Virus record (IMG/VR): IMGVR_UViG_3300023202_000135
Coordinates: 1 to 64,000 of that record
Reading direction: 5' to 3' (one strand)
DNA from: a virus
Length of the DNA stretch: 64,000 nt
This document shows, piece after piece, positions 1 to 64,000 of the stretch (positions are counted from its first letter, which is position 1; the number at the start of each line of letters is the position of its first letter). The notes under the pieces are model-generated. The model had not been told where the DNA came from, searched no databases, and saw nothing but the letters and a program-made list of their open reading frames with translations. The translations under genes were made by a program, and so were the position numbers.

Positions 1-658
1 TGCACCGCATGCCGTTCGCGCAGACGCGGCGCTCGTTGTAATCGCAGACGTGCGTGGCGCTGTCGCCGTTGATCGCGTTTCGCACGTCAACGCCGAATCG
101 GACGATGTCGCCCACACGGGCTTCGATCTGTTCGAGGTCGTCAACGACGGTCATGCGCAGCACCGGGCCTTCGAGCCATGCGCTCGTCATCTTGAGGCCC
201 TCGCCGCCGGAGAGCACCCACTCTACGAGGTCCATATTGTCGAGGGGGGTGTAAGTGCCTTTGGAGACGATGCCGTCGATGCGCCTTGCATCCGTGTCGA
301 CGACGAGCTGTCTCTTGGCCTTGTGAAACTGGCTCTTGATCGAGTGGGCGATGACGTCCAGGGCGAGGCTCTCGTCCTCCGCGGCAAGCCGGCGGATGAA
401 GCTGACGGGCACGCCGGTGACGTGACAGAGGTCGGAGAAGGCGGCCTTGCTCAGCCGCATGTCGACGCCGTTGACGTGGCCGTCGACGTCCATCTCTTCG
501 ATGAAATCCGCGTCGAGGAGGGTGACGTCCTCCTTCTGCTTCGCGCAAGCAGCGGTGAGCTGGGCTTGGCTGTTGAAGCGGAGGCACGGGGGTGTCGGGA
601 GGTCGAATCCTTTCGGTCCACGGGGTCCGGTGTTGGCGAGGGCGGCCTTGAGGCTCAT
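1..658 (-). CDS. DUF932/DUF945-like protein, truncated by window edge
   Basis: Manual translation, not in the ORF track: AAGGAG SD, then ATG at 658, MSLKAALANTG...RFGVDVRNAINGDSATHVCDYNERRVCANGM. The RxVCxNG motif is typical of DUF932. Confidence 0.65.
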   Translation of the reverse strand, partial: MSLKAALANTGPRGPKGFDLPTPPCLRFNSQAQLTAACAKQKEDVTLLDADFIEEMDVDGHVNGVDMRLSKAAFSDLCHVTGVPVSFIRRLAAEDESLALDVIAHSIKSQFHKAKRQLVVDTDARRIDGIVSKGTYTPLDNMDLVEWVLSGGEGLKMTSAWLEGPVLRMTVVDDLEQIEARVGDIVRFGVDVRNAINGDSATHVCDYNERRVCANGMRC

Positions 659-794
659 GTGGTTCTCCTTGCTGGCCGGGCGCAGGTTGGGTTCCCGGTT
701 GGCTCCAGCGTGGTCTACTTTGCGCGTCACGCGGGGAAGTCAACAGTCATCTTCGCGTAACCCCGGTGACAAAGCGTTTTTGGGTCGCAGCCTC

Positions 795-1814
795 CTAGGC
801 CCGTCCGACCGAGGCGAGGATGCGGTCCCTGACGGTCGGCGCGCGGCGCGTAGTCATCATCTCTTCGAGGTGCGCTCGGTTCTCGTCCGGGTCCCCTTGT
901 GCGAGCGGTAGCACCGACACGCGCGGCACCACGTCGATGAGAGCGTCGTGCACAGCGGTGCTCGCGCGCATCTCCCCTGCGTCGAGGCTGACGACCACCT
1001 CTTCGAGGCCGTGGTCGACGAGGTCCGCGATCAACTGCACCTGCTCGTCGCTGATGGTCTTGCCGAGGAGCCCCCCGGCGTGGTGGTGCGCCATCACGTC
1101 GAAGGGGCCTTCGCATATCGCGATGCGCTTGCGTCCGACGAGGTCGTCGTAATTGAAGATCACGTCCTTCTTGTGGTAGTAGCCGTCCCTGTTCATCGGG
1201 TTTTTCGACTTCATCTCGTGGTCACCGCAGTAGCGCGTCGTGAAATAGACCAGCTTGCGGTTATGGAAGATGGGGAACACGAGGCGATGTCCATAATCCC
1301 CGCGGGGCGCGAAGCCGATCTTGAATCTCCGGATCTTGCCGAGGCTGATTCGACGGCGGCGGAGGTACCTGACGGCCGGCAGGAAGGCGCGCGGTTTCCG
1401 GTCCTGACGGAGAATCGGATAGAGGAGTTTCGACTCCTTCGGCAGCGCGTGCGGTAACATCGTGCCCGCCTGCCGGCCGGCGAAGAACCGTTCGATCATC
1501 GCGTCACGGATAGACTCGTGTTCGATCTCGGTGATCTCGTCTGAAAGGAGCGCGGACTCCTCGGCCAGCAGCCGCCCGCCGTTGAGCTGCTTGAACAGAG
1601 ACGTGAGGGATCGAGCGCCGAAGCCGCACCGGTAGCACACCGAGCAGCCTTTGGTGAAGTTGATCCACAGCTTCTTGCCCCCGCTCTCCGACCCGACGCG
1701 GTCGACGCAGAACGGGCAATAGAACTGGTACTCCGGTCCGGTCCCCGTCGACGCGCCGAGGCGCTGGTTGAGGTAGGTGTGTAGTCGATACGTGTTCAGC
1801 GTGCGCTTGGGCAT
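795..1814 (-). CDS. DNA primase (Zn finger + TOPRIM)
   Basis: CPFC...CYRC zinc finger and TOPRIM motifs ICEGPFD and VVVSLDA. Start moved to MPKRTLN. Confidence 0.85.
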   Translation of the reverse strand: MPKRTLNTYRLHTYLNQRLGASTGTGPEYQFYCPFCVDRVGSESGGKKLWINFTKGCSVCYRCGFGARSLTSLFKQLNGGRLLAEESALLSDEITEIEHESIRDAMIERFFAGRQAGTMLPHALPKESKLLYPILRQDRKPRAFLPAVRYLRRRRISLGKIRRFKIGFAPRGDYGHRLVFPIFHNRKLVYFTTRYCGDHEMKSKNPMNRDGYYHKKDVIFNYDDLVGRKRIAICEGPFDVMAHHHAGGLLGKTISDEQVQLIADLVDHGLEEVVVSLDAGEMRASTAVHDALIDVVPRVSVLPLAQGDPDENRAHLEEMMTTRRAPTVRDRILASVGRA

Positions 1815-1825
1815 GGCGTCGATCC

Positions 1826-2164
1826 TCAGATGGAGAGCAGTTTGTCCTTGAGCCCGGATGTCTTCTTTTTCTCCGGCCGTTTCTTGCCGTAATACTTGAA
1901 GGGCGGGACGGGTTTGTTGGTGGCTCGGTAGAGGAACCGCATCCGCTCGCGCGGATGACAATCGGACCGGTCGTTGTTCACCCACTCCAGGCACCCGGCA
2001 TCCTTGAGGAAGAACAGGGCGACCATGAGCAAGCCGTACGGCGTATCCGGAAGGTCTTCGCGGATCTCGGTGAGGAGCGCACCTTGTGGTCGCGCCTTGA
2101 CGGCCTTCATGGCTTGCCTGACCGGAGCGCCGTGGGCGAGTCGTGTCGGTTCATCGGTTGTCAT
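1826..2164 (-). CDS. hypothetical protein
   Basis: GGAGG SD before MTTDEP; ATGA overlap with the upstream gene. Confidence 0.6.
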   Translation of the reverse strand: MTTDEPTRLAHGAPVRQAMKAVKARPQGALLTEIREDLPDTPYGLLMVALFFLKDAGCLEWVNNDRSDCHPRERMRFLYRATNKPVPPFKYYGKKRPEKKKTSGLKDKLLSI

Positions 2165-2538
2165 GCTGAGTCCTCCGCGATGCGTAGGGGTGAAAGGATC
2201 GAACCCGGGCATTTGATGCCGTAGGCCTCCTCGTACGTCTCCTCCAACGCCTCAGCTAGGTCGACGGTAGCCGCCTGGATATGCCGAAGGGCGTCGTGGA
2301 GGATCTCGTGGTCCGCGTCGTCCGAATCGTACGCCTCTCCGGATTCGCGGCGTCGACGGATAGCGTTGAGGTCATTGACGAGGTCGTTGTGCGTGGCGTG
2401 CAGGTCGAGGAGGTCGTTCCGATAATCCTCGACCGCCTCCTTCCACGGATCTTCGATGAACGCGCGGACCTCCTCCGGGGACGGGTGGTTCGCGCGTCGG
2501 ACGACTTCGCCGGTTTTGAAGCTGATGATCTCACCCAT
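2161..2538 (-). CDS. hypothetical acidic helical protein
   Basis: MGEIISFKTG start overlaps the helicase stop; tightly packed. Confidence 0.6.
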   Translation of the reverse strand: MGEIISFKTGEVVRRANHPSPEEVRAFIEDPWKEAVEDYRNDLLDLHATHNDLVNDLNAIRRRRESGEAYDSDDADHEILHDALRHIQAATVDLAEALEETYEEAYGIKCPGSILSPLRIAEDSA

Positions 2539-4051
2539 CGTTCGGCACCTTCGTAGTAGGTTTTGTTTTCTTTTTGCGCGTCGGCTTCGGCTTGACGCCG
2601 ATCTTCTGTTTGCGCTTGGCCGGCGGCCTCTTGGTCTGCTTGATCCCCGCACCTTCCTTGAGGTTGTCAGCGGCTTTCGACGTCGACGTCTTGACCTTCG
2701 GCGCCGTCTCGCGGTGTTCCGCCTTTACCTTGACCGGGTTGTAAGCCGGGTCGAACAAGCCATCGGTCTTGATCCGGCAGAGCTTGCGGTTCACGTTGCA
2801 CTCGACCGTTACACCCATCTCGCTGTGACGCATCGCCATCGCGAAGAGCCGGGCGCGCTGTTGGATCATTTCCTCGTCGGTCTGGCAGAGTGCCCAAGCT
2901 GCGTCGACGATCGCAGCGATGCCGCGACTATCGCGGAAGTCGGCCATCGTGAGCGTCTCCTTCTCGAACGCCCCGGTCGTTGCCTGCGCGCCGGTCCACA
3001 TGGCGACGTTGTACTCCGAGGCAAGGGCGCGCAGCGACCGGTATATCTCGTCGAGGACGAGGTCATCGCGGCCAACGGTCGGCGGTCGCTTCATGAGGGC
3101 CGCGTAGTCGACGATCACGAGGTCCGGACGGAACCCGTCTTGGATCAAGATGTCCAAGTGGTTCGCGATCATGTTGGCGTCGGGCTGCCCCTCCCGGTAG
3201 CGCTGCGTAATCAGCTCCCCGAAGATGAACTTGTTCACTCGCGATTCGAGGAGGTCGACGTACTGATGCGGGTCCATGGTCTTAATGTTAACGTGCTTGC
3301 CCATGAGTCGGTCATCGTACCGCTCGGCCACTTCCTCCTTGTCCATCTCCATGGAATAATGCACGACGTTCAGACCATCGGTATTGGTCAACGCGCCGAA
3401 CCCGATGTTGATTAACGTCGTGGTCTTGCCGCGCTTCGGCGGTGCGAGAATCACGCCCAGGTGCCCGCGCGCGAGGCCCCCCGACATTGCGCCGTCGATG
3501 TGCTCCAACCCGGTCGGGATACGTTCGTGCATCGCAGCGGGGTCGAGATACCACGGCCGGCGACCGCGGACGTCGCGACGATAGAAGCGGCCGATGTCGG
3601 TGATGTCCGTGCCGACGCGCAGCGCATCTTGCACCCGAGGTAGGATCTTCTCGGTCGTCCCCTTGTCGATGAAGTCGCCGCTGTCGATGACCGCGTTGAC
3701 GAGCGCTTGGGTCTTTCCGAACTCGATCGCAAGATCCATCACGCCGCGCGCGTCGTCGATCTCCATCTCCGCCATCGACTTGATGGACTTCTCGACCTGC
3801 TTCGCGGTCGCCTCGTTGACCTCGGGGCGCGCGACTTCGACCAGTGTATCGGGGCTGGGTAGTTGGCGGGTCTTGTCGACGTACGCAAGCAGAGCCTTCG
3901 CACTGACCTTGAGCACATTGGACGTGAAGAACGTGTGGTCCATCACGCCGCGGTGCGCAAGCAAAAACCCGGGATGGCGCATGGCCACGGCCAGAATGCG
4001 TTTCTGGTAATCCTCCCCAAACCGCTCGCCGTAGGTTCCCTCGTCAGACAC
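2531..4051 (-). CDS. replicative DnaB/gp41-like (SF4) helicase
   Basis: Walker A APPKRGKT, YSMEM, Walker B VIVDY, WTGAQ. Confidence 0.9.
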   Translation of the reverse strand: MSDEGTYGERFGEDYQKRILAVAMRHPGFLLAHRGVMDHTFFTSNVLKVSAKALLAYVDKTRQLPSPDTLVEVARPEVNEATAKQVEKSIKSMAEMEIDDARGVMDLAIEFGKTQALVNAVIDSGDFIDKGTTEKILPRVQDALRVGTDITDIGRFYRRDVRGRRPWYLDPAAMHERIPTGLEHIDGAMSGGLARGHLGVILAPPKRGKTTTLINIGFGALTNTDGLNVVHYSMEMDKEEVAERYDDRLMGKHVNIKTMDPHQYVDLLESRVNKFIFGELITQRYREGQPDANMIANHLDILIQDGFRPDLVIVDYAALMKRPPTVGRDDLVLDEIYRSLRALASEYNVAMWTGAQATTGAFEKETLTMADFRDSRGIAAIVDAAWALCQTDEEMIQQRARLFAMAMRHSEMGVTVECNVNRKLCRIKTDGLFDPAYNPVKVKAEHRETAPKVKTSTSKAADNLKEGAGIKQTKRPPAKRKQKIGVKPKPTRKKKTKPTTKVPNDG

Positions 4052-4955
4052 CGATCGACCCCCGAGCCAACTGGTCGCGCATGCGCGAGTTCATCCGTTT
4101 GCGTCGACGTTCGCGCACGATGTGCGCAGGCTCGTGACGCCCGGCCAGGAAGTCCGCGAGGTGGCCCCACTCAAAGCGTTGCTCGGTGAACGTGATCCGG
4201 GACGGTAGCCCGGGTTCGTACATGTGCGCGACGCTGCATGCGGCTTCAAGGCGCAGGACGTAGAGCCTTCGCGGGTCGTCCCTATGGTACTCGAACCACG
4301 TGTCCGATGCCAGCGTCAGCTCGGCAGCGTCAGCGGGTGACAAAGTGACACCCTCGATCCGATCCGCCGCGATCAACGACCCGATCTCACGCTCATCGTC
4401 GAGCACCGCCTTGTCGGCCATGCGCTGATCGGTGCTTGCGGTCATCGCGTCGTGCGTGGTCCGGTTGTACCGCATGCCGTGCAACGTGACGACGCGGTTG
4501 AACCGATCCTTGGCCTTCGGCGTCGGGACCAACATGCTGCGCGCCTGGAACCCTGCGCGAGCATAGACCTGATTGCCGCGTTCGGTGAGCGCGAACATGT
4601 GTGCGGCGATCCAGTCCTGCAAGTCGATCGACTCCTCCGCGCAGTACGCCGCAGCGCGGTCGATCGCGGCCTTGTTCCGTGCGGAGGTTCGACGCCGGGA
4701 CGGTCGCGCACCGAAGTACGTCTCGTGCAAGTCAGCATAGGCCTCGAACGGATCGGAAACCGGTGCGGGCTTCCGTGTCAGGTCATCGCGTTCGTCACGG
4801 GCGAGTTGTTCGAGCGAACGGTACTTGCGCCACCGGGCCGAGGCTTTGGCGCAGCGCGGGGCGTACGAGCATTCGACGCAGTCTTCGCGCGATGAGCGAT
4901 AGGTGAGTCCGTAGCATGTTGGCCGATCGGTTCGGGGTGCTGGATCACGCCGCAT
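4044..4955 (-). CDS. hypothetical protein with N-terminal Cys cluster
   Basis: CYG...CVECSYAPRC; directly upstream of the helicase with overlapping ends. Start uncertain. Confidence 0.6.
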   Translation of the reverse strand: MRRDPAPRTDRPTCYGLTYRSSREDCVECSYAPRCAKASARWRKYRSLEQLARDERDDLTRKPAPVSDPFEAYADLHETYFGARPSRRRTSARNKAAIDRAAAYCAEESIDLQDWIAAHMFALTERGNQVYARAGFQARSMLVPTPKAKDRFNRVVTLHGMRYNRTTHDAMTASTDQRMADKAVLDDEREIGSLIAADRIEGVTLSPADAAELTLASDTWFEYHRDDPRRLYVLRLEAACSVAHMYEPGLPSRITFTEQRFEWGHLADFLAGRHEPAHIVRERRRKRMNSRMRDQLARGSIGV

Positions 4956-5190
4956 CGCCCAACCCCTCCGCTTCGATCGAAGCGAGACCGCGCTCAAGCG
5001 CGACGCGCATCACGTCAGACGCGTCCTTGCCCGGGTGTCGACGTTCGATGTCGTCGATCCATCGGGCGATGGTTTGCGGCAAGCGGAGGGACCGGCGAGG
5101 TCCGGGTTCGACTTCGAGAGGGCGACCGCCCTTTCGCTTCGCGCAGCGAGTTACCGTGCGCGGTGCATTCCGGGTCTTGGTTGTTGACAT
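4945..5190 (-). CDS. ribbon-helix-helix-like small DNA-binding protein
   Basis: GGRP...RRSLRLPQTIARWIDD...SDVMRVALERGL fits the RHH pattern; AAAGGA SD; promoter just upstream. Confidence 0.6.
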   Translation of the reverse strand: MSTTKTRNAPRTVTRCAKRKGGRPLEVEPGPRRSLRLPQTIARWIDDIERRHPGKDASDVMRVALERGLASIEAEGLGDAA

Positions 5191-5214
5191 GCGACGTCCT
5201 TTCAGCCGGCCCGG

Positions 5215-5244
5215 ATCATAGGGGGGTACCGGTGGGGATGTCAA
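5215..5244 (-). promoter_or_regulatory. sigma70-like promoter
   Basis: TTGACA-N18-TATGAT in an intergenic gap. Confidence 0.7.
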
Positions 5245-5266
5245 CACCGGGTTTTCGAGTGCAAAA

Positions 5267-6841
5267 TCAAAACAGCGAAATCGCTGCCTCGGGAATCATG
5301 GGTGATTCCGGAGGCGGCCAATCCTCGACCAATGTCACCGCGTGACCTTCGCTCTCGTAGGCTTCGGCGCGAGCGAGTGCATGTTCCAAAAGTTTTTTGT
5401 GGCACGTCGGCGCGAAGTCGACGACAAGCACGTCGTCGAATCCCTTGTCACGTCGCATGCTTCGTCCGAGACGCTGGAGCACGTTGGTCACGGACTTCAC
5501 GCCTTCGGCAAGAACAAGCGCGTCGATTCCGTTGACGTCTTCGCCCTCGTCCCAAATCGTAGTTGCGACCACACAGTTCGCCGTGCCCTCGCCCATGAGT
5601 TTCTTGACGAGGTTCCGGTCCGGTGTCGCTGTGTCACCCCACACCGCGTAATGCTTCACGCCGAACTCTTCGAGCAGCAGGTGCAGCCGGTTCCAGTGAT
5701 CCTTTCGACGGCAGAGCACGAGCGTCTGCCGCCCCTTGACCTCGGTGAGATACTGGACGGCGCGGACCACGCTCCGGTTGTGCGTGTCGTTCTCGATAAT
5801 CCCCTCGACGTAGGCATCGTGGTAGGGCATCTCGGATTCGTAGTGGTTCCCCTTTCGGCTGACCTTGATGACCTTCGGCAGTATCCGGCCTGACGCGTTG
5901 TCGCTCATGACCATCGCGATGCGCGGCCGTGCCGTGAGCCCTAAGTCGACGAGCGCGTCGGTGTCGACCTCGTAGATAATCTCCCCGGTCGCTGCGCGGA
6001 TACGCGTGTCGCTCAACTCCTCGTTCTTGAACGGCGTCGCGCTGAGGCCCCACCGCAGCATGGCGCCGCTCGCCATCCCGATCTCGTACCAGGAGTCCGA
6101 CGATGAGTGGTGCGCTTCATCGAGCATGAGCACCTCGAAGTTCTCGACGATGTCGCGGTACTCCGCGTCGCCGGGGACGATCTTGCCCTTGCGCTTGTGT
6201 GGTCGGAAGTGGTTCAGCGATTGCGCGGTCGCCACGATGATGTCGCCATCGGTCTCGCGCTTCCCGTCACCGATCTGTCCGACGAGGATGTCGCCTTGGT
6301 AGAATCCACAGAACGTCTCGACGGTCTGCGCGGCGAGACCCTTCTTCGACGTCACGATAAGCGAGCGCCAATTCTTCTCCTCCCACAGGTACCGGGCGAG
6401 CGCGGCCATGACGGCGGTCTTCCCGCCCCCGGTCGGGATGCGGACGATCCCACGCGGGCTCTCGAACATGGCCATGATCGCCTCGTACTGGTGATCCCAA
6501 AACTCGCCAGTGAACTTCCCGTGCGCCGGCAGGTAGTCACGGCCCATCCAGCTCGTGTCGATCTCCCCGATGTCCGGCGTCTCGATCGTGACGTCGTGAC
6601 CGGCGGCGTTGAACCATAGCTTCGCGCGCTCGCAGAGACCGGCGGGGAATGCGCGCCCGTTGAACAACGGGATCCGACCATCCCATCGTTGCTCGCGGAA
6701 CGCGCGCATGTGGTTCCGGTTCGGGTCGAGCGGGTTGGCGACGTCCTGCATGCACGACAGGATCTTCCCGATGCTGCAACCCGCGACGGTTGCCCACGCC
6801 CCTTTCACGCTGAGCGTGACCGGCGGCGGAGATTTACTCAT
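5267..6841 (-). CDS. SF2 DNA helicase, UvsW-like
   Basis: WDGRIPLF N-terminal motif, PTGGGKT, DEAHH, GLSATP, QRLGRSMR. Confidence 0.88.
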   Translation of the reverse strand: MSKSPPPVTLSVKGAWATVAGCSIGKILSCMQDVANPLDPNRNHMRAFREQRWDGRIPLFNGRAFPAGLCERAKLWFNAAGHDVTIETPDIGEIDTSWMGRDYLPAHGKFTGEFWDHQYEAIMAMFESPRGIVRIPTGGGKTAVMAALARYLWEEKNWRSLIVTSKKGLAAQTVETFCGFYQGDILVGQIGDGKRETDGDIIVATAQSLNHFRPHKRKGKIVPGDAEYRDIVENFEVLMLDEAHHSSSDSWYEIGMASGAMLRWGLSATPFKNEELSDTRIRAATGEIIYEVDTDALVDLGLTARPRIAMVMSDNASGRILPKVIKVSRKGNHYESEMPYHDAYVEGIIENDTHNRSVVRAVQYLTEVKGRQTLVLCRRKDHWNRLHLLLEEFGVKHYAVWGDTATPDRNLVKKLMGEGTANCVVATTIWDEGEDVNGIDALVLAEGVKSVTNVLQRLGRSMRRDKGFDDVLVVDFAPTCHKKLLEHALARAEAYESEGHAVTLVEDWPPPESPMIPEAAISLF

Positions 6842-6959
6842 CGCGTCCCCTTCTTGCGGGTCACTTTGCCACTCGTTCCCGGTCTGCTCGCGGCGACAGC
6901 CGCGACCGACGAGCGCAGCGAGTCGGGGAACAGTCGCATGTACTCACTTCGTTCGTACA

Positions 6960-7150
6960 TGCTTCCTGTTCGCTGTTCTATCATAGAGCTTCTCCGTACA
7001 TGTATTACCCTATCTCTAAATCTATACACTATGACCCTGGGCGCCATTGAGCCTGGGCCCCCTCCGGCCAATGGCGCATTGCGCCCTCCGGCCGATGGAC
7101 CATCGGCCCTATGCGCCATTGGTCCTAGGGCCCTATGGCCCGGTTCGGGC
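6960..7150. repeat. AT-rich tract followed by short direct and inverted repeats (candidate replication origin)
   Basis: GCGCCATTG at 7041 and 7113 and inverted at 7069; CCTCCGGCC x2; GGCCCTATG x2; GGCCGATGG/CCATCGGCC hairpin. Confidence 0.4.
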
Positions 7151-7223
7151 GCGCGCGTTAGATCGCTCATCGTAGTTGTCAACAGGGGTCTTTTCATGGG
7201 TCAATCCGCCGGTGACAAAGAGT

Positions 7224-9554
7224 TTAAGCCGGGCCCTCCATGAAATACTTGCGCATGAAGGCAACGCGTTCCGCCTGCGTGTGCAACTTCGAGTAGAAGA
7301 TCATCGTGTTCAACCGGGCAAGTTCGCGGTTCGCTTTGCCTTCGATCACCTCACGGGGCAGTACGTTGTCGAGATTCTCGCCGTACGCAATCACCTCCGT
7401 CGTCTTACCGGTGAACGCGGGGCACACTTCCCACACCTCGGTCTTCTTCTCGATCGCGCGGAGCTGTCGCTTGAGGGCAATGAGGCCGAGGTCGAACTTC
7501 ACGGCTGTTCGCTCGGGGTTGTCGATCCCCACGTCGACGGTGTCGTCGTCCTCCGGCATGAGCGGGGACAGCTCGCGAACGTGCTCGATGATCGACACCT
7601 GACGAGGCGTCAGCGCCTCCATATCGAATCCCGTCCACATGCACGAGCGGCAGCGAAGGAGGATGCCGCTTGGTGCGTAGGTGCGCTTCACCAGCCCATA
7701 GGCGTCGAGCGTGGAGAGCACGCCGCCGATCGCGCTGGGATCGAGCGACTTTTCCGGAAGCCCTGCGTACTCCTCGACCTCACCTGCCATGTCCTTCGCG
7801 GTCAGCTTGAGGAGCTGCCCGTGCGGGTGCTCGTGAAGGTACTCCCACACCTTCTCGTAGTAATCGTACTCCGGGTTGGCGCGCTTCCAAAAACCGAGAT
7901 GCAACTCCTCGGCGTATTCGTCTTGCAGCAGGATCACGTCGGCCGGCTTGCCATCGCGACCTGCCCGCCCGGCTTCCTGCGTATAATCCTCCAGCGACCC
8001 GGGGATGCCGAAGTGGACAACGGCGCGGATGTCGGGGATGTCGATGCCCATGCCGAAGGCGTTGGTCGCGACGATAATTGGCTTCGTTCCTGCTCGGAAC
8101 TTCTCCTGGATTATGGTTCGGTCGGCCTTGGTCAGGCCCGCGTGATAAACGCCGACCTGCTTCGGGCCCACGACCTCCTCGATTTGCTCGGCAACCTTCT
8201 CGGATCCATTGCGCGTACCGACGTAGACGATGTAACGTCCGGTGTCGGTGTCCCATTGGTCGGACAGTGTGCGGATGTTAGCCCACGGGTACCCGAACCG
8301 GCACTGGTAGGAGAGGTTCGGTCGGATCGGGTCACCGATCACGCGCACGTAGTCGTCTGGATCCATGCCGACCGCCTGCACAACATCGGTCTCGATGTCA
8401 GCAGTAGCTGTGGCGGTGACGGCGACCACAGGCGGGCGCTGTCCTCGCTTCGTGAGCGCGCGGGTCATATCCTTTATGCGCATGTAGGCCGGACGGAAGT
8501 CGTGCCCCCAGCGGCTCGCGCAGTTGTGATTGAGGACCCCACCTGCGAAGTAGTTATGGAACCCGGCGATGGTTAGCGCGACGACAACTCGATTGTCTCG
8601 ACCACTCTCGTCGTCTCGTTCATGATCTCCTGGTTCCAGAACCTCAACACGGCCCACCCTTTGCCAGAAAGCTCCTCCGTCTTCCGTTTGTCCCGCGCCT
8701 GCACTGCGTACGCATGGTGACTCGGACCGTCGCACTCCACCGCTAACATCATTACTTTTCTGCGCGTCTTCCGTCGAAGTTCCGCGCTGCATCCCGGGCT
8801 GCATGTTTTGGTTCGCCGGGCATTCGGGTGGAACGGGTCGCCGTAGAACAAGCAATTCCTCTCCTCCATGGATCTCGCGCGCGGCGACATACCCCCGACC
8901 TTTCACGAACAATGGGTGATCGTCGGTGAGGGTAACGCCCCCATCGGGCGTCGCGATGCGTAGTAGCTTCCGCCTTCCGACGCGCTTCACTTGGACCTGC
9001 TGAACTGTCCCGTTCACGACGCGATTACCGTCCCACGATGACACCACGTCACCCGGGGAGAGGTCTTCGATCGGTATTGAGCCGCTCGGGGTGTCGATCA
9101 GCGTTCCTACCGGGTGACAGTGCGCTTCATCGACGACGATGTAGCTGACCTTCGTGCGCATGAGGGCGCGCCGGAACATTCGCGATCGGAGACGCTCGGG
9201 GGCGACGTACATGATGTCGAGTTTGCCTACCTCCATGCGGAAGAGGCGCTTCTCGATCTCTTGCTCAGTGCAGTGCGAGTTGATGAACGAGGCCTTGACG
9301 TCGCGCTCCGCGCATTGGTCGCACTGATCCTTCATGAGTGCGATCAGCGGGCTCACCACGATCGCGCACCCGCCCGACAGGATGGCCGGGATTTGGAAGC
9401 ATACGCTCTTGCCGCTGCCGGTGGGTAGTACGGCGAGGACGTCCTTACCGGCGAGGGCGGCTTCGACGACCGGAACCTGCCCTTTTCGGAAGTCGTCGTA
9501 TCCCCAGCGGTCTTGGAGGACGCTGCGCGCGTCGTCCAGGGTCAATGTGCTCAT
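7224..9554 (-). CDS. recQ: RecQ-family helicase containing an intein
   Basis: LPTGSGKSVCFQ, SPLIALMKDQ, DEAH[intein]CASRWGHDFRPAY, ATNAFGMGID, QEAGRAGRDG. Confidence 0.9.
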   Translation of the reverse strand: MSTLTLDDARSVLQDRWGYDDFRKGQVPVVEAALAGKDVLAVLPTGSGKSVCFQIPAILSGGCAIVVSPLIALMKDQCDQCAERDVKASFINSHCTEQEIEKRLFRMEVGKLDIMYVAPERLRSRMFRRALMRTKVSYIVVDEAHCHPVGTLIDTPSGSIPIEDLSPGDVVSSWDGNRVVNGTVQQVQVKRVGRRKLLRIATPDGGVTLTDDHPLFVKGRGYVAAREIHGGEELLVLRRPVPPECPANQNMQPGMQRGTSTEDAQKSNDVSGGVRRSESPCVRSAGAGQTEDGGAFWQRVGRVEVLEPGDHERDDESGRDNRVVVALTIAGFHNYFAGGVLNHNCASRWGHDFRPAYMRIKDMTRALTKRGQRPPVVAVTATATADIETDVVQAVGMDPDDYVRVIGDPIRPNLSYQCRFGYPWANIRTLSDQWDTDTGRYIVYVGTRNGSEKVAEQIEEVVGPKQVGVYHAGLTKADRTIIQEKFRAGTKPIIVATNAFGMGIDIPDIRAVVHFGIPGSLEDYTQEAGRAGRDGKPADVILLQDEYAEELHLGFWKRANPEYDYYEKVWEYLHEHPHGQLLKLTAKDMAGEVEEYAGLPEKSLDPSAIGGVLSTLDAYGLVKRTYAPSGILLRCRSCMWTGFDMEALTPRQVSIIEHVRELSPLMPEDDDTVDVGIDNPERTAVKFDLGLIALKRQLRAIEKKTEVWEVCPAFTGKTTEVIAYGENLDNVLPREVIEGKANRELARLNTMIFYSKLHTQAERVAFMRKYFMEGPA
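8523..9119 (-). mobile_element. intein (199 aa) inserted after DEAH of RecQ
   Basis: Starts CHPVGTLIDT, block B TDDHPLF, ends HNYFAGGVLNHN followed by C+1. Confidence 0.92.
8573..8869 (-). pseudogene. DUF559/Vsr-like endonuclease remnant in an alternative frame inside the intein
   Basis: LAVECDGPSH...ARDKRKTEELSGKGWAVLRFWNQEI; degenerate Zn finger (CLFY..., CSPGC); central part appears deleted. Confidence 0.7.
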
Positions 9555-9618
9555 GTTGTTCTCCGTTCGAGTGTCAGCAGCCGCCTTCTGGCGGTAGCCC
9601 TGTGTCCCGTTGGCGCGA

Positions 9619-9650
9619 ATTGTAGTGGTATTTTCCTCGGGTCACGCGAA
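9619..9650 (-). promoter_or_regulatory. putative promoter upstream of RecQ
   Basis: TTCGCGTGACC-N15-TACAAT with ACCAC before the -10; same layout as 14214-14245. Confidence 0.5.
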
Positions 9651-9662
9651 AAAATCGGCGCG

Positions 9663-9690
9663 AAAAAACCCCCGTGCACTCACACGGGGG
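9663..9690 (-). terminator. intrinsic terminator
   Basis: CCCCCGTG-TGAGTG-CACGGGGG followed by T6. Confidence 0.85.
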
Positions 9691-9776
9691 CGGCCCAGGT
9701 ACCCTTAAACCTCACTCCAAGGAGACTCTCCGGGCCTCGGTACTCGATTGTCGTTGCGTCACCGCTCACGCAAGCA

Positions 9777-10262
9777 TCACCGCGTCTTCCTCTTGCGGCC
9801 TGTGGCTTTCTTGTACGCGAGACGGTCAACCCGGTCGTTGACCCAGCCGCGGCGGCCGTCGACGCGGTGGCCTTTGACCCAGCGCGTGACGATGCGCACG
9901 TTTCGCCCCGCCAGGAGGCCGTAGGCGCGCACCACGAGACGATCTCTCGGGTCGTCGACGTCCTCGTGGGTCTTGCCGTGCAGGTCGGTACGATCGAGCC
10001 ACGCGGCATAGGAGAAGCTCTCGACCGCGAGCTTGCAGTCGTTGACGATGTGCACGCCGACCAGTTGCGGCCACCAGCGGAGCGCGTGGTAGATTCCGGC
10101 GTAGATGGAGAAGAACTCCGCCAGGGGCGGGCTCGTGATCTGGTCCGGGCAATGGCCGGCGTGCTCCTGCTTACCGACGTCGGTCTTCGCCCACACCGCG
10201 TACGCCGCCGCACCCGTGGCGGGAACGAAGCTCGCATCCGTGTAGACAGTGGCCCATGTCAC
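9777..10262 (-). CDS. ribonuclease HI-like protein
   Basis: VYTDAS, LAEF, IVNDC, WVKGH, NDRVDRLA. GTG start overlaps the upstream TGA. Confidence 0.85.
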   Translation of the reverse strand: MTWATVYTDASFVPATGAAAYAVWAKTDVGKQEHAGHCPDQITSPPLAEFFSIYAGIYHALRWWPQLVGVHIVNDCKLAVESFSYAAWLDRTDLHGKTHEDVDDPRDRLVVRAYGLLAGRNVRIVTRWVKGHRVDGRRGWVNDRVDRLAYKKATGRKRKTR

Positions 10263-10741
10263 TGCGCCGCCTCCTCTGTCATCACGTTGGTCCACTGGCG
10301 TGTCGCCGGGTCGAGGAACTCGATCGCGCGCCAGCGCTCTGCTTCGACGTCGATCATGCTGAACCAGTAGCGCTTCGGGTCGGAGCCGTAAAGGTCGAGC
10401 GCCGTCTTGGTCATACCGCGGTGCACCTTCTTCGGCATGCCGAGGGCTCGCGGTGCGGCGCTCCACGGGAGATAGGCACCATCGTCGAGGCACACCGCGA
10501 CGCGCCAGAGGCCTCCGGTCAGGGCTTCGGTCTGCTCGGTCGTCAGCAACACCTGCCCGCCGCCCTTCGTCGCGCCAGCAGCCCCCTTGTTCGCGATCGG
10601 GTCCCAATCCGGCAACGTGCTGAACCATACCGCCGCACGCTCCCCGGCCGCGGCCTGTGCATCGCGCTTCGCGCGCAGCTTGCCGGACGAGACGATGGCT
10701 TGGATCTTGGTCATGTTGGTGTAATGCCATGCGACCCTCAC
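10259..10741 (-). CDS. putative ADP-ribosyltransferase-fold protein
   Basis: N-terminal WHYT...I..SG.L and VWFS strands resemble an ART-fold NAD-binding core; GGAGG SD. Confidence 0.45.
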   Translation of the reverse strand: MRVAWHYTNMTKIQAIVSSGKLRAKRDAQAAAGERAAVWFSTLPDWDPIANKGAAGATKGGGQVLLTTEQTEALTGGLWRVAVCLDDGAYLPWSAAPRALGMPKKVHRGMTKTALDLYGSDPKRYWFSMIDVEAERWRAIEFLDPATRQWTNVMTEEAAQ

Positions 10742-10863
10742 GTGTCCTCCCCCTTCATAGCTGCCAGGATGATGACCCGTGCCACAGCGATGGCCGTGAT
10801 ACCGCCGCCGACCGCGGGCCCGCCGAGGTACCACGCGAGGTAGAGCACGATGCACCACAGCAT
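10738..10863 (-). CDS. small membrane protein
   Basis: 41 aa hydrophobic ORF with overlapping starts and stops. Confidence 0.5.
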   Translation of the reverse strand: MLWCIVLYLAWYLGGPAVGGGITAIAVARVIILAAMKGEDT

Positions 10864-11036
10864 CACGGGTTCACCTTCCGGACCATGACGGTAACCGCGG
10901 CAGCGAGCGACGCCGCGGAGATAAGGCCGCAGGCCCACGCCGGCAAGATGTACCCGCCGGCCAGGGCGAGGAACGCCCACGCGGTCGCGCCGACGAACAG
11001 GACGAAGAAGACAGAGAACCAAGCAGCAGTTTTCAT
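10863..11036 (-). CDS. small two-TM membrane protein
   Basis: AGGAGG SD; two hydrophobic segments. Confidence 0.6.
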   Translation of the reverse strand: MKTAAWFSVFFVLFVGATAWAFLALAGGYILPAWACGLISAASLAAAVTVMVRKVNP

Positions 11037-11044
11037 CGTGCCTC

Positions 11045-11368
11045 CTAGATGATCGGGTCGCTGAACTGGTGGAGCTGGTCCTTGTGATCGCGCACGTACG
11101 CGAGGCACCGGTTGAGGCGCGATACGCCGCGGTCGTATCCGGCCGCGATAGCCTCCGCAAACCCCTCGCGGTGATCGCCGGTCAGGATGAGGAAGCACTC
11201 CATCTGCCCGAGCACGAGCGCGGTGGTCGCGCCGCCGTAGATAGCAACGTCATGGCTGTTGTAGCTAATATACCAGTGCTTGCTCCCGGTCGCGACCTCG
11301 TCGGTCCGGTTGGGAACGGTGCACGGCATCCCCTCGATAATGGCGAGATGAGCTGTGTTGCGGTTCAT
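11045..11368 (-). CDS. hypothetical protein
   Basis: GGAGG SD; MNRNTAHL... Confidence 0.6.
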   Translation of the reverse strand: MNRNTAHLAIIEGMPCTVPNRTDEVATGSKHWYISYNSHDVAIYGGATTALVLGQMECFLILTGDHREGFAEAIAAGYDRGVSRLNRCLAYVRDHKDQLHQFSDPII

Positions 11369-11369
11369 G

Positions 11370-11558
11370 TCAATCCTCCGGGACCAGCTCAACGTCGAGC
11401 GATGGCTTGAGCTTGCGAATGGTGGTGCCGCCGGATCGGGTGAGGACCATCACGCGAATCGAGCGAGGATCGGGCTGAGTGGATAGCTTCTGCGCGCTGT
11501 CACCGCGCTTTCCGGGAATGTAGAACCAGCGGTCGCCGGGGACCTCGCGAAGTCTCAT
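11370..11558 (-). CDS. hypothetical protein
   Basis: ATGA overlap and GGAGG SD. Confidence 0.5.
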   Translation of the reverse strand: MRLREVPGDRWFYIPGKRGDSAQKLSTQPDPRSIRVMVLTRSGGTTIRKLKPSLDVELVPED

Positions 11559-12274
11559 GCTGCCTCCTCCTTCGCGCCCTCGTCGATCACGCAGAGGCCC
11601 TTGGCCTCAAGCGCGTTGGTGAACTGGTGGCGGTACTTCGGCATCTTCTTGAGCAGGATGCCGCGCATCTTGGGCGAGAAGGGCGAAGCGAACTTGCCGC
11701 CGGGCTGGAAAGCGAGCGCCTTCTTGGCGAAGGCCGACAGGATGTCCGCGTCGCAGCCAGAGAATCCGACGCCGTTGTCCTCGACGGTCTCTTCACACTC
11801 CTGCTCCTCCTCGGTCTGGTGCGCGAAGACGTAGAGCAAGCACTCGGTGGCCAAGCCCTCGTCGCTGGCCAGACGGCCCTTGAGGTAGGCGTCGCGCGCC
11901 TTCTTGGTCGGGAAGGCCGCAGGCAGGGGACCCCACACAGGGGCTTGCTCCTGCTTCGGCTCCGGGGCGGGCGAGCCCGCCTGGGCCTGGAGCGCCTTCC
12001 AGACGCCGATCAGGGCGGCCCGAGTCTCCTCGTAGGTGCTCTCGCCCTGCTCCAGCAGGTCGAACTTGGTGTAGGCTTTGGTGCCCTTGACCCAGGCGGA
12101 GCCGCGGCCGATGAACTTGCCCGTGAGAGGCAGCTTGAAGGTCACGCAGCGGCCGTGGCCGTCGTTTCGGGAGGCGTAGGCCACCTTGTCGCCGTACTTG
12201 TTGGTGCCGGCGCTGACGGCCCAGCCCTTCGCGGCCGGGAAGTGGGTGTGGGGGTCGATCTCGGGGGTGCTCAT
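11555..12274 (-). CDS. hypothetical protein
   Basis: AAGGAG SD; C-terminal DNGVGFSGCDADILSAFAK segment; own promoter. Confidence 0.7.
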   Translation of the reverse strand: MSTPEIDPHTHFPAAKGWAVSAGTNKYGDKVAYASRNDGHGRCVTFKLPLTGKFIGRGSAWVKGTKAYTKFDLLEQGESTYEETRAALIGVWKALQAQAGSPAPEPKQEQAPVWGPLPAAFPTKKARDAYLKGRLASDEGLATECLLYVFAHQTEEEQECEETVEDNGVGFSGCDADILSAFAKKALAFQPGGKFASPFSPKMRGILLKKMPKYRHQFTNALEAKGLCVIDEGAKEEAA

Positions 12275-12325
12275 GGCGGTCTCCTTGTCCTGCGGCGAGG
12301 CCGCGTCGTGGAGGGGTATGCCTTG

Positions 12326-12353
12326 AGTATGACACTTCGTCACCCGCTATCAA
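12326..12353 (-). promoter_or_regulatory. sigma70-like promoter
   Basis: TTGATA-N16-CATACT; the spacer carries GGTGACGAAGTG. Confidence 0.55.
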
Positions 12354-12396
12354 GGGCTTTCCCGGGTGACGCGGGGAAAGGCCGCGGAACCGCCTG

Positions 12397-12909
12397 TCAA
12401 GCGGGGGTTATGTCCACGTCGATGAAGTCGCGCAGCGGTGCCAGCTCCCCGCCCTTGACACCGCCGGGGATGCGCTCCAAGGGGATCCGTGTGGCCACGA
12501 CGTCGACCTTCTCCGCCATGAAGGCGTCGAGGGCTTCCGTATGCTCCTGCCGCTTCTCGTAGGCCCCGGGCATCTCCTCCTTGAGCTTCTCCAAGGCCGC
12601 CTGGAACGCGGTCAGGTCGTCGATCACGTAGTTGCCGTCCGGGCCGGAAACCGGCTCCCCGCCCGCTTTCCGTGCGTATCGCTGGCAAAGCTCCTGCCGC
12701 TTGCGCTCGAACGCGGCCAGCTCCTCGCTCACAGGTGCGTTGAGCGTCGCGTTGATGCGGTCCATCTCCGCTTCGACTGCCCCCATGATGGTCGCGACCC
12801 AATAGGCGAAGTAGGGCTTGTTGTCCGAAGGGATGTGCGAGAGGGCCTGGGCCGCCTCTCCGATCGAGAGGACCTTGGTCCTCGTGACCGGGACGATCGT
12901 TTCTTTCAT
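12397..12909 (-). CDS. hypothetical protein, possibly a distant paralogue of 15216-15704
   Basis: Helical ORF with a similar overall layout to 15216-15704. Confidence 0.6.
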   Translation of the reverse strand: MKETIVPVTRTKVLSIGEAAQALSHIPSDNKPYFAYWVATIMGAVEAEMDRINATLNAPVSEELAAFERKRQELCQRYARKAGGEPVSGPDGNYVIDDLTAFQAALEKLKEEMPGAYEKRQEHTEALDAFMAEKVDVVATRIPLERIPGGVKGGELAPLRDFIDVDITPA

Positions 12910-12939
12910 GGTCCGTCCTTCGGCCGCGCTGCGGCCGGG

Positions 12940-13407
12940 TCAGTCGTTGATCGTGTCGTTGTGCTGTTCCGCTTCGTCGTTGTAGGCCTCGATCGCCGCC
13001 CGCAACTCCGACGCGTAGTTCGCGATGGCGCGGTGGTTGGCATCGAACGCGACGGTCTCGTCCAGCGCCGGTGCTTCGGGCACCGGGATGGTGGGCATGG
13101 GCCGCTCCACGTAGACGCGCTTCGTGAAGCAGCCCGTGAGCATGACGCAGCAGAGGACCAGGGCCGCGGCCCCGAACATCCGCTTGTTCCACTCAGCGGC
13201 CGAGTTGACGGTCGGCTTGGCATTCTTGACGGCCGCGTTGAGCCGCTTCTGGAGGTGCTGACCCTCGATGAGGGCTTTGTTGCGCGCCTCCGCCGTCGCC
13301 GCGTTCCACTTCGCCGTCTCGGCCTGCTTGCGTTCCCACCAGAGCTGGATGAACCCGAGCACCTGTTTGATGACCACCCCGAGGACACCTTCGAGGACGC
13401 CAGTCAT
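12940..13407 (-). CDS. putative spanin (membrane anchor + internal lipobox)
   Basis: N-terminal hydrophobic segment, coiled coil, then AALVLCCVMLTGC lipobox and a Pro-rich region. Confidence 0.55.
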   Translation of the reverse strand: MTGVLEGVLGVVIKQVLGFIQLWWERKQAETAKWNAATAEARNKALIEGQHLQKRLNAAVKNAKPTVNSAAEWNKRMFGAAALVLCCVMLTGCFTKRVYVERPMPTIPVPEAPALDETVAFDANHRAIANYASELRAAIEAYNDEAEQHNDTIND

Positions 13408-13408
13408 G

Positions 13409-14179
13409 TCAGGCCCCCGCTGCGGCCGGCTGTAGTGGGCGGTCCTCGCCCAGGTCCTCGTCGCGGTTCACCTTGTTGCGCACCCAGGCGACGCCCTTGT
13501 CGGTGAGCCAACCACCGGCCTTCTCGACGAGGAACTTGGCCGGATCCTTGAAGCCGTTGGGAATCGGGAGCTTCTCGACCAGCGCGCGGTTGATGAGGCC
13601 GACGAGCGCGTCCTCCCCGATAGCCTCGACGATGTCGATGCCTTCGGCCGCGAACTTCTTGATCGCGAGGTTCTTGAGTTCCCCGACGAGGTCGTCCTTG
13701 ATGCTGTCCCAGCTCGCGCCGCCCTGTAGTCGGTCGAGGTAGATCGGGATCCGCTCCTCGGTGAGGTACGCTGCGGTGTTCCAAAGGAACGGCATGAGCC
13801 GGTTGTTGATGAGGAAGTTCTTCTGTTCGAGGAGGCTCTTGCTCGCGTCGAACTCCGCCTTCTTGGCGTTGGCGTTGGCTTCCTTCGCCTTATTCTTGAG
13901 GAAGGCGGTCAGGAAGGTCGAGATGGCGATACTGATGAGCCCGATGAGCGCTTGGGCCCATCCAGGCAGGCTGCCCTCCTCCATGGAGGCGCCCGCGCTA
14001 TCGGCGGGCGCGGTACTTCGGTCGGCCTCCGAAGCCGCGGGGGCCTCGGCAGCGGTGGGTTCGGAGGCACCGTCGTCGACGGCGACGGCTGCCGGTTCGG
14101 GGGCGGGCTCTTCGGCGTGCAGGGCAGGATGGAGCGGGCAGGCCAGGAGGAGCATCGCGATGACGAAGCGCATGAGCAT
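13409..14179 (-). CDS. membrane protein, holin-like
   Basis: Signal-like N-terminus and TM segment WAQALIGLISIAISTFLTAFL; adjacent to the spanin-like gene. Confidence 0.45.
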   Translation of the reverse strand: MLMRFVIAMLLLACPLHPALHAEEPAPEPAAVAVDDGASEPTAAEAPAASEADRSTAPADSAGASMEEGSLPGWAQALIGLISIAISTFLTAFLKNKAKEANANAKKAEFDASKSLLEQKNFLINNRLMPFLWNTAAYLTEERIPIYLDRLQGGASWDSIKDDLVGELKNLAIKKFAAEGIDIVEAIGEDALVGLINRALVEKLPIPNGFKDPAKFLVEKAGGWLTDKGVAWVRNKVNRDEDLGEDRPLQPAAAGA

Positions 14180-14213
14180 GAGGGCTCTCCTTGGTATAAG
14201 GGGTGACGCGGTA

Positions 14214-14245
14214 ATCGTAGTGGTTCTCCCCGTATGTCACGCGAA
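14214..14245 (-). promoter_or_regulatory. putative promoter of the lysis-like genes
   Basis: TTCGCGTGACA-N15-TACGAT with ACCAC before the -10. Confidence 0.5.
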
Positions 14246-14252
14246 GATCGCG

Positions 14253-14657
14253 CTAGGGGGCGGGCGGCGCATATCCCGGTCGGTCAGTGACTTCGATTAT
14301 CCCCTGGGCGTAGGTGCGGATGTCTCCGTCCACAGCGCCCACTGCGGGGAAGGTAACGGTGAGGGCGGCGCCAACGGTCCGGGCACGCTCCAGGACGTCA
14401 TCCTGTGAGATAACGACCGCCACGATGCCATTGGCCCAATCCGCCTCCGGATGGCCGTTGTCGGCGTCCACGGGCGCCTGGACGTCCGCTTGGCCGTAGT
14501 TGCTGTCGTACTCCCATTCGAGCTGGATCGAGTCCGCCGAGCTGACGTCGATGAGGTCGCCGGTGTTTTTGCGCTTGAGCTTGAACACGATCGTGACCCG
14601 GTTCCCTTCCGGGATTTCGAGACGGAACTCGCGCGTGCCGATTACCTGCGTGGGCAT
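14253..14657 (-). CDS. hypothetical beta-rich (BppU-N-like) virion protein
   Basis: IDVSSA...ANGIVAVVISQDD pattern; lies at the end of the tail module. Confidence 0.55.
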   Translation of the reverse strand: MPTQVIGTREFRLEIPEGNRVTIVFKLKRKNTGDLIDVSSADSIQLEWEYDSNYGQADVQAPVDADNGHPEADWANGIVAVVISQDDVLERARTVGAALTVTFPAVGAVDGDIRTYAQGIIEVTDRPGYAPPAP

Positions 14658-14658
14658 G

Positions 14659-15213
14659 TTAGTCTCCTCGAATGCGAACGGTTCCGCCGCCGAGACCGTC
14701 CAGATCGTCTTCGTCGATGACCACCACGATGTCGTCGTCGGACGAGGCGGTGGTCGCAGTGCGCGGGTCGATTATGAGGGGCAGATCGTAAGATTCCACC
14801 GTCACGACAACCTCCAAGCCGTCGATGTCCACGGGGATCGGTGACGAAACGTCACCGAGCACCTCGACGACCGGCGCATCGGCGCGGACGGGGATGCCGG
14901 GCGTGGTGTCGACCAGGGCGACAACGGTGGCGTCGTCGGCGTAAACCTCGATCGGCGGGACGTGGGTAGCTGGCCGGCGAATCTCCTCGACGACCGGAGC
15001 GAGCTGGTCGAGTACCAGATCGTCAACGGCCCCCCCGAGGACGAGAAGGGTGCCGAGACGAACGTCCGGGTCGATGGTCGACAGGTTGAGCTGGAGCGTG
15101 TCGACTTCGACAACCGCTTCGATCGGCTCAGGGATGAAGATGCACCACTCGTCAGCGGTGTAGTTGCACCACTCTCCCTCGCTGAACGTTAGCCATGTGA
15201 GCTGATCGGCCAC
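14659..15213 (-). CDS. hypothetical acidic Val/Asp-rich protein
   Basis: GTG start right after the upstream stop. Confidence 0.55.
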   Translation of the reverse strand: MADQLTWLTFSEGEWCNYTADEWCIFIPEPIEAVVEVDTLQLNLSTIDPDVRLGTLLVLGGAVDDLVLDQLAPVVEEIRRPATHVPPIEVYADDATVVALVDTTPGIPVRADAPVVEVLGDVSSPIPVDIDGLEVVVTVESYDLPLIIDPRTATTASSDDDIVVVIDEDDLDGLGGGTVRIRGD

Positions 15214-15215
15214 AC

Positions 15216-15704
15216 TCAATCGCCGGGGACGCCCTTGCCGATGACGATGTCTCCGGGCGGTTCGTAGGAGTCCAGGAGAGGGGAAAGGAGCGCGAGAGTG
15301 CTCACGGGGATTTGGTTCTCCTCGACACCGAGCGCACTCTCCGGAACGGTGTACAGCGTGATCTCCTGCTCCTGCTGCATCACGGCGGACCAATCTCGGT
15401 TGACTTCGTCGACCTTGTCGCCGGGGATCTCCTGCGTGGCCGGGTCAGCGTGTTGGGCGAAGAAGGCGCGATGCGCACGGGCGATGGCGTCGTGGATCGA
15501 GGACAGGATCCCCAAGTTCCTCGCCATTGCCATGCGGCACGTGGCGCTGAGTGCGTAAGGCTCGACAATGATGACAGTTTTCCCGTCAACCTCGTGAGCC
15601 TTGTGCCGCCCGTCCAGGGAGTTGATCGCTGTCATGAGGCTCCGGACGTCACAGTTCCGGAGCTTCCGGTTGACGCGGTTAGAGGTAGGGGTGGCCGTTG
15701 CCAT
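15216..15704 (-). CDS. hypothetical protein
   Basis: AGGAG SD. Confidence 0.65.
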   Translation of the reverse strand: MATATPTSNRVNRKLRNCDVRSLMTAINSLDGRHKAHEVDGKTVIIVEPYALSATCRMAMARNLGILSSIHDAIARAHRAFFAQHADPATQEIPGDKVDEVNRDWSAVMQQEQEITLYTVPESALGVEENQIPVSTLALLSPLLDSYEPPGDIVIGKGVPGD

Positions 15705-15739
15705 GTGTCTCTCCTGCTAGGAGGGGTTAGTGGTAGGGG

Positions 15740-16276
15740 TCAGTCGTCGCCGTTGACTTGCCGAACTGCCCGGTCGATAGCCTGGGCGACCTCGCGTGCG
15801 TGCGCCTTGTCGACCATGGCCTCGATACCGGCGATGATTGCAGACGGAATGAGCGCCATAGGGAAAGCGGCCATGACGACGTTGCCGTCGCCGTCGAGCA
15901 AGTCGACGGTCTGGGGATTTCCGAGATCATCGGTCGCGTTGGCGATGTCCGTCAGCGTGAAGCGAACCTTGGGGAGGAACGGTGCGGCGGGCTCTTCGTA
16001 GTGACGTGGGTCGGTGCCGTCCTGGCCGTCGGCCACGGGACCAGGGTCGGCCGGGATCTCGCGGTTGCGGGGCCTGTACGGTCCGCGGTAGAAGACGTCA
16101 CCTCCGGGCGGAGTGGGGTCGCTCAGCTCGGCCAGCTCGCGGTGGACGACGACTGGATAATCGTTCCAGTTCGCCAGCTCGTCCTGGGGGATCTCGGTCA
16201 GCAGCTCGACTCGCCACGACCGTTCCTTGACGGTGCGGTCATAGGTGACGGACTCCTGTTTGATGATGCGTGCCAT
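15740..16276 (-). CDS. hypothetical protein
   Basis: MARIIKQES start shortly after the fibre gene stop. Confidence 0.6.
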   Translation of the reverse strand: MARIIKQESVTYDRTVKERSWRVELLTEIPQDELANWNDYPVVVHRELAELSDPTPPGGDVFYRGPYRPRNREIPADPGPVADGQDGTDPRHYEEPAAPFLPKVRFTLTDIANATDDLGNPQTVDLLDGDGNVVMAAFPMALIPSAIIAGIEAMVDKAHAREVAQAIDRAVRQVNGDD

Positions 16277-16286
16277 AATCAGCCCC

Positions 16287-17783
16287 TTACGTAAGATCGG
16301 CCGTCTTGATCGTTCCGCCGTCATTGTAGGCGAACGTGACGTCACCCGTCGCCGTATTTTTGTGGATACCGCAGTCTTTATCATTCGGGTACTCGGTCGT
16401 GGTGGGTGCGGCGGATGTTGTCGTGAACCCGGCGATTCGCAGCGATCCGGATCCGATGGTCAACTGATCGGCCACCGTGACATCGCCGCTCAGCGTCCAA
16501 GTGTCGAGGCCGGCGTTGTAGCGGGCAGCCTCGCCGCTGGTTTGCTTGTTGACGACGAAATCATGGTCGAGTGCATCCGGGTTGACGATGCTCTCGTCCT
16601 TCGTCCACTGCGCGACTTCGACTCCGCCCGAATTGCCTTCCTCGTTGACGGCGAGGATCCAGTGGGCGTCGAACCCGGTCGCGTCGTCGGCTGGGGTATT
16701 AGTGACGAAGCCGAAGAGCCCGACGCCTTTGTAGTACGACGCACCCGTGTGGCCTTTGCCCTCCAACCCGACGAGGATGTCGCCGGCTTGAATCTTCTGC
16801 GGGGCGCCTTGGGTGCCTCGTCCTCGGTGGCCCGTGAAATAGGCAGCATGCCAGTCGGTTGCTGAGAAGGTTTCCCCGACGATATATTGCCAATCGTCGT
16901 CGAAGTTCTCGACAGAGAAACTGCTCCCGTTAAGGCTATTGACGAGCGCGTACAGGGCGCCACCGATGCGCACGTTCTTGTCGGCGCCAATACCACCAGC
17001 AACGACGAGCGCGCCGTTGGTCGGGAGCGTGGCATCAGTAGTCGCCTCGATCTCCAAGCGGTCGGCGAAGGTCGACAGGATGTGCGTGCCGCCAACAGTG
17101 GTGCCGATGAACGCGCTGCCAGGGTCGTACCACCAACCGACTTCAAGTGTGATTGGGTCATAGGTGCCATTGTTGTCGTGGAACGCGAACTTGGGGTCGG
17201 TTGCCGAACCGCCACTCCGAGTCCGGATTTCGTCGAGCGCAATGAGGTCGTCACCGCAAACAAGGTCACCGCTGGTAGCGACCTTGTTGTCGCCGATCTC
17301 CAGAATGAGGCTACCGTTGACGACACAGCCGATCAGCCCGAGGCTGTTGATCTCCGTTCCAAACCCGCCGCCCGATCCGCGGTGCGCGTACCAACCGATG
17401 CGGTTGGCGTCGGTATGGCTGGCGGGGTCGAGCGTTCCGTCGGTGAGCGGGAACGCGACGGCGAGGTCGGTCTCCAAACCAAGACTGCCGAGCAGCACCC
17501 CATCTTTAGCGCCGACCTTGCTGCCGGACATGATGTTTCCACCGACCGCGAGACCGCCATTCGGGACCACAATGGCGCCATCGGTCTCGTCGGCGGCTGC
17601 GGTCGCATTGGTGAAGGTCTTTTTCCCGCCGACAGTCTCGTCGCGCGTCCGATCGACGTAGTCAAGTACGGTTTTGATGTTCGATTCGGCCAAATCCGCA
17701 GGCTTGGCAGAGACGCCGAGCGCGTTGCCTTTGAGCGTGTTGGCTGGCATTTCTGCCAGCCACTTGTTCTTGGTCAGAGCCAT
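16287..17783 (-). CDS. tail fibre/spike-like protein
   Basis: Repeated GAIVVPNGGLAVGGNI / GALVVAGGIGADKNV beta motifs. Confidence 0.65.
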   Translation of the reverse strand: MALTKNKWLAEMPANTLKGNALGVSAKPADLAESNIKTVLDYVDRTRDETVGGKKTFTNATAAADETDGAIVVPNGGLAVGGNIMSGSKVGAKDGVLLGSLGLETDLAVAFPLTDGTLDPASHTDANRIGWYAHRGSGGGFGTEINSLGLIGCVVNGSLILEIGDNKVATSGDLVCGDDLIALDEIRTRSGGSATDPKFAFHDNNGTYDPITLEVGWWYDPGSAFIGTTVGGTHILSTFADRLEIEATTDATLPTNGALVVAGGIGADKNVRIGGALYALVNSLNGSSFSVENFDDDWQYIVGETFSATDWHAAYFTGHRGRGTQGAPQKIQAGDILVGLEGKGHTGASYYKGVGLFGFVTNTPADDATGFDAHWILAVNEEGNSGGVEVAQWTKDESIVNPDALDHDFVVNKQTSGEAARYNAGLDTWTLSGDVTVADQLTIGSGSLRIAGFTTTSAAPTTTEYPNDKDCGIHKNTATGDVTFAYNDGGTIKTADLT

Positions 17784-17842
17784 TCAGTTCCCTTTTTGCC
17801 CGGTGACGAAGCGTCACCAGGATGTATCCCAGGAACGGGCTA

Positions 17843-19267
17843 TCAGACGAAGTATTTCACGACCAACTCGTCGTTGACCGCGATGTCCTCGCTGAGGCCC
17901 GTGGCCGCGCCGTTGTTGTTGAAGTGGAACTCGTCGCTGTTGAGGATGTCGAAGTCAGGCGTCACGCCGCTCCCGCCCACGGTCTGCTTGTTGACCTGCT
18001 CCGGACCTCCCTGCGGGAACGCCTGCACGCCGGCCGGGTCGTTCGGCACCGAAGGCAGCGTGAAGAACCCGTTGGTCGACTCGGGGCCAGTGATGACGTG
18101 CACGATGATCGTGATCGCCGCGGAGACAGCCGCGATGGCGGTGTCGACGTAGTCCGTCGAAGCGGCGTTCGTCGACCCATCGCCCTGGGTCTGCGTAGGG
18201 ACCTGGACCGTTCCGCCGGCCGTGGCGAAGTCGAAGGTATCGCTGAGGTCGACCTCAGTGGCTCCGATCGAGTCGGGATTCACGCGGAGTTGGTTCGAGC
18301 CGTTGACGCCGATGGTGTCCGCGTCGACGAGCACACCCACGCCGTTGACGGTGACGCTGATCGCTGAGGCGATGTTGGCGCCGCCGACCGAATCGGCCTG
18401 CACCGACACCACCGTCCCGGAGCCTCCCTGGAGGCCGTTGCCGAAGGCCGAGCTGGCGAGCTGCACCTCGGTGATGCCTGCGTTCTTGACGATCAGCGAG
18501 CCCGGTCCCGAGCCCGTAATGCCGATGGTCGCGTCATCGTAGTTGATCGCGATGTCGTCGGCGTTGACCGTGATGGCGCCGGTCGAGTTCTGACCGACGT
18601 TGAGGGTGTTGCTCGACTTGGTCAGGCCCGCGCCCGCGGTGACGCCGGAGAGCCCGCCGAAGGGGTCCCAGCTTGTGCCGTCCCAGCGATAGAACTGGCC
18701 GCTGTCGAGGTCCCATACCAGAGCGCCGGGGCCTTCGACCGACACGTCGTACTCGACGACGAAATCCGCCCCGTCGTACTCGACGATGTCGTTGTTCTCG
18801 ACCCCCGTAATGGTGCCGAAGTTTGCGTGCAGCGTCGCGGTGTCGGTGACGATGTACCGGTCACCGGTAGAGGGCGAGGCGCCGGGATCGAGGGTGCCAT
18901 CGGTCTGGATGTCGTCGACGTCCGCCTGGAAGTCGAGGCCTGTCACCGCCGAGTCGAGGTCCGTTTGTCGCACCGCATCGTTGGGGTTGACCGGCGCCCC
19001 CAGGTTGGTGAGGCGGTTGAGGCCCATCGACTGGTCGCCGGTGAAGGCTTGCCCGCCGTCCGCCTGGATCACAGCCTCGGCCAGCTTGGAGAGCGCGATG
19101 CTGCCCGCCAGCATGCCGTTCGTGATGCCCAAGGACTTCACGTTGATACCGGTGACGGTGCGCTCGATCGCACCGGACGCGTCGACGAAGACTTGGAGGG
19201 CGCCGGAGCCATCGTCTTCGAGGCTTTGAGCGTCCTTGTTGATCCATTTGGCTCGCATGAGGGTCAT
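17843..19267 (-). CDS. virion fibre/structural protein
   Basis: NRLTNLGAPVNPNDAV, TAGAGLTKSSNTLNV and AASTDYVD fibre motifs. Confidence 0.7.
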   Translation of the reverse strand: MTLMRAKWINKDAQSLEDDGSGALQVFVDASGAIERTVTGINVKSLGITNGMLAGSIALSKLAEAVIQADGGQAFTGDQSMGLNRLTNLGAPVNPNDAVRQTDLDSAVTGLDFQADVDDIQTDGTLDPGASPSTGDRYIVTDTATLHANFGTITGVENNDIVEYDGADFVVEYDVSVEGPGALVWDLDSGQFYRWDGTSWDPFGGLSGVTAGAGLTKSSNTLNVGQNSTGAITVNADDIAINYDDATIGITGSGPGSLIVKNAGITEVQLASSAFGNGLQGGSGTVVSVQADSVGGANIASAISVTVNGVGVLVDADTIGVNGSNQLRVNPDSIGATEVDLSDTFDFATAGGTVQVPTQTQGDGSTNAASTDYVDTAIAAVSAAITIIVHVITGPESTNGFFTLPSVPNDPAGVQAFPQGGPEQVNKQTVGGSGVTPDFDILNSDEFHFNNNGAATGLSEDIAVNDELVVKYFV

Positions 19268-19284
19268 GGCGGTGTTCCTTCCGG

Positions 19285-19794
19285 CTAGGCTTGGTAGGTG
19301 ACGGTGAGTTCTTCGCCCACTTCGAGGAGGCCGTCGAGGTCGAGGCCGTTCCACCGCAGGCGGTCGAAGATGGCGCCGTCCATGACGTAGTCGACACCAT
19401 AGCGTTGGATGGGTGCTCCCGCAATCTCCAACACGACGTCAGTCGGCTCGATGGGGGTGGCGGTGAGCTGGATGTACTTGTTGTTGAGGTCCGTAACGGA
19501 GAGGGTGAAGAGGTCCACGACCCGGAGCCCAGCACCGGCCTCGAAGACTTTCCAGTCGGAGTTGGTGATACCGGGCCCGAGTCGGAACGTCTTGGGGAAG
19601 CCGCTCAGGAAGTTCCTGACCGTAACCAGCATGCCCTCGACCCGGAGATGGGAGGGGATGTTGTTCCGGTCCGTAGTGGTCTCGACCTGATGCAGGCCGC
19701 CCTTGCCGTCATCGCTCTCGAAGGGCGCGAAGACGTCCTGGTCGTCCGGGGCCTTGATCGGCGCCCCCACGAGGGTGCCCTTACGCTCAGCCAT
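19285..19794 (-). CDS. putative virion protein
   Basis: Packed within the structural operon; RVEGMLVTV motif. Confidence 0.6.
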   Translation of the reverse strand: MAERKGTLVGAPIKAPDDQDVFAPFESDDGKGGLHQVETTTDRNNIPSHLRVEGMLVTVRNFLSGFPKTFRLGPGITNSDWKVFEAGAGLRVVDLFTLSVTDLNNKYIQLTATPIEPTDVVLEIAGAPIQRYGVDYVMDGAIFDRLRWNGLDLDGLLEVGEELTVTYQA

Positions 19795-20491
19795 CGAGCA
19801 CCTCCACGTCGAGCGTGCCGAAGTGGACCGTGTCCGTCCGGTACGCGTAGTAGGGCTCGACGTGCCCCTCGCTGTTGGTGAAGTTCAGAGCTTGCTGGGC
19901 CCAGGCCGAGTGGGTGACGTCGTTGACGCGGAAGCGCGGGAGACCGAACGACTGCGGGAAGGCGACCCACACGTAGGCGCCTTGGCCGTCGATTCGGAAG
20001 TTCTTGAGGAAGTCGTCTCGGAACTCGTTGTTCGCGAGCGCCAGAATGTCGGCGGAGGTGAGCGTCGGTGACGCATTGACACCCCAATAGACCTTGTGCT
20101 TGAACAGCAGAGATGTCTGCGCTTGGTCAGTGTTCTGGCCGTCGTCGATGGTGAGCGTCCACGTCCGGTCGGACGTGGTTGGATCCGTGAAGAGGTGGCT
20201 CGTCGCTGTCGGCCCTACCGACCCGACTCCCTGGTCGATAGTTTGGTCGTTGACGTCTTTGTTTCGGGTCCAAGTCAATAGGACCGACGAGACGACGGCG
20301 CCCACTTCTGCGGTCCCGCCCCCCGAGAAGGAGAGGATCTCGGGGGCAATGTACTTCAACTCCTCCAGACAGTCTGCGATATTTTTGAAGTTGTCGTTGA
20401 GAGCCTGACCCGCAGCGCCGGTCAAGGGCTCGGGGACAACGATCTGAATATCACGACCGTCAATGGTCTTGTAGACCTGGAGGGTTGCCAC
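19787..20491 (-). CDS. putative virion protein (Ig-like)
   Basis: Beta-rich; lies within the structural operon. Confidence 0.6.
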   Translation of the reverse strand: MATLQVYKTIDGRDIQIVVPEPLTGAAGQALNDNFKNIADCLEELKYIAPEILSFSGGGTAEVGAVVSSVLLTWTRNKDVNDQTIDQGVGSVGPTATSHLFTDPTTSDRTWTLTIDDGQNTDQAQTSLLFKHKVYWGVNASPTLTSADILALANNEFRDDFLKNFRIDGQGAYVWVAFPQSFGLPRFRVNDVTHSAWAQQALNFTNSEGHVEPYYAYRTDTVHFGTLDVEVLDG

Positions 20492-20508
20492 TCACCGCCT
20501 CGCTGGGG

Positions 20509-20934
20509 TTAGGTCAGGGTGAAGATGCCGTCCGCGTTCCACTGGATCGTGAAGTCCGCGGCCGAGCTGCTCTTGTCACTGCCGAAGTCGATGTAGGCGA
20601 TCAGCGGCGAGGTCGAAGGCGTACCCGTATCCTTGTAGATCACGGCGTAGCGGGCGGTGACAGTGGCGTTGGCCCACACCACGTCGTCGGCGTCGAAGGC
20701 CGCGCGGTCGTTGGTGTTGTCCTGCGTGACCGTCGCATTGGCGAGGGTCTCACCGCCGGCCGTGTAGCCGGTGCCGCTGATCTCGTCGGCGCTCACGTCC
20801 GAGAAGAACGTGTGGGCGTCGATGTCGGGGGTGTAGGTGTTGGCGAGCAGTGCGACCTTGATCGTGTCGGTATCGAGGTCGATCGACGGGTTCTGGTCGA
20901 ACAGGCTCTTCTTGGCTGCGTTATAGACGGGCAT
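20509..20934 (-). CDS. small tail/virion protein
   Basis: DTIKVALL...EISGTGYTAGG...ARYAVIY; AAGGAG SD. Confidence 0.7.
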   Translation of the reverse strand: MPVYNAAKKSLFDQNPSIDLDTDTIKVALLANTYTPDIDAHTFFSDVSADEISGTGYTAGGETLANATVTQDNTNDRAAFDADDVVWANATVTARYAVIYKDTGTPSTSPLIAYIDFGSDKSSSAADFTIQWNADGIFTLT

Positions 20935-20970
20935 GTCTTCTCCTTGGTTAGGCGGGATGGACCGGAGGGC

Positions 20971-21792
20971 TCACGGAGCGTCTCCGGGGGGCAGTGCGAC
21001 GAGATGCGGTGAGGTCTCGCCACGGGCGATGTGGGCGATCCACGAGAAGTGGTCGTTGACCGCGTTTTCGACGTAGAGGCGGGCTTCGCGCGCGACTTGG
21101 GTGGCGCCGGTTCGCTTCTGATCCTCGAAGCTCGGCGCGACGGCCTTCCAAATCATATCACAGAGCGCGAATCGCTCGGGCCCTCCGGCCGGCTTTCCCG
21201 TCGCGGCGTCGTACTCGCCGCTGTTGGTGACGTAGGCTTGGAAGAACTGGTCGACCGGAACGGCGAGGTTTTGGATCTTCCGGGCTTGATCCCGGCACGC
21301 GGTAATGACGCGGGCGATGGCCGTGCGGACCTTGTTCTTGACGAAAATCGGGCGCGCCTCGTAGTCGTCTCCGCGGAGGCTGTCTTCGATGATGTGCGCG
21401 GACTCCCGCCGTATGTGGTGGAAGAACGACTCGTAGATCCGAATCGAATCCTCGACGCTCATCGTTCCTTCACTCTTCGACACGAGGTCACCCACGTTCC
21501 CGGACAGCGTCCGTAGCTCCGCAATGGTCCCGGACAGAACGCCTTCGAGACGCTCCATCCACGCCAGCGTATGCGCTGAGGTTTCGCGGTGCGCATCGGC
21601 AAGGTTGTTGAGCGCGTCGGAGTAATTCCGCGCGCGCTCCTTCTTGGCTGATTCGCGAGCCAGCTCGTGCTTGTGGTCGGCGCGTTTGTCCATCCACGCG
21701 AACAGCCTCCACGAGATGAGCCACAACACGAGAAGCGATGCGCCCCACCACTGGAGGTTCTGGAGGATCTCGGCCATATCGGACGGGTTCAT
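20971..21792 (-). CDS. membrane-anchored helical protein
   Basis: N-terminal TM segment WWGASLLVLWLISWRLF; ATGA overlap. Confidence 0.6.
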   Translation of the reverse strand: MNPSDMAEILQNLQWWGASLLVLWLISWRLFAWMDKRADHKHELARESAKKERARNYSDALNNLADAHRETSAHTLAWMERLEGVLSGTIAELRTLSGNVGDLVSKSEGTMSVEDSIRIYESFFHHIRRESAHIIEDSLRGDDYEARPIFVKNKVRTAIARVITACRDQARKIQNLAVPVDQFFQAYVTNSGEYDAATGKPAGGPERFALCDMIWKAVAPSFEDQKRTGATQVAREARLYVENAVNDHFSWIAHIARGETSPHLVALPPGDAP

Positions 21793-23900
21793 CGGTTGAA
21801 GAAGCCCTCCGAGTAGAAGCACTGTAGTTGCTCCGTGGTCCACGTGATGTCGGTGATCGACGTGCCGTGCTCATAGCTACCGATGTCCGACGAACCGGCA
21901 TTGGTCTCAATGTCCAGCCCGCTGTCGACGGTCGGGGAGATGACCGCAACGCTGCCGCCACCGCCAGCACCGGAGTCGTTGTGGTTGCCGCCCTCGTCGC
22001 CCGGCTGAGCGTTGCCGCCTTTGGCGTGCATGACGATCCCGCCGATCTGCTCGACGGTTGCCACGACTCGAACCGCGCCGCCACCGCCACCGCCGCTGGT
22101 ATGCGTGTTGTCCTTCGACCCGCTGGTCGCGTTGGCGTTGATCGACCCGCCCGTCATGGTCACCGTGCCATCGACGTAGATGTTGACCGCACCGCCGCCA
22201 TCGCCTCCGGAGCGGTCCCAACCGCCACCGCCACCGCCGGGATGCATCGGGAAGAGCCAGTAGTGTTCCGCGCCCCGTGCGCGGTTCACTGGACCGGCCG
22301 CGGAGTTGCCGCTGTCGAGGTTCCGCTGGCCGCGTCCTCCGCCCGTTCCGCCGCCACCGCCTGAACCGCCGGACCAGCCAAACTTAGCCCCGTTTCTGGT
22401 TGTATTACCCCCGTGACCCGCGTAGGAGGCCGGCTCGCGCACGTGACCGACAGACGGACGGTTGTTCACGTCGACCAATTCGCCTTCGTAGCTGAAATCG
22501 TCAGAATCGCTGTCCTGGATGAGACCGACGCGCGGGAAAGAGACCCCGCCGGACACAACGCCGTGCGTGCGTCCCCACTCACCGCCGTGGCGCGCCAATG
22601 ACGTCACGTTGCCAGACCCCTCGTCGAAGTTGAATCCGGCGGCGGTACTGTAGGTACCTCCACTGATGTCCGGCAGGGAGTACCGGCGCGCACCGCTGTT
22701 GTGGAACCTGGCTCGGATGTCGGCCGCGATGGTCGAGTCACTTTGCGCGTGGATCTTGATGATCGTGCCATTGAGCGACGAGCCCGCCGGTAGTGTTATC
22801 GCCGCCGCGGCTTCGAGTGTGAGCAGCTTCGCGTTGTTGTTGGTGGTGATGCTGGCCGAGGCCGCGGCGGTCAACGCGCCGCCGGCTACGATCTCGACGC
22901 CCCCCGAACCGACGACGTTCGCATTGACCTCGATGTTGCCCGTCGCTTTGATGACGACGACACCTGATCCGGTGATGGGCGAGTTGATGACGATGTTGCC
23001 CTGGCAGAACACGTAGATGTCGCGCGCCGGGTTCTGCGCACCACCAGCCACGTTGAGGTCCGCATCGAAGTGGAAAACGCCGCCGGCATCCAACGTGGGC
23101 GCAGTGCCGTCGAGACCCCCACAACCGCCGAGCGTCGTGCCGAGTTCGGGCTCCTCGCCGCCGCCAGGGCCAGTCGGGTTCTTCACGCCGGCCGACTGGA
23201 TAGCGATGCTGAGCGCGCCGACCTGCGCGTCGACATAGGCCTTGCTCGCTGCATCGGACGGGTTGGCCGGCGTCGGGAGTCCGGTAACGGTCGCCCCGCT
23301 GTCCATCACGAGATTGCCGGTCATCGTGTCGCCGGCCTTGTCCACCTTGCCGTCGACGTCCGCAGTGATGCTGGAGATAGCATTGTCAACGTAGATTTTG
23401 TTGGCCGCGTCGCTGTTCGCGGTCGGCGTGCCGAGGTTGATGCCCTTGAAGCCACCGAAGTTGAACGCCGCCGTCATGGCGAGGGTGCCGTCGCGGCGCA
23501 CGAAGTCGGACGTGATGTCGTTGATCTGCGACTGGAGCGCACTGTCACCAGCGTCGGTGTAGGCCTTCGTCGACGCGTCCTGCGGGCTGGTCGGGTCCGC
23601 GAGGTTGATGCCCTTGAAGCCACCGAACGGCAGTGCCGCGGTCATGGCCGCGGAGCCATCGCGAGGGAGGTAAGCGGGGTCCGTGGTGTCCCCGATCGCG
23701 TTGACGGCCTGGATGAGCTTGTTGGCGCGGTCGCGCAGGGTCAGCGTCCGCTGCCGCGACGCGTTGTGCTGTCGGTTCGCATCCAAGGGGCCGACGCTGT
23801 TGGTGACGGTGATGGACTGGAGGGACGGGAACTCCGTAGTAACATCGTTGCCGGTTTCGCTCGGGACTTCGGTGATCGGTACGTTCGGGATGGACACCAT
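21789..23900 (-). CDS. tail fibre protein
   Basis: Repeats RDG..AMT...FGGFKGINL..PT...DA..K.Y.D and a Gly-rich C-terminus. Confidence 0.75.
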   Translation of the reverse strand: MVSIPNVPITEVPSETGNDVTTEFPSLQSITVTNSVGPLDANRQHNASRQRTLTLRDRANKLIQAVNAIGDTTDPAYLPRDGSAAMTAALPFGGFKGINLADPTSPQDASTKAYTDAGDSALQSQINDITSDFVRRDGTLAMTAAFNFGGFKGINLGTPTANSDAANKIYVDNAISSITADVDGKVDKAGDTMTGNLVMDSGATVTGLPTPANPSDAASKAYVDAQVGALSIAIQSAGVKNPTGPGGGEEPELGTTLGGCGGLDGTAPTLDAGGVFHFDADLNVAGGAQNPARDIYVFCQGNIVINSPITGSGVVVIKATGNIEVNANVVGSGGVEIVAGGALTAAASASITTNNNAKLLTLEAAAAITLPAGSSLNGTIIKIHAQSDSTIAADIRARFHNSGARRYSLPDISGGTYSTAAGFNFDEGSGNVTSLARHGGEWGRTHGVVSGGVSFPRVGLIQDSDSDDFSYEGELVDVNNRPSVGHVREPASYAGHGGNTTRNGAKFGWSGGSGGGGGTGGGRGQRNLDSGNSAAGPVNRARGAEHYWLFPMHPGGGGGGWDRSGGDGGGAVNIYVDGTVTMTGGSINANATSGSKDNTHTSGGGGGGAVRVVATVEQIGGIVMHAKGGNAQPGDEGGNHNDSGAGGGGSVAVISPTVDSGLDIETNAGSSDIGSYEHGTSITDITWTTEQLQCFYSEGFFNR

Positions 23901-23963
23901 GGATCAGACCCTCGCCAAAGTGAAGATGTTGCGCCGGGTGTCAGTTTGACTACGGTTCACGGT

Positions 23964-24488
23964 ATGATCTGGATCCCGTGCCCTGCGTTCCCCGATTACG
24001 AAGTGTCCGACCAAGGAGACGTCCGGCGGTGCTGGGCGCCCAACGGACGAACCTCGATCGGGAAGGTGCTGTCCGTGAACTGGAGCGGAGGACGAGAGCG
24101 CCAGTACGGCAGCGTCCTGCTCAGGCGTAATGGTGCTTCGATCCGGAAGTACGTCCACCGGCTCGTGTGTGAAGCGTTCCATGGCCCCGTACCGTTCGAT
24201 GGCGCTGTGGTCGATCACATCGACGGGGACACAACCCGCAACGTCGCCAGCAACCTCCGCTGGCTGTCCAACGGTGCCAACGTCAGCCGCGGCGGCGCGG
24301 GGAAGCACCAGAACCACGCACGCGGCAGCAGCCACGGTCAGGCGAAGTTGACAGAGGCGAAGGTCAAGGCCATGCGGGAAGAGCACGCGGAAGGCGCGAC
24401 GTTCGCAGCGCTCGGCCGGAAGTTCGGCGTGAGCGGCGTGAACGTGGCTGCGGCGGTTCGGAGGGAGACGTGGATGCATGTCGATTAG
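23964..24488 (+). CDS. NUMOD4-HNH homing endonuclease (opposite strand)
   Basis: YEVSDQGDVR, VHRLVCEAFHG, DHIDGDTTRNVASNLRW and a C-terminal HTH. Confidence 0.9.
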   Translation: MIWIPCPAFPDYEVSDQGDVRRCWAPNGRTSIGKVLSVNWSGGRERQYGSVLLRRNGASIRKYVHRLVCEAFHGPVPFDGAVVDHIDGDTTRNVASNLRWLSNGANVSRGGAGKHQNHARGSSHGQAKLTEAKVKAMREEHAEGATFAALGRKFGVSGVNVAAAVRRETWMHVD

Positions 24489-25075
24489 GCCCTGCCCAGC
24501 GTCAGCAAATGGTCGAACTGGAGCGCGAAGCTCGCCGTCTTCGGCTGGCTGAACGTGGTGCGAGCCAAGAGCTGTCCGTCGAACGAGAACAACCCCTCCT
24601 CCGTGAAGGTGGTACCGCCGAAGTCGAGCTGGGGGACGACGGCGGAGAACTGCACGCGACCCGCGCTCGGGTAGGTCACGGTCATGGGCGGCACCCCGTC
24701 CACGGACCGCTGGAAAATGGCCGCGGCTTCGATGTCCGTGTCCCCGGGAGCCGGGGCGTTGAGAGACCCGATCGGGTCGGCGCCTAGCTTCATGGTGTGC
24801 CCGAAGGAACCGCTGACGCCGGGATCGTGGATGGTGGTCTCGGTGTAGGCCGTCGAGCCGATGAGCGGGCCGCCGTACCCCCCGGCGAACAGGCCCGCAA
24901 ATGCCTCTAACCCTATATCAGTAACGAGGTTAGTAGTGAGGACCAGAACCTCGGCATGCCGCGACCGCACGCACGCCGCGTGCTCGGACGGCGTGAGGAG
25001 GCGATCAACTCCCCGAGGGAGGCGCGTGATGCGAACCTCCCCCTTGATCGTTAGGGCCTGTGACCTCAGTGACAT
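24485..25075 (-). CDS. tail-collar/baseplate-associated protein
   Basis: NLVTDIG...TEEGLF...LLARTTF..K pattern. Confidence 0.65.
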   Translation of the reverse strand: MSLRSQALTIKGEVRITRLPRGVDRLLTPSEHAACVRSRHAEVLVLTTNLVTDIGLEAFAGLFAGGYGGPLIGSTAYTETTIHDPGVSGSFGHTMKLGADPIGSLNAPAPGDTDIEAAAIFQRSVDGVPPMTVTYPSAGRVQFSAVVPQLDFGGTTFTEEGLFSFDGQLLARTTFSQPKTASFALQFDHLLTLGRA

Positions 25076-25105
25076 TGCGTCATAGTCTCCGTTTGGCGGT
25101 GAGGA

Positions 25106-27268
25106 TCAAGCTGTGGCCACCACCACCGGGCGCGTCTCGACGGCCAGCTCGATAACGTCCGGGGTCTCAGTGACTTCGGGGTTGCCGCTCACGATCATCT
25201 CATCCCCCACGCGCAGGGAATCGCCGTCTCCGGTACCCGCCACCGGGATGTCGGTGGCGAAGAAGCGGATGGTAGCGAACACGGGGGCTCCGTCCCGTGC
25301 GAGAAGGTCGACAATGGTTTGCTTGAGGTCCGCCCCGTCTCCGAGAGCGACCACGTCGAGCGGCGACCCGTCCAGCTCGTTGAGGTGCAGGGTGAACCGA
25401 GAGCTTGGCCACCAGCCGGCCAGGGCGCCCGTCTCGATGTCGGGGTTGTGCGAGTAGTAGCCGTGAGGGGCGTCGAAGAACTGGATCCCTTTCTCGCCGG
25501 TAATGGCAAGCGGTTGGATGTCCTGGATCTCGGCCATCTCCGCGACGGAGATGGTCACGTTCCCCGCCGCGTCCGCGTGCACGGCCCCAACCGGGGCGTC
25601 GTCGAGGTCGGTAAAGTTGTCGGCAGCGTCGGTCTTTACCCAAATCTCCGTCAGCTCGGCCCTATAGTCCCGGTTGAGGGACAGTAGCTTGATGCCGAGA
25701 ACGCGGCCCTTGCTCCGGGCGATGGGTATGGTCTGCGCTAGCTCCTTGCGGCGCACATCGACAGGACGCGTCGCGTCGTCACGGAAGCCGTACTGAGCGG
25801 CGAGCGCTGGGAGGAACTCTTCGGGGGTCTCGGCGGGGTTGTAGGCGTCCTGGAGGCGGCGCATGTCGTAATGCCACGATGCGTGAGCACCGCCGATCAG
25901 CTTCGCGTAGTAATCGTAGATCCCGTCCGGGTCGAGGAGCGCGAAGAGCATCTGACCTTCAACCGCACGCTGCGGAAGGGTTCTGTACTCCAGCCATACC
26001 TCGGGGTCTTCGTGGTACCGGTAGAGGCAGTTGTCCGTAACCGCTTCCACTTCCTCGCCGTCCACCAACACCACGCCCCCGGCGCGCGGCACGAACCATA
26101 CCACCTCGTTGACTTCGGGCGGGCGGAACACGTACGTGAGGTCTTCGAGCAGAGTCCCCACGTACGCGCGGCGCGCGCCCGAGAGGTAGAACGTGTCGTT
26201 CGGATTCTCCACGAAGACGTTGCTCACCAGGAACGAGTCGCCGGGCTCCAGCTCGTCGATCCCTTGATTGATCGACTGAATGTCGATCGCACGGACGAGG
26301 AGCAGAGTGCTCGGACGGAAGCCGAGAGCAGCGGCGCGCTCTTCGGGGCCCGCGCCTTCGGCCGCGGCGAGGACGAAGGAGGCCGACGTCGACAGCGACA
26401 GTTGTTGGAACTGGCCGGGGATGTCGAACGTGCCGCCCCATACGTCCGTGCTGGTGTCGAGGAGCAGCTCATCGACAGGGATGTCGATGGCGAACTCGTA
26501 GTTAGTGTCGGTCTGGAGGTCCAGCTCGTTGACGTCGGGATCAAGGAACTGGTCAACGATCGGTTGGAGAACGTCGATCGTGAGGTTGATCGCGTCCGGT
26601 GAGGCGAGGGTGAATGCATCGACGACGGGCGCGAGAAGGTCGATCGCGAGGTCGATCGTGGCCGGCGTGATGATCGCGGCTTGGCCGACCTCCTTCGGCT
26701 CCGGCACCTCCATCGTGATCGTGTCGGTGCCGACCGGGAGCGTGACGCCGAACGCGATGAACGGTGCGGGCTCCCCGAGCGCGATATTGGTCAGCGGCGG
26801 GAAGGCGTTCGCCTTGCCGGTGACGGTCGGCGTCAAAACGTCAGCGGTGATGTTGACCGGCGCGCCGATCGGCACGACGACCTTCACGGTCGGCGCGGGC
26901 TCATCGGCGGCGATGTCGATGGTCGACGGCGTATCGACGTAGGGGAAGCTGATGACCGGGGCCGGGTCGTTGATCGCGAGGGCGTCAGGAGTCCCGGCAG
27001 GAACTACCACGGCGACGTTGGACGGCGGGTCTGCCATCGCAAAGTCGTCAGGCGTCCCAGCAGGAACCACCACGGCGGCGTTGGACGCGGGCTCGTTGAT
27101 CGCGAGGTCGTCAGGCGAACCGCCGTCGACGACCACGGCGACGTTCGGGGCGGGATCGTTGATCGCGATGTCTATGGTGGCCGGGGAGACCGTCACCGCC
27201 CCTGTCACGGTCGGCGTTTCGTCCGTGATGGTGAGGCTGGTCAGTGGCGCGGTGACGGTAGTGGCCAT
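25106..27268 (-). CDS. baseplate wedge protein (P2 gpI-like core) with N-terminal repeats
   Basis: NPAETPEEFLPALAAQYGF...SKG motif; about 20-aa repeats at the N-terminus. Confidence 0.65.
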   Translation of the reverse strand: MATTVTAPLTSLTITDETPTVTGAVTVSPATIDIAINDPAPNVAVVVDGGSPDDLAINEPASNAAVVVPAGTPDDFAMADPPSNVAVVVPAGTPDALAINDPAPVISFPYVDTPSTIDIAADEPAPTVKVVVPIGAPVNITADVLTPTVTGKANAFPPLTNIALGEPAPFIAFGVTLPVGTDTITMEVPEPKEVGQAAIITPATIDLAIDLLAPVVDAFTLASPDAINLTIDVLQPIVDQFLDPDVNELDLQTDTNYEFAIDIPVDELLLDTSTDVWGGTFDIPGQFQQLSLSTSASFVLAAAEGAGPEERAAALGFRPSTLLLVRAIDIQSINQGIDELEPGDSFLVSNVFVENPNDTFYLSGARRAYVGTLLEDLTYVFRPPEVNEVVWFVPRAGGVVLVDGEEVEAVTDNCLYRYHEDPEVWLEYRTLPQRAVEGQMLFALLDPDGIYDYYAKLIGGAHASWHYDMRRLQDAYNPAETPEEFLPALAAQYGFRDDATRPVDVRRKELAQTIPIARSKGRVLGIKLLSLNRDYRAELTEIWVKTDAADNFTDLDDAPVGAVHADAAGNVTISVAEMAEIQDIQPLAITGEKGIQFFDAPHGYYSHNPDIETGALAGWWPSSRFTLHLNELDGSPLDVVALGDGADLKQTIVDLLARDGAPVFATIRFFATDIPVAGTGDGDSLRVGDEMIVSGNPEVTETPDVIELAVETRPVVVATA
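26950..27190. repeat. about four degenerate 60-nt tandem repeats
   Basis: Units encode VVV..GTPD..AINDP.PNV. Confidence 0.7.
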
Positions 27269-27290
27269 GAGCCGGGATCCTTACGCGGAA

Positions 27291-27716
27291 TCAGATAGCC
27301 TTGATGGTGGTGTCGCGGACCGTGATCGTCTCGCCCGCGCCGATGGAGACCGCACCGCCCGGTCGCGGGAACCACGCCAGAACGTTACCGGAGCCGTCCG
27401 CTATGTAGGCGCCTGCGACGTTGGCGATTGTGCCGCCAGAGGCCTGGAACTGCGGGTCCACGCCGCCGGGCTTGAGGACCACCTGCTCGTTACCGCCATC
27501 GAGGCTACTCACCCAATCGCTCTCGCTGATGGCGATACCGCCGGTCGAGTAGCCATTGCCGTCAGGGACTTCGACGAAGCCTGTCCCATCCTTGCTGGGC
27601 GTCGATGAGGAGGTGTAGAGGCGTAGTGAGGTCGCGATGCCGACGATGCCGTCGCCCGCTCCGGCCTCGACGCCGAGAGCGATTCGCTGACCGAGGTTCG
27701 TGGTGTTGTTCGCCAT
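27291..27716 (-). CDS. small tail/virion protein, distant paralogue of 20509-20934
   Basis: EVPDGNGYSTGG compared with EISGTGYTAGG; both are 141 aa. Confidence 0.6.
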   Translation of the reverse strand: MANNTTNLGQRIALGVEAGAGDGIVGIATSLRLYTSSSTPSKDGTGFVEVPDGNGYSTGGIAISESDWVSSLDGGNEQVVLKPGGVDPQFQASGGTIANVAGAYIADGSGNVLAWFPRPGGAVSIGAGETITVRDTTIKAI

Positions 27717-27720
27717 GGGA

Positions 27721-29811
27721 TCAGCCCTTCACGAGTTCAAAGAAGAGTCCGCGGAGGTTGATCGCCTGGACCGCAGAGTCCAGGACGATGCCTCCGTTGT
27801 AGAGGATCTCGTTGTTGTAGAGGAAGCTGTCGTCGTAGAACTGACGACGGTCGACGGCCGCTTGGACGCGAACGTCTTGCAGCGGGAGGTAGGGAAGGGA
27901 CCCGGCCGCGTCGCCTGATTGCGTGGCGAAGTCCGGGTGCGCGGGCGGGAGCACAGGAAGGGGTGATCCGCCAGACGGCCACGGGTCGACGGGCGGCGCA
28001 ACGTCCCGGCGGTAGTCTTCGTGGGTCAGCGCCAGGGTGTCGTCGCCGCCAGACATGCCGGTTATGGCCACGGGCCCACCGGTCGAGGTGATCGGCTCGT
28101 TGAAGTCCGCGCCTGCGAGCTGGTGCGTGAGGTTGATGATCGACGGGTCGTTGTCGTCCTGACGCGCGGTGATCTGCACGTGACCGTTGATGGCGTTGGT
28201 CAGGTTCTCCACGGTCTCGTCGATGGTCCCGCCGATCTGCACGAGGACGCTGCCGCCGGCCACGGCGCCGTTGTCGTCGAACTCGAACGTGCGCGGGAAT
28301 CCGCCCGTCTTATCGTCGATGGTGATGCTCTGCGCCTCCAGACCTACAAGGCTCGTGACCTGGATCGAGCCGGTCGCCTTGGCCTTGCGGACGTGGCTGA
28401 ACAGGATGCGGTCGATGAGGCACGACAGCACGCCCGTCGCGTTGTCGATGGCTGCGTAGATGTCGGACAGGCGGATGAGGAACCCGCTGCTGTTCTCGAA
28501 CAGGGATACCAACGACGTCACGATCGCCGCGTGCACAGCTTGCGGCTCGAACCGCTGATCGTAGACGACCGGCGCGAGGTAGATGTCGACGTAGGCCTGA
28601 TCGGGCGTCGCGACGGCGTTGTGGACTGTGACCATGGTCCGATCGCGAAGAAACTGCTGGATCTCGAAGGGCTGCGTCCCTGAGATTTGCGCATACCGCG
28701 TGTAGGGGACCACGGTGTCCTGGGCCACGCTTCCGGAGCTGACCACCATGTCGACCGCTTCGCTCGCCCACGCGTAGATGATGACGAGGTTGGTCGCGTA
28801 ACTGGCTTGAAGGATGTCCGCGAATCCGAGGGCGATACCGGGAACCCGGCGGATGGCGAGGTCGTAGTCGTCGCGTGTGACCACGCGATCGGACGAGCGC
28901 AGGAACGCGGGGATGTTCACCCGCATCTCCTCCAGGCTCTCTCGGTCGATACCGCCGCGGGCCGCAGTCGAAGAGGTGAACGACATTTGCACCGTCCCCG
29001 ACGTCTCGATCAAGGCCGCCGTGACAGCGCCCGTCACGTTCCCCGGGCCGCTGGTATTGCCTCCGGTGCCGGTTGTCCGGCGGAAGCGGACGGTGATCTC
29101 GCCGTCCGGGATCTTTCCGGCGTTGGACCCATCACCGAAGGTGAAGACGACCGACCCGTTCGGAGCGTACTGCGCCGTGTAAACCTGCTCGGTAGATTCG
29201 CGAAGCGCGAGGTTCTCCACCTCGACCCACCGGTTGAGCGGGTCGCTCGGGTCCCCGACGAACACCTCCCAGGATCCGTCAGCGACGCCGGTCGAGGAGA
29301 GCTGCACCGTCTGGTTAGGGAGGTTGTTGGTGTCGAACGTCTCCGTCAGCTCCGCACCTTCGGTCAGGAGGAGCGAGGCCGTAGTTGACCCGGCCGGAAT
29401 CACGACGTCATCGAGCAGCTCGTACGACCGGCCGTTGGCGCCGGTGAAGACCTCGCCCTTGGTGATGAGAGCGCCGTTGGTGGTCACCTCCGCGGGCATC
29501 TCGTCGATGGTGACCGTGACGGCGGCGGCGACGGGTCCTCGGGGGCGGTAGCCGACGCTTTGAGCGAACCGGAGCGCGCTCTCGTACCGCCGGGCGGTGG
29601 CTAGGAAAATCTCGGTGGCGACGCTGTCGATGTTGAAGGAGACGATGTCGCCCACGTAGCCCAGGAGTTCGATGAGCGTTGTCCCCAACGTGCTCTCGAA
29701 GAAGTCGGACCAGTCCTCGGGACGCGTCTTCTTGACGACGTCGGTGAGTTCTTCGACGATCGTCTCGAACTCTCGCTTGGTATAGCTCGTCGGCTTGAGC
29801 GCAGTCGTCAT
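27721..29811 (-). CDS. baseplate wedge protein (gp6/baseplate J-like)
   Basis: WSDFFES..GTTLIELLGYVGD, FGDG, GGIDRES, RVVTRDDY. Confidence 0.88.
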   Translation of the reverse strand: MTTALKPTSYTKREFETIVEELTDVVKKTRPEDWSDFFESTLGTTLIELLGYVGDIVSFNIDSVATEIFLATARRYESALRFAQSVGYRPRGPVAAAVTVTIDEMPAEVTTNGALITKGEVFTGANGRSYELLDDVVIPAGSTTASLLLTEGAELTETFDTNNLPNQTVQLSSTGVADGSWEVFVGDPSDPLNRWVEVENLALRESTEQVYTAQYAPNGSVVFTFGDGSNAGKIPDGEITVRFRRTTGTGGNTSGPGNVTGAVTAALIETSGTVQMSFTSSTAARGGIDRESLEEMRVNIPAFLRSSDRVVTRDDYDLAIRRVPGIALGFADILQASYATNLVIIYAWASEAVDMVVSSGSVAQDTVVPYTRYAQISGTQPFEIQQFLRDRTMVTVHNAVATPDQAYVDIYLAPVVYDQRFEPQAVHAAIVTSLVSLFENSSGFLIRLSDIYAAIDNATGVLSCLIDRILFSHVRKAKATGSIQVTSLVGLEAQSITIDDKTGGFPRTFEFDDNGAVAGGSVLVQIGGTIDETVENLTNAINGHVQITARQDDNDPSIINLTHQLAGADFNEPITSTGGPVAITGMSGGDDTLALTHEDYRRDVAPPVDPWPSGGSPLPVLPPAHPDFATQSGDAAGSLPYLPLQDVRVQAAVDRRQFYDDSFLYNNEILYNGGIVLDSAVQAINLRGLFFELVKG

Positions 29812-30230
29812 AAGAAGTTCTCCGCGATCAGCATGAGTTCCGTATCTCGGTCGATGGCCACAGCCCGCTCCTGCGTCAGGCGGTCACTGACGAGGCCGAA
29901 GGTGATGTGTAGTTGGATCTTCCGCGCGTTCGTGCGGACCTGGACCTGCTCGACATACACGTGCGGCGCGTGGCGGGCCACCGCCTCCTGGACCGCGTAC
30001 TCGACGACCGCCTCGTTGCTGGAGAGCTGGGGCTCCAATAGCGAGAAGTGCAGGCCGGACCCGAACGACCTCCGCCCGGGGCGGGACCCGATAGGGGTGA
30101 GGATCGCCACCAGCACGTCGCCCCACGCCACGTCGTACTTGCCGGCGGCGCGGAAGTACCCGCCGGACTTGCGCAGGGCCGGGAGCGCAAGCCCTCGAAG
30201 AGCTATATCGGTGGTGGCGTTGTCCGGCAT
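29808..30230 (-). CDS. baseplate gp25-like protein
   Basis: ILTPIGSRPGRRSFGSGL...EP motif. Confidence 0.8.
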   Translation of the reverse strand: MPDNATTDIALRGLALPALRKSGGYFRAAGKYDVAWGDVLVAILTPIGSRPGRRSFGSGLHFSLLEPQLSSNEAVVEYAVQEAVARHAPHVYVEQVQVRTNARKIQLHITFGLVSDRLTQERAVAIDRDTELMLIAENFL

Positions 30231-30240
30231 GCCTCGAATC

Positions 30241-30543
30241 CTACTGCGAGTTGAGGAAAGAACCAGCGGTCATGGACGGATTCACAACCCCCGAAAACCC
30301 GTCGACGGTAGTGATGGTGGCACCCTCCAAGATCAGCGGCTCCCCTGCGATGAAAACGATGAGGCTGACGATCGACGCCGCCGTAATCAGACGGCCGCCA
30401 ATCCTGGCGCTTCCGAACGTGACCAGCGGGTTCCCCGACGACACCACGAACGGGGCCGGCGGAACGTCGAACGGGGCCGAGAAGCTGTCGCCGCCCCGCG
30501 CCATGACTGCCGACCCAATTCCCGCCACGGCGACCAGCGTCAT
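30241..30543 (-). CDS. small spike-tip (PAAR-position) protein
   Basis: Size, position and VFIAGEPLILEG motif. Confidence 0.45.
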   Translation of the reverse strand: MTLVAVAGIGSAVMARGGDSFSAPFDVPPAPFVVSSGNPLVTFGSARIGGRLITAASIVSLIVFIAGEPLILEGATITTVDGFSGVVNPSMTAGSFLNSQ

Positions 30544-31265
30544 ACCCCGATCCCCCCGAGCGTCGCCCCGCCTGCGGCTATCTGCTTCCAACCTTCCAGC
30601 TTGACCGTGGCCTGGGCCATCAGTGACAAAACGTCACCGAGCCCCCCGCCGACGCCCGAGGAGACGCCGGCGTTGATCGAGAAGTCGGTGGTCTCAGCGA
30701 GGAACTCCTCGAACACGGAGCCCGCGAACACGGCGGGACACGTCGTCTGAACCTGGGTCGCGGCCGTAGTGGCGATAGCCAAGCTGTCCGCGTCGAGGTC
30801 GATGGACTTCAACTCGTCCTGGTATTGCTGCGCGAGGCCGATGGCCGGAGCCTCGTCTAGGCCCTGTATCCCGTCTCGGTAATCAGATTCGAGCTGGGAC
30901 GAGTAATCGCGCGCCATCCCCTCGATCAGCTTCTTCTGCGTCTCGGGGTCGATGCCTTGGAACGTGTCGAGGAGCGCCGTCTCGTCCTGTGCGGTCCGCG
31001 ACGCCTCGTACTGCTTGATCGCGAGCGCGGTCGGGAACAGAGGGCACGTGATGTAGCTGACGAGGTCGGTGAAGGAGATGCCGATCGGGTCGGGGATGAT
31101 GTCGACGATCCCTTCTATCTTGGCGACTGTATCGACCGTGATACTGCCGACTGCCGCGTTGAGCGCGTTCTCGTAGAACTTGGCTTGGCGCACCTTCCCC
31201 AGCTCCCGGCTGACGTACGCCTGGAGAACCGTGATGACAATGTCGGGGCACCCGCAAACGGCCAT
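30540..31265 (-). CDS. hypothetical baseplate-region protein
   Basis: Packed between the spike and gp25 genes. Confidence 0.6.
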   Translation of the reverse strand: MAVCGCPDIVITVLQAYVSRELGKVRQAKFYENALNAAVGSITVDTVAKIEGIVDIIPDPIGISFTDLVSYITCPLFPTALAIKQYEASRTAQDETALLDTFQGIDPETQKKLIEGMARDYSSQLESDYRDGIQGLDEAPAIGLAQQYQDELKSIDLDADSLAIATTAATQVQTTCPAVFAGSVFEEFLAETTDFSINAGVSSGVGGGLGDVLSLMAQATVKLEGWKQIAAGGATLGGIGV

Positions 31266-31266
31266 G

Positions 31267-32283
31267 TTACACCTGCTCGAAGGAGATGAGGGGGGCGCGC
31301 ACGGTCACCTGCGCGGATGAGTTGACGTCGACCTGACCCACGGCCTCGATGCTGGCCTGACCTTCCGACTTGACGACCGCCTCGATTGCGGCCTCGATCC
31401 GGGCAACTTGAGCCTTGACGTCGACGTCCGCATCGGACTCGATTCTGACGCCGGCCACGCCCTTGATCGAGATGGTGCCGTCCGCCTCTACGGTCAGCTC
31501 GCCCCCGGACTGAATGGCAACGGACTGGAGGGCGCGAAGCGAAGCGACCAGCGTCTTCGCCTGCGCGGTGTCCTCGTATTGGCCCAGCACCAGCTCCTCC
31601 GGCTGTAGTGACGCTTTGTCAGCCTGGGTCGAGAGTCCGGTGACCGGATCCACGTCGTGGCCAACCTTGACCTCGTTGTCCGCGGACAGGACGGCGTCCT
31701 TGCCGGTGAGGCGCATGAGGTCTGCGCGCAGCAGCAGCGTTGCAGCCTCGACGAGCAGCGACGCCGCCATGCGGATCTCGCCGCCGGCGCCCTGCATCTG
31801 GAGCGGCCCCGTGGAGCGGAGGCGGACGCTGTTGTCGCGCTTCGAGACCATCACCTCAGCCCGCCCGGAGCGGAGGCGCACCCACATCTCGTCGCTCTTC
31901 TCGGACAGCTCGACCAAGTTCCCCTGGCGGTCCTGCCGACGCCACCGCTTGCGGTTCTGTGCGTAGTCGCTCGTGACGGCCGTTGGGAGGTCCGGGAAGT
32001 TGGCGGATCGCGACGGCGCGGCCCCGACGATGACCGGGTGCTCGCGACGGCCGCGCTCGAACATGACCCACACCACGTCGCCGGTGCTGAGGGGCGGGCT
32101 GTCCCCTGCGTTCTTCGACGCCATCCCGAGCGCGCTCTCGGCCCAAGGAAGATGGTCTACCGGGATGCTTTCCGCGAAGAACTCCGGGACGCGCACCTTG
32201 TACCGTGCGCGGAACTGCTCGTCGTCGGTGCTGACGATGACGCCGCGCCACAGGCCCGCGATGTTGTCAGGGTCCGGTGTCAT
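31267..32283 (-). CDS. baseplate central spike (gp5/gpV OB-fold)
   Basis: WRGVIV..DD...RYKVRVP, LPWA, GDVVWVMFERG..HPVIVG and a beta-helix C-terminus. Confidence 0.85.
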   Translation of the reverse strand: MTPDPDNIAGLWRGVIVSTDDEQFRARYKVRVPEFFAESIPVDHLPWAESALGMASKNAGDSPPLSTGDVVWVMFERGRREHPVIVGAAPSRSANFPDLPTAVTSDYAQNRKRWRRQDRQGNLVELSEKSDEMWVRLRSGRAEVMVSKRDNSVRLRSTGPLQMQGAGGEIRMAASLLVEAATLLLRADLMRLTGKDAVLSADNEVKVGHDVDPVTGLSTQADKASLQPEELVLGQYEDTAQAKTLVASLRALQSVAIQSGGELTVEADGTISIKGVAGVRIESDADVDVKAQVARIEAAIEAVVKSEGQASIEAVGQVDVNSSAQVTVRAPLISFEQV

Positions 32284-33632
32284 TCGATCCCTCGCTCAAT
32301 TCGTTCGTGCCTGCCGACCGACTCCTGGTTGACGCCTTGCGCCTGCTCCTCGGTAGGAACGATCGTCTCGGTGGGCTGGAGCTGTGTCGACCCGGGCTGC
32401 GGGTTCGCACCCTCCCGCACGATCAGGCAGCGCGTGGTCCACCCGCCGGTGCTGACGTCATGCTCCACCTCCATCACGCGGAATGTACCGCTGAGGTAGT
32501 GGAGGTCGCCGTTCTCTCGTAGGTACTCGACGCGGATGTAATCGTACTGCCGGATAGCGTGCGTTCCTCGCACTTCCAGCTCGGCCTTGTAGGTAAACTC
32601 GCGCATGCGGTCGTGCAACGCGACGACGCGACGCTGGAACTCGGCCGCGTCCCGGGCCTGGATGTTGATTCGGTAGAGCGCTGTGCCCTCAAACGACGGC
32701 ACGGCGACCGCGTCACCAAGGGTCGTAAGCGGTATGCCGGGCACTCCTTCGGTTTGCGACGTGGTTATCTTGAGAGCGGTGCCGTCGAGACTATTGAACC
32801 CGACAAACTCCGTGTTCCCCCCGCCGAACAAAGTCTTGAAGAATGATTCGTCGCTGGGGGCGAAGTTGATGACGTCGCCGTCGACTCCGCGGGCGAACAC
32901 GTACCGAGCCCGTACCGCTCGCCGGTCGGACGCACGCACACCACGCTGGTCGACCCGGTGGTCGAAGGTTCGGAAGTGCGTGCGTCCGTCACGGTCCTCG
33001 ACGAGGAACAGAAAGTGCTTCCCGTTTTTCCCTTTCGTCTGCGTGGCCAGCCGGAGGAGGAACTCGACGTCGCTCTCTCCGTTCGTTGTCGCAGATTCGG
33101 TCAACTTGTCGGAGCTATCCTCGACCGTGTTCTCGTCGTAGTTCCACCCGCGGGCCGCGGCGATCTGCTGGAAGACGCCCGGGTCGCCCGGGTCGTTGCT
33201 GCTGATGAAGGTGCCGGCAGCGAAGGAGCGGATCTTCCGGTCGCGGTACTGCTGTGCCGCTTTCACCCCCGACAACTCCAGGGTCAGCGTCACGCCTTGT
33301 GGTGTGAACTGCGGTAGTGGCTTGGTGATGACACCGAGGAACTTCGGGTATTGTCCTATGTCGACCCCGGCCTTTTCCCACCCCCAGCTCACGCGCACGC
33401 GCCTGCGGTCGCCCGCGGCGAACAGGAGCGCGTCGAGGGCATCTCCTTGGCGATCGAACAGGACCACGGTCCCTGTCCACGCCGCTTCCTTCAACTGGAT
33501 GTTGATCGACTGGAGGAACTGATCCGCCCGGAGCGCTACTTCGACGTCGCGCCCTTGCGCGTCCACGCCCAGGAAGGCGAGGTCGAACACAAGGGACTGT
33601 CGACTGTCTCTAGTGTTATCAAGTACCCCCAC
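32280..33632 (-). CDS. baseplate hub (gpD/gp27-like)
   Basis: ESDVEFLLRLA and SGTFRVMEVEHDVSTGGWTT. Confidence 0.8.
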   Translation of the reverse strand: MGVLDNTRDSRQSLVFDLAFLGVDAQGRDVEVALRADQFLQSINIQLKEAAWTGTVVLFDRQGDALDALLFAAGDRRRVRVSWGWEKAGVDIGQYPKFLGVITKPLPQFTPQGVTLTLELSGVKAAQQYRDRKIRSFAAGTFISSNDPGDPGVFQQIAAARGWNYDENTVEDSSDKLTESATTNGESDVEFLLRLATQTKGKNGKHFLFLVEDRDGRTHFRTFDHRVDQRGVRASDRRAVRARYVFARGVDGDVINFAPSDESFFKTLFGGGNTEFVGFNSLDGTALKITTSQTEGVPGIPLTTLGDAVAVPSFEGTALYRINIQARDAAEFQRRVVALHDRMREFTYKAELEVRGTHAIRQYDYIRVEYLRENGDLHYLSGTFRVMEVEHDVSTGGWTTRCLIVREGANPQPGSTQLQPTETIVPTEEQAQGVNQESVGRHERIERGIE

Positions 33633-33966
33633 GTCCGGCCCTCGCTAGAAACTGCATGACGAGCGGACGCGGTGGAATCACCAGGACGTCCCCAGGTTGA
33701 AGATCGAACTCCGGGTCGGTGACGCCATTGGCGAAGGCGACGGCAACCCACAAGGACTCGAAGCCTTCGCCGTAGTAGGCGACGGCCAACCGATCCAGGA
33801 ATCCGATCTCATGCTGTGCGAGGGTGTGACGTTTCGAGTTCGGGTCAGTCTGGTAGAACTCGGGCGGCACCTCGATGAGGGCGGTAATCACCTTGTCGAC
33901 CTCCGCACGGAAGATCGCGGTGTCCTTGAATCGGCTCGTCTTGAGGAGTGAGACGGTCTCGGCCAT
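33619..33966 (-). CDS. LysM-like baseplate protein (gp53/gpX-like)
   Basis: LDRLAVAYYG...WVAVAFANGV.DP..LQPGDVLVIP. Confidence 0.8.
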   Translation of the reverse strand: MAETVSLLKTSRFKDTAIFRAEVDKVITALIEVPPEFYQTDPNSKRHTLAQHEIGFLDRLAVAYYGEGFESLWVAVAFANGVTDPEFDLQPGDVLVIPPRPLVMQFLARAGRGGT

Positions 33967-34658
33967 TATGTGTCCACCTGAGAGGCGAACGCACCTGTCC
34001 GCTTGATGAGGTCGCGCGTCACCGTGAAGGTGATGTCGACCTCCGCCCCGGACGGTAGGACGTCGTCAGTCGTGAACGGCCCCATCCACCGAACGCTAGC
34101 GTCCGATACGATGCACCGTGCGGCCAGCAACCGGCCAACGGTGAGGATCACCGGCGGCGGCGCGATGGACAGGGGAGGGTCCTTGCGGTCGTCAACGAGC
34201 GGCTTCTTGAGCTGCTCGATCCAACGGACCGGCACCAGGACTTCCTGTTTGATGATGTCGGTGATGCGGTTGGGGCTGGTCGCGCGACCCTGGGCCCAAA
34301 ACCGTAGTCGTAGGGGGATCTCCTTGTTCTGTGCGCCGACGAACACCTTGAAGTTCTCGGCGCGCCCGAGCACCTCGATGTCGGCATAGTTCGGTGTGAG
34401 GTTCTCCTCGATACCGTCTTCGAGGTCGAGGAACACCACTTGGAGGGAATCGGACTTGTCGCCGTTGGCCTCACGAAGGCCGGAAGGCCAAATGTCCTGA
34501 TGGCGCCCCCACCACGTCGATTCGATCGCGATCTTGAACTGGCTCGACTGGAGGCGCGGGGCGAGGCATTGGGTATAGTCGATGCCTCGCGGGGCTGCCC
34601 GCGAGTTGAGGGGGCGCCCGCCTACGCCTAGAACTTGGGATCCACCTTCGGCTGCCAT
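33966..34658 (-). CDS. tail tube initiator-like protein
   Basis: GRAE...PPPVILTVG pattern; directly follows the tape measure gene. Confidence 0.65.
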   Translation of the reverse strand: MAAEGGSQVLGVGGRPLNSRAAPRGIDYTQCLAPRLQSSQFKIAIESTWWGRHQDIWPSGLREANGDKSDSLQVVFLDLEDGIEENLTPNYADIEVLGRAENFKVFVGAQNKEIPLRLRFWAQGRATSPNRITDIIKQEVLVPVRWIEQLKKPLVDDRKDPPLSIAPPPVILTVGRLLAARCIVSDASVRWMGPFTTDDVLPSGAEVDITFTVTRDLIKRTGAFASQVDT

Positions 34659-37600
34659 TAGCTTCCACCCGCTATGTTTCGCGTGTCAGGTCCGGGGCGC
34701 GGTAGCGTCGCGCCTTGCGGGGCCTGCTGAATCTGAATCGTACCCTGTCCGCTGCTCTTGAGCAAGGTCGCGATGTTACCGAGTAGTCGATTCGTCTCCT
34801 GTTGCTGCTTCACGAGCGGGCTGTTCTCGCCCACCACGACCTCGATCAGACTGCGGATCTCGGACCCGGACGGCACATTGGCGAGGCCGGCGGCCTGGAA
34901 GTCATCGGCGGTCGGGATGTCGAACCCGATGGCCGCCATCGTCTCCATCACGAACTGGAGCTTCCCGCGCATGCGCTCGCGCTCGCGATCGTTCATCGCG
35001 TCGAAGTCGATGTTGTCGAGCGCGCGGAACCCACGGACGATGCCGCCCAGGCTGCTCATCATGTCGCCGGCACTGGCCAGACGCGCGGTCGCGCGTGCGC
35101 TGATCCGCATACCGCGGAACGTCTCGGACAGCTTCTCCATCGCATCGCGGATGTTGTCCGACTGCGCCAGCACCGGCTCGATGCTGCCCTCGTCTCCGAA
35201 CATGCCGAAGAGCCACTCGGTATTCCCCAGCTTGTTGGCGATGGGCTCCAAGTCGTTAAAGCCCTGCATGAGTAGTCCGAGCGAGCTGAGGAACTGGCCG
35301 GTTGGGCTGAACTTCTCCGCGGTGCTCGTCAGGGCGTCCGTGTTGAGGGCGGCAAAGGTAGTCACGATCTCGTTGATCGCGGTCACCATGTCCGCGCCAC
35401 CCGCGGCAATGCGTTTGCCGGGCGTCTCTTCGCCGCCGAAGATGGTTGCGAACTTGTTCGCAACCGCGGCCCAAACGCCCGGGTCCACGTCGTCGAACAG
35501 CTCGCGCAACCGCGTGAAGTTGCGCAGGAACGCCCCGGTGGTGCGGAAGGCCTGGACCGTCGTACCGAACGCATCGGCCGTGTCCTTGCCGCTGATGGGG
35601 CCGAAGATGGTCGCGAGCTTCGGAGCCGTAGCGGCGATGTCCTTGCCTACCGCTACTATGCGGCCGGTCGCGGTGCTGTCCGACCAGAAGTCGCCGGCCG
35701 TGCTGAGCATCTCCTTGATCGCACCTGGGTCCGCGCGGTCGAAGGCATCACTGACCTCCTCGAAGGCGAGGAACAGCTCGCCACTCGCCTCGAACACCTT
35801 GATGGTGGAGTCGAACCCCTTGTAGGTGGCAGTGCTATCGAGCGCGCGGAAAGTGTCGCTGAGCCCGGTGACACTGCGTCGAATGTCCCGGCCGTTCTTG
35901 ACGATGTGACTCGCCATATCCCGGCCGGTCCAGAACTCGACCGATGTGTCGATCGCGCCCATGACCGATGCACCGAGACCGATGCCGGCGACGAGGGCGG
36001 CGGTGCGGGCGAACTTCGCCATGAAGTTGCCCATTCCCGCGAACACCTTGTTGGCGGTCTGTAGTCCGTCCACGGCGACCTTGCTGGGGTCGAACTCGGT
36101 TGCGAGGTTGTTGATGACGCCGGTAATGCGGCCTGCAAAGTCGGTGAGCTGGTCGAACGGACTGCGACCCCCGAACAGGGACGTGATCTTGTCGACGCCG
36201 TTGACGACGGTCGATACAGCGACACCGACGAGCGCACCAGTCGAAATGGCGGCGAAGGCTCCCATGAATACCGCGGCGCTCTTGATGACGCCGAGCGACT
36301 TGTCGAGTTGGCGTTGGTCCACGTCGAACCCAGCGATGAGGCCCATGACGACGTCGCTCATGGTAGACCCGACTCCGGTGACCCCGCCGAACTTCTCCAT
36401 CGCCGCGCTGAACGCGATCATGGCCGGCGCCGCAACAAGCATGCCGGTCGCCATGACGGCGGTGCCCGTGCCGATGGCGGCGAGGCTCGGGCCGAGTAGT
36501 GCGAGCGCGGCCGTGCTGGCAACGATCTGCCCCGGGTCCATCTCCTGGAAGACCGCCACGATCCCCTGCATGCCGTTGAGGATCACCTCGAAGGCCGGCG
36601 CGGCGACCTTGGCGGCGAACCCGAGGCCGATGATAGCGCCGGTGATGACGGCGGTGCCGAGGATGACCGGCGGTGCGGCGAACGCGGCGAGGCCTTTGGC
36701 GACACCCGCGAACATAGCTCCAAGGCCGCCCCCGCGCGCGCCCGCGCCCGCGACGCTGGAGACCGCGGCACCCTTGGCCGCCCTCTGGAACATGAACAGC
36801 TTCTTAATGGCGCCGCCAAGAGCGGGGAGCATGGCGCCGGTGGCCCGCGCCGCGAAAACGACCGCCCCTTTAGCCATCTGACCAAGATAGAACGCGGACG
36901 CGATCATCTGGAAGTTCATCCCGTCGAGGGCTTCAATGACGTCGAAGCCGACCTTGTCCGCGACAAATCGCTGCGCCGCGTTGGTCCACTCGCTCCACAC
37001 GGGGACCTGACCCGCGACGGCCTTCTCCAATTTCTCCGCCGCTCCGGTGGTTTCGACCAAGGAGTCGCGCACCTTCCCCGCCGTGTCTATAGTTTCTTCT
37101 TGCCGCTCCGTGAAACTGCGGAACGCGGTCGGGTCAACCTGCGCGATCTCCGCAAACCCTTCCGCGGCGAGGCCTTTGATCCCAAGACGGTTCGCCTTGT
37201 CGGCCATTGCGCGGACGACGTCCTCGATGTTGCCTTCCTGCACCATCTTCTGTATTTGCTGCGGATCCAAGTCGGTCAGTGTGCGCAACGACTGCCTCGC
37301 GGCGATCCCGGCCTCCGAATCTTCGAGGCTCAGCGCGATCTTCTCGGTCAAGTCCTTGCCGAGGTCCAGGAACTCCTCCCCGAACGCGGCCCTAACACCC
37401 ACCAGACCTTGCACCATGCTGGATCGCATACGCTCCGGTAGTTGCTTGAGCGCCAAGCCGGTGGCGGACGTTGGGTCGATGATCTCGGCAAGCGCTTGTT
37501 GGGCGCCTTCCAACCCCAAAGCCGTGCTTGCCCCGAGATTCCTCGTGGCGAGGGCGGTGGCGATGGACTCTTCACGCGTGAACTTGAGGGCGTCACCCAT

Positions 37601-38905
37601 CTGGTACATTTGCTCTGCGACATTCAACCCGATCTTAGCCGTGGCAGCGAGGTCCGAGTTGTGCCGGCGGATGAACTCTTCCCCTGCGCCGAACTCGCGC
37701 AGCACACCGGCGGATTCGATCTGCTCCGACGCCGAGATGAGATTACCGTACCTATTATCCGTAGTAATGAGTTCGCGCCCGAACTTCACCGCTTCGACAC
37801 GCGTCTTCCCCATATTCCTGCCGACTTCAAACAAACCGTCAGCCATGCTGTCCAACGTCCCGGTACCGGCCTCCGCGGTATCGAGGAACTGGCCGCTGGC
37901 TTGGAAGAGGCCCCGGACGCCGTCCTGCACGTGCTCCAGGGCTTCGCTCACGCCGAGGAAGCTGAGCGACGTGTTCTTGACTTCCTGCGCCTCGTCACCG
38001 ATGCGCTCGATGTCGTCGGCGGTGGAGTGCAGCGGTCGCTTGAGGTCGCGCACAACGTCGTGCATGTCCTCCATCTGCGGGAGGATTCGCTTCTTGAGCT
38101 TCGTTTCGAGTTCGCCGTACTCCCTGCCAAGCATGGAGCTGACTTCCTCGACCTCCATGAGCTTCGCGTTGAAGCGGTCAGGAGCTTTGGGGTCGAGACC
38201 GAGCTTCACTTCCGACTGTAGTACAGACAGCTCCTCAGTGACGAGGCGCAGCGACTTGAACGTGTCGCGGAACTGCTTGGGCATCGAGCTGATCTTGCCC
38301 AAGGCTTGCTTGCTTATCACCAGCTCGCCCGGCTCAGCCAAGATCAACGTCTTGTCCCGGCCCGCACCGCGTGGCGTTCCCGGTGAGGGCGGGGGCACTT
38401 CGCCGCCCGTCTGGAACCGAGGCAGGTTGCGCATCATGCCGGCGAGGTCCGGAGGCTGGGTCATCTGACCGTAGGCCTGTGACAATGAGACAGAGCGGTC
38501 GAAGAGCGGGTTGCGGCGCGTGGGCTTCTTCGCCGTCAGCACGAGCTTGGCCCGGCCGAGTGCCTCTCCGACCGACTTCTTCATCATCGTAGTCAGCTTG
38601 CGCTCGGTCTCCGCCGCGATGACGAAGTTGACCCGCTGCGTGATCGGCTTCGCCGCCTTCTTCTCGATCTCCTTGAGCGCGCTCGCGTACCCGCGACCGG
38701 CGTTCTTCGCGACGTTTTGACCGAACGCGTCGGCCATTCCCCCGAGGTCAGTGAACAGCTTCGACGACGACTTGAAGGCGCGCTTGTTGGACGCCTCCAT
38801 CTGGTCCGTGAACTTCTTGTAGTTAGTCCCCGCCTTCTTGAGCTTGGGGCTCATCTGGTCGTCGAGTTGCAGGAAGAACCCGATGGCTTGGTCACCGAAC
38901 GGCAT
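34658..38905 (-). CDS. tape measure protein
   Basis: 1415 aa, helical and Ala/Gly-rich with hydrophobic repeats; position in the tail module. Confidence 0.85.
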   Translation of the reverse strand: MPFGDQAIGFFLQLDDQMSPKLKKAGTNYKKFTDQMEASNKRAFKSSSKLFTDLGGMADAFGQNVAKNAGRGYASALKEIEKKAAKPITQRVNFVIAAETERKLTTMMKKSVGEALGRAKLVLTAKKPTRRNPLFDRSVSLSQAYGQMTQPPDLAGMMRNLPRFQTGGEVPPPSPGTPRGAGRDKTLILAEPGELVISKQALGKISSMPKQFRDTFKSLRLVTEELSVLQSEVKLGLDPKAPDRFNAKLMEVEEVSSMLGREYGELETKLKKRILPQMEDMHDVVRDLKRPLHSTADDIERIGDEAQEVKNTSLSFLGVSEALEHVQDGVRGLFQASGQFLDTAEAGTGTLDSMADGLFEVGRNMGKTRVEAVKFGRELITTDNRYGNLISASEQIESAGVLREFGAGEEFIRRHNSDLAATAKIGLNVAEQMYQMGDALKFTREESIATALATRNLGASTALGLEGAQQALAEIIDPTSATGLALKQLPERMRSSMVQGLVGVRAAFGEEFLDLGKDLTEKIALSLEDSEAGIAARQSLRTLTDLDPQQIQKMVQEGNIEDVVRAMADKANRLGIKGLAAEGFAEIAQVDPTAFRSFTERQEETIDTAGKVRDSLVETTGAAEKLEKAVAGQVPVWSEWTNAAQRFVADKVGFDVIEALDGMNFQMIASAFYLGQMAKGAVVFAARATGAMLPALGGAIKKLFMFQRAAKGAAVSSVAGAGARGGGLGAMFAGVAKGLAAFAAPPVILGTAVITGAIIGLGFAAKVAAPAFEVILNGMQGIVAVFQEMDPGQIVASTAALALLGPSLAAIGTGTAVMATGMLVAAPAMIAFSAAMEKFGGVTGVGSTMSDVVMGLIAGFDVDQRQLDKSLGVIKSAAVFMGAFAAISTGALVGVAVSTVVNGVDKITSLFGGRSPFDQLTDFAGRITGVINNLATEFDPSKVAVDGLQTANKVFAGMGNFMAKFARTAALVAGIGLGASVMGAIDTSVEFWTGRDMASHIVKNGRDIRRSVTGLSDTFRALDSTATYKGFDSTIKVFEASGELFLAFEEVSDAFDRADPGAIKEMLSTAGDFWSDSTATGRIVAVGKDIAATAPKLATIFGPISGKDTADAFGTTVQAFRTTGAFLRNFTRLRELFDDVDPGVWAAVANKFATIFGGEETPGKRIAAGGADMVTAINEIVTTFAALNTDALTSTAEKFSPTGQFLSSLGLLMQGFNDLEPIANKLGNTEWLFGMFGDEGSIEPVLAQSDNIRDAMEKLSETFRGMRISARATARLASAGDMMSSLGGIVRGFRALDNIDFDAMNDRERERMRGKLQFVMETMAAIGFDIPTADDFQAAGLANVPSGSEIRSLIEVVVGENSPLVKQQQETNRLLGNIATLLKSSGQGTIQIQQAPQGATLPRPGPDTRNIAGGS

Positions 38906-40272
38906 TAGATGCGCCTCCTACGAAGGGGCGTGCCGGAGAAGTCCTGCACCGGCTTGCGGAACACGCCCGGCCCTGGCTTACCGAGGGTGTCGCGCAGCGG
39001 ATCTCCCAGCGGCGGGCCGGGCGGTAGCGGATCGGGGGTGAACTCCCCGGAGTCCGTGTTGTCGAAGTTGTCGCCCTCCATGACGAACCATTCCGAAAAC
39101 CATTCGATGTTCGCGTTCTCGGCCGCCCGCGCCACGTAGCGGATCTGCATACCGTTGAAGTTGAACCCGAACGGGATCTGGAATATGAAGTTCTGGAATA
39201 TCCGCGTGTTGAAAATGGCCGGCTCTTGCAGCTCGATTAGGACGCGCTCCCCGCTCTCGCCGGTGTCAATCTCGAAGTAGGTGAACAACGCGCCTTCCGG
39301 CGTCGGCCCGATCTGCGTGGTCACCTGCATGAGGTGATCGGTGTTGACCGTCACGTCGACGAGCTGCGGCGCCGGGTCGCTGAACTGTAGTGGTTCGAGG
39401 ATCGGGTACGGCGACCCGGTCCTCCCAAGAACGCCCGGGGGCGACTCAATCGACAGAACGTCGAACGTGCCGTAGACGAGCTGCTCTTGCGGCGTGTAGA
39501 ACTGCGAGAAGTCCAGGTCGAAGTCGCTATCCGACTTGATGATCTCGGCGTAATCGACCGAGGTCGTGGTAACCTGCGGCGTCCCCTCGCCTGCGAGGTC
39601 CATCGACGCCATCGCTTGCACGTCGATCTCCTGACCAGCGCCCGCGTTGTACAAGTCGCTGATCTCCGACGAGGACAGCTCCCGACGCCACACAGCCAGC
39701 TCGTCGATCACGCCCTCGAACCCGAGACCGATCGTCCGCGGTGTCCCGAGGTCGTCGTTGAGGTCGCCGTTGAACGACCCGCTCGCAACCTGGGTGCCGT
39801 TGCGGTACAGCACGGCCGCAGTCGGCGTGGCTACGCCGACGTAGTGGATCCAGCCGCTCGTGGCAGCTTCGGTGTAGACCGCACTGGCCGGGTTGTTGGC
39901 GAGGTCGAAGACGCGGAAGGTGATGTCGTCGTTGCCGTCGATCCAGCCAAGCAGGTAGCCCTGGTCGACGAACCCGGAGTCGGTCTTGTCGACGATGATG
40001 TGGTTGGTGCCGAACATGGTGCTCGGCGCCTTGTCGAGGTTGACCCACACCGACACCGTAACCTTCGGGATCGGCCGGTACCGCTTGTTTCCGGGGACTT
40101 CGGCCTTACCCGTCGAGAGGTCCGTGCGGAGTCCGGAGGCGAAGAACTCCGCGCTGTCTATGGAGGCGTCCGTCAGAACAGCGTCTTCGGTGTAGACTTC
40201 GTCCTTGACCACACCGCCGGGTGCTTCGTCGAACTTAAAGTAGTGAATGAGCCCGTCGTACAGGGCCATCAC
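38905..40272 (-). CDS. LamG/concanavalin-like domain virion protein
   Basis: LIHYFKFDE, TVSVWVN, WIHYVGV, FEGVIDELAVWRRELS. Confidence 0.8.
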   Translation of the reverse strand: MMALYDGLIHYFKFDEAPGGVVKDEVYTEDAVLTDASIDSAEFFASGLRTDLSTGKAEVPGNKRYRPIPKVTVSVWVNLDKAPSTMFGTNHIIVDKTDSGFVDQGYLLGWIDGNDDITFRVFDLANNPASAVYTEAATSGWIHYVGVATPTAAVLYRNGTQVASGSFNGDLNDDLGTPRTIGLGFEGVIDELAVWRRELSSSEISDLYNAGAGQEIDVQAMASMDLAGEGTPQVTTTSVDYAEIIKSDSDFDLDFSQFYTPQEQLVYGTFDVLSIESPPGVLGRTGSPYPILEPLQFSDPAPQLVDVTVNTDHLMQVTTQIGPTPEGALFTYFEIDTGESGERVLIELQEPAIFNTRIFQNFIFQIPFGFNFNGMQIRYVARAAENANIEWFSEWFVMEGDNFDNTDSGEFTPDPLPPGPPLGDPLRDTLGKPGPGVFRKPVQDFSGTPLRRRRI

Positions 40273-42149
40273 TCATCCCAAACGAGCCGGACGTTGCTGA
40301 GCTTGATGTACCTGTTCGGTCGGCTGCTGGTATGGACGCTCCGCACGCGGATGATGATCTTTCCGTCATCCCGGCGGACCTTGTGCCCATCGGCGTCGGT
40401 CAACGTGACCTCGATCTCCTCGCCGGTATAGCGGTCGTCGCCGCTGTTGTTGGTCTGGTAGAAGTTGCCGTCGCTGTCCTTGCCGCCGTTGTCGAGTGAC
40501 AGGTAGACCTCGCCGTCGCCGTCGAGGGCCTTGAACTCGACACGAAGCGGGTTGTAGACGAAGTCCGACCCGCCGTCGTTGCGGTTGATGAGGTTGAATC
40601 GGAGCCGCCAGTTCTGCGCGCTCAGCGAGATGTCCGCGGTGTCGATGATGAACTCAAGGTCGCGGGTGGTATTGGAGCTGGTGTCACGGTCGATCTCATC
40701 CTGCCCGCTGACGTACTCCCATGGAACGCCAGACGTGACGTCATATCGGATGATACTTCCGTCGTGGCCCAGGTCCGTAGTTGAGTCCGCCTGGAAGTCG
40801 TTGCCGCCGATGTCGGTCTCGGACGTTGCCCCGAACACGTCCATCGGCCAGTGGTCGACGGTCTCGCTCAGCGAGATGGAACCAGACACGAAGCTGGAGA
40901 AGTCCGTAATACCTTCGATGTTTATGGCGGCGAGAACGCCGATGTTGTTGAGGAGCCATGCGTGGTACTGCTCGCCGCCGATCGCATCGACGAAGTCGCC
41001 CTTCGGCGCCGTCTTGTCGATCCACCGGAATCCGGGGATGTCCCACCAGTCTTCCCACTCCTGGATCGGTGCCGGGCTGACGCGCACGTCGAGGGGGCCG
41101 ATGTAGTCATTGCCGTCCTGATGATTATCCCACGTGCGGTACACGCACCGGTTGAGAATGTGCGCGAGCGTTCCCGCCTCATCGCGCGGCGACGGGAGCG
41201 TTTCTTGGTTCTGAAACGCCCGGTGCGGGCGGCTGATGTTCTCCAGGCTCCGAAGGTGCAGACGGAACGCGTTGTCGGTCTCAGCGCGGAAGTCGTGCTG
41301 GATTCCGACGACCCATGACTCAATGCGTTCAGGGCCGGTGGGTCGCCAGTCCGGGTCCTCTGTGTGCCCGTCGATAATGACAATCGGGTTTATGCGGTCG
41401 AGGTTGTCGTCGTCCAACACCGGCCGTGCCTTGGTCGGGATCCGCCCCCCGCCGAAAGCCGCGTAGAAGTTCATGAGGTCAGCTTCGGTGACCTTCGTGG
41501 TCCCCTGCCCAACCTTGATGAGGAGCCCGCCCTTCGATAGGACCACCTCGAAGTTCCGTATCAGCATCGTCGTTTGCTGCGACGAATTGCCGGCGAAGCT
41601 GTCGTAAGGCTTCCACGCCCACTGGTCGAACGGTGAGTTCCCGGGGTGTCCGCCTACAGCCGCCAACGTGCCGCCGAGCCACTGCGAGGTGAAGTACGTG
41701 CTGAACGAGTCGTTAAACAGACCTAGGCCGTTGTTGCTTTCGCGCTCGATGGCCTTCATGAAGTTGATGTAGTTATTGAGCGGGTCCCCATCACGGATGG
41801 AACCGTCTCCGCGCAACCACACCCCGATCGACATCTCCTCGCCCGGGTCGCTGGTGCTCTCCCACCACGGGGCGTACACGATGAAGATAGGCCGGTAATC
41901 GACGCCGTCGACCGTGAAGGTCTCGGAGGTCGGATACCAGTAGGCCCAAAACACCGAAGAGTTGGTGTCGGGCGGTGCAGCGTCGACGAGGTCGGTCTCG
42001 GGGTCGTTGATGGACAACGCTGGAATGAACTCCATGCCCACCGTGACCAGAGCGCGGTGGAGGTCGTGGATGAAGCCGTACTTCGTGTAGAACTTCGGCT
42101 CCTGGAGCCGCCAACGCTTCGCCGGGATCGCTTGTCCGAAAGTCGCCAT
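40269..42149 (-). CDS. hypothetical virion protein
   Basis: 626 aa ORF in the tail operon. Confidence 0.7.
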   Translation of the reverse strand: MATFGQAIPAKRWRLQEPKFYTKYGFIHDLHRALVTVGMEFIPALSINDPETDLVDAAPPDTNSSVFWAYWYPTSETFTVDGVDYRPIFIVYAPWWESTSDPGEEMSIGVWLRGDGSIRDGDPLNNYINFMKAIERESNNGLGLFNDSFSTYFTSQWLGGTLAAVGGHPGNSPFDQWAWKPYDSFAGNSSQQTTMLIRNFEVVLSKGGLLIKVGQGTTKVTEADLMNFYAAFGGGRIPTKARPVLDDDNLDRINPIVIIDGHTEDPDWRPTGPERIESWVVGIQHDFRAETDNAFRLHLRSLENISRPHRAFQNQETLPSPRDEAGTLAHILNRCVYRTWDNHQDGNDYIGPLDVRVSPAPIQEWEDWWDIPGFRWIDKTAPKGDFVDAIGGEQYHAWLLNNIGVLAAINIEGITDFSSFVSGSISLSETVDHWPMDVFGATSETDIGGNDFQADSTTDLGHDGSIIRYDVTSGVPWEYVSGQDEIDRDTSSNTTRDLEFIIDTADISLSAQNWRLRFNLINRNDGGSDFVYNPLRVEFKALDGDGEVYLSLDNGGKDSDGNFYQTNNSGDDRYTGEEIEVTLTDADGHKVRRDDGKIIIRVRSVHTSSRPNRYIKLSNVRLVWDE

Positions 42150-42170
42150 GTTACCCCCTCATCGCGCCGC

Positions 42171-43649
42171 TTACGAGGGCGTCGCTGCAATCGACACGGT
42201 GTCACCGGGCCACTCGATGGCCATATTCCATTGACGGCCGTCGTCGTCGACCTGGGCGATCCGATACGGGATCCCGGTGACTTGGTCGGTGATCTGGTTG
42301 AACGGGAGGAGACTCGAAGACGTAGCGGCGAACCGCGGGACGTCCCATACCGCCCGTACGTCCTGGACGATGGCTATGCTGGTGTCCGGGGCCACGTTGT
42401 TGTCCGTGCTGCCCGTCACCACGCCGGACGCCACGGCGTGCCCCGCACTCGTGGGGCCGCCGGTCGGCAGAACGACCACGGGCGATATGCGGAAAACGTC
42501 ATCGCGCTCCGCGAACGGCACGCCGAACGTCTCCTTGATGTAGAGGCTCTCCGTGACGTTGTTGTGCACCCACAGCGAAAACAGGACGTCCCTGTTCGAG
42601 ACTCCGATCTTGGGGTCGTCGACTTGGCTCTGCAAGTCGAGCCGGGGGTTCCCGTCTGTCTGTAGTTGGTACCCTCGGACAATGTGCGGCTGTAGGGCCG
42701 CGGTAATGTTCTTGTCGGAGCCCCCGTCGTCGACGAATCGGTAGCTTCTACTGTCTGTGAATGGGATGGCTCCGAACAGTTGCAGGCCCGCACCTTGCGT
42801 GAACCACCGGCGGGTATGGTCGCGGTCCGAGTGGAGATCCGGGTTGGGCTGGAACGTCAGAACCGCACCGTGACCGACGTTCACCGCCTCGCCGGCCTTA
42901 CCCGCCTCGACGTAGAAGCCTTCCCGGCCGCCGACGAACAGGAACTCGTTGTCGAGGGTCATGTCCAGGGTTATCTGGATGCGGTGCGCCACGACCTGCA
43001 AGCGTTGCGAGTCGTCCTTGTTCTGGTTTTGCAGCCACGGGATTACGTCGACCCGGTCCGTCGCGCCGTCCGCGTTGATGAGGAGCCCACAGTGCTGGAC
43101 GACGCCGTCCCCGTCGTACCACCAGAGGTCGTTGAGGAAACTGGTGACGTCGAAGGCATGGGCGTTGATCGCGTCGTGAAGGTTCTGTAGCGATACCTCG
43201 AAGGTAGACCCGATAGCGACCGAGATGTTTCCGGCGCCGACCGTCGCGTCGTTGTCGAACTCGAAGGTGACCGACGTCGTCCCGTCGCTGATGGTGATGG
43301 TATCGCCATCGGTCACTTGCCCGGTGATGGTAATGTCGCCGCGGGCGGGTGACGCTCCGTCACCCCCGGACATGCCGTTGGTGGTGATGACAGCACCGGC
43401 TTCGCTGTGCGTGATAGCGACGTTGCCGCCGCTCCCGTTGCTGTCGTTTTCCAGGTCGATCGTGAACCGCTTGCCGTCCAGGAGGTAGTAGTCTCCGGAC
43501 CCGCCCGAGGCGGTACTCCCGGTGACGTTCTCGAACCCAACGTCGAGCAGGAAGTCGCGGAATGCTGCGGTCACGGTCTCCTTGGTGTGGCTCAGGTCCA
43601 CCGGAGAGAACGTCCAGGTCGCGCGCTTCCAGTCGATAGGTGGTGCCAT
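42171..43649 (-). CDS. hypothetical virion protein carrying a sheath-type inserted domain
   Basis: VTFEFDND...NLHDAIN segment shared with the sheath and gp6. Confidence 0.7.
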   Translation of the reverse strand: MAPPIDWKRATWTFSPVDLSHTKETVTAAFRDFLLDVGFENVTGSTASGGSGDYYLLDGKRFTIDLENDSNGSGGNVAITHSEAGAVITTNGMSGGDGASPARGDITITGQVTDGDTITISDGTTSVTFEFDNDATVGAGNISVAIGSTFEVSLQNLHDAINAHAFDVTSFLNDLWWYDGDGVVQHCGLLINADGATDRVDVIPWLQNQNKDDSQRLQVVAHRIQITLDMTLDNEFLFVGGREGFYVEAGKAGEAVNVGHGAVLTFQPNPDLHSDRDHTRRWFTQGAGLQLFGAIPFTDSRSYRFVDDGGSDKNITAALQPHIVRGYQLQTDGNPRLDLQSQVDDPKIGVSNRDVLFSLWVHNNVTESLYIKETFGVPFAERDDVFRISPVVVLPTGGPTSAGHAVASGVVTGSTDNNVAPDTSIAIVQDVRAVWDVPRFAATSSSLLPFNQITDQVTGIPYRIAQVDDDGRQWNMAIEWPGDTVSIAATPS

Positions 43650-43722
43650 GCCCGCACTCCTTGCTGGGTGTTATACCCGCGGCGTCGGCGGGTGCCACTC
43701 GTAGTCGCTCAGTGGCGCCTTG

Positions 43723-43908
43723 TCATCGGCGGCCCTTGGCCTTCTTCATCGCCTGCTCATGAGCGCGCTTCTCCTCCTGGAGCTGTTCGTATAGGCGAGT
43801 GACGTGAGCGTTGATCTCACTCGTCGGCATTCGCCACAGCGCTTCAAGCGTGTACGCCCCCTTCCCGTGATATATGAGGAAGAACTCCTTCTGCTGGAGG
43901 TCTTCCAA
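43723..43908 (-). CDS. C-terminal extension of the tail assembly chaperone (likely frameshift product)
   Basis: Weak TTG start; frame is open back to TTT TTT C of the upstream gene. Confidence 0.55.
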   Translation of the reverse strand: MEDLQQKEFFLIYHGKGAYTLEALWRMPTSEINAHVTRLYEQLQEEKRAHEQAMKKAKGRR

Positions 43909-43909
43909 A

Positions 43910-44683
43910 TCACACGAGGGCTGGTCGAAAAAACTCCGAATCCAGCGGAAGGGCCATTTCGTTGTCGGCGCCGCAATACCGGCACGTCGGGTAGATGGTC
44001 AGGTCGATGCCCGGCTCCATCTTCTCGATCGCCTGCTCGAAGCGCAGGCGGTCAGCGTAGCTGAGGGAGCGGACGAACTCTTCGGCATCACCCGCGTTGA
44101 CCGGCACCTCGTTGACGGACTGGATGTGGAGGCCGAGGCGGAAGAACCGACCGCCGTCTTCCACTTGTCCCTGCGCGCCGCGCTGCTTCAAGTTGCGCCG
44201 GATGGTCTCCTCATCCTTCACCCGGAGGAAGCGGCACAGCACCGTCTTGTCGGTGTCCTTGAGCGGCACCGGGAAGGGCTCCAACGCGTCGTTGTCGGGG
44301 AGCTTCTCGTCGAGGTCCGCGCCCAAGTTGACCGGGAACTTGCGGTTGGTCTGGCCGCACTCCTGGCACTTGAAGCTGATGTGGTAGTCGGTCGTGCCCA
44401 GCGTGAACGACCGGATGGCGAGCAGGATCGCGAAGCGGTCAGTGGCCAGGAGGTCGTCGTGCTTGAGCCCCTCGGGCAGGCGGCAGCAGTTGCGGATCAC
44501 GTTGTTCATCCGCTGTCCGAAGCCGAGGGCGTTGTTGAAGAGGATCGACTCCTCACGCGAGGTGAGCTTCCGGACCTCGACAGTCCCCTCTTCGTCCATG
44601 AGGCCGTCGTAGAAGAGGCCGCGAGACGGGAGTTGAATGGCGACGTACTCGACGTCGTTGGTGGCGGGTGCGGTGTCAGTCAT
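43910..44683 (-). CDS. tail/baseplate assembly chaperone (gp26-like)
   Basis: LPSRGLFY, LLAIR, CQECG, CRYCG, terminal EFFRP; follows the tube gene. Confidence 0.75.
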   Translation of the reverse strand: MTDTAPATNDVEYVAIQLPSRGLFYDGLMDEEGTVEVRKLTSREESILFNNALGFGQRMNNVIRNCCRLPEGLKHDDLLATDRFAILLAIRSFTLGTTDYHISFKCQECGQTNRKFPVNLGADLDEKLPDNDALEPFPVPLKDTDKTVLCRFLRVKDEETIRRNLKQRGAQGQVEDGGRFFRLGLHIQSVNEVPVNAGDAEEFVRSLSYADRLRFEQAIEKMEPGIDLTIYPTCRYCGADNEMALPLDSEFFRPALV

Positions 44684-44808
44684 GTGGGTCTCCAGCGTTG
44701 CAGGAGGGTTGTCGTGTGATGTCAGACGGCACGAGGATGAGCAGCGCTGCTACCGATCCTCGTGCCGAGTAGTGGTGCGCAGGTTACGCGGCCCAGGTCA
44801 GCGGGCAA

Positions 44809-45381
44809 TCACTGGTTGCCAACGGGGCGGAGACCGTCCCGCGGGATGACCTTGTCGATGACCAGACCCATGGTGACCCGGAGGGCGTCCTCGCCGTCCA
44901 TGTCGATGTCGCCCGGATCGTAGCTGTTGGGCCAGATGCCGACGAGGTCGAGGCGGCGCTCGATGGTCCCCTCCGGCGAGAAGAGGCTGACCCAGCCGGC
45001 CATCTTGTAGTCGCGGGCGAGGCCTGTCTGTCCGTTCTCCGGGTTGTGGACGAGGTAGTTCCACTTCCAGAGGACGCTGTGCACCTGCCGGTCGACGTAG
45101 TCCTGGTAGACCACGGACAAGTCGTCGTAGGTCGGGTTCCCTGCGAACTTCCGCTTCTCGTTGAGGTACCCGATCTCGACGATGCCCACCTGTCGCTTCG
45201 GCACCGGGAAGGTACGGAGCGACAGAAGGAGGACGTCGTCCTGACCGCCGGAACCCTGGCCGCCGCCCTGCACCGCCGAGTTGAGACCCGTGATGTAGAG
45301 CAGCGCGTTGTTCTGGCGCTGGGGCTCGTGGTTGCCGCCACGAGCGCCGATGTGGTTGGCGAAGAGGTTTTCGAGGGCCAT
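44809..45381 (-). CDS. tail tube protein (gp19-like)
   Basis: EPQRQN, RKFAG, W..LVHNP.NG..G...DYK, GIWP. Confidence 0.88.
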   Translation of the reverse strand: MALENLFANHIGARGGNHEPQRQNNALLYITGLNSAVQGGGQGSGGQDDVLLLSLRTFPVPKRQVGIVEIGYLNEKRKFAGNPTYDDLSVVYQDYVDRQVHSVLWKWNYLVHNPENGQTGLARDYKMAGWVSLFSPEGTIERRLDLVGIWPNSYDPGDIDMDGEDALRVTMGLVIDKVIPRDGLRPVGNQ

Positions 45382-45425
45382 GGGGCTGCTCTCCTGTGCT
45401 GCGGTGACGTGATGTCAGCGGACGG

Positions 45426-48128
45426 TCAGACCGACGCTTCCGTGAACTCGGCGCCCGACTGGAACACCGCGAAGTCGATCTCGACGATCTCGGCCGCCTC
45501 GATCGGGATGAGCTGGATCCGGCCGCGCATCGTCTTCTGCCGACGCACTTCCGGCGGGTTGGTCGTCTCGTCGCACCGGACCGAGAACCGCTCCAGGCCG
45601 CGATCGGCCTGGATGGTTGCCAGGATCGGGTTGACGAGCTGCACGAACCGGTTCCAGGTCACCGGGTCGTTGGGCTCGAACACCAGGAAGCGCACCGCGG
45701 TCGCGATCAGCTTCTCAGCGTGGAGCAGGAGGCGGCGGATGTGGAGCGAGTTGAGCGCCGAGTCGCGCCGCAGGGCCGTGCGGTTGCCGAAGAAGGTGAT
45801 CCCGGTCGGGAACTGCACGAAGGGGTTGACCCGGTTGGTGTCGCCCACCAGCAGGTCGCGGTCGGTGAGGGTGGGGCTGTACTCCAGCTTGAGGCCTTCG
45901 ACCACACCGCGGGCGTGACCGGCGATCGGGAACTGCGGCCCGGCCACCGCGTCGGTGTAGGCCATGAGCGCCGTCAGCTTGCCGGACGGCGGAGTCCACA
46001 CCTTGCGCTTGTTGTAGTCATCCTGGATCTGCGTCCACGGCCACGCGATGACGGCGTAGGACGTGTCGATCGCGTTGACCGGGCTGTTGGGTAGGGCCGA
46101 AACCCCGTTGTGCCAGTCGACCACCTCGTCCCGGCTGAGGCCGAACGGCACGTCGATGACGGCGAGCGCGTCGGCCCGGCTCTCGGCCACGTCGATCATC
46201 TCGTTGATGACCTGATAGTGCGTGGCTCCCGGGATGGTGATGACGTTGGTCTCGATCAGCTCGGCGTTGCGCAGGGCTTGCAGGCCGGTGGCCTTCTGCC
46301 CAGTGACGCTGCCGATGTAGTCGGCCGAGGTCACGATCGAGTTGCCGCTGCCGTCGACGAGACCATCGCGGCCCGCGGTGCCGGGGGCGACGCCGAGTTG
46401 GTAGGTGCCGACCGAAGGCGACCCGTTGTCCTCCAGGACGTCGGCGCGCACGTAATCGGACGGCACGGCCTCGTTGCCCAGGCCCTCCTCCAGCACCAGC
46501 TCGATGTTGCGGTCGCTGTTCGGGTCGAGGTTGAGGCCGCGGTAGCGCTCGACGGTCACCAGCGTCCCGGTCTGGTCGGCCGGGGCGCGAACGACGAAGT
46601 CGAAGCTGCCGGCCGGGGAGCCCAGCAGGGTCGACTGCTTGACCTCGACCTCCAAGTCGTTGCCCCAGGTGCCGGGGCTGATCGCGGTGATACCGACCAC
46701 GGACGCGGTCACGCCGGGGAGCCCTTCGGCACCGCCGGAGAGGCCGGTCACCGTGATGTTGGCGCCCGTAGTGGTGATGTCCTGATTGCCCTGCTCGCCC
46801 GGATCCTCGGCGGTGAGGTCGGCGGCCGGGACGGTCACGGTGGCGTCGACGGCCGTGACGGCGGTCTGTTGGTTGATGGCCACGATGAGGTTGGCCATGG
46901 TCGTCGCGGCGTCGGGGCCGATCAGGACCGGGACGTTGCCCGAGACCCAGGCGTTGTCGTCGTCGAACTCGAAGGTGACGCCCGCGCCGTCCGCGCCGCC
47001 GGTGAGCTGCGTGAGGACGAGGTCAGCGTCAGCGTCGATGGTCGACAGGTTGGCGTTGTCGCCGTCCGCGCCCTCGACGTCGTGGACCAGCTTGACGGTC
47101 GGGGTGCCGCCCTGGTTGGCGGTGTCGTCGCTGGCGGTGATCTGGAGCAGGCCGACTCCGTTGATGGCCTGCACGAGATTGAAGAGGGTGTCCGCGATGG
47201 TCGCGCCGATCCCGCCCGCGACGGATCCGGGGGTAGTGGACGAGTCGTTGTCGAACTCGAAGGTGACGGCGTGCTCATCGGCGCCCGAGAGCGTGGACGG
47301 GGCAGTCGGCGGCGTGGCACCGGCGACCGCGATGGTCGCGCTGTTGCCCTTGTTGGTGACGATGTCGTGCGTGAGCAGGACGTCGTAAGGGCCGGCGCCG
47401 GTCGGGGCGCCTGCGGTGATGTTGAGGGCCGAGCCGTTGACGGCTGCCTGGAACTCGGAGGCGCCGTTGTCGACGGTCGCGCTCTTGTCCACTTCGATGT
47501 CACCGGTGGTGAGGCCGCCGCCATCGGTGAACTCGAAGATCACCTCGTTGTCGAAGGCGTCGTTGAGCGTGACGGTGTCGTTGGTGGTCGGGGTCGACGC
47601 GAAGCTGGCCGTGGCGCTGGCCGCGACGCCGTTGCCGTCGTCGATCGTGAGGTAGTCGGCGTCATCGGCATTGTCGGAGAAGACGATGTCGCCTTCGGAG
47701 GCCACGGCGCCGCTGCCGTCATTGACGCTGACCAGCTCGCCATCGGTCGGGTTGAGCGAGCTGTCGAAGGAGACCGTGCCGGTGGCAGCGACGGGGTCGG
47801 TACCACCCGAGAGGCCGGGCAGGGGCCGGTCGGCCTCGATCGCCCCGTAGGTGGGGTTGTCGGTGTTGGCGATGCGGAGGAAGATCGCGTTGTTGCCCTT
47901 CTTGAGGTACTGGACGAGGGCTTGCAGCCCGTGGTCGTCCAGACGAGGGCGTCCGAGCTTGCGGACCATGTCCGCCTCGCTCGTGATCTCGATGGGTTCG
48001 CTGAGGGCGCCCTTGCTGGCGCCGCCGATGAAGGTCGGCCGGGTCAGGCCCAGGTTGAGCGCGTACTCGGTGAAGTCGAACTCGTTCGTGAAGATGCCGG
48101 GGCTGAGGCGGGCGGTTGGGATGGGCAT
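45426..48128 (-). CDS. tail sheath protein (gp18-like)
   Basis: LSPGIFTNEFD, PGTWGN, WTPPSG, FEPND..TW, CDETTN; AGGAG SD. Confidence 0.92.
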   Translation of the reverse strand: MPIPTARLSPGIFTNEFDFTEYALNLGLTRPTFIGGASKGALSEPIEITSEADMVRKLGRPRLDDHGLQALVQYLKKGNNAIFLRIANTDNPTYGAIEADRPLPGLSGGTDPVAATGTVSFDSSLNPTDGELVSVNDGSGAVASEGDIVFSDNADDADYLTIDDGNGVAASATASFASTPTTNDTVTLNDAFDNEVIFEFTDGGGLTTGDIEVDKSATVDNGASEFQAAVNGSALNITAGAPTGAGPYDVLLTHDIVTNKGNSATIAVAGATPPTAPSTLSGADEHAVTFEFDNDSSTTPGSVAGGIGATIADTLFNLVQAINGVGLLQITASDDTANQGGTPTVKLVHDVEGADGDNANLSTIDADADLVLTQLTGGADGAGVTFEFDDDNAWVSGNVPVLIGPDAATTMANLIVAINQQTAVTAVDATVTVPAADLTAEDPGEQGNQDITTTGANITVTGLSGGAEGLPGVTASVVGITAISPGTWGNDLEVEVKQSTLLGSPAGSFDFVVRAPADQTGTLVTVERYRGLNLDPNSDRNIELVLEEGLGNEAVPSDYVRADVLEDNGSPSVGTYQLGVAPGTAGRDGLVDGSGNSIVTSADYIGSVTGQKATGLQALRNAELIETNVITIPGATHYQVINEMIDVAESRADALAVIDVPFGLSRDEVVDWHNGVSALPNSPVNAIDTSYAVIAWPWTQIQDDYNKRKVWTPPSGKLTALMAYTDAVAGPQFPIAGHARGVVEGLKLEYSPTLTDRDLLVGDTNRVNPFVQFPTGITFFGNRTALRRDSALNSLHIRRLLLHAEKLIATAVRFLVFEPNDPVTWNRFVQLVNPILATIQADRGLERFSVRCDETTNPPEVRRQKTMRGRIQLIPIEAAEIVEIDFAVFQSGAEFTEASV

Positions 48129-48144
48129 CGGTAGCTCCTGTAGG

Positions 48145-48324
48145 TCAGGCTGGGATGATTCGTAGGTGTCCCTGTCGCGCAAGCGACCACGTCAAATCTC
48201 CGATCAAGTTCCGGCCGTGAACAACGCTTTCGGCGGCGGGGATGGTGTAGTTGAAGGGGAACCCGTTGGCGTCCTTCAACACGATCGCGATGCTCTGTCC
48301 GAGCAGGTTCCTGATCTCCACCAT
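48145..48324 (-). CDS. small hypothetical protein (59 aa, not in the ORF track)
   Basis: MVEIRNLLGQSIAIVLKD...; TGATG overlap with the upstream stop; fills the gap. Confidence 0.6.
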   Translation of the reverse strand: MVEIRNLLGQSIAIVLKDANGFPFNYTIPAAESVVHGRNLIGDLTWSLARQGHLRIIPA

Positions 48325-49922
48325 CAGACCGTGTGTCCGTTGTAAGGTCCGGTGTACTTGGCGGCGTAAACCGCGGAGAGGAGGAGGGCGTCAGGCACCA
48401 CGAGCGCCAGAGAGTCCTCCTTGGGCCGCGCGAGCAGCGCGAATCCTACATTCACTGCCGAGTCGATTTGCTCCTGCTTCGTGTAGGTCGGAGCAGAAAC
48501 GTCGTCCTCAACTGTGACCATCGCATCCCCGACGATGCCGGGTTGGAGCAGACCAACGACGAGATACGGGTGCGGAGCAAGTCCATGCCACTCGTACCGA
48601 ACGCTGGAACCGAGGTCAACTGTAGTAGTCTGACCTATCTTGTCCAGCGAGAGCACCTGTCTCACATCGGGCCCCATGACGGTCAGGAGCCGCGGTGCGC
48701 CCCCCGGCGTTCCGGCGAATCCGGGCTGGTACATCTGGTCCGCAACGACGGTGAAAATGTGGACGTTCTTGGGCGGCCCGGAGCCCGTGGGAGGCAAAAG
48801 AAGCTCGTAGGTCGACGTTATGTCACCGGCCTCGTTGCGTTGAAGGCCCTCGAAAGACAGTGGATCGGGGTCCGGGGCGAGGTACCGGAACGCAGTGGAG
48901 AAGATCCCCACGCCCAGGTTGTCCTCGGTCACCGGAGCATCAGCAATCGTGACGCTGTCGTCGTCGTCCCCAAGGACCAAATCCAAGCCGGCGGCGGGCT
49001 TGGGCTTGTGATACGCCAACTCGTTCCAGGCGACCTCCGCATCTCCGGTCTTGGGCCACTTGCCCGCGAACTCGGCCGGCTCCCAGGGAATGTGGTAGAG
49101 GTTCGGCGTCGTGTGGGCCTTGTCCTCGCTGAACCGCGACGCGGGTGACGTAGTGTCACTGACCCCGAATATGGGAGCCTCGATCGAAGTGACCGGGTGC
49201 GCCGACACGGTCGGGTTGCGCATGATCCACGTGCGCAGCTCGACGGTCATGATCGTCCGGATATACCGCTGGTCGGGGCCCTCCAAGTCGGACTGCTCCG
49301 CGAAGCTGAGCCACCTGAGCTGTTGCTTCCACTCCCCAAAAGGGTCGCGGTGGTCGACGGACAGGAGCATCTCCTGGTCCTGCATGCCGAGCGTGCCGAG
49401 CTGACCGAGCACCCACTCGCGGAAATAGTTGTCGGTGTATCGCTTGAGGCACCAGAAGGTGATGTCGTAAGTTGTGCGGTACGGCGCGGGCCAGGGGTGA
49501 ATCTCCCACTGTTCGGTCTCGACGTTGTAGTGGACCTTGCGCAAACGCTTCGGCACCCCACGCACGCCTTGATCCGGCACGGGCTCGCGCCGCTCGATGA
49601 TGGCGATCGGAAGCGGGAGCACTTCCAGGTCGAAGCGGCTCGCGACCGCCGACTTCATCTTGGCCGCGACCTCATCGACGGTCCCCGACGTGTCAGTCGG
49701 CTTGATCCAGTCCATCGCGACGAGCAGGTCCACGACAGCGGCGAAGCCTTGCTGCGGCCCGCCCAGGCCCAGGCCGACGAGGAGCGGCTGTTCCCCCGGA
49801 GGCGGCTGCAACGGGCTCTCGTTCGGCCACGTGCCGTAATCGACCAGCAACGATCGCAACCACCGCCACATGGCGACGTCGTGTGTCCTGATCGAATCCT
49901 CGTAGGTGTACGGCTGACTCAT
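48324..49922 (-). CDS. tail terminator/sheath stabiliser (gp15-like) with C-terminal extension
   Basis: LPLPIAII.R and P.PY...YDITFW; position before the sheath. Confidence 0.6.
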   Translation of the reverse strand: MSQPYTYEDSIRTHDVAMWRWLRSLLVDYGTWPNESPLQPPPGEQPLLVGLGLGGPQQGFAAVVDLLVAMDWIKPTDTSGTVDEVAAKMKSAVASRFDLEVLPLPIAIIERREPVPDQGVRGVPKRLRKVHYNVETEQWEIHPWPAPYRTTYDITFWCLKRYTDNYFREWVLGQLGTLGMQDQEMLLSVDHRDPFGEWKQQLRWLSFAEQSDLEGPDQRYIRTIMTVELRTWIMRNPTVSAHPVTSIEAPIFGVSDTTSPASRFSEDKAHTTPNLYHIPWEPAEFAGKWPKTGDAEVAWNELAYHKPKPAAGLDLVLGDDDDSVTIADAPVTEDNLGVGIFSTAFRYLAPDPDPLSFEGLQRNEAGDITSTYELLLPPTGSGPPKNVHIFTVVADQMYQPGFAGTPGGAPRLLTVMGPDVRQVLSLDKIGQTTTVDLGSSVRYEWHGLAPHPYLVVGLLQPGIVGDAMVTVEDDVSAPTYTKQEQIDSAVNVGFALLARPKEDSLALVVPDALLLSAVYAAKYTGPYNGHTV

Positions 49923-50365
49923 GCTGCGGACTGCTTACGCTTCTTCTTCTTGGAGTTGATGACCTTGTGCACGGCGTTGACGTCGTAGTCGACCGTCGCT
50001 AGGCACTCCATGAACTTCGTGACTTCGAGGTACGGTTCGACCAAGCCGTAGGGAACGGCGGTGTACTCCGCGCTGAGGTCTATGCTGCGGTCGTCGACGA
50101 ATATCCGGGCGGGGACGTGGCCGTCGAGGTTGTCGGCGTCGCTTATGTGCGCGAGCAAGTTCTTGCCGCCGAGCAGAACGATGAGGCAGTGCTGCGCGTT
50201 GTTGCGGTGCTTCATCGGGATGCGGCGCGGGTTGAAGCCTTCCAGCAACACGTGCTTGGTCGACACGACACCGAACCCGAGCTTCAACTCCACCTCGACT
50301 CGTCCGACCGTGTGGACGCGAACCGTTCGGGCATTGAACACGCGCGAGGGCAGCTTAGTGGGCAT
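49919..50365 (-). CDS. SNase-fold-like protein, catalytically degenerate
   Basis: ARTVRVHTVGRVEVELKLGFGV resembles phage SNase VVRVVDGDTVDVDIDLGF but lacks DGDT. Confidence 0.45.
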   Translation of the reverse strand: MPTKLPSRVFNARTVRVHTVGRVEVELKLGFGVVSTKHVLLEGFNPRRIPMKHRNNAQHCLIVLLGGKNLLAHISDADNLDGHVPARIFVDDRSIDLSAEYTAVPYGLVEPYLEVTKFMECLATVDYDVNAVHKVINSKKKKRKQSAA

Positions 50366-50973
50366 CACGCACCCCTCCGCCGATGCTCGCAGTTGAACAC
50401 GCGGTAGAGAGGCACGTTGGTGTTCTTCCAGTACCCGACGTTGTTGGCAGCGACGACGATGTAAATCTCGCCTTGGTAGGTGAACTTGTCGCCCTCCAGA
50501 CCTTCGATGCCGGCCGCGTCGAGGAGCGCGCGCGGCGTAGTTATCACGACGTCGCGAAGTTTGTCGAACCCCCACCGCTGGAGGTCGCGCTGCTTGGCCT
50601 CTCGGAAGAACCGGAAGTGGATCCGGCACGGGTCAGCGAACTGCTCCTCCTCGCTGGCGTCGTGTGCGTCGTTCTGGTGTGGCTGTTGCCATCCGGTCGT
50701 CTTCATCGACTGCCCGACCGATTCGCCGTAGAGTAGGTCGTACCCCGTATTGCCGTCCGCGCCGGTGATGAGGTTCTGTCCGTCGATCGTTTGCTCAGTG
50801 TCGACCTCAGTGTCCTGAACCGGCGTGGTGCATTTGAGGAGCGGGTAGTAGTTGATGCACGGATAGAACCGACGCCACTTCTCCACGATCATGCGGATCT
50901 GGAACTGGAGGTCTTTGTCGAGCGCCTTGGGGAACGCGGTGTCCTGGACAATGGGCGGGGGATTGGTAGTCAT
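50365..50973 (-). CDS. neck/head-closure protein (gp14-like)
   Basis: DLLYGES and L.RWGFD; position in the neck module. Confidence 0.55.
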   Translation of the reverse strand: MTTNPPPIVQDTAFPKALDKDLQFQIRMIVEKWRRFYPCINYYPLLKCTTPVQDTEVDTEQTIDGQNLITGADGNTGYDLLYGESVGQSMKTTGWQQPHQNDAHDASEEEQFADPCRIHFRFFREAKQRDLQRWGFDKLRDVVITTPRALLDAAGIEGLEGDKFTYQGEIYIVVAANNVGYWKNTNVPLYRVFNCEHRRRGA

Positions 50974-51500
50974 TGCGCTGCGATCCTCCGCCGGATGTTG
51001 TGGACGATCTGGCGCACGATCTCGGGTCGGAGCGTCCGGGCGCGCTCGCGCATCTGATCGAGGTGGTTACGCCAGTGCGGGCGCGCGGGCACGTTGGCCT
51101 TGGCCGATCCGAACTCATGGACCCGGGCCAGCTCGTCGAGCAGGAGCGGGACGATCTCGCCCTTGAGGTTGCGGGCGCGCTTCGCGTGGTGGAACCCGAT
51201 GCGGAATATCGCACCGTCCTTCACGAGGCGCCGAAACACGCGGATCGAATCCTTGTAGGTGCCGGTCGCAATCATCACGCGCAGGTCGCGCTCGGCCATC
51301 TCCTTGCGCCGCTTCCACGCGGGCGTGAGGGGGGTGGAGTCGAAGCTCGGGAAGTCCTGCGCTTCGATGCGTCCGACGAACCCATCCTTCTCGGCCTCCG
51401 CAAACTGCGCGACCTCGGCCAACGCCGTAGTGGTCGCCTCTGCCTTGATGGCGGCGGCGATCGGACTGAATGACGGAACCTTCGAGCGCTTGTACGGCAT
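50970..51500 (-). CDS. virion morphogenesis/tail completion protein
   Basis: ARVHEFGS...VPARPHWR. Confidence 0.65.
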   Translation of the reverse strand: MPYKRSKVPSFSPIAAAIKAEATTTALAEVAQFAEAEKDGFVGRIEAQDFPSFDSTPLTPAWKRRKEMAERDLRVMIATGTYKDSIRVFRRLVKDGAIFRIGFHHAKRARNLKGEIVPLLLDELARVHEFGSAKANVPARPHWRNHLDQMRERARTLRPEIVRQIVHNIRRRIAAQ

Positions 51501-51502
51501 GG

Positions 51503-52273
51503 CTACTCAATGACGGGGACCAGTGGCCGGCGTCGACGCCGGATCTCTTCTTTGAGTTCGCGTTCCTCCTCCTTGCCTTCCTGGAGCATCTCGCGTCCGT
51601 CAACTTCCTGGACGCCCCCTTGGTCGTCCGCGATGCCGCCGAACTTCGCACGCGCGCGCCCGAGGCTCTGCTTCACGCGGGCCGTGACCATGTTGATGAT
51701 CCAGTCCACGTCGCTCTCGGGGATGAGCTGCATACCCGTCTTCGGGTGGCTGTCAGAGGTGAAATGGAACGCGTACTCGAACATCACGTCGTACGGAATG
51801 GTCGCGGCGATGTCGACGTAGAGGTAGTAGTCCGATCCCTCCCACTGCGCGCGCCAGTCAGGCTCGGAGCTGAGCACGCGCCGAACGTCCTCCCGAAAGT
51901 ATAGCTGCTGCGCGTACTCACCGAAGGTCAAGCCCTCAGCACCCACGACGGTAGTTGACAGGATGGTCGATGGATCGAACGGGTCGATGGCGGGCGGGTT
52001 GGTGGGCTTGTTGACGAAGTGGACGTGGGTCACGCCTTGGAACCCGGGCAGCGCCGAGGGGCCCGAGTTGAGCGGCCCGTACCGTTTCTGGCTCGCGGTC
52101 GCGGAGAGTTTCGCGACGCCGCGCCCGGGCCGGTTCCGGTTGTGCAGGCGCAGGGTATGCCGAAGAGCAACCTTGATGTCCTTATCGACTGCCTCGACCT
52201 CGACATTGGACGCGCCCAAAGTGGTGCGCACTTCCTCGTTGAGGTTCTCCAGGGTCAGTTCTTGGTTCGGCAT
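51503..52273 (-). CDS. neck protein (gp13-like)
   Basis: TLGASNVEVE...LGRARAKF...DG..MLQEG..E...L.EE. Confidence 0.7.
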   Translation of the reverse strand: MPNQELTLENLNEEVRTTLGASNVEVEAVDKDIKVALRHTLRLHNRNRPGRGVAKLSATASQKRYGPLNSGPSALPGFQGVTHVHFVNKPTNPPAIDPFDPSTILSTTVVGAEGLTFGEYAQQLYFREDVRRVLSSEPDWRAQWEGSDYYLYVDIAATIPYDVMFEYAFHFTSDSHPKTGMQLIPESDVDWIINMVTARVKQSLGRARAKFGGIADDQGGVQEVDGREMLQEGKEEERELKEEIRRRRRPLVPVIE

Positions 52274-52287
52274 ACCCTGCTCCTACC

Positions 52288-53013
52288 TCAGCGGTTCTTC
52301 CGGCGCGTGGTGCGCTTCGCCGCCTTCTTCCGCGTAGTGGTCTTCTTCGCTGCGGTCTTCTTCGATGCGGTCTTCTTCTCGGCGGGCGTGCGCTTGGCGG
52401 GCAGTTTCACCCGGTCCTTGAGGGAGGTGGCGGTCTCTTCCTCCTCTTCGCCTTCTCCTTCTTCCTCCTCGCCCTCGTGGTCGGATGCGTCAGCGGGATC
52501 GCCCTCGTCCTCGGCGTCTCCAGCTTCGTCATCGTCGGTGCCAAGGGCAGCGTCGGCTTCGGACTCGTCTCCGTCGCCCGACCCGTCAGCGTTGAAAGGA
52601 TCGGTCGCAGTAGCAGCGCGGGTCTGGTTCGCCACAGGACGGCGCTTACCGCCGCCATCGCCAGCGCCGCCGACAGGATCGCCGCCGCCGGCCTCGGAAC
52701 CCCGGCTGCCACCAGCGCCGCTGTCCGTGCTCTCCTCCTGGGCAGGTGAGAGAGCAGCAGCTTGCGCCATTGGTTCCGGGGGAGCGCGAAACAAGGGCCC
52801 GCAGTCCTCGTTGTGGTAGCGCTCGTAGAACGCGCCCTCAACGACGTAGGTCGCGTCGCCGCGCTTGGGGGATTCGCTGTAGGGGCGGACGTCGATCCGT
52901 CGCCCCTCGGGGTTCTGGATCGTGACAGTGAGCCGGCCGCGGTTGATGAAGCGCGGTTGCGGTTGCGGCGCTTCTGCGGCTTCGGCCTCTGGTTGCGTGG
53001 TGGTCTCGGTCAT
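52288..53013 (-). CDS. low-complexity protein with acidic middle and Lys/Thr/Arg-rich tail
   Basis: Poly-E stretch followed by KKTASKKTAAKKTTTRKK. Confidence 0.65.
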   Translation of the reverse strand: MTETTTQPEAEAAEAPQPQPRFINRGRLTVTIQNPEGRRIDVRPYSESPKRGDATYVVEGAFYERYHNEDCGPLFRAPPEPMAQAAALSPAQEESTDSGAGGSRGSEAGGGDPVGGAGDGGGKRRPVANQTRAATATDPFNADGSGDGDESEADAALGTDDDEAGDAEDEGDPADASDHEGEEEEGEGEEEEETATSLKDRVKLPAKRTPAEKKTASKKTAAKKTTTRKKAAKRTTRRKNR

Positions 53014-53118
53014 GGCTTCTCCCTTGTGAATCGGCGCTGCCGATGGTTCAGGCCTTATGGTCGCGGGGAAGCGGCGACCTGCAAGCAGTAGTAGTGGGGT
53101 GACGCTTTGTCACTCCAT

Positions 53119-53145
53119 GAAGAAGCCCGGCGACGGGGCCGGGCT
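53119..53145 (-). terminator. putative terminator hairpin
   Basis: AGCCCGGC-CCCGTC-GCCGGGCT-TCTT. Confidence 0.55.
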
Positions 53146-53174
53146 CTAAGTCAAGTCTCGATTTGAGGGGCGGC

Positions 53175-53648
53175 CTATGCGGGGGGCCACGCGCTCCGCG
53201 CACCGGGCCACGCGATCATCACGTCGAAGGCATTGCCGAGCGGGGCATCGGGGTGCTTCTGTTCGCTCCATAGCTCCTGGTACGCGTCTTCGGTCGGGAC
53301 GCCGTGCGGGAAGTAATCCGTGGCGTAATCGAGCAACGTCGCCGGGCGTCCGAGCCGCGCCGTCATCACGTGGAGAGTGTAGCACCACATGACAACCTTG
53401 GCCGGGTTGTTGCACAAGCTGGCGCAGAACGTCAGCAGGCTGCGGTCGTAGGCGACGTTGGTGGCCTCGAACCGTTTGACGGCGATGCCTATAGCGAACT
53501 CACCTCGCACCTCGCGCCACAAGTCGTCAGACATGGTCGGGTGCACGAGCGGATTGAGGCCGACGAACAGCTCGGCCTCCTCCGCGGTCATTTCACGCAC
53601 CGGGCAGCCGATCAGACCGGCGCCCAGGGGTAGTTCTTCGTCGCTCAT
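53175..53648 (-). CDS. hypothetical protein
   Basis: MSDEELP; ATGA overlap. Confidence 0.6.
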   Translation of the reverse strand: MSDEELPLGAGLIGCPVREMTAEEAELFVGLNPLVHPTMSDDLWREVRGEFAIGIAVKRFEATNVAYDRSLLTFCASLCNNPAKVVMWCYTLHVMTARLGRPATLLDYATDYFPHGVPTEDAYQELWSEQKHPDAPLGNAFDVMIAWPGARSAWPPA

Positions 53649-54133
53649 GTGTCGAGCTTCCTCTGCTTCGATCCGGTCACTTTGGCGTCGTCCGCGTCGA
53701 CCTTGAGGCCTTCGCGCCAGCCGACCGGGATGGTTGCTTCTGCGTCCTTGAGTACCCACAGGTGGAACTGGTTCGCGGTATCGACAACCCGGCTCTCCGC
53801 GGGGTACAGCTCGAACGCCTCGTGCTCGGGACCTACGATCTCGTTCTTGATGCGCTGGAGGTCGCGCCAGTCATGGATCGGTTCCTTGTCGAGGCGCTTG
53901 ACCGACAGGTGGACGAAGTCGCCGCGGTCTCGGTCGACGTTCACTTGGTATCGGCTGTTCTTGTAAACCTCGGACCGGTTCAGCGCAATAGCTTCGGACT
54001 GCCACTCCTCGTCAAGGGCCTCGGGACGCAAGTGCCCCATGCGGCGCTTCAACTCCGCACCGGTGGTGCGTACGTACGCGCGCTCGAACGGAGTCCAAGG
54101 CGGCGGGCGCGCAGCCCCCTTGCGCTTGCTCAT
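53645..54133 (-). CDS. conserved hypothetical phage protein (DUF7694-like)
   Basis: HLSVKR...WRDLQRIKNEIVG.E.EA.ELYP...VVD...HLW. Confidence 0.65.
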   Translation of the reverse strand: MSKRKGAARPPPWTPFERAYVRTTGAELKRRMGHLRPEALDEEWQSEAIALNRSEVYKNSRYQVNVDRDRGDFVHLSVKRLDKEPIHDWRDLQRIKNEIVGPEHEAFELYPAESRVVDTANQFHLWVLKDAEATIPVGWREGLKVDADDAKVTGSKQRKLDT

Positions 54134-54450
54134 CGAACCGCGCGCCTGTGGTCTTCGAGGACGCGCAAGCACTCCGGGCACGAGGCCTTCATGACGCACG
54201 TCGGGCTGTCGGTCCGGACCAACGCGGACGGAAGGCCACACAGGGTCATCGCGCCCTGCTCCTCGCGGTCGGTGATGCACACGTCGCCGCAAAGCTGCTC
54301 GACGACGTCGCGCCGTCGCGCGTTGAACTCCGCTGCGATGTCGTCGCGCTCCTCCGCGGGGTAGCTGCCGGCGAAGGCATGGACGTCGGTGGCGTTGATG
54401 AGGCGGTCGACCAGCTCGATGGCCTCGCGATTGGATCGGCGTCGGGACAT
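54130..54450 (-). CDS. hypothetical protein with C-terminal Cys motifs
   Basis: GGAGG SD; TLCG...SCPECL. Confidence 0.55.
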   Translation of the reverse strand: MSRRRSNREAIELVDRLINATDVHAFAGSYPAEERDDIAAEFNARRRDVVEQLCGDVCITDREEQGAMTLCGLPSALVRTDSPTCVMKASCPECLRVLEDHRRAVR

Positions 54451-54451
54451 G

Positions 54452-55486
54452 TCAAACCTCCACGAACAGGCGCGGGTGAAACTCCCACAGACGGTGGTCC
54501 CGGTCGAGGGCGTTGATGACCGCGATCTCCCAAGCGCCCGGAAGCGCCTCCGGCCCTTGGTGCGCACCGAGGAGGCCGCCGACGATTGCGGCGTTGGTGT
54601 CCGAGTCCCCGCCGCGATTCGTGATGTCGATGATCGCGTCGCGGTAGGGGGTGCCGTGGTACAGATGCCAGAAGGCGAGGCGGAAGGCCACGCGGACGAA
54701 GCCTTGCGCGCCGTACATGTCGAGCGCGATGCCGTGATCCTCGCCCATCACGAGGGCATCATCCTGCTCCGCCATGAGGAGGTCCTCGCTCAGCGCGCCG
54801 GCCGCCTCGTTGACTTCATCATCCGAGTACCGACCGGTGACGCGCAGCCGGGTCGCGGCCATCGTGATCGCGGCCTCGGCCGCCGCGGTGACCTTGGTGA
54901 CGGGCTCCTCGCGCAGCGCGTGGGCGATGGCGGTGGCGTAGGCCGCGCAAGCGCTCACGCACTTGGGGTCCGCGTGCGTGAGCGCTGCATCGGTGATGGC
55001 AAGCTGGATCCGCTCGTGATCGCGCTCCTCGTCCTGCCATCGCCATGCGCCGATGGGGGCGCACCTCATGAGCGAGCCATTGCCCGCCGCGCGCCGGCCA
55101 CCCTGATCCCAGGAGATGTACCCTTGGTCGACGTTGGCGCTCGCCAGGGCGGCACTGGTCTGCCCGCCGATGTCGAAGGTGACATTGCACCAAGCGCGGT
55201 ACAGCTCGTGGAGGACCTCGGGGTCGATGCCGTCTTCCAGGCACAGGTGGACGTGCAGGACGGTCGCCATCATGGTGTCGTCCGTGACCTGCCCCTTGGC
55301 CACGTTGAACGGGCCGCCGCCGACCAGCTCGGTCTGCGGGCCGTCCAAGAGCGTGTCCTTGGTCAGTGGGGGGAGGTCGCGGGGTCGGGCGAACTCGTTG
55401 GTGGTTCCGAAGGCGTCGCCGCAGGCGAGGCCCAAGAGGGCGCCGTTACGGCGCTTTTTGATGGGGATAGCAGGGGTCTGCGTCAT
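54452..55486 (-). CDS. ADP-ribosylglycohydrolase (ARH/DraG family)
   Basis: GLACGDAFG, TDDT, AGNGSLMRCAP, LTH, GGDSDTNAAIVGGLLGA. Confidence 0.93.
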   Translation of the reverse strand: MTQTPAIPIKKRRNGALLGLACGDAFGTTNEFARPRDLPPLTKDTLLDGPQTELVGGGPFNVAKGQVTDDTMMATVLHVHLCLEDGIDPEVLHELYRAWCNVTFDIGGQTSAALASANVDQGYISWDQGGRRAAGNGSLMRCAPIGAWRWQDEERDHERIQLAITDAALTHADPKCVSACAAYATAIAHALREEPVTKVTAAAEAAITMAATRLRVTGRYSDDEVNEAAGALSEDLLMAEQDDALVMGEDHGIALDMYGAQGFVRVAFRLAFWHLYHGTPYRDAIIDITNRGGDSDTNAAIVGGLLGAHQGPEALPGAWEIAVINALDRDHRLWEFHPRLFVEV

Positions 55487-55534
55487 GTTGGTCTCCGTGT
55501 CTTGAGCCGGCGGCTCTCCGTTTCTGACACTTTC

Positions 55535-55562
55535 AATATGCCGCGTGACGCGGGGGTGTCAA
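55535..55562 (-). promoter_or_regulatory. promoter of the ARH operon with a palindrome in the spacer
   Basis: TTGACA-N16-CATATT; spacer contains CCGCGTCACGCGG. Confidence 0.6.
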
Positions 55563-55645
55563 CTTGATTTCCCGGTGGCGGGGCATATTGCGGGCATCAC
55601 CTCCAGCAACAGAGGCGCCACGCGCCGAGACCCAAGGAGCCAGAC

Positions 55646-56275
55646 ATGGCCAAGTTCCTCACCCGAGAAGAGGCGATCGAGCGGGCACAGCGCGCCGTTG
55701 CCGAGATCAAAGCCGCGCTCAAGAAGCGCGACGACGCGGCCCGGCCGCGCGTGACCTGGGCCCCGGAGAAGCGCGCCGCGAGTGAAAGCGTCGGAGGGGC
55801 TTGGTTCCGCTGGACGACTGCAAGGGGCGAGCGCGCCGAATGGGTCCTGGTGTTCAAGGGGCGCGAGACGCCGGTCTCCTGCGACCGCGATGCGTGGTAC
55901 TGCACCAACGTGCAGGCGAGCCTGCACTCGTCCCTGCCGTTCCTGCGCGCGACCGCGAACGTAACGTGGACCGTAACGCGAAAGAACTTCGCCACCGACT
56001 TCGCGGCCAAGATGGTCGAGGCCTGGGACGCGGAGCTGGAGCAGGCGCGCGAGCAGGAAGACCGATCCGAGAAGGCGCTCGATCGCTGGCGTGAGAAGGT
56101 GCTGGGCCTCAAAGGTGACGACGTCTACGGCTGCGACCCGCAAGGTATCGACCTTGAGCGCGACAGCACCTTCGGTTCCATCACGCTGACCGTCCGATAC
56201 CATTCCCGTCCCGTTCTGGAAAAGGCCATCGCTGCATTGCGCAGCGTACTCCCTCCCAAGCACGAAGATGATTAA
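55646..56275 (+). CDS. hypothetical protein
   Basis: AAGGAG SD; divergent from the ARH gene. Confidence 0.7.
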   Translation: MAKFLTREEAIERAQRAVAEIKAALKKRDDAARPRVTWAPEKRAASESVGGAWFRWTTARGERAEWVLVFKGRETPVSCDRDAWYCTNVQASLHSSLPFLRATANVTWTVTRKNFATDFAAKMVEAWDAELEQAREQEDRSEKALDRWREKVLGLKGDDVYGCDPQGIDLERDSTFGSITLTVRYHSRPVLEKAIAALRSVLPPKHEDD

Positions 56276-56780
56276 CAAGGAGATACTCACCATGCACCCA
56301 CTCCTACAGATGATCGGCGGTTCCCCGCCAAAGTCGCCACTCGACGTGCTGCCCGTCCCGACGAACCGCATCGAAGACCTGTACACCGACATGCAGGCGA
56401 TGGAAGAGGACGGCAGCCACCGGGCTCAGTGGGACTTCTGGCGAAGCGTCCACCGCCATTTCCCTGCCCTGCACGGCAAGGAGTTCCGCCTCAACGTCGA
56501 CCACATCACGCGGCCTGTGTGGGAAGTCACAGGGGACAAGAAGCCTCCGGTCGTCGGCCGCAAGAACCGGCACGTGATCGAAGTCGAGGCCGAACACATC
56601 TACCCGATCCTGGAGATGCTCGACCGCGTCGACTCGGTGCTGGGGCGGTATCGTCTGTGGGCCTTCGTGGAGAAGGAATACCCGGCCACACGCGACCGTC
56701 TCCCCTGGCACATCCATCACGACATGGGTCGAGGCATGTGGCTCGTCGGCCGGCACGCGGACGAGGAAGAGGACGACTGA
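56268..56780 (+). CDS. hypothetical protein with internal duplication
   Basis: Two W..V...(F/Y)PA halves; the true start may be 56292, after AAGGAG. Confidence 0.65.
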   Translation: MINKEILTMHPLLQMIGGSPPKSPLDVLPVPTNRIEDLYTDMQAMEEDGSHRAQWDFWRSVHRHFPALHGKEFRLNVDHITRPVWEVTGDKKPPVVGRKNRHVIEVEAEHIYPILEMLDRVDSVLGRYRLWAFVEKEYPATRDRLPWHIHHDMGRGMWLVGRHADEEEDD

Positions 56781-56808
56781 TTCCGTAGGTCGGATTCAAC
56801 GGAGCGCC

Positions 56809-56846
56809 AAAAGACAGAGCCCCGGGGAACGCCCCCGGGGCTCTTT
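56809..56846. terminator. bidirectional terminator
   Basis: AGAGCCCCGGGG-AACGC-CCCCGGGGCTCT between convergent units. Confidence 0.75.
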
Positions 56847-57147
56847 GCGCATGAATCGGCTGAAAGGTGCGCGGTCGCTGAACGGCACAACCGTAGTGGC
56901 CCTGTGACGAAGTGTCAACGACGAATATGGCTGACCACTTTCGCCAGCGCCTCGGACGTCGCGAGCACAGCTTCGGCCCAGGAGCGGTAGGTGCCGCTCC
57001 AGATATACAGGCTGCCGTCTCCTAGACGCTCTGCGATAATTGCCACCCAACAGAGCGTGTCGACCATGTATATGCGGACCTCGTACACGAGCCGATTCTG
57101 GCACCACGGCAAATGCTGCAACCGCGTCAATATGGCGTAGTGCCGAG

Positions 57148-57218
57148 TTGCCTCCCCTGGACTCGAACCAGAACTAGCAGAGCCAAAATCTGCTGTGCTA
57201 CCATTACACCAGGAGGCA
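57148..57218 (-). tRNA. tRNA-Gln(TTG)
   Basis: Cloverleaf with GCAGA-TTTTGGC-TCTGC anticodon arm and T1-A72 pair. Confidence 0.9.
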
Positions 57219-57220
57219 TT

Positions 57221-57333
57221 GCGTCCGCGCCCCCTTATCCCTGTACTTCGGGGCTTGCGATTGGAGGGCCGGCGTTCCAACCCTCGCGCGCGCGTAGGGG
57301 CGCCCGGGCGCGCGAGAGGAGCAGGGACCGGCC
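57221..57333 (-). ncRNA. unclassified structured RNA between tRNAs
   Basis: Three stems plus two potential loop-tail pseudoknots. Confidence 0.4.
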
Positions 57334-57337
57334 AAAG

Positions 57338-57379
57338 CTGCCAAGGGAGGGGTCGAACCTCCGACCAGCGGATTAACAG
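57338..57379 (-). pseudogene. 3' half of an interrupted tRNA-Asn
   Basis: CTGTTAA-TCCGC-TGGTC-GGAGGTTCGACCCCTCC-CTTGGCA-G. Confidence 0.8.
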
Positions 57380-57382
57380 AAG

Positions 57383-57455
57383 CAGCCGGTGTGGGACTCG
57401 AACCCACTTCTCGCGGTTAACAGCCGCGCGTAAAGACCTGCTATACTATCCGGCT
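57383..57455 (-). tRNA. tRNA-Asn(GTT), nested copy
   Basis: CGCGG-CTGTTAA-CCGCG anticodon arm, GTGGG-TTCGAGT-CCCAC T arm, one acceptor-stem mismatch. Confidence 0.85.
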
Positions 57456-57817
57456 TGACGTGCGTTGTACCTGCCTGCGCATTTGCGTCCGCAGAACAGC
57501 AAGCCTGACCGACGCTGCGCCGCGAATCGAACCCTTGCGCGTGTCCGTTGGAATGCCTTACCGCATTCCGGGCATTCGAGATCAACCGCAGGATGCGCAT
57601 GGCGCGAACCATGATCCGCTCGCTTCACGAGTTCCAAGTTACCCGGTCGATTGTCCCGCTTCTTCCCGTTCATGTGATGGATCAGCTCGCCGGGCCCGGG
57701 GACCACTCCGTGCGTCTCCCAGTAGACGAGGTGATGCTCATAGCAGTACAGGCCTCGGTACCGCTTTCCGGGGTACCCTTCCGGGGCTTTCACCAGCTCG
57801 TACGGCCCGTTCCTCAT
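57446..57817 (-). CDS. HNH endonuclease with C-terminal Zn finger
   Basis: YEHHLV...IHHMNGKKRDNRPGNLEL and CPECG...FCGRKC. Confidence 0.88.
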   Translation of the reverse strand: MRNGPYELVKAPEGYPGKRYRGLYCYEHHLVYWETHGVVPGPGELIHHMNGKKRDNRPGNLELVKRADHGSRHAHPAVDLECPECGKAFQRTRARVRFAAQRRSGLLFCGRKCAGRYNARQAG

Positions 57818-57851
57818 TCGGGTAGTGTAGAACCGGAGTTAACACCGGCAA

Positions 57852-57879
57852 GCCCGCTCTACCGCTGAGCTACTTGGCA
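57852..57879 (-). pseudogene. 5' half of an interrupted tRNA-Asn
   Basis: TGCCAAG-TA-GCTC-AGCGGTA-GAGC; acceptor strand pairs 7/7 with CTTGGCA at 57339-57345. Confidence 0.8.
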
Positions 57880-57882
57880 ATA

Positions 57883-57968
57883 TGGCGGAAGGTCAAGGAA
57901 TCGAACCCTCATGCTTTCACATGGCCCGGTTTTCGAGACCGGTTGGACGCCGTTGTCCGCGACCCTCC
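57883..57968 (-). tRNA. tRNA-Ser(CGA)
   Basis: CCGGT-CTCGAAA-ACCGG, long variable arm, G73, encoded CCA. Confidence 0.88.
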
Positions 57969-57975
57969 GTAGTAT

Positions 57976-58048
57976 TGCTGCGAGGAGGAATCGAACCCCC
58001 GACCCGTCGATTACGAAACGACCGCTCTGCCGGCTGAGCTACCGCAGC
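57976..58048 (-). tRNA. tRNA-Thr(CGT)
   Basis: Anticodon loop TTCGTAA; canonical D and T arms. Confidence 0.88.
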
Positions 58049-58079
58049 ATGAAATGATCGTCCCTGCCCGTCAGGGTAA

Positions 58080-58174
58080 AGCTCCGTCGCGGCCTCGAAC
58101 CGCGTCCTTCCGTTCCGGGTGGGGATCGAACCCATGGGGGAGGTCGACGCCTCCCGAAGCCCATCGAACGAAGC
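58080..58174 (-). ncRNA. tRNA-like RNA with two T-arms and no clear anticodon arm
   Basis: GCTTCGT/ACGGAGC acceptor-like stem; two TTCGA loops. Confidence 0.5.
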
Positions 58175-58185
58175 AACGATCGTAG

Positions 58186-58262
58186 TGGAGCGCGCAGTCG
58201 GATTTGAACCGACGTCTCCTGCTTGGAAGGCAGGGGCCCTAGGCCAACTGGACGATGCGCGC
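58186..58262 (-). tRNA. tRNA-Gly(TCC)
   Basis: CCTGC-CTTCCAA-GCAGG, U73, encoded CCA. Confidence 0.92.
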
Positions 58263-58265
58263 GCG

Positions 58266-58341
58266 TGGTACTCGTGGGCGGACTCGAACCACCAACCTTC
58301 CGCGTATCAGACGGACGCTCTGACCATTGAGCTACACGAGA
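58266..58341 (-). tRNA. tRNA-Ile(GAT)
   Basis: TCCGT-CTGATAC-GCGGA, A73, encoded CCA. Confidence 0.9.
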
Positions 58342-58369
58342 TCGTGACTTGCCACTGTGATAGGTTGTC

Positions 58370-58405
58370 AAAGAAAAAGCCCCGAGCTTTGTAGGCCCGG
58401 GGCTT
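58370..58405 (-). terminator. attenuator terminator upstream of the tRNA array
   Basis: AAGCCCCGGGC-CTACAAA-GCTCGGGGCTT followed by TTTCTTT. Confidence 0.85.
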
Positions 58406-58430
58406 GGTTGGTCCTTGAAGCGAATGCGCG

Positions 58431-58508
58431 TTAGACCATGCAGCCCCGGTCGGTCCATCCCTGGATCGAATTACCGCCGGTGATCTGCGTGGGTTGCGTG
58501 AAGCGCAT
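58431..58508 (-). CDS. leaderless attenuator leader peptide MRFTQPTQITGGNSIQGWTDRGCMV
   Basis: ATG lies 7 nt after the -10 box; codons match the downstream tRNA set; overlaps the antiterminator strand. Confidence 0.75.
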   Translation of the reverse strand: MRFTQPTQITGGNSIQGWTDRGCMV

Positions 58509-58514
58509 GGTCGA

Positions 58515-58542
58515 ATCGTAGTGGTGCGGGGGGCGCAGTCAA
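58515..58542 (-). promoter_or_regulatory. promoter of the leader/tRNA operon
   Basis: TTGACT-N16-TACGAT with ACCAC before the -10. Confidence 0.7.
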
Positions 58543-58567
58543 CGAAACTGTCTCGCGGGCTGAGGTG

Positions 58568-59158
58568 TCAGTCGCCCGGGAGGGCGTCGTACAGCGCAGA
58601 GATTTGCGCCGGGGTGAGGGTCAGGTAATCCGTGCCCTCCGGCAACAGGCCGCATTCGATTGCGGCTTCGCACACGCGCTGATCGTGAGCCAGGAATAGC
58701 GGCATTGGATCCGGCATGCCCCGACGCTCCCACTCCTGGCGTATCTTTCTTCGGTACTCCGCGTCGTCCTGTTCCTCGGCCGCGTGCGCATCGGCGGCCG
58801 TGTTGAAGGCCTGCACCACTTTGACCTCGGTGGCCTCGAAAACCGGAATGGTCAGGTCCTTGGCCAGCTCATCGTCGTACTCGTGTACCTCTGTCATCAC
58901 GTACGTGGCCTGAACCATGAGGTAATCAGCGAACTCATCGGCATCCTCTCGAAGTTCGATGTCATCGGCGTCGTACACGTCCATCGCGTAGTCCCACCAC
59001 AGGTCCAGCAAGTCGTGCAGGTCGTCCCACGCCACTGACCCCGGGTCGGGCGGCCATGCAGTTCCAGCAATCGGGTCGAGGGTATCCAATCCCCCTGAGA
59101 AAATAATCCTTCCGACGAGGGTAATCGGTGCCTTGGTGGGTCGGTTGTGCGCGATCAT
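58568..59158 (-). CDS. hypothetical acidic protein
   Basis: AAGGAG SD; upstream promoter TTGCAC-N17-AATACT at 59182-59210. Confidence 0.65.
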   Translation of the reverse strand: MIAHNRPTKAPITLVGRIIFSGGLDTLDPIAGTAWPPDPGSVAWDDLHDLLDLWWDYAMDVYDADDIELREDADEFADYLMVQATYVMTEVHEYDDELAKDLTIPVFEATEVKVVQAFNTAADAHAAEEQDDAEYRRKIRQEWERRGMPDPMPLFLAHDQRVCEAAIECGLLPEGTDYLTLTPAQISALYDALPGD

Positions 59159-59343
59159 GGCGACTCCTTTCAGCCGGTGTGAGTATTCGAGCGTGACGCG
59201 CGCGGTGCAAGTCTTTTCTCGCGTTACTCGGTATTATCGAGTATTCGCTTGAACGGGCCGTGTTCGTCGTCGGGGCGAACACCTGTGCGTAGTCGCTGTG
59301 TCATTGCGTCACCTCATGAAGAAGGGGGCGAGCCAAAGCCCGG

Positions 59344-60015
59344 TCACTTCACCGCGCGGTACGCGATGCGCTTGCCGATCCGGTTGATGGATGCCCCGCT
59401 GAGTCCGTACTCCTCGCCCAGTTCCCGCTGGTTCTCGCCGGCATCGTACCGAGCGCGGATATCGCGGACCTGCGCGTCGGTCAAGGCTCCGCGACGCGAT
59501 CCGCGACCTACCTTGGTAATCGGCCCCCCAACCGCAGGCCACGTGACTCCCGTGACAAGCTGCCCGATGGTGGGCTGGCTTACCCCGAACTCGACGGCAA
59601 GGTCGGACTGCTTGGATCCGGCCGCGTACCTCTTTCTAATGTCGACGATATTCTCGTCGGACAGCTTTCGCCCGTTGCCGAGCACAGCACGCGAGTGGAG
59701 ATTGTTCGTCGTTGGCGTAGTCCACTCCAAGTTTGCCGGTCGGTTGTTCTGTCGGTCACCGTCGATGTGGTTGACCGGGGAGTCGGCGTGAGATGGTGGG
59801 CCGTTGAATGCGCGGCAGACGAGGCGGTGAACCAGCACCTGCTTCTGCTCGTTGCGGTGGCTCAACGTCACCCGCAGATAACCCATCGTGTGGTTCTTGA
59901 GGGCGAGCACACCGCCGCCGGATCCCCGGCTTTTCGACACGCGCCGCACGTTGCCGTGGTCGCTGACCTCGTAGACGCCTTCATAGCCGTCGACGGGCTT
60001 CCAGGATTCGGACAT
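59344..60015 (-). CDS. NUMOD4-HNH homing endonuclease
   Basis: WKPVDGYEGVYEVSDHGNVR, VHRLVC, NHIDGDRQNNRPANLEW and two HTH repeats. Confidence 0.9.
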   Translation of the reverse strand: MSESWKPVDGYEGVYEVSDHGNVRRVSKSRGSGGGVLALKNHTMGYLRVTLSHRNEQKQVLVHRLVCRAFNGPPSHADSPVNHIDGDRQNNRPANLEWTTPTTNNLHSRAVLGNGRKLSDENIVDIRKRYAAGSKQSDLAVEFGVSQPTIGQLVTGVTWPAVGGPITKVGRGSRRGALTDAQVRDIRARYDAGENQRELGEEYGLSGASINRIGKRIAYRAVK

Positions 60016-60016
60016 G

Positions 60017-60049
60017 AAATGACCCCCGCAGGTTGAGTGCGGGGGTCAT
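60017..60049 (-). terminator. hairpin after the capsid gene, abutting the HNH start
   Basis: ATGACCCCCGCA-CTCAACC-TGCGGGGGTCAT with a short T tail. Confidence 0.6.
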
Positions 60050-60114
60050 CGTGAAGCACGAACGTAAATGGTCAATGCCCAATTACGTAAGAACTATCTC
60101 TTCCTTGAACTTGG

Positions 60115-61620
60115 TCAAGGCGACGGGGTGAGATTGATCCTTACGTAAAAATTGGGGTTGACCATCTTCGTCGCGTAGCGGCTGGCGAGGCCCTTCTGAT
60201 GCAGGAAGTCGGCCGTGACCAGGGTCTCGGTCGTGTACATCATCTGGTAGGGCGACCAGACGAGGCCCGCTTGGTAGAAGTCGTTGCCCTTGTAGCCCAT
60301 GAGGACGTTGCCGTCCGGGCTGGCATTCGGCTCCTTGTCCAGGTGGATGTCCTTGTACACGCGGAACTTGTTGAGCAGCGTTCCGATGTAGTGGAGACCC
60401 TGGACGTTCGCGGGGCGCGGCGCGGCCTGGAACATGCCGGCGGGGAGGGACTCGATGAGGGTCGAGGCCTGCTCGTCGACGATGAGCCAGTTGCCATACC
60501 CCTTCTGCGTCGCCGCCCAAATCTTGTTGGAGGCGTTGTTGAGGGGGATGGCGAAGTCCCGGTAGTGGTCGGTGATGTTGAAGCCGGGGCTCGCACCGGG
60601 GGTCTTCGCGAACGTGTCGACGACCGGCGCCACCTGCCACATCTCGTGGATGAGCTGGCGGGCGATCTCGAAGTTCATCTGCTCGGCCGCACCGGTGATG
60701 AGGTTGGGCTCCAGCGAGACGCCGAACTCCTGGAGGATGTCGTGGACGGCCTCCATGCTGTAGTTCAGCTTCATGGCCCGACGCTCGGTCTCCACGGTGG
60801 AGGTCGTGATCTGCACGTCCACCTGCGGGGTGAGCTGCGACCCCTCGCTGTCCCAGCGGTAGCGGGCGATGATCGGCTGGGAGTTGTCGACGGCACCCGA
60901 GAAGGTGACGCTGACCGCACCGGTCTTGTAGTCGATGCTGCCGGTGACGCCGCTCAGGAACCCGCCGTTGCCGTTGTCGTAGACGGTCTCGGCGGTGCCG
61001 GAGACGATCGCCGTGACGGACACGGTGCCCGGAGCCACGCCGCCGCCGTCGTGGTAGACGAGCGTTCCGGCGTAGGTCGCGGCGGCGCCGTCACCCTGGG
61101 CGATGACCTCGGCGTCGATCACTTCGTTGGAGAAGTTGAAGCCGCTGTCCTGCTTGCCGGTGTTGGCGTCGAAGAGGCGCATGCCGGGGGTGTAGCTGCC
61201 CTTGGCCTGATCTCCGCCGACGATCCAGTTCCAGTAGACGACGGTCGCGATCTTGCGGGTCGTCACCTGGACCGAAACGAGGTCGGTGATCGGGTTGGTC
61301 GGGAAGCCGGCCCGGATGATGGGGAAGATGTAGTCGGAGAAGCCGCCGACCAGCGCGGAGCGGGTGGCCTCGTCGAGAGTGACGAGCCCGTTCTCGTTGA
61401 GCTTGCGGCGGGACTTCGACGCCATCCAGCGCTTGGCATTCTCCATCACCAGGGCGGTGGAGGCGCGCATGTAGTCGTCGTCGATTCGGAGGTCACCGTA
61501 GTCAGACTCCGTGAAATACTCGGCCCAGCCGCCTTCGGATTCGGGGAGTTCCGACAGACGCAGACCGGCTTCCAGGACGCCCTCGAAGATGCCTCCCTGT
61601 TGCAGAGCAAGTTCGCTCAT
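60115..61620 (-). CDS. major capsid protein (T4 gp23-like)
   Basis: DLVSVQ, RAMKLNYSMEAVHD, EIARQLI, MGYKG, PY, GLASRYA. Confidence 0.9.
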   Translation of the reverse strand: MSELALQQGGIFEGVLEAGLRLSELPESEGGWAEYFTESDYGDLRIDDDYMRASTALVMENAKRWMASKSRRKLNENGLVTLDEATRSALVGGFSDYIFPIIRAGFPTNPITDLVSVQVTTRKIATVVYWNWIVGGDQAKGSYTPGMRLFDANTGKQDSGFNFSNEVIDAEVIAQGDGAAATYAGTLVYHDGGGVAPGTVSVTAIVSGTAETVYDNGNGGFLSGVTGSIDYKTGAVSVTFSGAVDNSQPIIARYRWDSEGSQLTPQVDVQITTSTVETERRAMKLNYSMEAVHDILQEFGVSLEPNLITGAAEQMNFEIARQLIHEMWQVAPVVDTFAKTPGASPGFNITDHYRDFAIPLNNASNKIWAATQKGYGNWLIVDEQASTLIESLPAGMFQAAPRPANVQGLHYIGTLLNKFRVYKDIHLDKEPNASPDGNVLMGYKGNDFYQAGLVWSPYQMMYTTETLVTADFLHQKGLASRYATKMVNPNFYVRINLTPSP

Positions 61621-61678
61621 GGGAAGTTCCTTTCGGATGTTGGTTGGTGTGCTTGGTTGAGGAAGAACGAGGTGATGT

Positions 61679-63562
61679 TCAGCGGCCGATCTTGGACACC
61701 GCCGCAGCCGCTTGCTTCACGCCGGGGCTGACTTGGTGCCCGTTCGCGGGTCGGTCGGGGACATCGGAGGTCGATTCGACCATGAGCCCTCGACGTAGCG
61801 CGGAGCGTTGCGGAACAGGCGAGTCTTCTGGCTCATCCTCCCCTTCGGCCAGGACCGGCTCGGCCGTCTTGTCCTTGGGGGCCTGCCCGACGATCATGGG
61901 CGCGAGGCCCTCGACCATCTCCGCAAGCTGTTCGAGCGTAGTGGCCTCCTCCAGAACCTTGCGGTAGCGCGCCAAGGCGGGCTGGGCCGCAAGGACCAGT
62001 TCGAGGGCCTCGTCCACCGGTTCTCCGGTTTCGGGGGTCTCCACGATGGGCGCAGGCGCCCGGGTCCGCTCGATCAGTTGGTTGGCAAGTTCTCGGTGGC
62101 CGCTCGACTCGCGTCCCGCCGCTTCTGCGGCCTCAGCCAGTCGCCATGCCTCGTCGCGGTTCGCTTCTGCTTCCGCAACCTTCTGCCGGAGTTCGCCCGC
62201 GCCTTCACGCAGGCGACGATTCTCAGATGTTAGCTGCTTGAGTCGCGATTGCAACTCCTCGACTACGGCCTTGAAGCCGGCTTCGTGTTTGGCTGTCGCA
62301 GCCTCCGTCACCGCGCCGATCGACTCGTCGATCGAGGCCCCGACCGTGATCCCATCCAGCATCGGGCCGATGGACTCGGCCACCTTGCCGAGGAGCCAGT
62401 CGCTCAGGGCGGCCTTGTCGCTATCAGAGAGGTCTTCCCGGGCCCGTGCCTGGGACCACTTCCGGTGGAGCTGGGCCGTCAGCTCGATGGGGTTGCCGGA
62501 GACCTCCTGGAGGGCCTCCAGGAGGGGCAGGAAAGGCTCCTGGAGGCCCTCCTCGGACACCTCGGCGCCCTGGGCCGCCTCGCCAGATAGGCCCTCAGCG
62601 GCGCTCTCTGCGAACTTGAGCATGATGGGCTGGCCGTTGGCCGGGCAGGCCGCGAAGTGGGTCAGGTCGCCGCAAGGCTGGTCCAGGGCCTCGAACACGA
62701 GGTCGACGTGGTCCTGCCCGCAGCGCGCGCAAGTCTTGACCGTAGTGGTGTGGGTGTCGTCGCCCTCCTTGAGCGACTTCTTGCGCTGCACGGCCGGGGC
62801 GTCGGCGCCGGCACCTTTGGACAGGTTGGCGTAGGCGCCTGGGGTGGACGGGCGCATGACCGCGTCCCAGCACTCCAGGATGTAGGTCTCGGGGCTGACC
62901 TTGCCGCTCTCGTCGACCTCGCCGTTGCCGCGAGTCGACACGCCCCAGCGCACGCCCTTGCGGGTGAGTTCCTGGAGGATGAGGCCAGACGGGGTATCGA
63001 GCAGCTCGTGACGAGCCCACACCACGCCGTCCTCCTGGAGCTTGGCCTGGGTAGTGACGAGGGCGACCTCCTTGCCGTCCGTGCGGCCGTCCTTCGGGTG
63101 CTCGAAATGGCCGGTCATCCCGCGCTCGTTGATGCGCTCCAGGATCGGTGACTTTTTGTCACCGAACAGCTTCTCCCAAATCTCCTTCGGGTAGTAGCGC
63201 TTGTTCGCGTTGCGGACGCCGGACCGCTGGCCGGGGCCTTCGACGAACCACCGGCCGTCTTTGGGTAGGGGTACGGTCTCGCCGTTGGGGAGCTTGCGCT
63301 CGACAAGTTCGAGGTCGTTGAAGTTCTCGACCAGCGTCAGGTTGTCGTTCTGCTGGAAGCTCTCGCAGAGCGAGTTGCCCTGCTTGGTGGCCCGCCCTTC
63401 CGCGAACCAGACCTTGTCCTTCTGTGTGACGTACGAGACCTCGGGGGTGAACACGAGGTTGAGGTCGCCGCCCGATTCGAGGAGGCCCTGGTAGCTGTCC
63501 CAATCCTCGATCCAGCCTTCGCAAAGGAGCCGGCGATTAGTAGCTGGGGTACGGGGTGGCAT
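61679..63562 (-). CDS. prohead protease (gp21-like) fused to a scaffold-like coiled coil
   Basis: NANKRYYP, GHFEHP, LDTPSG, GVSTRGNG, WDAVMRPSTPGA and a C-terminal coiled coil. Confidence 0.88.
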   Translation of the reverse strand: MPPRTPATNRRLLCEGWIEDWDSYQGLLESGGDLNLVFTPEVSYVTQKDKVWFAEGRATKQGNSLCESFQQNDNLTLVENFNDLELVERKLPNGETVPLPKDGRWFVEGPGQRSGVRNANKRYYPKEIWEKLFGDKKSPILERINERGMTGHFEHPKDGRTDGKEVALVTTQAKLQEDGVVWARHELLDTPSGLILQELTRKGVRWGVSTRGNGEVDESGKVSPETYILECWDAVMRPSTPGAYANLSKGAGADAPAVQRKKSLKEGDDTHTTTVKTCARCGQDHVDLVFEALDQPCGDLTHFAACPANGQPIMLKFAESAAEGLSGEAAQGAEVSEEGLQEPFLPLLEALQEVSGNPIELTAQLHRKWSQARAREDLSDSDKAALSDWLLGKVAESIGPMLDGITVGASIDESIGAVTEAATAKHEAGFKAVVEELQSRLKQLTSENRRLREGAGELRQKVAEAEANRDEAWRLAEAAEAAGRESSGHRELANQLIERTRAPAPIVETPETGEPVDEALELVLAAQPALARYRKVLEEATTLEQLAEMVEGLAPMIVGQAPKDKTAEPVLAEGEDEPEDSPVPQRSALRRGLMVESTSDVPDRPANGHQVSPGVKQAAAAVSKIGR

Positions 63563-63914
63563 TCCGCTTCTCCTTGAAGACGTCGGGAACCTTAGGGGTT
63601 CGATCGAAGAGCGCGATGACCGCTCCGTTGTGGAAGATGGCCTGGGCCGCCCCGAACTCTCGGGCCCGGTCTACCGATTCCAGGCCGATCTCGTGGTGAC
63701 CCCACAGACGAAACTGCCGGGCGATGACGGTGGGGTTGGAGCCGAGTGCGAACGACGGAACGTCACCGTCATCACCTTCGTCGATGTAGATCGTGTAGGA
63801 CTCCATGTAGTTGTCGTACACGAGCACAAAGAAGTCGCCCGGAAGTTCGGGCGGAAGTTCGGCGTCGATGCCTACCCGCGGGCCGAGGCCTCTACGCTTC
63901 TTCTTCGTCGCCAT
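63537..63914 (-). CDS. hypothetical protein
   Basis: Overlaps the protease start; lies in the head operon. Confidence 0.55.
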   Translation of the reverse strand: MATKKKRRGLGPRVGIDAELPPELPGDFFVLVYDNYMESYTIYIDEGDDGDVPSFALGSNPTVIARQFRLWGHHEIGLESVDRAREFGAAQAIFHNGAVIALFDRTPKVPDVFKEKRNATPYPSY

Positions 63915-64000
63915 GCTCGGACACCAGAACGTGATCGGGTGAGAGGTCGGTCGTGCAGTGCGGACACGACCGCGGGCCCTCCTGCAAGGGAAGCGGGAAT

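Follow-up and report, generated by a model that had tools for sequence, protein, structure and literature searches.

Homing endonucleases persist either in self-splicing elements (introns and inteins) or next to the genes that they target. Group I introns with HNH open reading frames (ORFs) occur in the anticodon loops of tRNA genes. Integrating phages and islands also make use of tRNA genes: they carry a copy of the end of the gene in attP, and an intact tRNA gene remains after insertion.

The closest known system to the locus described here, albeit with a nuclease of a different family, is SegB of phage T4. This homing endonuclease is encoded in a tRNA cluster and its preferred site lies within the tRNA-Asn gene that segB-less phages carry; loss of the segB stop codon by tRNA maturation has been proposed to act as a brake on its expression (PMC2330249). 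Intron-less homing endonuclease genes are also known from protein genes. One example is mobE, which lies inside the ribonucleotide reductase gene of Aeh1 (cited in PMC2330249), and protein genes split by such elements have been termed ‘fractured genes’ (PMC2677866). In cluster M mycobacteriophages, tRNA diversity driven by HNH genes has been reported (Pope et al. 2014, as cited in PMC5966550).

The locus considered here lies in a viral genome, IMG/VR record IMGVR_UViG_3300023202_000135, of which positions 1–64,000 (64,000 nucleotides) were analysed and are referred to as the window. It occupies positions 57338–57879 on the minus strand, within a tRNA array located 1.8 kb downstream of a Gp23-type capsid gene. 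An initial annotation had described the two halves of a tRNA-Asn gene with complementary acceptor strands, held apart by an HNH ORF and a complete nested tRNA-Asn, and this layout holds in all its coordinates and features, which are as follows.

57147..58341, minus strand: tRNA array with Ile(GAT), Gly(TCC), Thr(CGT), Ser(CGA), the split Asn gene, a 118-nt GC-rich spacer and Gln(TTG) (ARAGORN, Rfam)
57854..57879, minus strand: orphan 5′ piece of the outer tRNA-Asn, tRNA positions 1–27 (direct reading)
57824..57851, minus strand: promoter-like stretch from a decayed anticodon arm (script search, 8/12 to consensus)
57446..57817, minus strand: HNH_3 endonuclease ORF, 123 aa (ORF list, Pfam PF13392)
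57383..57455, minus strand: nested complete tRNA-Asn(GTT) (ARAGORN, Rfam RF00005)
57380..57382, minus strand: 3-nt spacer CTT between the discriminator of the nested tRNA and the outer 3′ piece (direct reading)
57338..57379, minus strand: orphan 3′ piece of the outer tRNA-Asn, tRNA positions 32–73 (nhmmer)

The orphan 5′ piece comprises the 5′ acceptor strand, U8 and A9, both strands of the D stem around a 7-nt D loop, G26 and G27. It fits the regular expression for a canonical D arm, and with the sequence that follows it (57879–57835) it matches positions 1–41 of a tRNA-Asn model at E 0.11 (nhmmer). An intact tRNA-Asn in another contig, L002, which is from an unrelated, low-GC phage, begins with the same 24 nt as this piece. 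The orphan 3′ piece contains the anticodon loop, the 3′ strand of the anticodon stem, the variable loop, the T arm, the 3′ acceptor strand and a discriminator G, and matches model positions 31–73 (E 2.7e-6; nhmmer, ~130 kb searched). The acceptor strands of the two pieces form 7/7 Watson–Crick pairs, for which simple arithmetic gives a chance of ~6e-5 for a fixed pair of heptamers. The tetranucleotide GCTT is indeed present at both junctions (57853–57850 and 57383–57380), the right-hand copy being made up of the nested tRNA’s discriminator G and the CTT spacer; a third GCTT, at 57338–57335, directly follows the outer gene’s own acceptor strand. The insert is 470 nt long with only ~60 nt outside the ORF and the tRNA; its single ORF is the HNH gene, and it contains no site-specific recombinase. 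In tRNA coordinates the orphan pieces overlap, the 5′ piece being followed by a decayed anticodon arm of its own, so that the anticodon loop is present twice while positions 28–31 of the outer gene are missing. The history of the locus is therefore more complex than a single clean insertion.

The nested tRNA-Asn(GTT) scores 52.3 bits against Rfam RF00005 (gathering score 29; E 6.6e-10). Its D arm consists of a 3-bp stem and an 11-nt loop, its discriminator is G, and it is the sole tRNA-Asn within the 90.7-kb record; it is the probable working copy. The stop codon of the HNH ORF, TAG at 57448–57446, coincides with positions 8–10 of this tRNA, in agreement with its earlier placement in the first 10 nt. 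No Shine–Dalgarno-like sequence is visible on direct reading ahead of the HNH ATG.

The HNH protein matches Pfam HNH_3 (PF13392) over residues 26–70 with 42.7 bits (cut-off 24.8; E 4.5e-11) and PHROG 7545, ‘HNH endonuclease’, at E 3.9e-14. Among 78 family sequences H47, H48, N56, N60, H73, C82 and C85 do not vary, and H69 and C109 scarcely do. The family thus keeps a putative His…Asn…His catalytic set and four Cys residues, forming a C-terminal module, that would bind metal, roles which were assigned to each residue by us and not by a tool. There is no GIY-YIG domain in the ORF: the Pfam matches with E≤1, five in number, all belong to HNH_3 or to zinc-finger-like families. Profile searches against the PDB returned only I-HmuI at E 0.41 and weak matches to zinc fingers or zinc ribbons.

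Family members are 33–54% identical to the window protein. At the DNA level similarity between the window and the other loci is limited to the first ~170–200 nt of the ORF, and so no recent transfer is visible. Among cultured phages, tblastn with the window protein finds 24 distant records, all below 60% identity (best ~36–41%), two further family members have no match at E≤1e-10, and megablast gives no match. The closest cultured-phage proteins (at most ~41% identity) are not next to tRNAs in the three regions that were checked. A search of 185,579 cellular genomes yielded no HNH relative (0 of 31 pattern matches confirmed), and hence no partner on the host side is apparent. A search with the flanking 196-aa protein gave no relative. 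The array itself is lineage-specific, since no tRNA lies within 6 kb of 19 related capsid genes and five whole related records, three of them at least 98% complete, contain no tRNA at all. A cassette-free sister genome of this phage was not found among these 19 capsid-gene relatives and five records.

The arrangement recurs in related sequences. The survey set consisted of the window and 122 further loci (42 from IMG/VR and 80 from metagenomes), and the 122 sequences with a callable ORF start fell into 83 clusters; the family therein comprises at least 83 clusters in the loci examined, with 169 representatives at E≤1e-30 and 3134 at E≤1e-10. A tRNA-Asn gene or fragment lies directly at the HNH gene in 68/83 clusters. 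In 59 of the 83 this is a full, directly adjoining tRNA-Asn, placed right after the HNH gene in 48 clusters, where it starts at or inside the HNH stop, and right before it in 11. Four clusters (L026, L045, L050 and L124) have a split Asn gene without a full copy and five have tRNA-Asn fragments only; 13 have no tRNA-Asn nearby and two have flanks that are too short. Flags for an orphan 3′ piece in L016, L013 and L118 were not used, since those pieces could belong to other tRNAs. Exactly the layout of the window is seen at one further locus, L027. Where any tRNA is called at the HNH stop it is Asn in 46 of 56 clusters, against 60 Asn among all 426 tRNAs of the loci (binomial p 6e-30). In these 46 clusters the stop lies inside the tRNA-Asn in 40, and within its first 16 nt in 28. 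The GC content of the family loci ranges from 30 to 64% and the neighbouring tRNAs vary between loci. The survey thus supports two proposals of the initial annotation: that an HNH cassette invades tRNA-Asn, in the 68 clusters at an Asn gene or fragment and the preponderance of Asn at the stop, and that it supplies a replacement, in the 48 clusters with a full copy at or inside the stop. Pairwise identities gave no sign that nuclease and tRNA travel together (Spearman 0.055), a comparison that is technically weak because free end gaps gave spurious values of 100%.

The acceptor strands of the orphan 5′ and 3′ pieces form 7/7 pairs in the window, L027 and L050, and six Watson–Crick pairs plus one G–U in L045, L026 and L124. 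The orphan 5′ pieces of 12 clusters share one end point, just past the D arm. The intact tRNA of L017 is a chimera, as its 3′ strand forms 7/7 pairs with the orphan strand but has to use two G–U pairs with the tRNA’s own 5′ strand. Of the orphans, 9/14 have a canonical D arm, against 4/57 of the adjacent intact copies (Fisher p 1.4e-5), a contrast which is inflated by the profile and regular expression used to find orphans, as both favour canonical sequences; among other tRNAs the count is 76/366. This hints that the altered D arm of the resident copy may confer immunity to cutting. Related phages with an uninterrupted tRNA-Asn had been suggested as a comparison. The intact outer allele of the window was found neither in metagenome contigs nor in IMG/VR. 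For L050, however, a 28-mer of the orphan (T arm and acceptor) occurs in six IMG/VR contigs, five of which (L156–L160) carry an intact tRNA-Asn with a canonical D arm and without an HNH gene, although these alleles are not syntenic with L050.

Between the orphan 5′ piece and the ORF lies the promoter-like stretch. It consists of a −35-like hexamer (57851–57846), a 16-nt spacer and a −10-like hexamer (57829–57824) ending 6 nt before the ATG. At 8/12 to consensus it falls under the 9/12 threshold of the tool scan and so was not reported there. The spacer holds GTTAA (57843–57839), and the motif TTGNCN, 2–4 nt, GTTAA is found upstream of the ATG in nine clusters versus three matches elsewhere in 214 kb. 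The stretch, which includes a palindrome-like sequence at 57849–57832, is identical to the anticodon arm of the nested tRNA at 10/12 positions. A pseudo-anticodon hairpin had been noted at this place. The palindrome-like sequence is real; as RNA it folds no better than shuffled sequences (z +0.70; 152 of 200 shuffles fold at least as well). Positions 57849–57832 are more plausibly what is left of the orphan’s anticodon arm, decayed and lying within a promoter-like stretch, than an RNA hairpin, and from its sequence we infer that 57824..57851 may function as a promoter.

The insert is not an intron. Rfam shows no intron family among 18 matches at E≤10 in 56800–58600; a scan of 20 related loci gave 90 matches at E≤0.01, again with no intron family. 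When the outer halves were rejoined in silico, ARAGORN called a tRNA-Asn in 27 of 756 joins, and not one of the 756 has both a 4-bp D stem and a 5-bp anticodon stem; in its intron mode (introns up to 1000 nt) the program does not call the outer tRNA. Moreover, four relatives carry split Asn genes that are beyond restoration, having lost the anticodon stem or loop. The earlier view that splicing is the less likely explanation is thereby strengthened: a ribozyme is absent, the anticodon stem is not restored by any join, and the four split genes of the relatives could not be restored. An archaeal bulge–helix–bulge intron was also considered and rejected: a Gp23-type capsid protein is encoded by the phage, along with a tail sheath and a T4-type prohead protease, CCA is encoded by three tRNA genes of the array, and the exon pairing is unavailable. 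Contigs of the same phage from three DNA sequencing runs of one study contain no joint that skips the cassette, a result which bears neither on expression nor on the absence of a cassette-free variant.

The locus is probably a free-standing, intron-less HNH homing-endonuclease cassette seated inside a formerly ordinary tRNA-Asn gene in the phage’s array. The enzyme would cut the DNA of a canonical tRNA-Asn gene between the D arm and the anticodon loop. A genome bearing the cassette would serve as template for repair of the break, and the homology arms would be the conserved 5′ and 3′ portions of the tRNA itself. By such repair a recipient would end up with an orphan 5′ piece, the nuclease gene, and a tRNA-Asn, complete or chimeric, that is spared from cutting by its unusual D arm. 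Where the right-hand join falls outside the imported tRNA, as it may have done in the window and L027, an orphan 3′ piece would be left as well. The outer halves would then be dead remnants and the nested tRNA the working gene. The decayed anticodon arm may have been recruited as a promoter ending 6 nt before the ATG, giving a leaderless mRNA. As the stop codon lies inside the tRNA, maturation by RNase P may strip it from the nuclease message and so keep output low, as proposed for T4 segB.

Three other explanations have to be set against this one. The insert could act at the level of RNA, with the nested tRNA or a tRNA-like end helix excised by RNase P and RNase Z and the halves ligated into a second working tRNA-Asn. 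This draws on a perfect 8-nt complementarity between 57849–57842 and the 3′ acceptor side of the nested tRNA (57392–57385), and on the tRNA inserts of Lak megaphages, which may themselves encode tRNA (PMC6784885). An 8-nt GC-rich match is, however, not rare in ~500 nt, and L027 has the same layout without it. Cuts at the ends of the helix would leave exons lacking the 5′ strand of the anticodon stem, not one of the 756 joins yields a proper tRNA, and a 372-nt ORF lies between the supposed helix strands. The four split genes that have no nested copy have lost the anticodon stem or loop. RNA-level excision is very improbable.

It is less far-fetched, albeit still unlikely, that the halves arose by recombination or duplication of tRNA-Asn paralogues in a shuffling array, the HNH gene being a bystander that favours tRNA-rich regions. 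HNH genes are the commonest ORFs in mycobacterial and phage tRNA arrays (PMC5966550, PMC6582537), the overlap of the orphans in tRNA coordinates needs more than one event, and no transfer event is visible. A bystander would nevertheless adjoin any isotype, which is at odds with the share of Asn at the stop (46/56, compared with 60/426 overall; binomial p 6e-30), with orphan 5′ pieces that stop just past the D arm in 12 clusters and with an ORF that extends into the tRNA in 40/46. The tight linkage of a nuclease to an atypical tRNA of one isotype would also suit a weapon that cuts the host’s tRNA-Asn or its genes, with the odd phage tRNA-Asn as antidote and the orphans as side effects of self-cutting; phage tRNAs that replace cleaved host tRNAs are known (PMC11555353, PMC11464382). 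HNH_3 proteins are, however, annotated as DNA endonucleases, and the scars, orphans and a chimeric tRNA, are at the level of the gene and point to DNA breakage and repair at phage tRNA-Asn genes. Four clusters have the nuclease without an intact tRNA-Asn beside it, and none of the 185,579 cellular genomes holds a relative. A role as a weapon accordingly has very little probability.

Returning to the homing cassette, a broader reading joins these elements, and we put it forward tentatively, as having slightly less than an even chance of being right in full. The sequences would represent a large, undescribed family of HNH homing cassettes specific for tRNA-Asn, drawn from viral contigs and metagenomes only, which spare their target without an intron. 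The conserved arms of the tRNA would be portable homology arms, so that the cassette could jump between the arrays of unrelated phages. The target would be rebuilt from an imported 5′ part or a whole imported tRNA, with an enlarged or altered D arm that makes it immune. The dead anticodon arm would become a promoter, and possibly an operator for the enzyme, and expression would be throttled by loss of the stop codon during tRNA maturation. If this is true, it would explain the orphan tRNA halves and odd tRNA-Asn genes in phage annotations and supply a force behind the spread and turnover of tRNA arrays in phages. It would also predict small nucleases (~120–150 aa) with long recognition sites specific for a tRNA gene, natural immune alleles from which the rules of recognition could be read, and a natural promoter built from a tRNA anticodon arm, with expression coupled to RNase P processing.

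No published description of this layout was found in the literature; supplementary tRNA tables, which lay outside the search, may bear on it. T4 segB is likewise a free-standing, intron-less nuclease gene inside a phage tRNA cluster, and the stop codon of its message is likewise proposed to be lost when the adjacent tRNA matures (PMC2330249). SegB drives its own inheritance along with neighbouring tRNA genes (PMC2330249), a further likeness, homing being in our case a proposal from sequence. The two differ in that SegB has a GIY-YIG fold in place of HNH_3, and reads a T-arm motif and cuts many tRNA genes (PMC2330249). Other HNH genes in tRNA arrays, which are thought to reshuffle tRNA repertoires, share that setting with the window; the published passages on them, however, do not describe a link to one isotype, a split target or a substitute copy.

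The ‘enigmatic’ tRNA introns of Lak megaphages are similar in that a phage tRNA gene is interrupted by a tRNA-like insert (Devoto et al. 2019, PMC6784885). The relevant text of that report describes the inserts as introns and mentions no endonuclease gene, and alleles with and without the insert align precisely (PMC6784885). The window insert does contain a tRNA-like gene, the nested tRNA-Asn at 52.3 bits, but no pair of alleles differing precisely by the insert was found, and in contrast to the Lak inserts it is 470 nt long, codes for a nuclease and yields no tRNA on removal.

Group I introns resemble the locus as mobile HNH elements aimed at the anticodon region of a tRNA gene; here the ribozyme is absent and the cost to the host gene would be met by a spare copy rather than by splicing. 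Like the window cassette, mobE and the elements of fractured genes are intron-less endonuclease genes within a target gene. Their targets go on working, since the two halves of the protein reassemble or are joined by trans-splicing, which a tRNA cannot do, and here function would be kept by duplication instead. As with elements integrating through attP, the invader brings a piece of its target and an intact tRNA remains; those elements, however, use an integrase and restore the 3′ end, whereas here there is a nuclease ORF only and a whole tRNA or its 5′ part is supplied. Set beside homing endonucleases that reside in self-splicing elements or next to their targets, the locus would thus represent a third route, one in which the nuclease gene sits inside the target and the damage is paid for by a spare copy, in an arrangement that recurs across the family.

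The interrupted tRNA-Asn gene lies between tRNA-Ser and tRNA-Gln, and its parts follow one another in this order:

57879-57854, minus strand: orphan 5′ piece of tRNA-Asn (tRNA positions 1-27)
Between the orphan 5′ piece and the ORF, minus strand: 37-nt stretch that includes a palindrome
57817-57446, minus strand: HNH ORF of 123 aa (Pfam HNH_3, PHROG 7545)
57455-57383, minus strand: complete, nested tRNA-Asn(GTT), overlapping the ORF by 10 nt; the TAG stop is tRNA positions 8-10
Between the nested tRNA and the orphan 3′ piece, minus strand: three-base spacer CTT
57379-57338, minus strand: orphan 3′ piece of tRNA-Asn (positions 32-73)

The acceptor strands of the two orphan pieces pair at 7/7 positions; the nested tRNA pairs with itself at 6/7, and its 3′ strand with the outer 5′ strand at just 3/7. 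A profile built from 22 distinct tRNA-Asn genes in related loci matches the 3′ piece (E 2.7e-6) and, weakly, the 5′ piece (E 0.11), whose first 24 nt are those of an intact tRNA-Asn in L002, an unrelated low-GC phage contig. Coordinates, profile match and acceptor pairing confirm the initial annotation, which had described tRNA-Asn halves around an HNH gene and a complete tRNA-Asn with the stop codon inside it. The ORF is an HNH_3 endonuclease gene (Pfam E 4.5e-11) with His/Asn/His and cysteine positions conserved in 78 relatives.

The virus record is 90.7 kb long and estimated to be 49% complete, the window being its first 64 kb, and GC is about 63%. Because a Gp23-type major capsid protein, a T4-type prohead protease and a tail sheath are encoded, the phage is assigned to the tailed bacterial viruses of T4-like structural type. 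ARAGORN calls an array of Ile, Gly, Thr, Ser, Asn and Gln tRNAs on the minus strand, 1.8 kb downstream of the capsid gene, five of the six being confirmed as tRNA by Rfam. The sixth, tRNA-Ser(CGA) (57883-57968, minus), ends 3 nt ahead of the orphan 5′ piece; it matches the Rfam tRNA-Sec model below threshold (33.7 bits vs 47), and to ARAGORN it is an ordinary long-arm tRNA. The outer 3′ piece is separated from tRNA-Gln by 118 nt of very GC-rich sequence with long self-complementary stretches (57221-57333, minus), and an ADP-ribosylglycohydrolase family protein of 344 aa (54452-55486, minus; Pfam E 5e-57) is encoded 1.7 kb from the array. No tRNA was found within 6 kb at 19 capsid-gene relative loci (L054-L072; 53-68% identity), and none anywhere in five whole related records (G001-G005), three of them 98-100% complete. 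Absent from all of these loci and records, the six-gene array (57147-58341) as a whole looks like a recent, lineage-specific acquisition without a sister allele. An intact outer tRNA-Asn allele was absent from the IMG/VR and metagenome contigs searched, and the same phage was present in public sequencing runs as DNA contigs only.

If the insert were an intron, the two pieces would be joined in the mature tRNA. When every 5′ end point from 57858-57831 was joined in silico to every 3′ start point from 57395-57369 (756 joins), ARAGORN did call some tRNA in 573 and tRNA-Asn in 27, the acceptor and T arms being intact. In the Asn calls, the anticodon stem is built with the last bases of the D stem, or stems are mispaired; the outer anticodon stem lacks its 5′ strand. 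At a threshold as loose as E 10, Rfam still matched no intron family here, and ARAGORN called no outer tRNA gene with introns allowed. The intron reading was rejected on these grounds, which uphold the earlier view that splicing of the outer tRNA is less likely. Excision of the insert by RNase P and RNase Z was likewise judged unlikely, as only 8 nt of complementarity were found and the tRNA was not restorable. The pseudo-anticodon hairpin proposed for the palindrome is not favoured, its RNA folding no better than shuffles (z +0.70).

The alternative, an endonuclease cassette tied to tRNA-Asn, can be judged from the HNH family. A first, protein-only scan of IMG/VR gave 9 loci, with tRNA-Asn(GTT) directly after the HNH gene in the four closest. 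An alignment-based scan of IMG/VR gave 42 loci, and the best 80 of 128 confirmed loci were taken from a metagenome scan. With the window these made 123 sequences, of which the 122 with a callable ORF start formed 83 clusters at 95% identity across the first 100 residues. A full tRNA-Asn starting from 110 nt before to 60 nt after the HNH stop is present in 48/83 clusters (46 by ARAGORN; L027 and L113 by profile), and one ending at most 70 nt upstream of the HNH start in 11. Four clusters (L026, L045, L050, L124) have a tRNA-Asn split by the HNH gene with no full copy, five a fragment only and 13 neither tRNA-Asn nor fragment at the HNH gene; in two the flanks were too short. The isotype is Asn in 46 of the 56 clusters with any tRNA called at the stop. 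Asn accounts for 60 of the 426 tRNAs called in these loci, 57 of the 60 being the HNH-adjacent ones; the other neighbours vary (Ser, Gln, Thr, Lys, Met, Ile, Tyr and others), and the loci range from 30 to 64% GC. DNA similarity of the window cassette to other loci is confined to the ORF start. At the comparative level, these counts support both the proposed link of the cassette to tRNA-Asn genes and its proposed carriage of a replacement tRNA-Asn.

Clustered at 50% identity, the family has 169 representatives with E ≤ 1e-30, rising to 3134 with E ≤ 1e-10. A pattern-based scan of 185,579 cellular genomes found no members, and three members had no close match in 50,697 cultured-phage records. 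The best cultured-phage matches to the window's HNH protein (34-36% identity; Mycobacterium phages, e.g. Starcevich and Bipolar) lie under genes annotated as DNA methyltransferase, in agreement with an out-of-frame HNH mentioned within a mycobacteriophage methylase (PMC12613952).

Related loci carry similar layouts. L027 has exactly that of the window (orphan 5′ piece, HNH gene, full tRNA-Asn, orphan 3′ piece), with 7/7 pairing between its orphan acceptor strands. Its full tRNA (1874-1947), uncalled by ARAGORN and scoring 40.9 bits with Rfam, has the anticodon loop CTATTAA and thus anticodon ATT, not GTT. In the four split genes the acceptor strands are complementary (7/7, or six Watson-Crick pairs and one G-U) and the anticodon stem or loop is lost; they are taken to be dead genes, not spliced ones. 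In L017, pairing is perfect between the orphan 5′ strand and the 3′ strand of the intact tRNA that lies downstream, and the 5′ acceptor strand of this tRNA itself requires two G-U pairs; in L123 and L117, orphan and intact acceptor strands are the same or one base apart and the D arms differ. These three intact tRNAs have the look of chimeras whose imported part is the 5′ third alone. A clear orphan piece spans the D arm in 12 clusters, recognisable tRNA sequence stopping just past it. The recurrent split and chimeric layouts may be read as scars of DNA breakage and repair. In L036 (=L035), a 90-nt tRNA-Asn (1407-1496) lies 4 nt ahead of the HNH start, its variable region enlarged by a 23-nt insertion. 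In split genes such as L045 the HNH ORF ends in this same region, and the 23 nt could be the footprint of an earlier insertion. After the HNH gene of L130 (~1060-1135), a tRNA-Asn-like gene with unpaired acceptor strands, matched by Rfam at model positions 7-64 only, looks like a failed chimera of two alleles.

The orphan T-arm and acceptor 28-mer of L050 is present in six IMG/VR contigs. In five of these contigs it belongs to a tRNA-Asn that has neither an HNH gene nor any interruption, shares the acceptor stem of L050 and possesses a canonical D arm. Their arrays are non-syntenic, and they are the nearest approach to an ‘empty site’ found; no such allele was recovered for the window's phage.

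In the window, the acceptor strand of the 5′ piece matches the 3′ piece, and from position 28 onwards there follows a promoter-like anticodon-arm remnant. By eye, its TTGCCN-GTTAACT layout resembles that of L021, another family locus, and it is identical to the anticodon arm of the nested tRNA at 10/12 positions. We infer that the 5′ piece is a mosaic. A resident tRNA-Asn would break on the 5′ side of its anticodon stem and be repaired on the left via D-arm homology; synthesis would then run on through the donor's remnant, nuclease gene and entire tRNA, with the right end joined at a point beyond the imported tRNA. The mosaic 5′ piece and a 3′ piece starting exactly at position 32 fit this history. 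The GCTT noted earlier does occur at both junctions and may be microhomology, but little weight is placed on it because another GCTT comes after the acceptor strand of the outer gene itself.

In 40/46 clusters the HNH stop falls within the tRNA-Asn, and in 28/46 within its first 16 nt; most often, as in the window, it is a TAG whose last base is tRNA position 10. Cutting by RNase P at the tRNA 5′ end would therefore strip the stop codon from the HNH message, an idea proposed equivalently for segB and T4 tRNA-Arg (PMC2330249). Upstream, GTTAA occurs within 60 nt of the HNH start, outside called tRNAs, in 29/82 clusters vs 5.3% of 2012 background windows. A TTGNCN hexamer followed after 2-4 nt by GTTAA is found in nine clusters, including the window, and 3 times elsewhere in 214 kb; the spacing is that of tRNA positions 26-31, 32-33 and 34-38. 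The hexamer usually comes directly after the D-arm remnant, and in these loci 6 nt separate a -10-like hexamer from the ATG. In a second group, GTTAA itself lies within a TGT-TAAnnT -10-like box. Near-consensus sigma-70-type promoters occur 30-40 nt upstream of the HNH start in L012, L074, L075, L080, L089 (12/12) and others, ending 6 nt before the ATG without a Shine-Dalgarno sequence; such loci suggest leaderless messages with a -35 box on former tRNA positions 26-31. As the window's stretch scores 8/12 to consensus and went unreported by a promoter tool scan, a putative promoter recruited from the anticodon arm of the dead copy and yielding a leaderless message is offered as a hypothesis.

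A canonical D arm (by regex) is present in 9/14 orphans, in 2/46 downstream and 2/11 upstream intact copies, and in 76/366 other tRNAs of the same loci. The contrast (Fisher p 1.4e-5 and 7e-4, inflated since short orphans are recognisable only if tRNA-like) hints at immunity of the intact copies. By eye, about ten downstream intact copies have 1-3 additional bases after the D-loop GGTAG and ahead of the closing D-stem strand.

Among systems studied by experiment, the nearest is T4 SegB, a free-standing endonuclease in the T4 tRNA cluster, whose preferred 27-bp site lies entirely within the tRNA-Asn gene of T2L, RB1 and RB3 and which secures almost 100% inheritance for itself and for the tRNA genes around it (PMC2330249). 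SegB is a GIY-YIG enzyme reading the T arm, whereas the window enzyme is HNH_3; the SegB account cited describes neither orphan halves nor a substitute gene, and the window locus has both. HNH genes have been noted as the most frequent ORFs of tRNA arrays in mycobacteria and phages (PMC5966550, PMC6582537), and have also been recorded in the tRNA region of T5. The tRNA genes of Lak megaphages can carry inserts in which a tRNA may be encoded (PMC6784885). In the literature searched, no description was found of an HNH gene splitting a tRNA gene and supplying a substitute. The observation is confirmed, and comparison among loci supports its interpretation as a homing cassette. The window cassette is probably a free-standing homing endonuclease of phage tRNA clusters, a known kind in a new form, apparently distinguished by strict tRNA-Asn linkage, insertion within its target, a built-in substitute tRNA and an ORF ending inside that tRNA.

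Follow-up and report, generated by a model that had tools for sequence, protein, structure and literature searches.

A candidate leader-peptide attenuator upstream of the tRNA operon of an uncultured phage

The tRNA operon of a metagenomic phage is preceded by a promoter-like sequence, a short open reading frame (ORF) and an intrinsic terminator, arranged in a way that would suit a ribosome-mediated leader-peptide transcription attenuator; judged from sequence, this assignment has about an even chance of being correct. The phage is uncultured and has a genome of 90,692 bp (IMG/VR record IMGVR_UViG_3300023202_000135). The window, meaning the whole stretch of DNA analysed, comprises positions 1-64,000 of that record (64,000 nt) and all element coordinates given here refer to its minus strand. 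An initial annotation had proposed attenuation at this site; its observation was partly confirmed and its interpretation partly supported. It also held that no phage tRNA array had been described under such control, and a literature search found no such paper. The elements of the locus are listed below.

58515-58542, minus strand: sigma-70-like promoter, TTGACT (58542-58537), 16-nt spacer and TACGAT (58520-58515), with 9 of 12 consensus matches
58431-58508, minus strand: leader ORF of 25 codons plus TAA, MRFTQPTQITGGNSIQGWTDRGCMV; candidate leaderless, with its ATG at the predicted +1
58458-58499, minus strand: candidate control codons 4-17, TQPTQITGGNSIQG; 13 of 14 within the six-amino-acid set of the array
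58442-58449, minus strand: region 2, CCGGGGCT, within codons 20-23; near-copy of the terminator 3′ arm
58440-58488, minus strand: predicted 1:2 hairpin (anti-antiterminator or pause), -21.5 kcal/mol, sequestering region 2
58391-58455, minus strand: alternative 2:3 antiterminator structure, predicted as an outer 8-bp helix and an inner hairpin (58438-58409)
58368-58405, minus strand: intrinsic terminator, 11-bp stem (58405-58395 with 58387-58377), 7-nt loop and T-tract TTTTTCTTT
57147-58341, minus strand: tRNA array, the candidate target; Ile(GAT), Gly(TCC), Thr(CGT), Ser(CGA), an HNH gene, Asn(GTT), Gln(TTG)

The promoter reported in the initial annotation, TTGACT-N16-TACGAT, is present at 58542-58515, and the ATG that it placed at the expected transcription start lies at 58508, 7 nt after the -10 hexamer (6 nt between), so that the transcript is predicted to be leaderless. 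From this ATG the ORF reads codon for codon as originally given (58508-58431), and an in-frame TGA at 58541-58539 rules out a start codon further upstream. Nine promoter-like sites of this kind occur in the whole genome, seven with a 16-nt spacer, a count no higher than shuffled sequences predict. Where such sites elsewhere are followed by a gene, the starts are led by a Shine-Dalgarno (SD) sequence in all four cases read. The leader ORF has no SD sequence and its translation would therefore depend entirely on the predicted +1.

The terminator, placed about 30 nt before tRNA-Ile in the initial annotation, is confirmed; its stem has 8 G-C pairs of 11, a folding energy of -20.2 kcal/mol and an end 36 nt before the tRNA. 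Genes upstream of it comprise a capsid gene, an HNH gene and an ORF at 58568-59158. A promoter downstream of the terminator, which the initial annotation recognised as fatal to its proposal, was sought by sequence and not found: the 35 nt between the terminator stem and tRNA-Ile contain a TTGACA (58371-58366) but no usable -10, and no other promoter fits before the tRNA. The tRNAs must therefore be reached via read-through. Five of the six array tRNAs pass the Rfam tRNA threshold.

Region 2 is, as originally described, complementary at 8 of 8 positions (CCGGGGCT, 58449-58442) to the 5′ arm of the terminator (AGCCCCGG, 58404-58397), and the TGGTC/GACCA extension proposed for this pairing is found as the inner helix of a predicted fold of -28.2 kcal/mol. 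A complement of 8 nt is reached by 1.5% of 5000 random 103-nt genome segments (p=0.015), and the duplex between region 2 and the terminator arm, at -19.2 kcal/mol, has p=0.02. Among the natural terminators found in the genome and 19 related loci, this is the only one with an upstream complement of at least 7 nt, the others having at most 6 nt. In a context-aware energy test, the gain of the terminator arm from upstream pairing was average relative to shuffled or random upstream sequence (p ~0.5). The 2:3 fold has z=-3.66 and none of 200 shuffles is as stable, its boundaries having been chosen after the fold was seen. The complete transcript is likewise more stable than every one of 200 shuffles (z=-3.41), a score to which the terminator contributes most; for the 5′ leader on its own, z is -1.77 and 10 of 200 shuffles fold equally well.

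The leader ORF overlaps regions 1 and 2, its stop codon lies 26 nt upstream of region 3, and the 2:3 and 3:4 helices are predicted to be mutually exclusive. The trp/his/thr-type layout that had been ascribed to the locus therefore stands as regards the order and spacing of its parts, the terminator and the 2:3 complement, but the protector helix named with it does not: the pairing of ATGC-GCTTC with GGGGC-T-GCAT is absent from the predicted folds, in which 58488-58473 sequesters region 2 instead. Folding with a ribosome mask, a check suggested at the outset, gave a divided answer. Stalls at codons 7-10 cut the equilibrium probability of the terminator from 0.97 to 0.27-0.67, but only those codons did so. 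In a transcript truncated ahead of the 3′ arm, the 2:3 fold already has the lowest energy with no ribosome present, and masking abolishes this pairing only from codon 17 onwards. Such folding therefore cannot tell a stalled leader from an untranslated one, and these models are compatible with attenuation without being diagnostic of it.

The initial annotation also made a claim on the composition of the leader ORF. A recount agrees that 13 of the 14 residues at codons 4-17 are Thr, Gln, Ile, Gly, Asn or Ser, and the six tRNA specificities given for the array (Ile-GAT, Gly-TCC, Thr-CGT, Ser-CGA, Asn-GTT and Gln-TTG) are correct. Only 19 of 181,302 14-codon windows in the genome reach 13, at seven loci; apart from the leader, these are six low-complexity stretches made up mainly of Gly, Ser and Thr, none of which contains all six amino acids. 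Over its full length, 15 of the 25 leader residues belong to the array set, a number equalled by 2.0% of 119,577 random stop-free windows and by 0.6% of 349 real short ORFs, and all six anticodons find a cognate codon in 0.2-0.6% of windows. A region-level scan over frames and window lengths returned p=0.013 at the amino-acid level and 0.008 at the anticodon level; a post hoc statistic requiring all six amino acids gave p=0.0015. Ranked by match to the leader, the amino-acid set of the array is 263rd of 38,760 possible six-amino-acid sets. The match between leader and array is thus unusual, at ~0.3-2% (p=0.003-0.02) under four nulls, for a locus picked by a reader seeking this pattern across many windows.

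At the level of codons the picture differs. It is true that each anticodon of the array has a codon in the leader that it reads, as claimed, but 11-21% of synonymous recodings of this peptide, at the codon usage of the phage, would be expected to do the same. The count of cognate codons is reached in 30-35% of synonymous recodings (P=0.30-0.35), amounting to no codon-level excess beyond the peptide. Codons without a phage tRNA reader (ACC twice, GGC twice and GGT) make up half of the Thr and three quarters of the Gly codons. As the match resides in the amino acids and not the codons, a sensor of the depletion of specific tRNAs fits less well.

If the locus is an attenuator, RNA polymerase would initiate on the first base of the ATG (58508) or on a neighbouring base, and the 5′-AUG would be loaded with a ribosome. 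During smooth translation to the TAA, the ribosome would cover region 2 (58449-58442), the terminator (58405-58377) would form and transcription would stop before tRNA-Ile. A stall anywhere in codons 4 to ~15, nearly all of which encode Thr, Gln, Ile, Gly, Asn or Ser, would keep region 1 open; region 2 could then pair with the terminator 5′ arm and the polymerase would continue into the six tRNA genes. The phage tRNAs would relieve part of the stalling and the circuit would thereby limit its own output. The analysis establishes the sequence elements, their geometry, the alternative folds and how rare these are statistically; we infer the start site, translation of the ORF, its coupling to transcription and the physiological signal.

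A more specific version of this attenuator can be put forward only tentatively. The leader might serve as a multi-input gauge of decoding, with scarcity of any host Thr, Gln, Ile, Gly, Asn or Ser tRNA opening the terminator, replacements being made and the gate then reclosing. The scarcity could result from starvation, from shut-off of the host by the phage or from a defence nuclease that cleaves tRNAs, a suggestion we make with some doubt. It is a similarly speculative step to regard the whole as a self-limiting counter-defence circuit, not in print, with a design shared with phiCbK-like phages. The tRNA-depletion sensor, OR gate and response to anticodon nucleases of the initial annotation would all belong to this conditional reading. 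Such a circuit would bear upon the old question of why phages carry tRNA genes and when these are used. Recent work that gives this question a sharper edge describes phage tRNAs as rescuing infection from tRNA-cleaving defences (PMC10264068, PMC11555353, PMC11464382). If the array were gated through its leader by the decoding capacity of the cell, the supply of phage tRNAs would be driven by demand and not constitutive, and classic attenuation would gain a new class of target.

A comparable arrangement is predicted from sequence in the phiCbK-like phages (Dolichocephalovirinae), of which eight were compared: CcrBL10, phiCbK, BL57, CcrColossus, CcrPW, CcrSC and the Brevundimonas phages Kikimora and Domovoi. 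Here a TTGAC -35 is followed by an ORF, a stop codon, ~30 nt, a terminator and then a Val/Ile/Gln-type tRNA block, the ATG lying ~7 nt after a -10-like hexamer (a spacing read in CcrBL10). The ORF has 31-32 codons, is open in all eight phages at 67-92% nucleotide identity and contains a near-copy of the terminator 3′ arm, while 9-13 of its codons 2-18 encode amino acids of the downstream tRNA block. In the proposed antiterminator, 97.7% of 88 cells are paired and three pairs have changed on both sides, with 2 of 500 shuffles scoring as high. The terminator is 100% paired, also with three both-side changes, and none of 500 shuffles matches its paired fraction or covariation score. Both structures of this analogue are thus supported by compensatory changes in the aligned sequences. 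Exchanging leaders within the family showed that they match their own block no better than those of others (10.6 vs 10.1 of 17), and a naive count of synonymous and non-synonymous changes is unreliable because of a codon indel. No paper on these leaders was found in a literature search.

The order of parts is the same in the phiCbK-like and window leaders, predicted in both cases from sequence, but no sequence similarity between them was seen, as judged without alignment, and the former are therefore treated as an analogue and not a relative. They also differ in that the terminator of phiCbK lies ~130 nt before the first tRNA, compared with 36 nt in the window phage, and in that the phiCbK-like family has relatives for comparison whereas none was found for the window phage. 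The locus would add an independent instance, of no evident sequence similarity, to a design upheld by covariation in the phiCbK-like phages. Taken alone, it amounts to one sequence of one uncultured phage, and the cultured Caulobacter phages offer a better experimental setting than the window phage.

The expectation that leader codons would track array anticodons in other phages was not borne out. The survey covered 34 tRNA blocks in 12 other phage loci, of which 10 were scored: six GenBank phages (Streptomyces phage Comrade, Caulobacter phage CcrBL10, Ochrobactrum phage OC, Vibrio phage pVp-1, Stenotrophomonas phage DLP_6 and Microbacterium phage Magritte) and four IMG/VR contigs. Single-tRNA blocks and blocks with <90 nt upstream were left out; loci L027 and L033 had no scorable block, and L030, L031 and L034 were without tRNA. 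Depending on the setting, which varied in block definition and upstream length, 1 of 31, 2 of 27, 0 of 7 and 2 of 34 blocks reached p<0.05, and the single block in the first of these lies within an HNH gene. This null-like outcome indicates that mirroring of the array by a leader is no general rule. Of 79 gaps in the six GenBank phages, one has a terminator ≤120 nt before a tRNA under a strict rule that misses imperfect stems.

The alternative that survives best, possible in our view without being probable, is that an ordinary, partly leaky terminator ends upstream transcription or insulates the tRNAs, read-through being unregulated. The presence of a short ORF, its amino-acid make-up and the complement upstream of the terminator would then be coincidences picked by a pattern-seeking reader, which is likewise conceivable and somewhat improbable. 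Terminators do belong in this neighbourhood, as capsid relatives L001, L015 and L016 have one just after the capsid gene, and simple punctuation would also agree with the null results of the context-aware energy test and the codon-level match, the null-like survey, the missing SD sequence and the modest promoter match. Against this, several roughly independent oddities coincide within 170 nt. These include the amino-acid match at 0.3-2%, the 8/8 complement at 1.5-2%, the placement of an ATG exactly 7 nt past the -10 of a promoter-like site of which there are only nine genome-wide, and the siting of the stop codon such that a terminating ribosome covers region 2. In addition, the unrelated phiCbK-like family has this layout too, backed there by covariation.

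A switch in the RNA may instead be real but set by a phage or host protein, a small ligand, another RNA (e.g. a tRNA) or the speed of transcription, and not by translation of the ORF, which we consider unlikely. Of all parts of the locus, the two mutually exclusive folds have the best support, and the 2:3 fold is favoured in a truncated transcript without a ribosome, features that such a switch would share, and it would require neither an SD sequence nor a strong codon-level match. However, no Rfam family, T-box included, was detected in 58370-58560 at E≤1, and such a switch would leave unexplained why the leader residues mirror the array and why an ATG sits at the predicted +1. In the analogue family, moreover, the frame stays open in all eight phages at nucleotide identities of 67-92%. 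Less likely still is a stand-alone unit of promoter, ~135 nt and terminator that exerts no control over the tRNAs and yields either a small regulatory RNA or a peptide of 25 residues with a function of its own: a promoter and strong terminator within ~140 nt form the usual shape of a small-RNA gene and the whole transcript is more stable than all 200 shuffles, but most of that z-score comes from the terminator and the 5′ leader alone does not clearly surpass its shuffles, no homologue of the peptide or RNA was found, and neither the copying of the terminator 3′ arm by region 2 nor the transcription of tRNA genes that are promoterless past the terminator is explained.

Leader-peptide attenuation of the kind preferred here has well-known precedents in enterobacteria, among them the multivalent leaders of thr (Thr/Ile) and ilvGMEDA (Ile/Val/Leu), as well as those of trp, his, leu and phe. 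T-box riboswitches, the tRNA-sensing leaders of aminoacyl-tRNA synthetase genes, also choose between a terminator and an antiterminator and in doing so report tRNA status; they recognise uncharged tRNA by direct binding, without any ORF, and no T-box or other Rfam family matches the leader region (58370-58560) at E≤1. Enterobacterial attenuators (for pheL, PMC3082878) resemble the window locus in having a short ORF close to the promoter with many candidate control codons, a layout of alternative 1:2, 2:3 and 3:4 helices, which in the window is a prediction, and an intrinsic terminator ahead of the target genes; one leader senses several amino acids, as is proposed for the window. The differences are considerable. 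Enterobacterial targets are biosynthetic enzymes, whereas the candidate targets in the window are phage tRNA genes. Unlike enterobacterial leaders, the window ORF has no SD sequence and would have to be leaderless, its control codons are single and mixed and not in tandem runs, and they show no particular preference for codons that the downstream tRNAs read. The window leader has no sequence homology to the enterobacterial ones.

A precedent for leaderless attenuation is provided by mycobacteria, in which leaderless polycysteine short ORFs are described as cysteine-responsive attenuators (bioRxiv 10.1101/834739). As predicted for the window, the transcript of these ORFs starts at the start codon and decoding is reported to set downstream expression; according to the same account, however, a single amino acid is sensed in a cellular operon, in contrast to the six proposed here for a phage. 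Control of an accessory tRNA array is exemplified by the silent trn operon of Anabaena PCC 7120, which is reported to be induced under translational stress (PMC8421152, PMC10272220) and so resembles the proposed circuit in remaining off until translation is impaired. Its control is described as operating at the promoter, through direct repeats bound by the repressor TrcR, and the operon resides on a cellular megaplasmid and not in a phage; the terms 'attenuat', 'leader' and 'terminator' have no occurrences in the main text of PMC8421152.

Relatives of the locus were sought widely. Megablast and blastn searches of GenBank phages with the leader and array, and tblastn with the upstream ORF, gave no match, and the upstream ORF recovered only itself in IMG/VR and among 5.8 billion proteins. 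Neither an exact 30-mer of the leader nor a 20-mer of tRNA-Ile was found in IMG/VR; in JGI metagenomes the latter hit four contigs that share only 22-24 nt and carry no tRNA. No leader homologue was therefore recovered from GenBank phages, IMG/VR or JGI metagenomes. Nineteen capsid relatives (53-68% identity) have no tRNA within 8 kb of the capsid gene, and the whole records of five of them contain none.

Other signals in the region were also considered. An Rfam scan of 56700-58700 on both strands at E≤1 returned only tRNAs, together with the reverse strands of two tRNAs that match an unrelated family. A degenerate tRNA within the leader was rejected, there being no match to a tRNA model and no call by aragorn at default settings. 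A BoxA/Nus processive antitermination site was likewise rejected: TTTCTTTGACA at 58376 has two mismatches, and 37 genome sites equal it, with none better, the consensus used (GYTCTTTAANA, as quoted in PMC5725501) being gamma-proteobacterial and possibly not that of the host. Three DNA runs, all from one study and one of which may be the source of the sequence itself, were used to look for variation, and the pieces of phage sequence in the two other runs are identical to the window.

A leader-peptide attenuator would be the best single explanation for the element that precedes the six phage tRNA genes of the window (the array, 57147-58341, minus strand), a reading drawn from sequence to which we assign about even chances. 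The virus record, assembled from a metagenome, comprises 90,692 bp with 64% G+C, and the parts of the locus are arranged as follows.

61620-60115, minus: capsid gene
60015-59344, minus: HNH gene after the capsid gene
59158-58568, minus: orphan ORF
58542-58515, minus: sigma-70-like site, TTGACT-16-TACGAT
58508, minus: leader ATG, with 6 nt between the -10 and the ATG
58508-58431, minus: leader ORF of 25 codons, TAA stop at 58433-58431
58405-58377 plus tail, minus: intrinsic terminator, 11-bp stem and T-tract
From 36 nt past the terminator, minus: Ile(GAT), Gly(TCC), Thr(CGT), Ser(CGA), HNH gene, Asn(GTT), Gln(TTG)
56844-56816, minus: second strong terminator, past a 50-codon ORF

The promoter-like site, the ATG near +1, the 25-codon ORF and the terminator before tRNA-Ile are all present at these positions, as the initial annotation had reported. 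Because the -35 hexamer holds an in-frame TGA, the leader ORF cannot start earlier. No usable -10 was found in the 35 nt from the terminator stem to tRNA-Ile, though a TTGACA is present, and the tRNA genes are therefore reachable only by polymerases that pass the terminator. Between tRNA-Gln and the second terminator, the 50-codon ORF (MVDTLCWVAII..., 56912-57064, minus) would close the tRNA transcription unit as its final gene.

The array's six amino acids (Thr, Gln, Ile, Gly, Asn and Ser) make up 15 of the 25 residues of the leader peptide, MRFTQPTQITGGNSIQGWTDRGCMV, and 13 of the 14 encoded by codons 4-17, the candidate control codons. Fifteen in-set residues are reached by 2.0% of 119,577 random stop-free 25-codon windows from the six frames of this genome and by 0.6% of 349 real short ORFs; cognate codons for all six anticodons occur in 0.2-0.6% of windows. 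Only 19 of 181,302 14-codon windows, at 7 loci, reach 13/14, and the other six loci are low-complexity runs dominated by Gly, Ser and Thr, none of which covers all six amino acids. With frame and window (10-25 codons) left free, a scan statistic for segments the size of the leader region gave p=0.013 for amino acids and p=0.008 for anticodons with wobble; requiring all six amino acids gave p=0.0015, but this statistic was picked after the data had been seen. Under a genome-independent null, the array's set ranks 263 of 38,760 six-amino-acid sets for enrichment in the leader peptide. When the fixed peptide was recoded according to codon usage in 46 long ORFs, the leader's cognate-codon count was unremarkable, being matched in 30-35% of synonymous draws, and full anticodon coverage was reached in 11-21%. 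The leader codons ACC (twice), GGC (twice) and GGT cannot be read by the phage Thr(CGT) and Gly(TCC) tRNAs. Since synonymous codon choice is unremarkable and several codons go unread, the signal concerns amino-acid identity rather than particular anticodons; the proposal that leader codons mirror the array survives at the first level and not, given the peptide, at the second.

Mirrored leaders are no general property of phage tRNA arrays, since few surveyed blocks reach p<0.05. In a blind pipeline, tRNA blocks were called with ARAGORN, the upstream 230 or 500 nt were scored with the leader scan statistic, and each locus supplied its own null; the sample comprised six GenBank phages, picked solely for one tRNA resembling one of this phage's, and four IMG/VR contigs reached via the HNH gene. 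Blocks at p<0.05 numbered 2/27, 0/7 and 2/34 (0-2 per setting; median p 0.44-0.71), so that the comparison with other arrays suggested at the outset returned no general match. A strict terminator at most 120 nt before a tRNA was found in only 1 of 79 gaps in the six GenBank phages. An event at the 1-2% level will be met by chance once many arrays are read.

The minimum-energy fold of the transcript consists of a 5' mini-hairpin, a long hairpin in which 58488-58473 pairs with the region around 58449-58440 (predicted, -21.5 kcal/mol) and the terminator hairpin (predicted, -20.2 kcal/mol). The helix previously proposed as a protector (ATGC-GCTTC with GGGGC-T-GCAT) is absent from this predicted fold, in which the 58488-58473 hairpin takes that role; all other elements of the original description stand. 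Among them is the antiterminator, an alternative fold in which CCGGGGCT (58449-58442) pairs 8/8 with the terminator 5' arm, as claimed, enclosing a nested hairpin. In isolation this 65-nt fold has an energy of -28.2 kcal/mol (z=-3.66), a stability that none of 200 shuffles matched. A perfect 8-nt complement of the arm lies within 103 nt upstream in 1.5% of 5000 random genome segments, and an arm duplex of -19.2 kcal/mol is found for 2% of such segments; among 19 terminator-like sites returned by a strict rule from this genome and 19 related loci, several of which are overlapping calls of a single hairpin, only the leader terminator has an upstream complement of at least 7 nt. By a context-aware measure, the energy gained when the terminator arm may pair with anything upstream, the leader is exactly average against upstream sequence that was shuffled or drawn at random (p about 0.5); in G+C-rich RNA, some pairing partner is always available. 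With the ribosome modelled as a 28-nt mask on the leader transcript, stalls at codons 7-10 lowered the equilibrium terminator probability from 0.97 to 0.27-0.67, whereas stalls elsewhere did not. For a transcript truncated ahead of the 3' arm, the antiterminator fold came out as the minimum with masks at codons 1-16 and equally without a ribosome. Such modelling is in keeping with attenuation without being able to demonstrate it.

One survey phage, Caulobacter phage CcrBL10, drew attention through blocks scoring p=0.017 and 0.11. Its leader, which precedes the block Val-Ile-Ile-Val-Gln-Gln-Ile, has these parts.

Promoter-like site TTGACC-17-TAGTTT, then 7 nt, then ATG
Leader ORF of 31 codons, starting MSKSYRQFVQIQVVRNF...
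In-ORF CCGGGCGGGCC, a near-copy of the terminator 3' arm
Stop, about 30 nt, then a 15-bp terminator

The element is kept at 67-92% identity across Caulobacter and Brevundimonas phages. All eight phiCbK-like leaders that were aligned have an open frame of 31-32 codons, and their -35 and ATG are conserved. Of 88 antiterminator cells in the alignment 97.7% are paired, 3 pairs being altered on both sides (2/500 shuffles as high); the terminator is paired in 100% of cells, again with 3 pairs altered on both sides (paired fraction or covariation score reached by 0/500 shuffles). The eight sequences are related to one another, and the independent events among them are few. The in-ORF segment of CcrSC matches that phage's own altered 3' arm letter for letter. 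These leaders fit their own block no better than those of the other seven (10.6 vs 10.1 of 17). At the level of sequence, the comparison shows that an attenuator-like design exists, kept by selection, in a phage family unrelated to the window's phage. This design (promoter, ATG at +1, short ORF with many of the block's amino acids, in-ORF arm copy, terminator, tRNAs) is matched by the window's element in every part and with similar spacing. On inspection, no similarity between the leader sequences was seen.

CcrBL10 also carries a second candidate leader, the annotated 45-codon gp078 (L021, the CcrBL10 locus, 16917-17170), which is rich in Ala, Leu, Thr, Lys, Pro and His (also Ser) and is followed by a hairpin with a T-tract and then by a Pro-Pro-Thr-Lys-Leu-Leu-Leu-His-Ala tRNA block (scan p=0.009-0.017). 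A tRNA-Phe is annotated between the leader terminator and tRNA-Val in phiCbK, CcrRogue and others (L039 1295-1370); CcrBL10 has sequence aligned to it (L021 19040-19200), yet no tRNA there in the record or by ARAGORN.

The attenuator reading of the window's element is favoured because several features at the 1-2% level coincide in 170 nt, because the tRNAs have no other transcription route and because the analogue is verified in the phiCbK-like family. Confidence is held down by a leader without a Shine-Dalgarno sequence, by the null codon-level and context-energy tests and by the look-elsewhere effect. The further reading that we infer, in which the attenuator senses the loss of tRNAs to defence nucleases, seems rather improbable. 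Within the literature searched, phage tRNA genes are nowhere described as subject to attenuation, in agreement with the earlier remark that no phage tRNA array had been described as regulated so. As an accessory tRNA array induced when translation is under stress, the trn operon of Anabaena comes nearest; its control is promoter-level, by TrcR (PMC8421152; PMC10272220). Leaderless short-ORF attenuators are reported from mycobacteria (10.1101/834739).

Sequence searches, which between them covered GenBank phages, IMG/VR and JGI metagenomes, found no homologue of the leader, the upstream ORF or the tRNA-Ile lineage. The 19 IMG/VR phages whose capsid protein is related to this one have no tRNAs near the capsid gene, and five whole records of capsid-related phages have none at all; the tRNA island is therefore taken as an accessory insertion in this phage. 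Three capsid-gene relatives have a strong terminator about 30-35 nt past that gene (L001 3198, L015 9507, L016 9537); none was found after the window's own capsid gene, where the HNH gene, orphan ORF and tRNA island come next. The virus sequence is present in three DNA runs from one study, no RNA run being among those listed; pieces of the phage's own sequence from the study's other two runs match the window without a difference. Only 9 sigma-70-like sites occur in the 90.7 kb of the whole genome (G000), 8 on the minus strand and 7 with a 16-nt spacer; 3/9 fall within the 55.5-58.6 kb accessory island and 4/9 precede SD-led genes.

Within the array, tRNA-Gly and tRNA-Thr are separated by a 136-nt gap (58049-58186, minus) with two T-arm-like motifs; no tRNA was called there by ARAGORN (default settings) or Rfam, and the gap may represent what is left of a tRNA, or else a tRNA-like RNA. 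Two tRNA halves flank the HNH gene at 57817-57446 (minus), which has tRNA-Asn(GTT) immediately 3'. The 5' half lies at about 57887-57864 and the 3' half at about 57360-57335, and the acceptor strand of one is complementary to that of the other. Homologues of this HNH gene (49-56% identity) are followed within about 100 nt by tRNA-Asn(GTT) at 4/9 IMG/VR loci (L026-L029), and by its arrangement 57320-57890 looks like a mobile HNH and tRNA-Asn cassette targeting tRNA-Asn genes.
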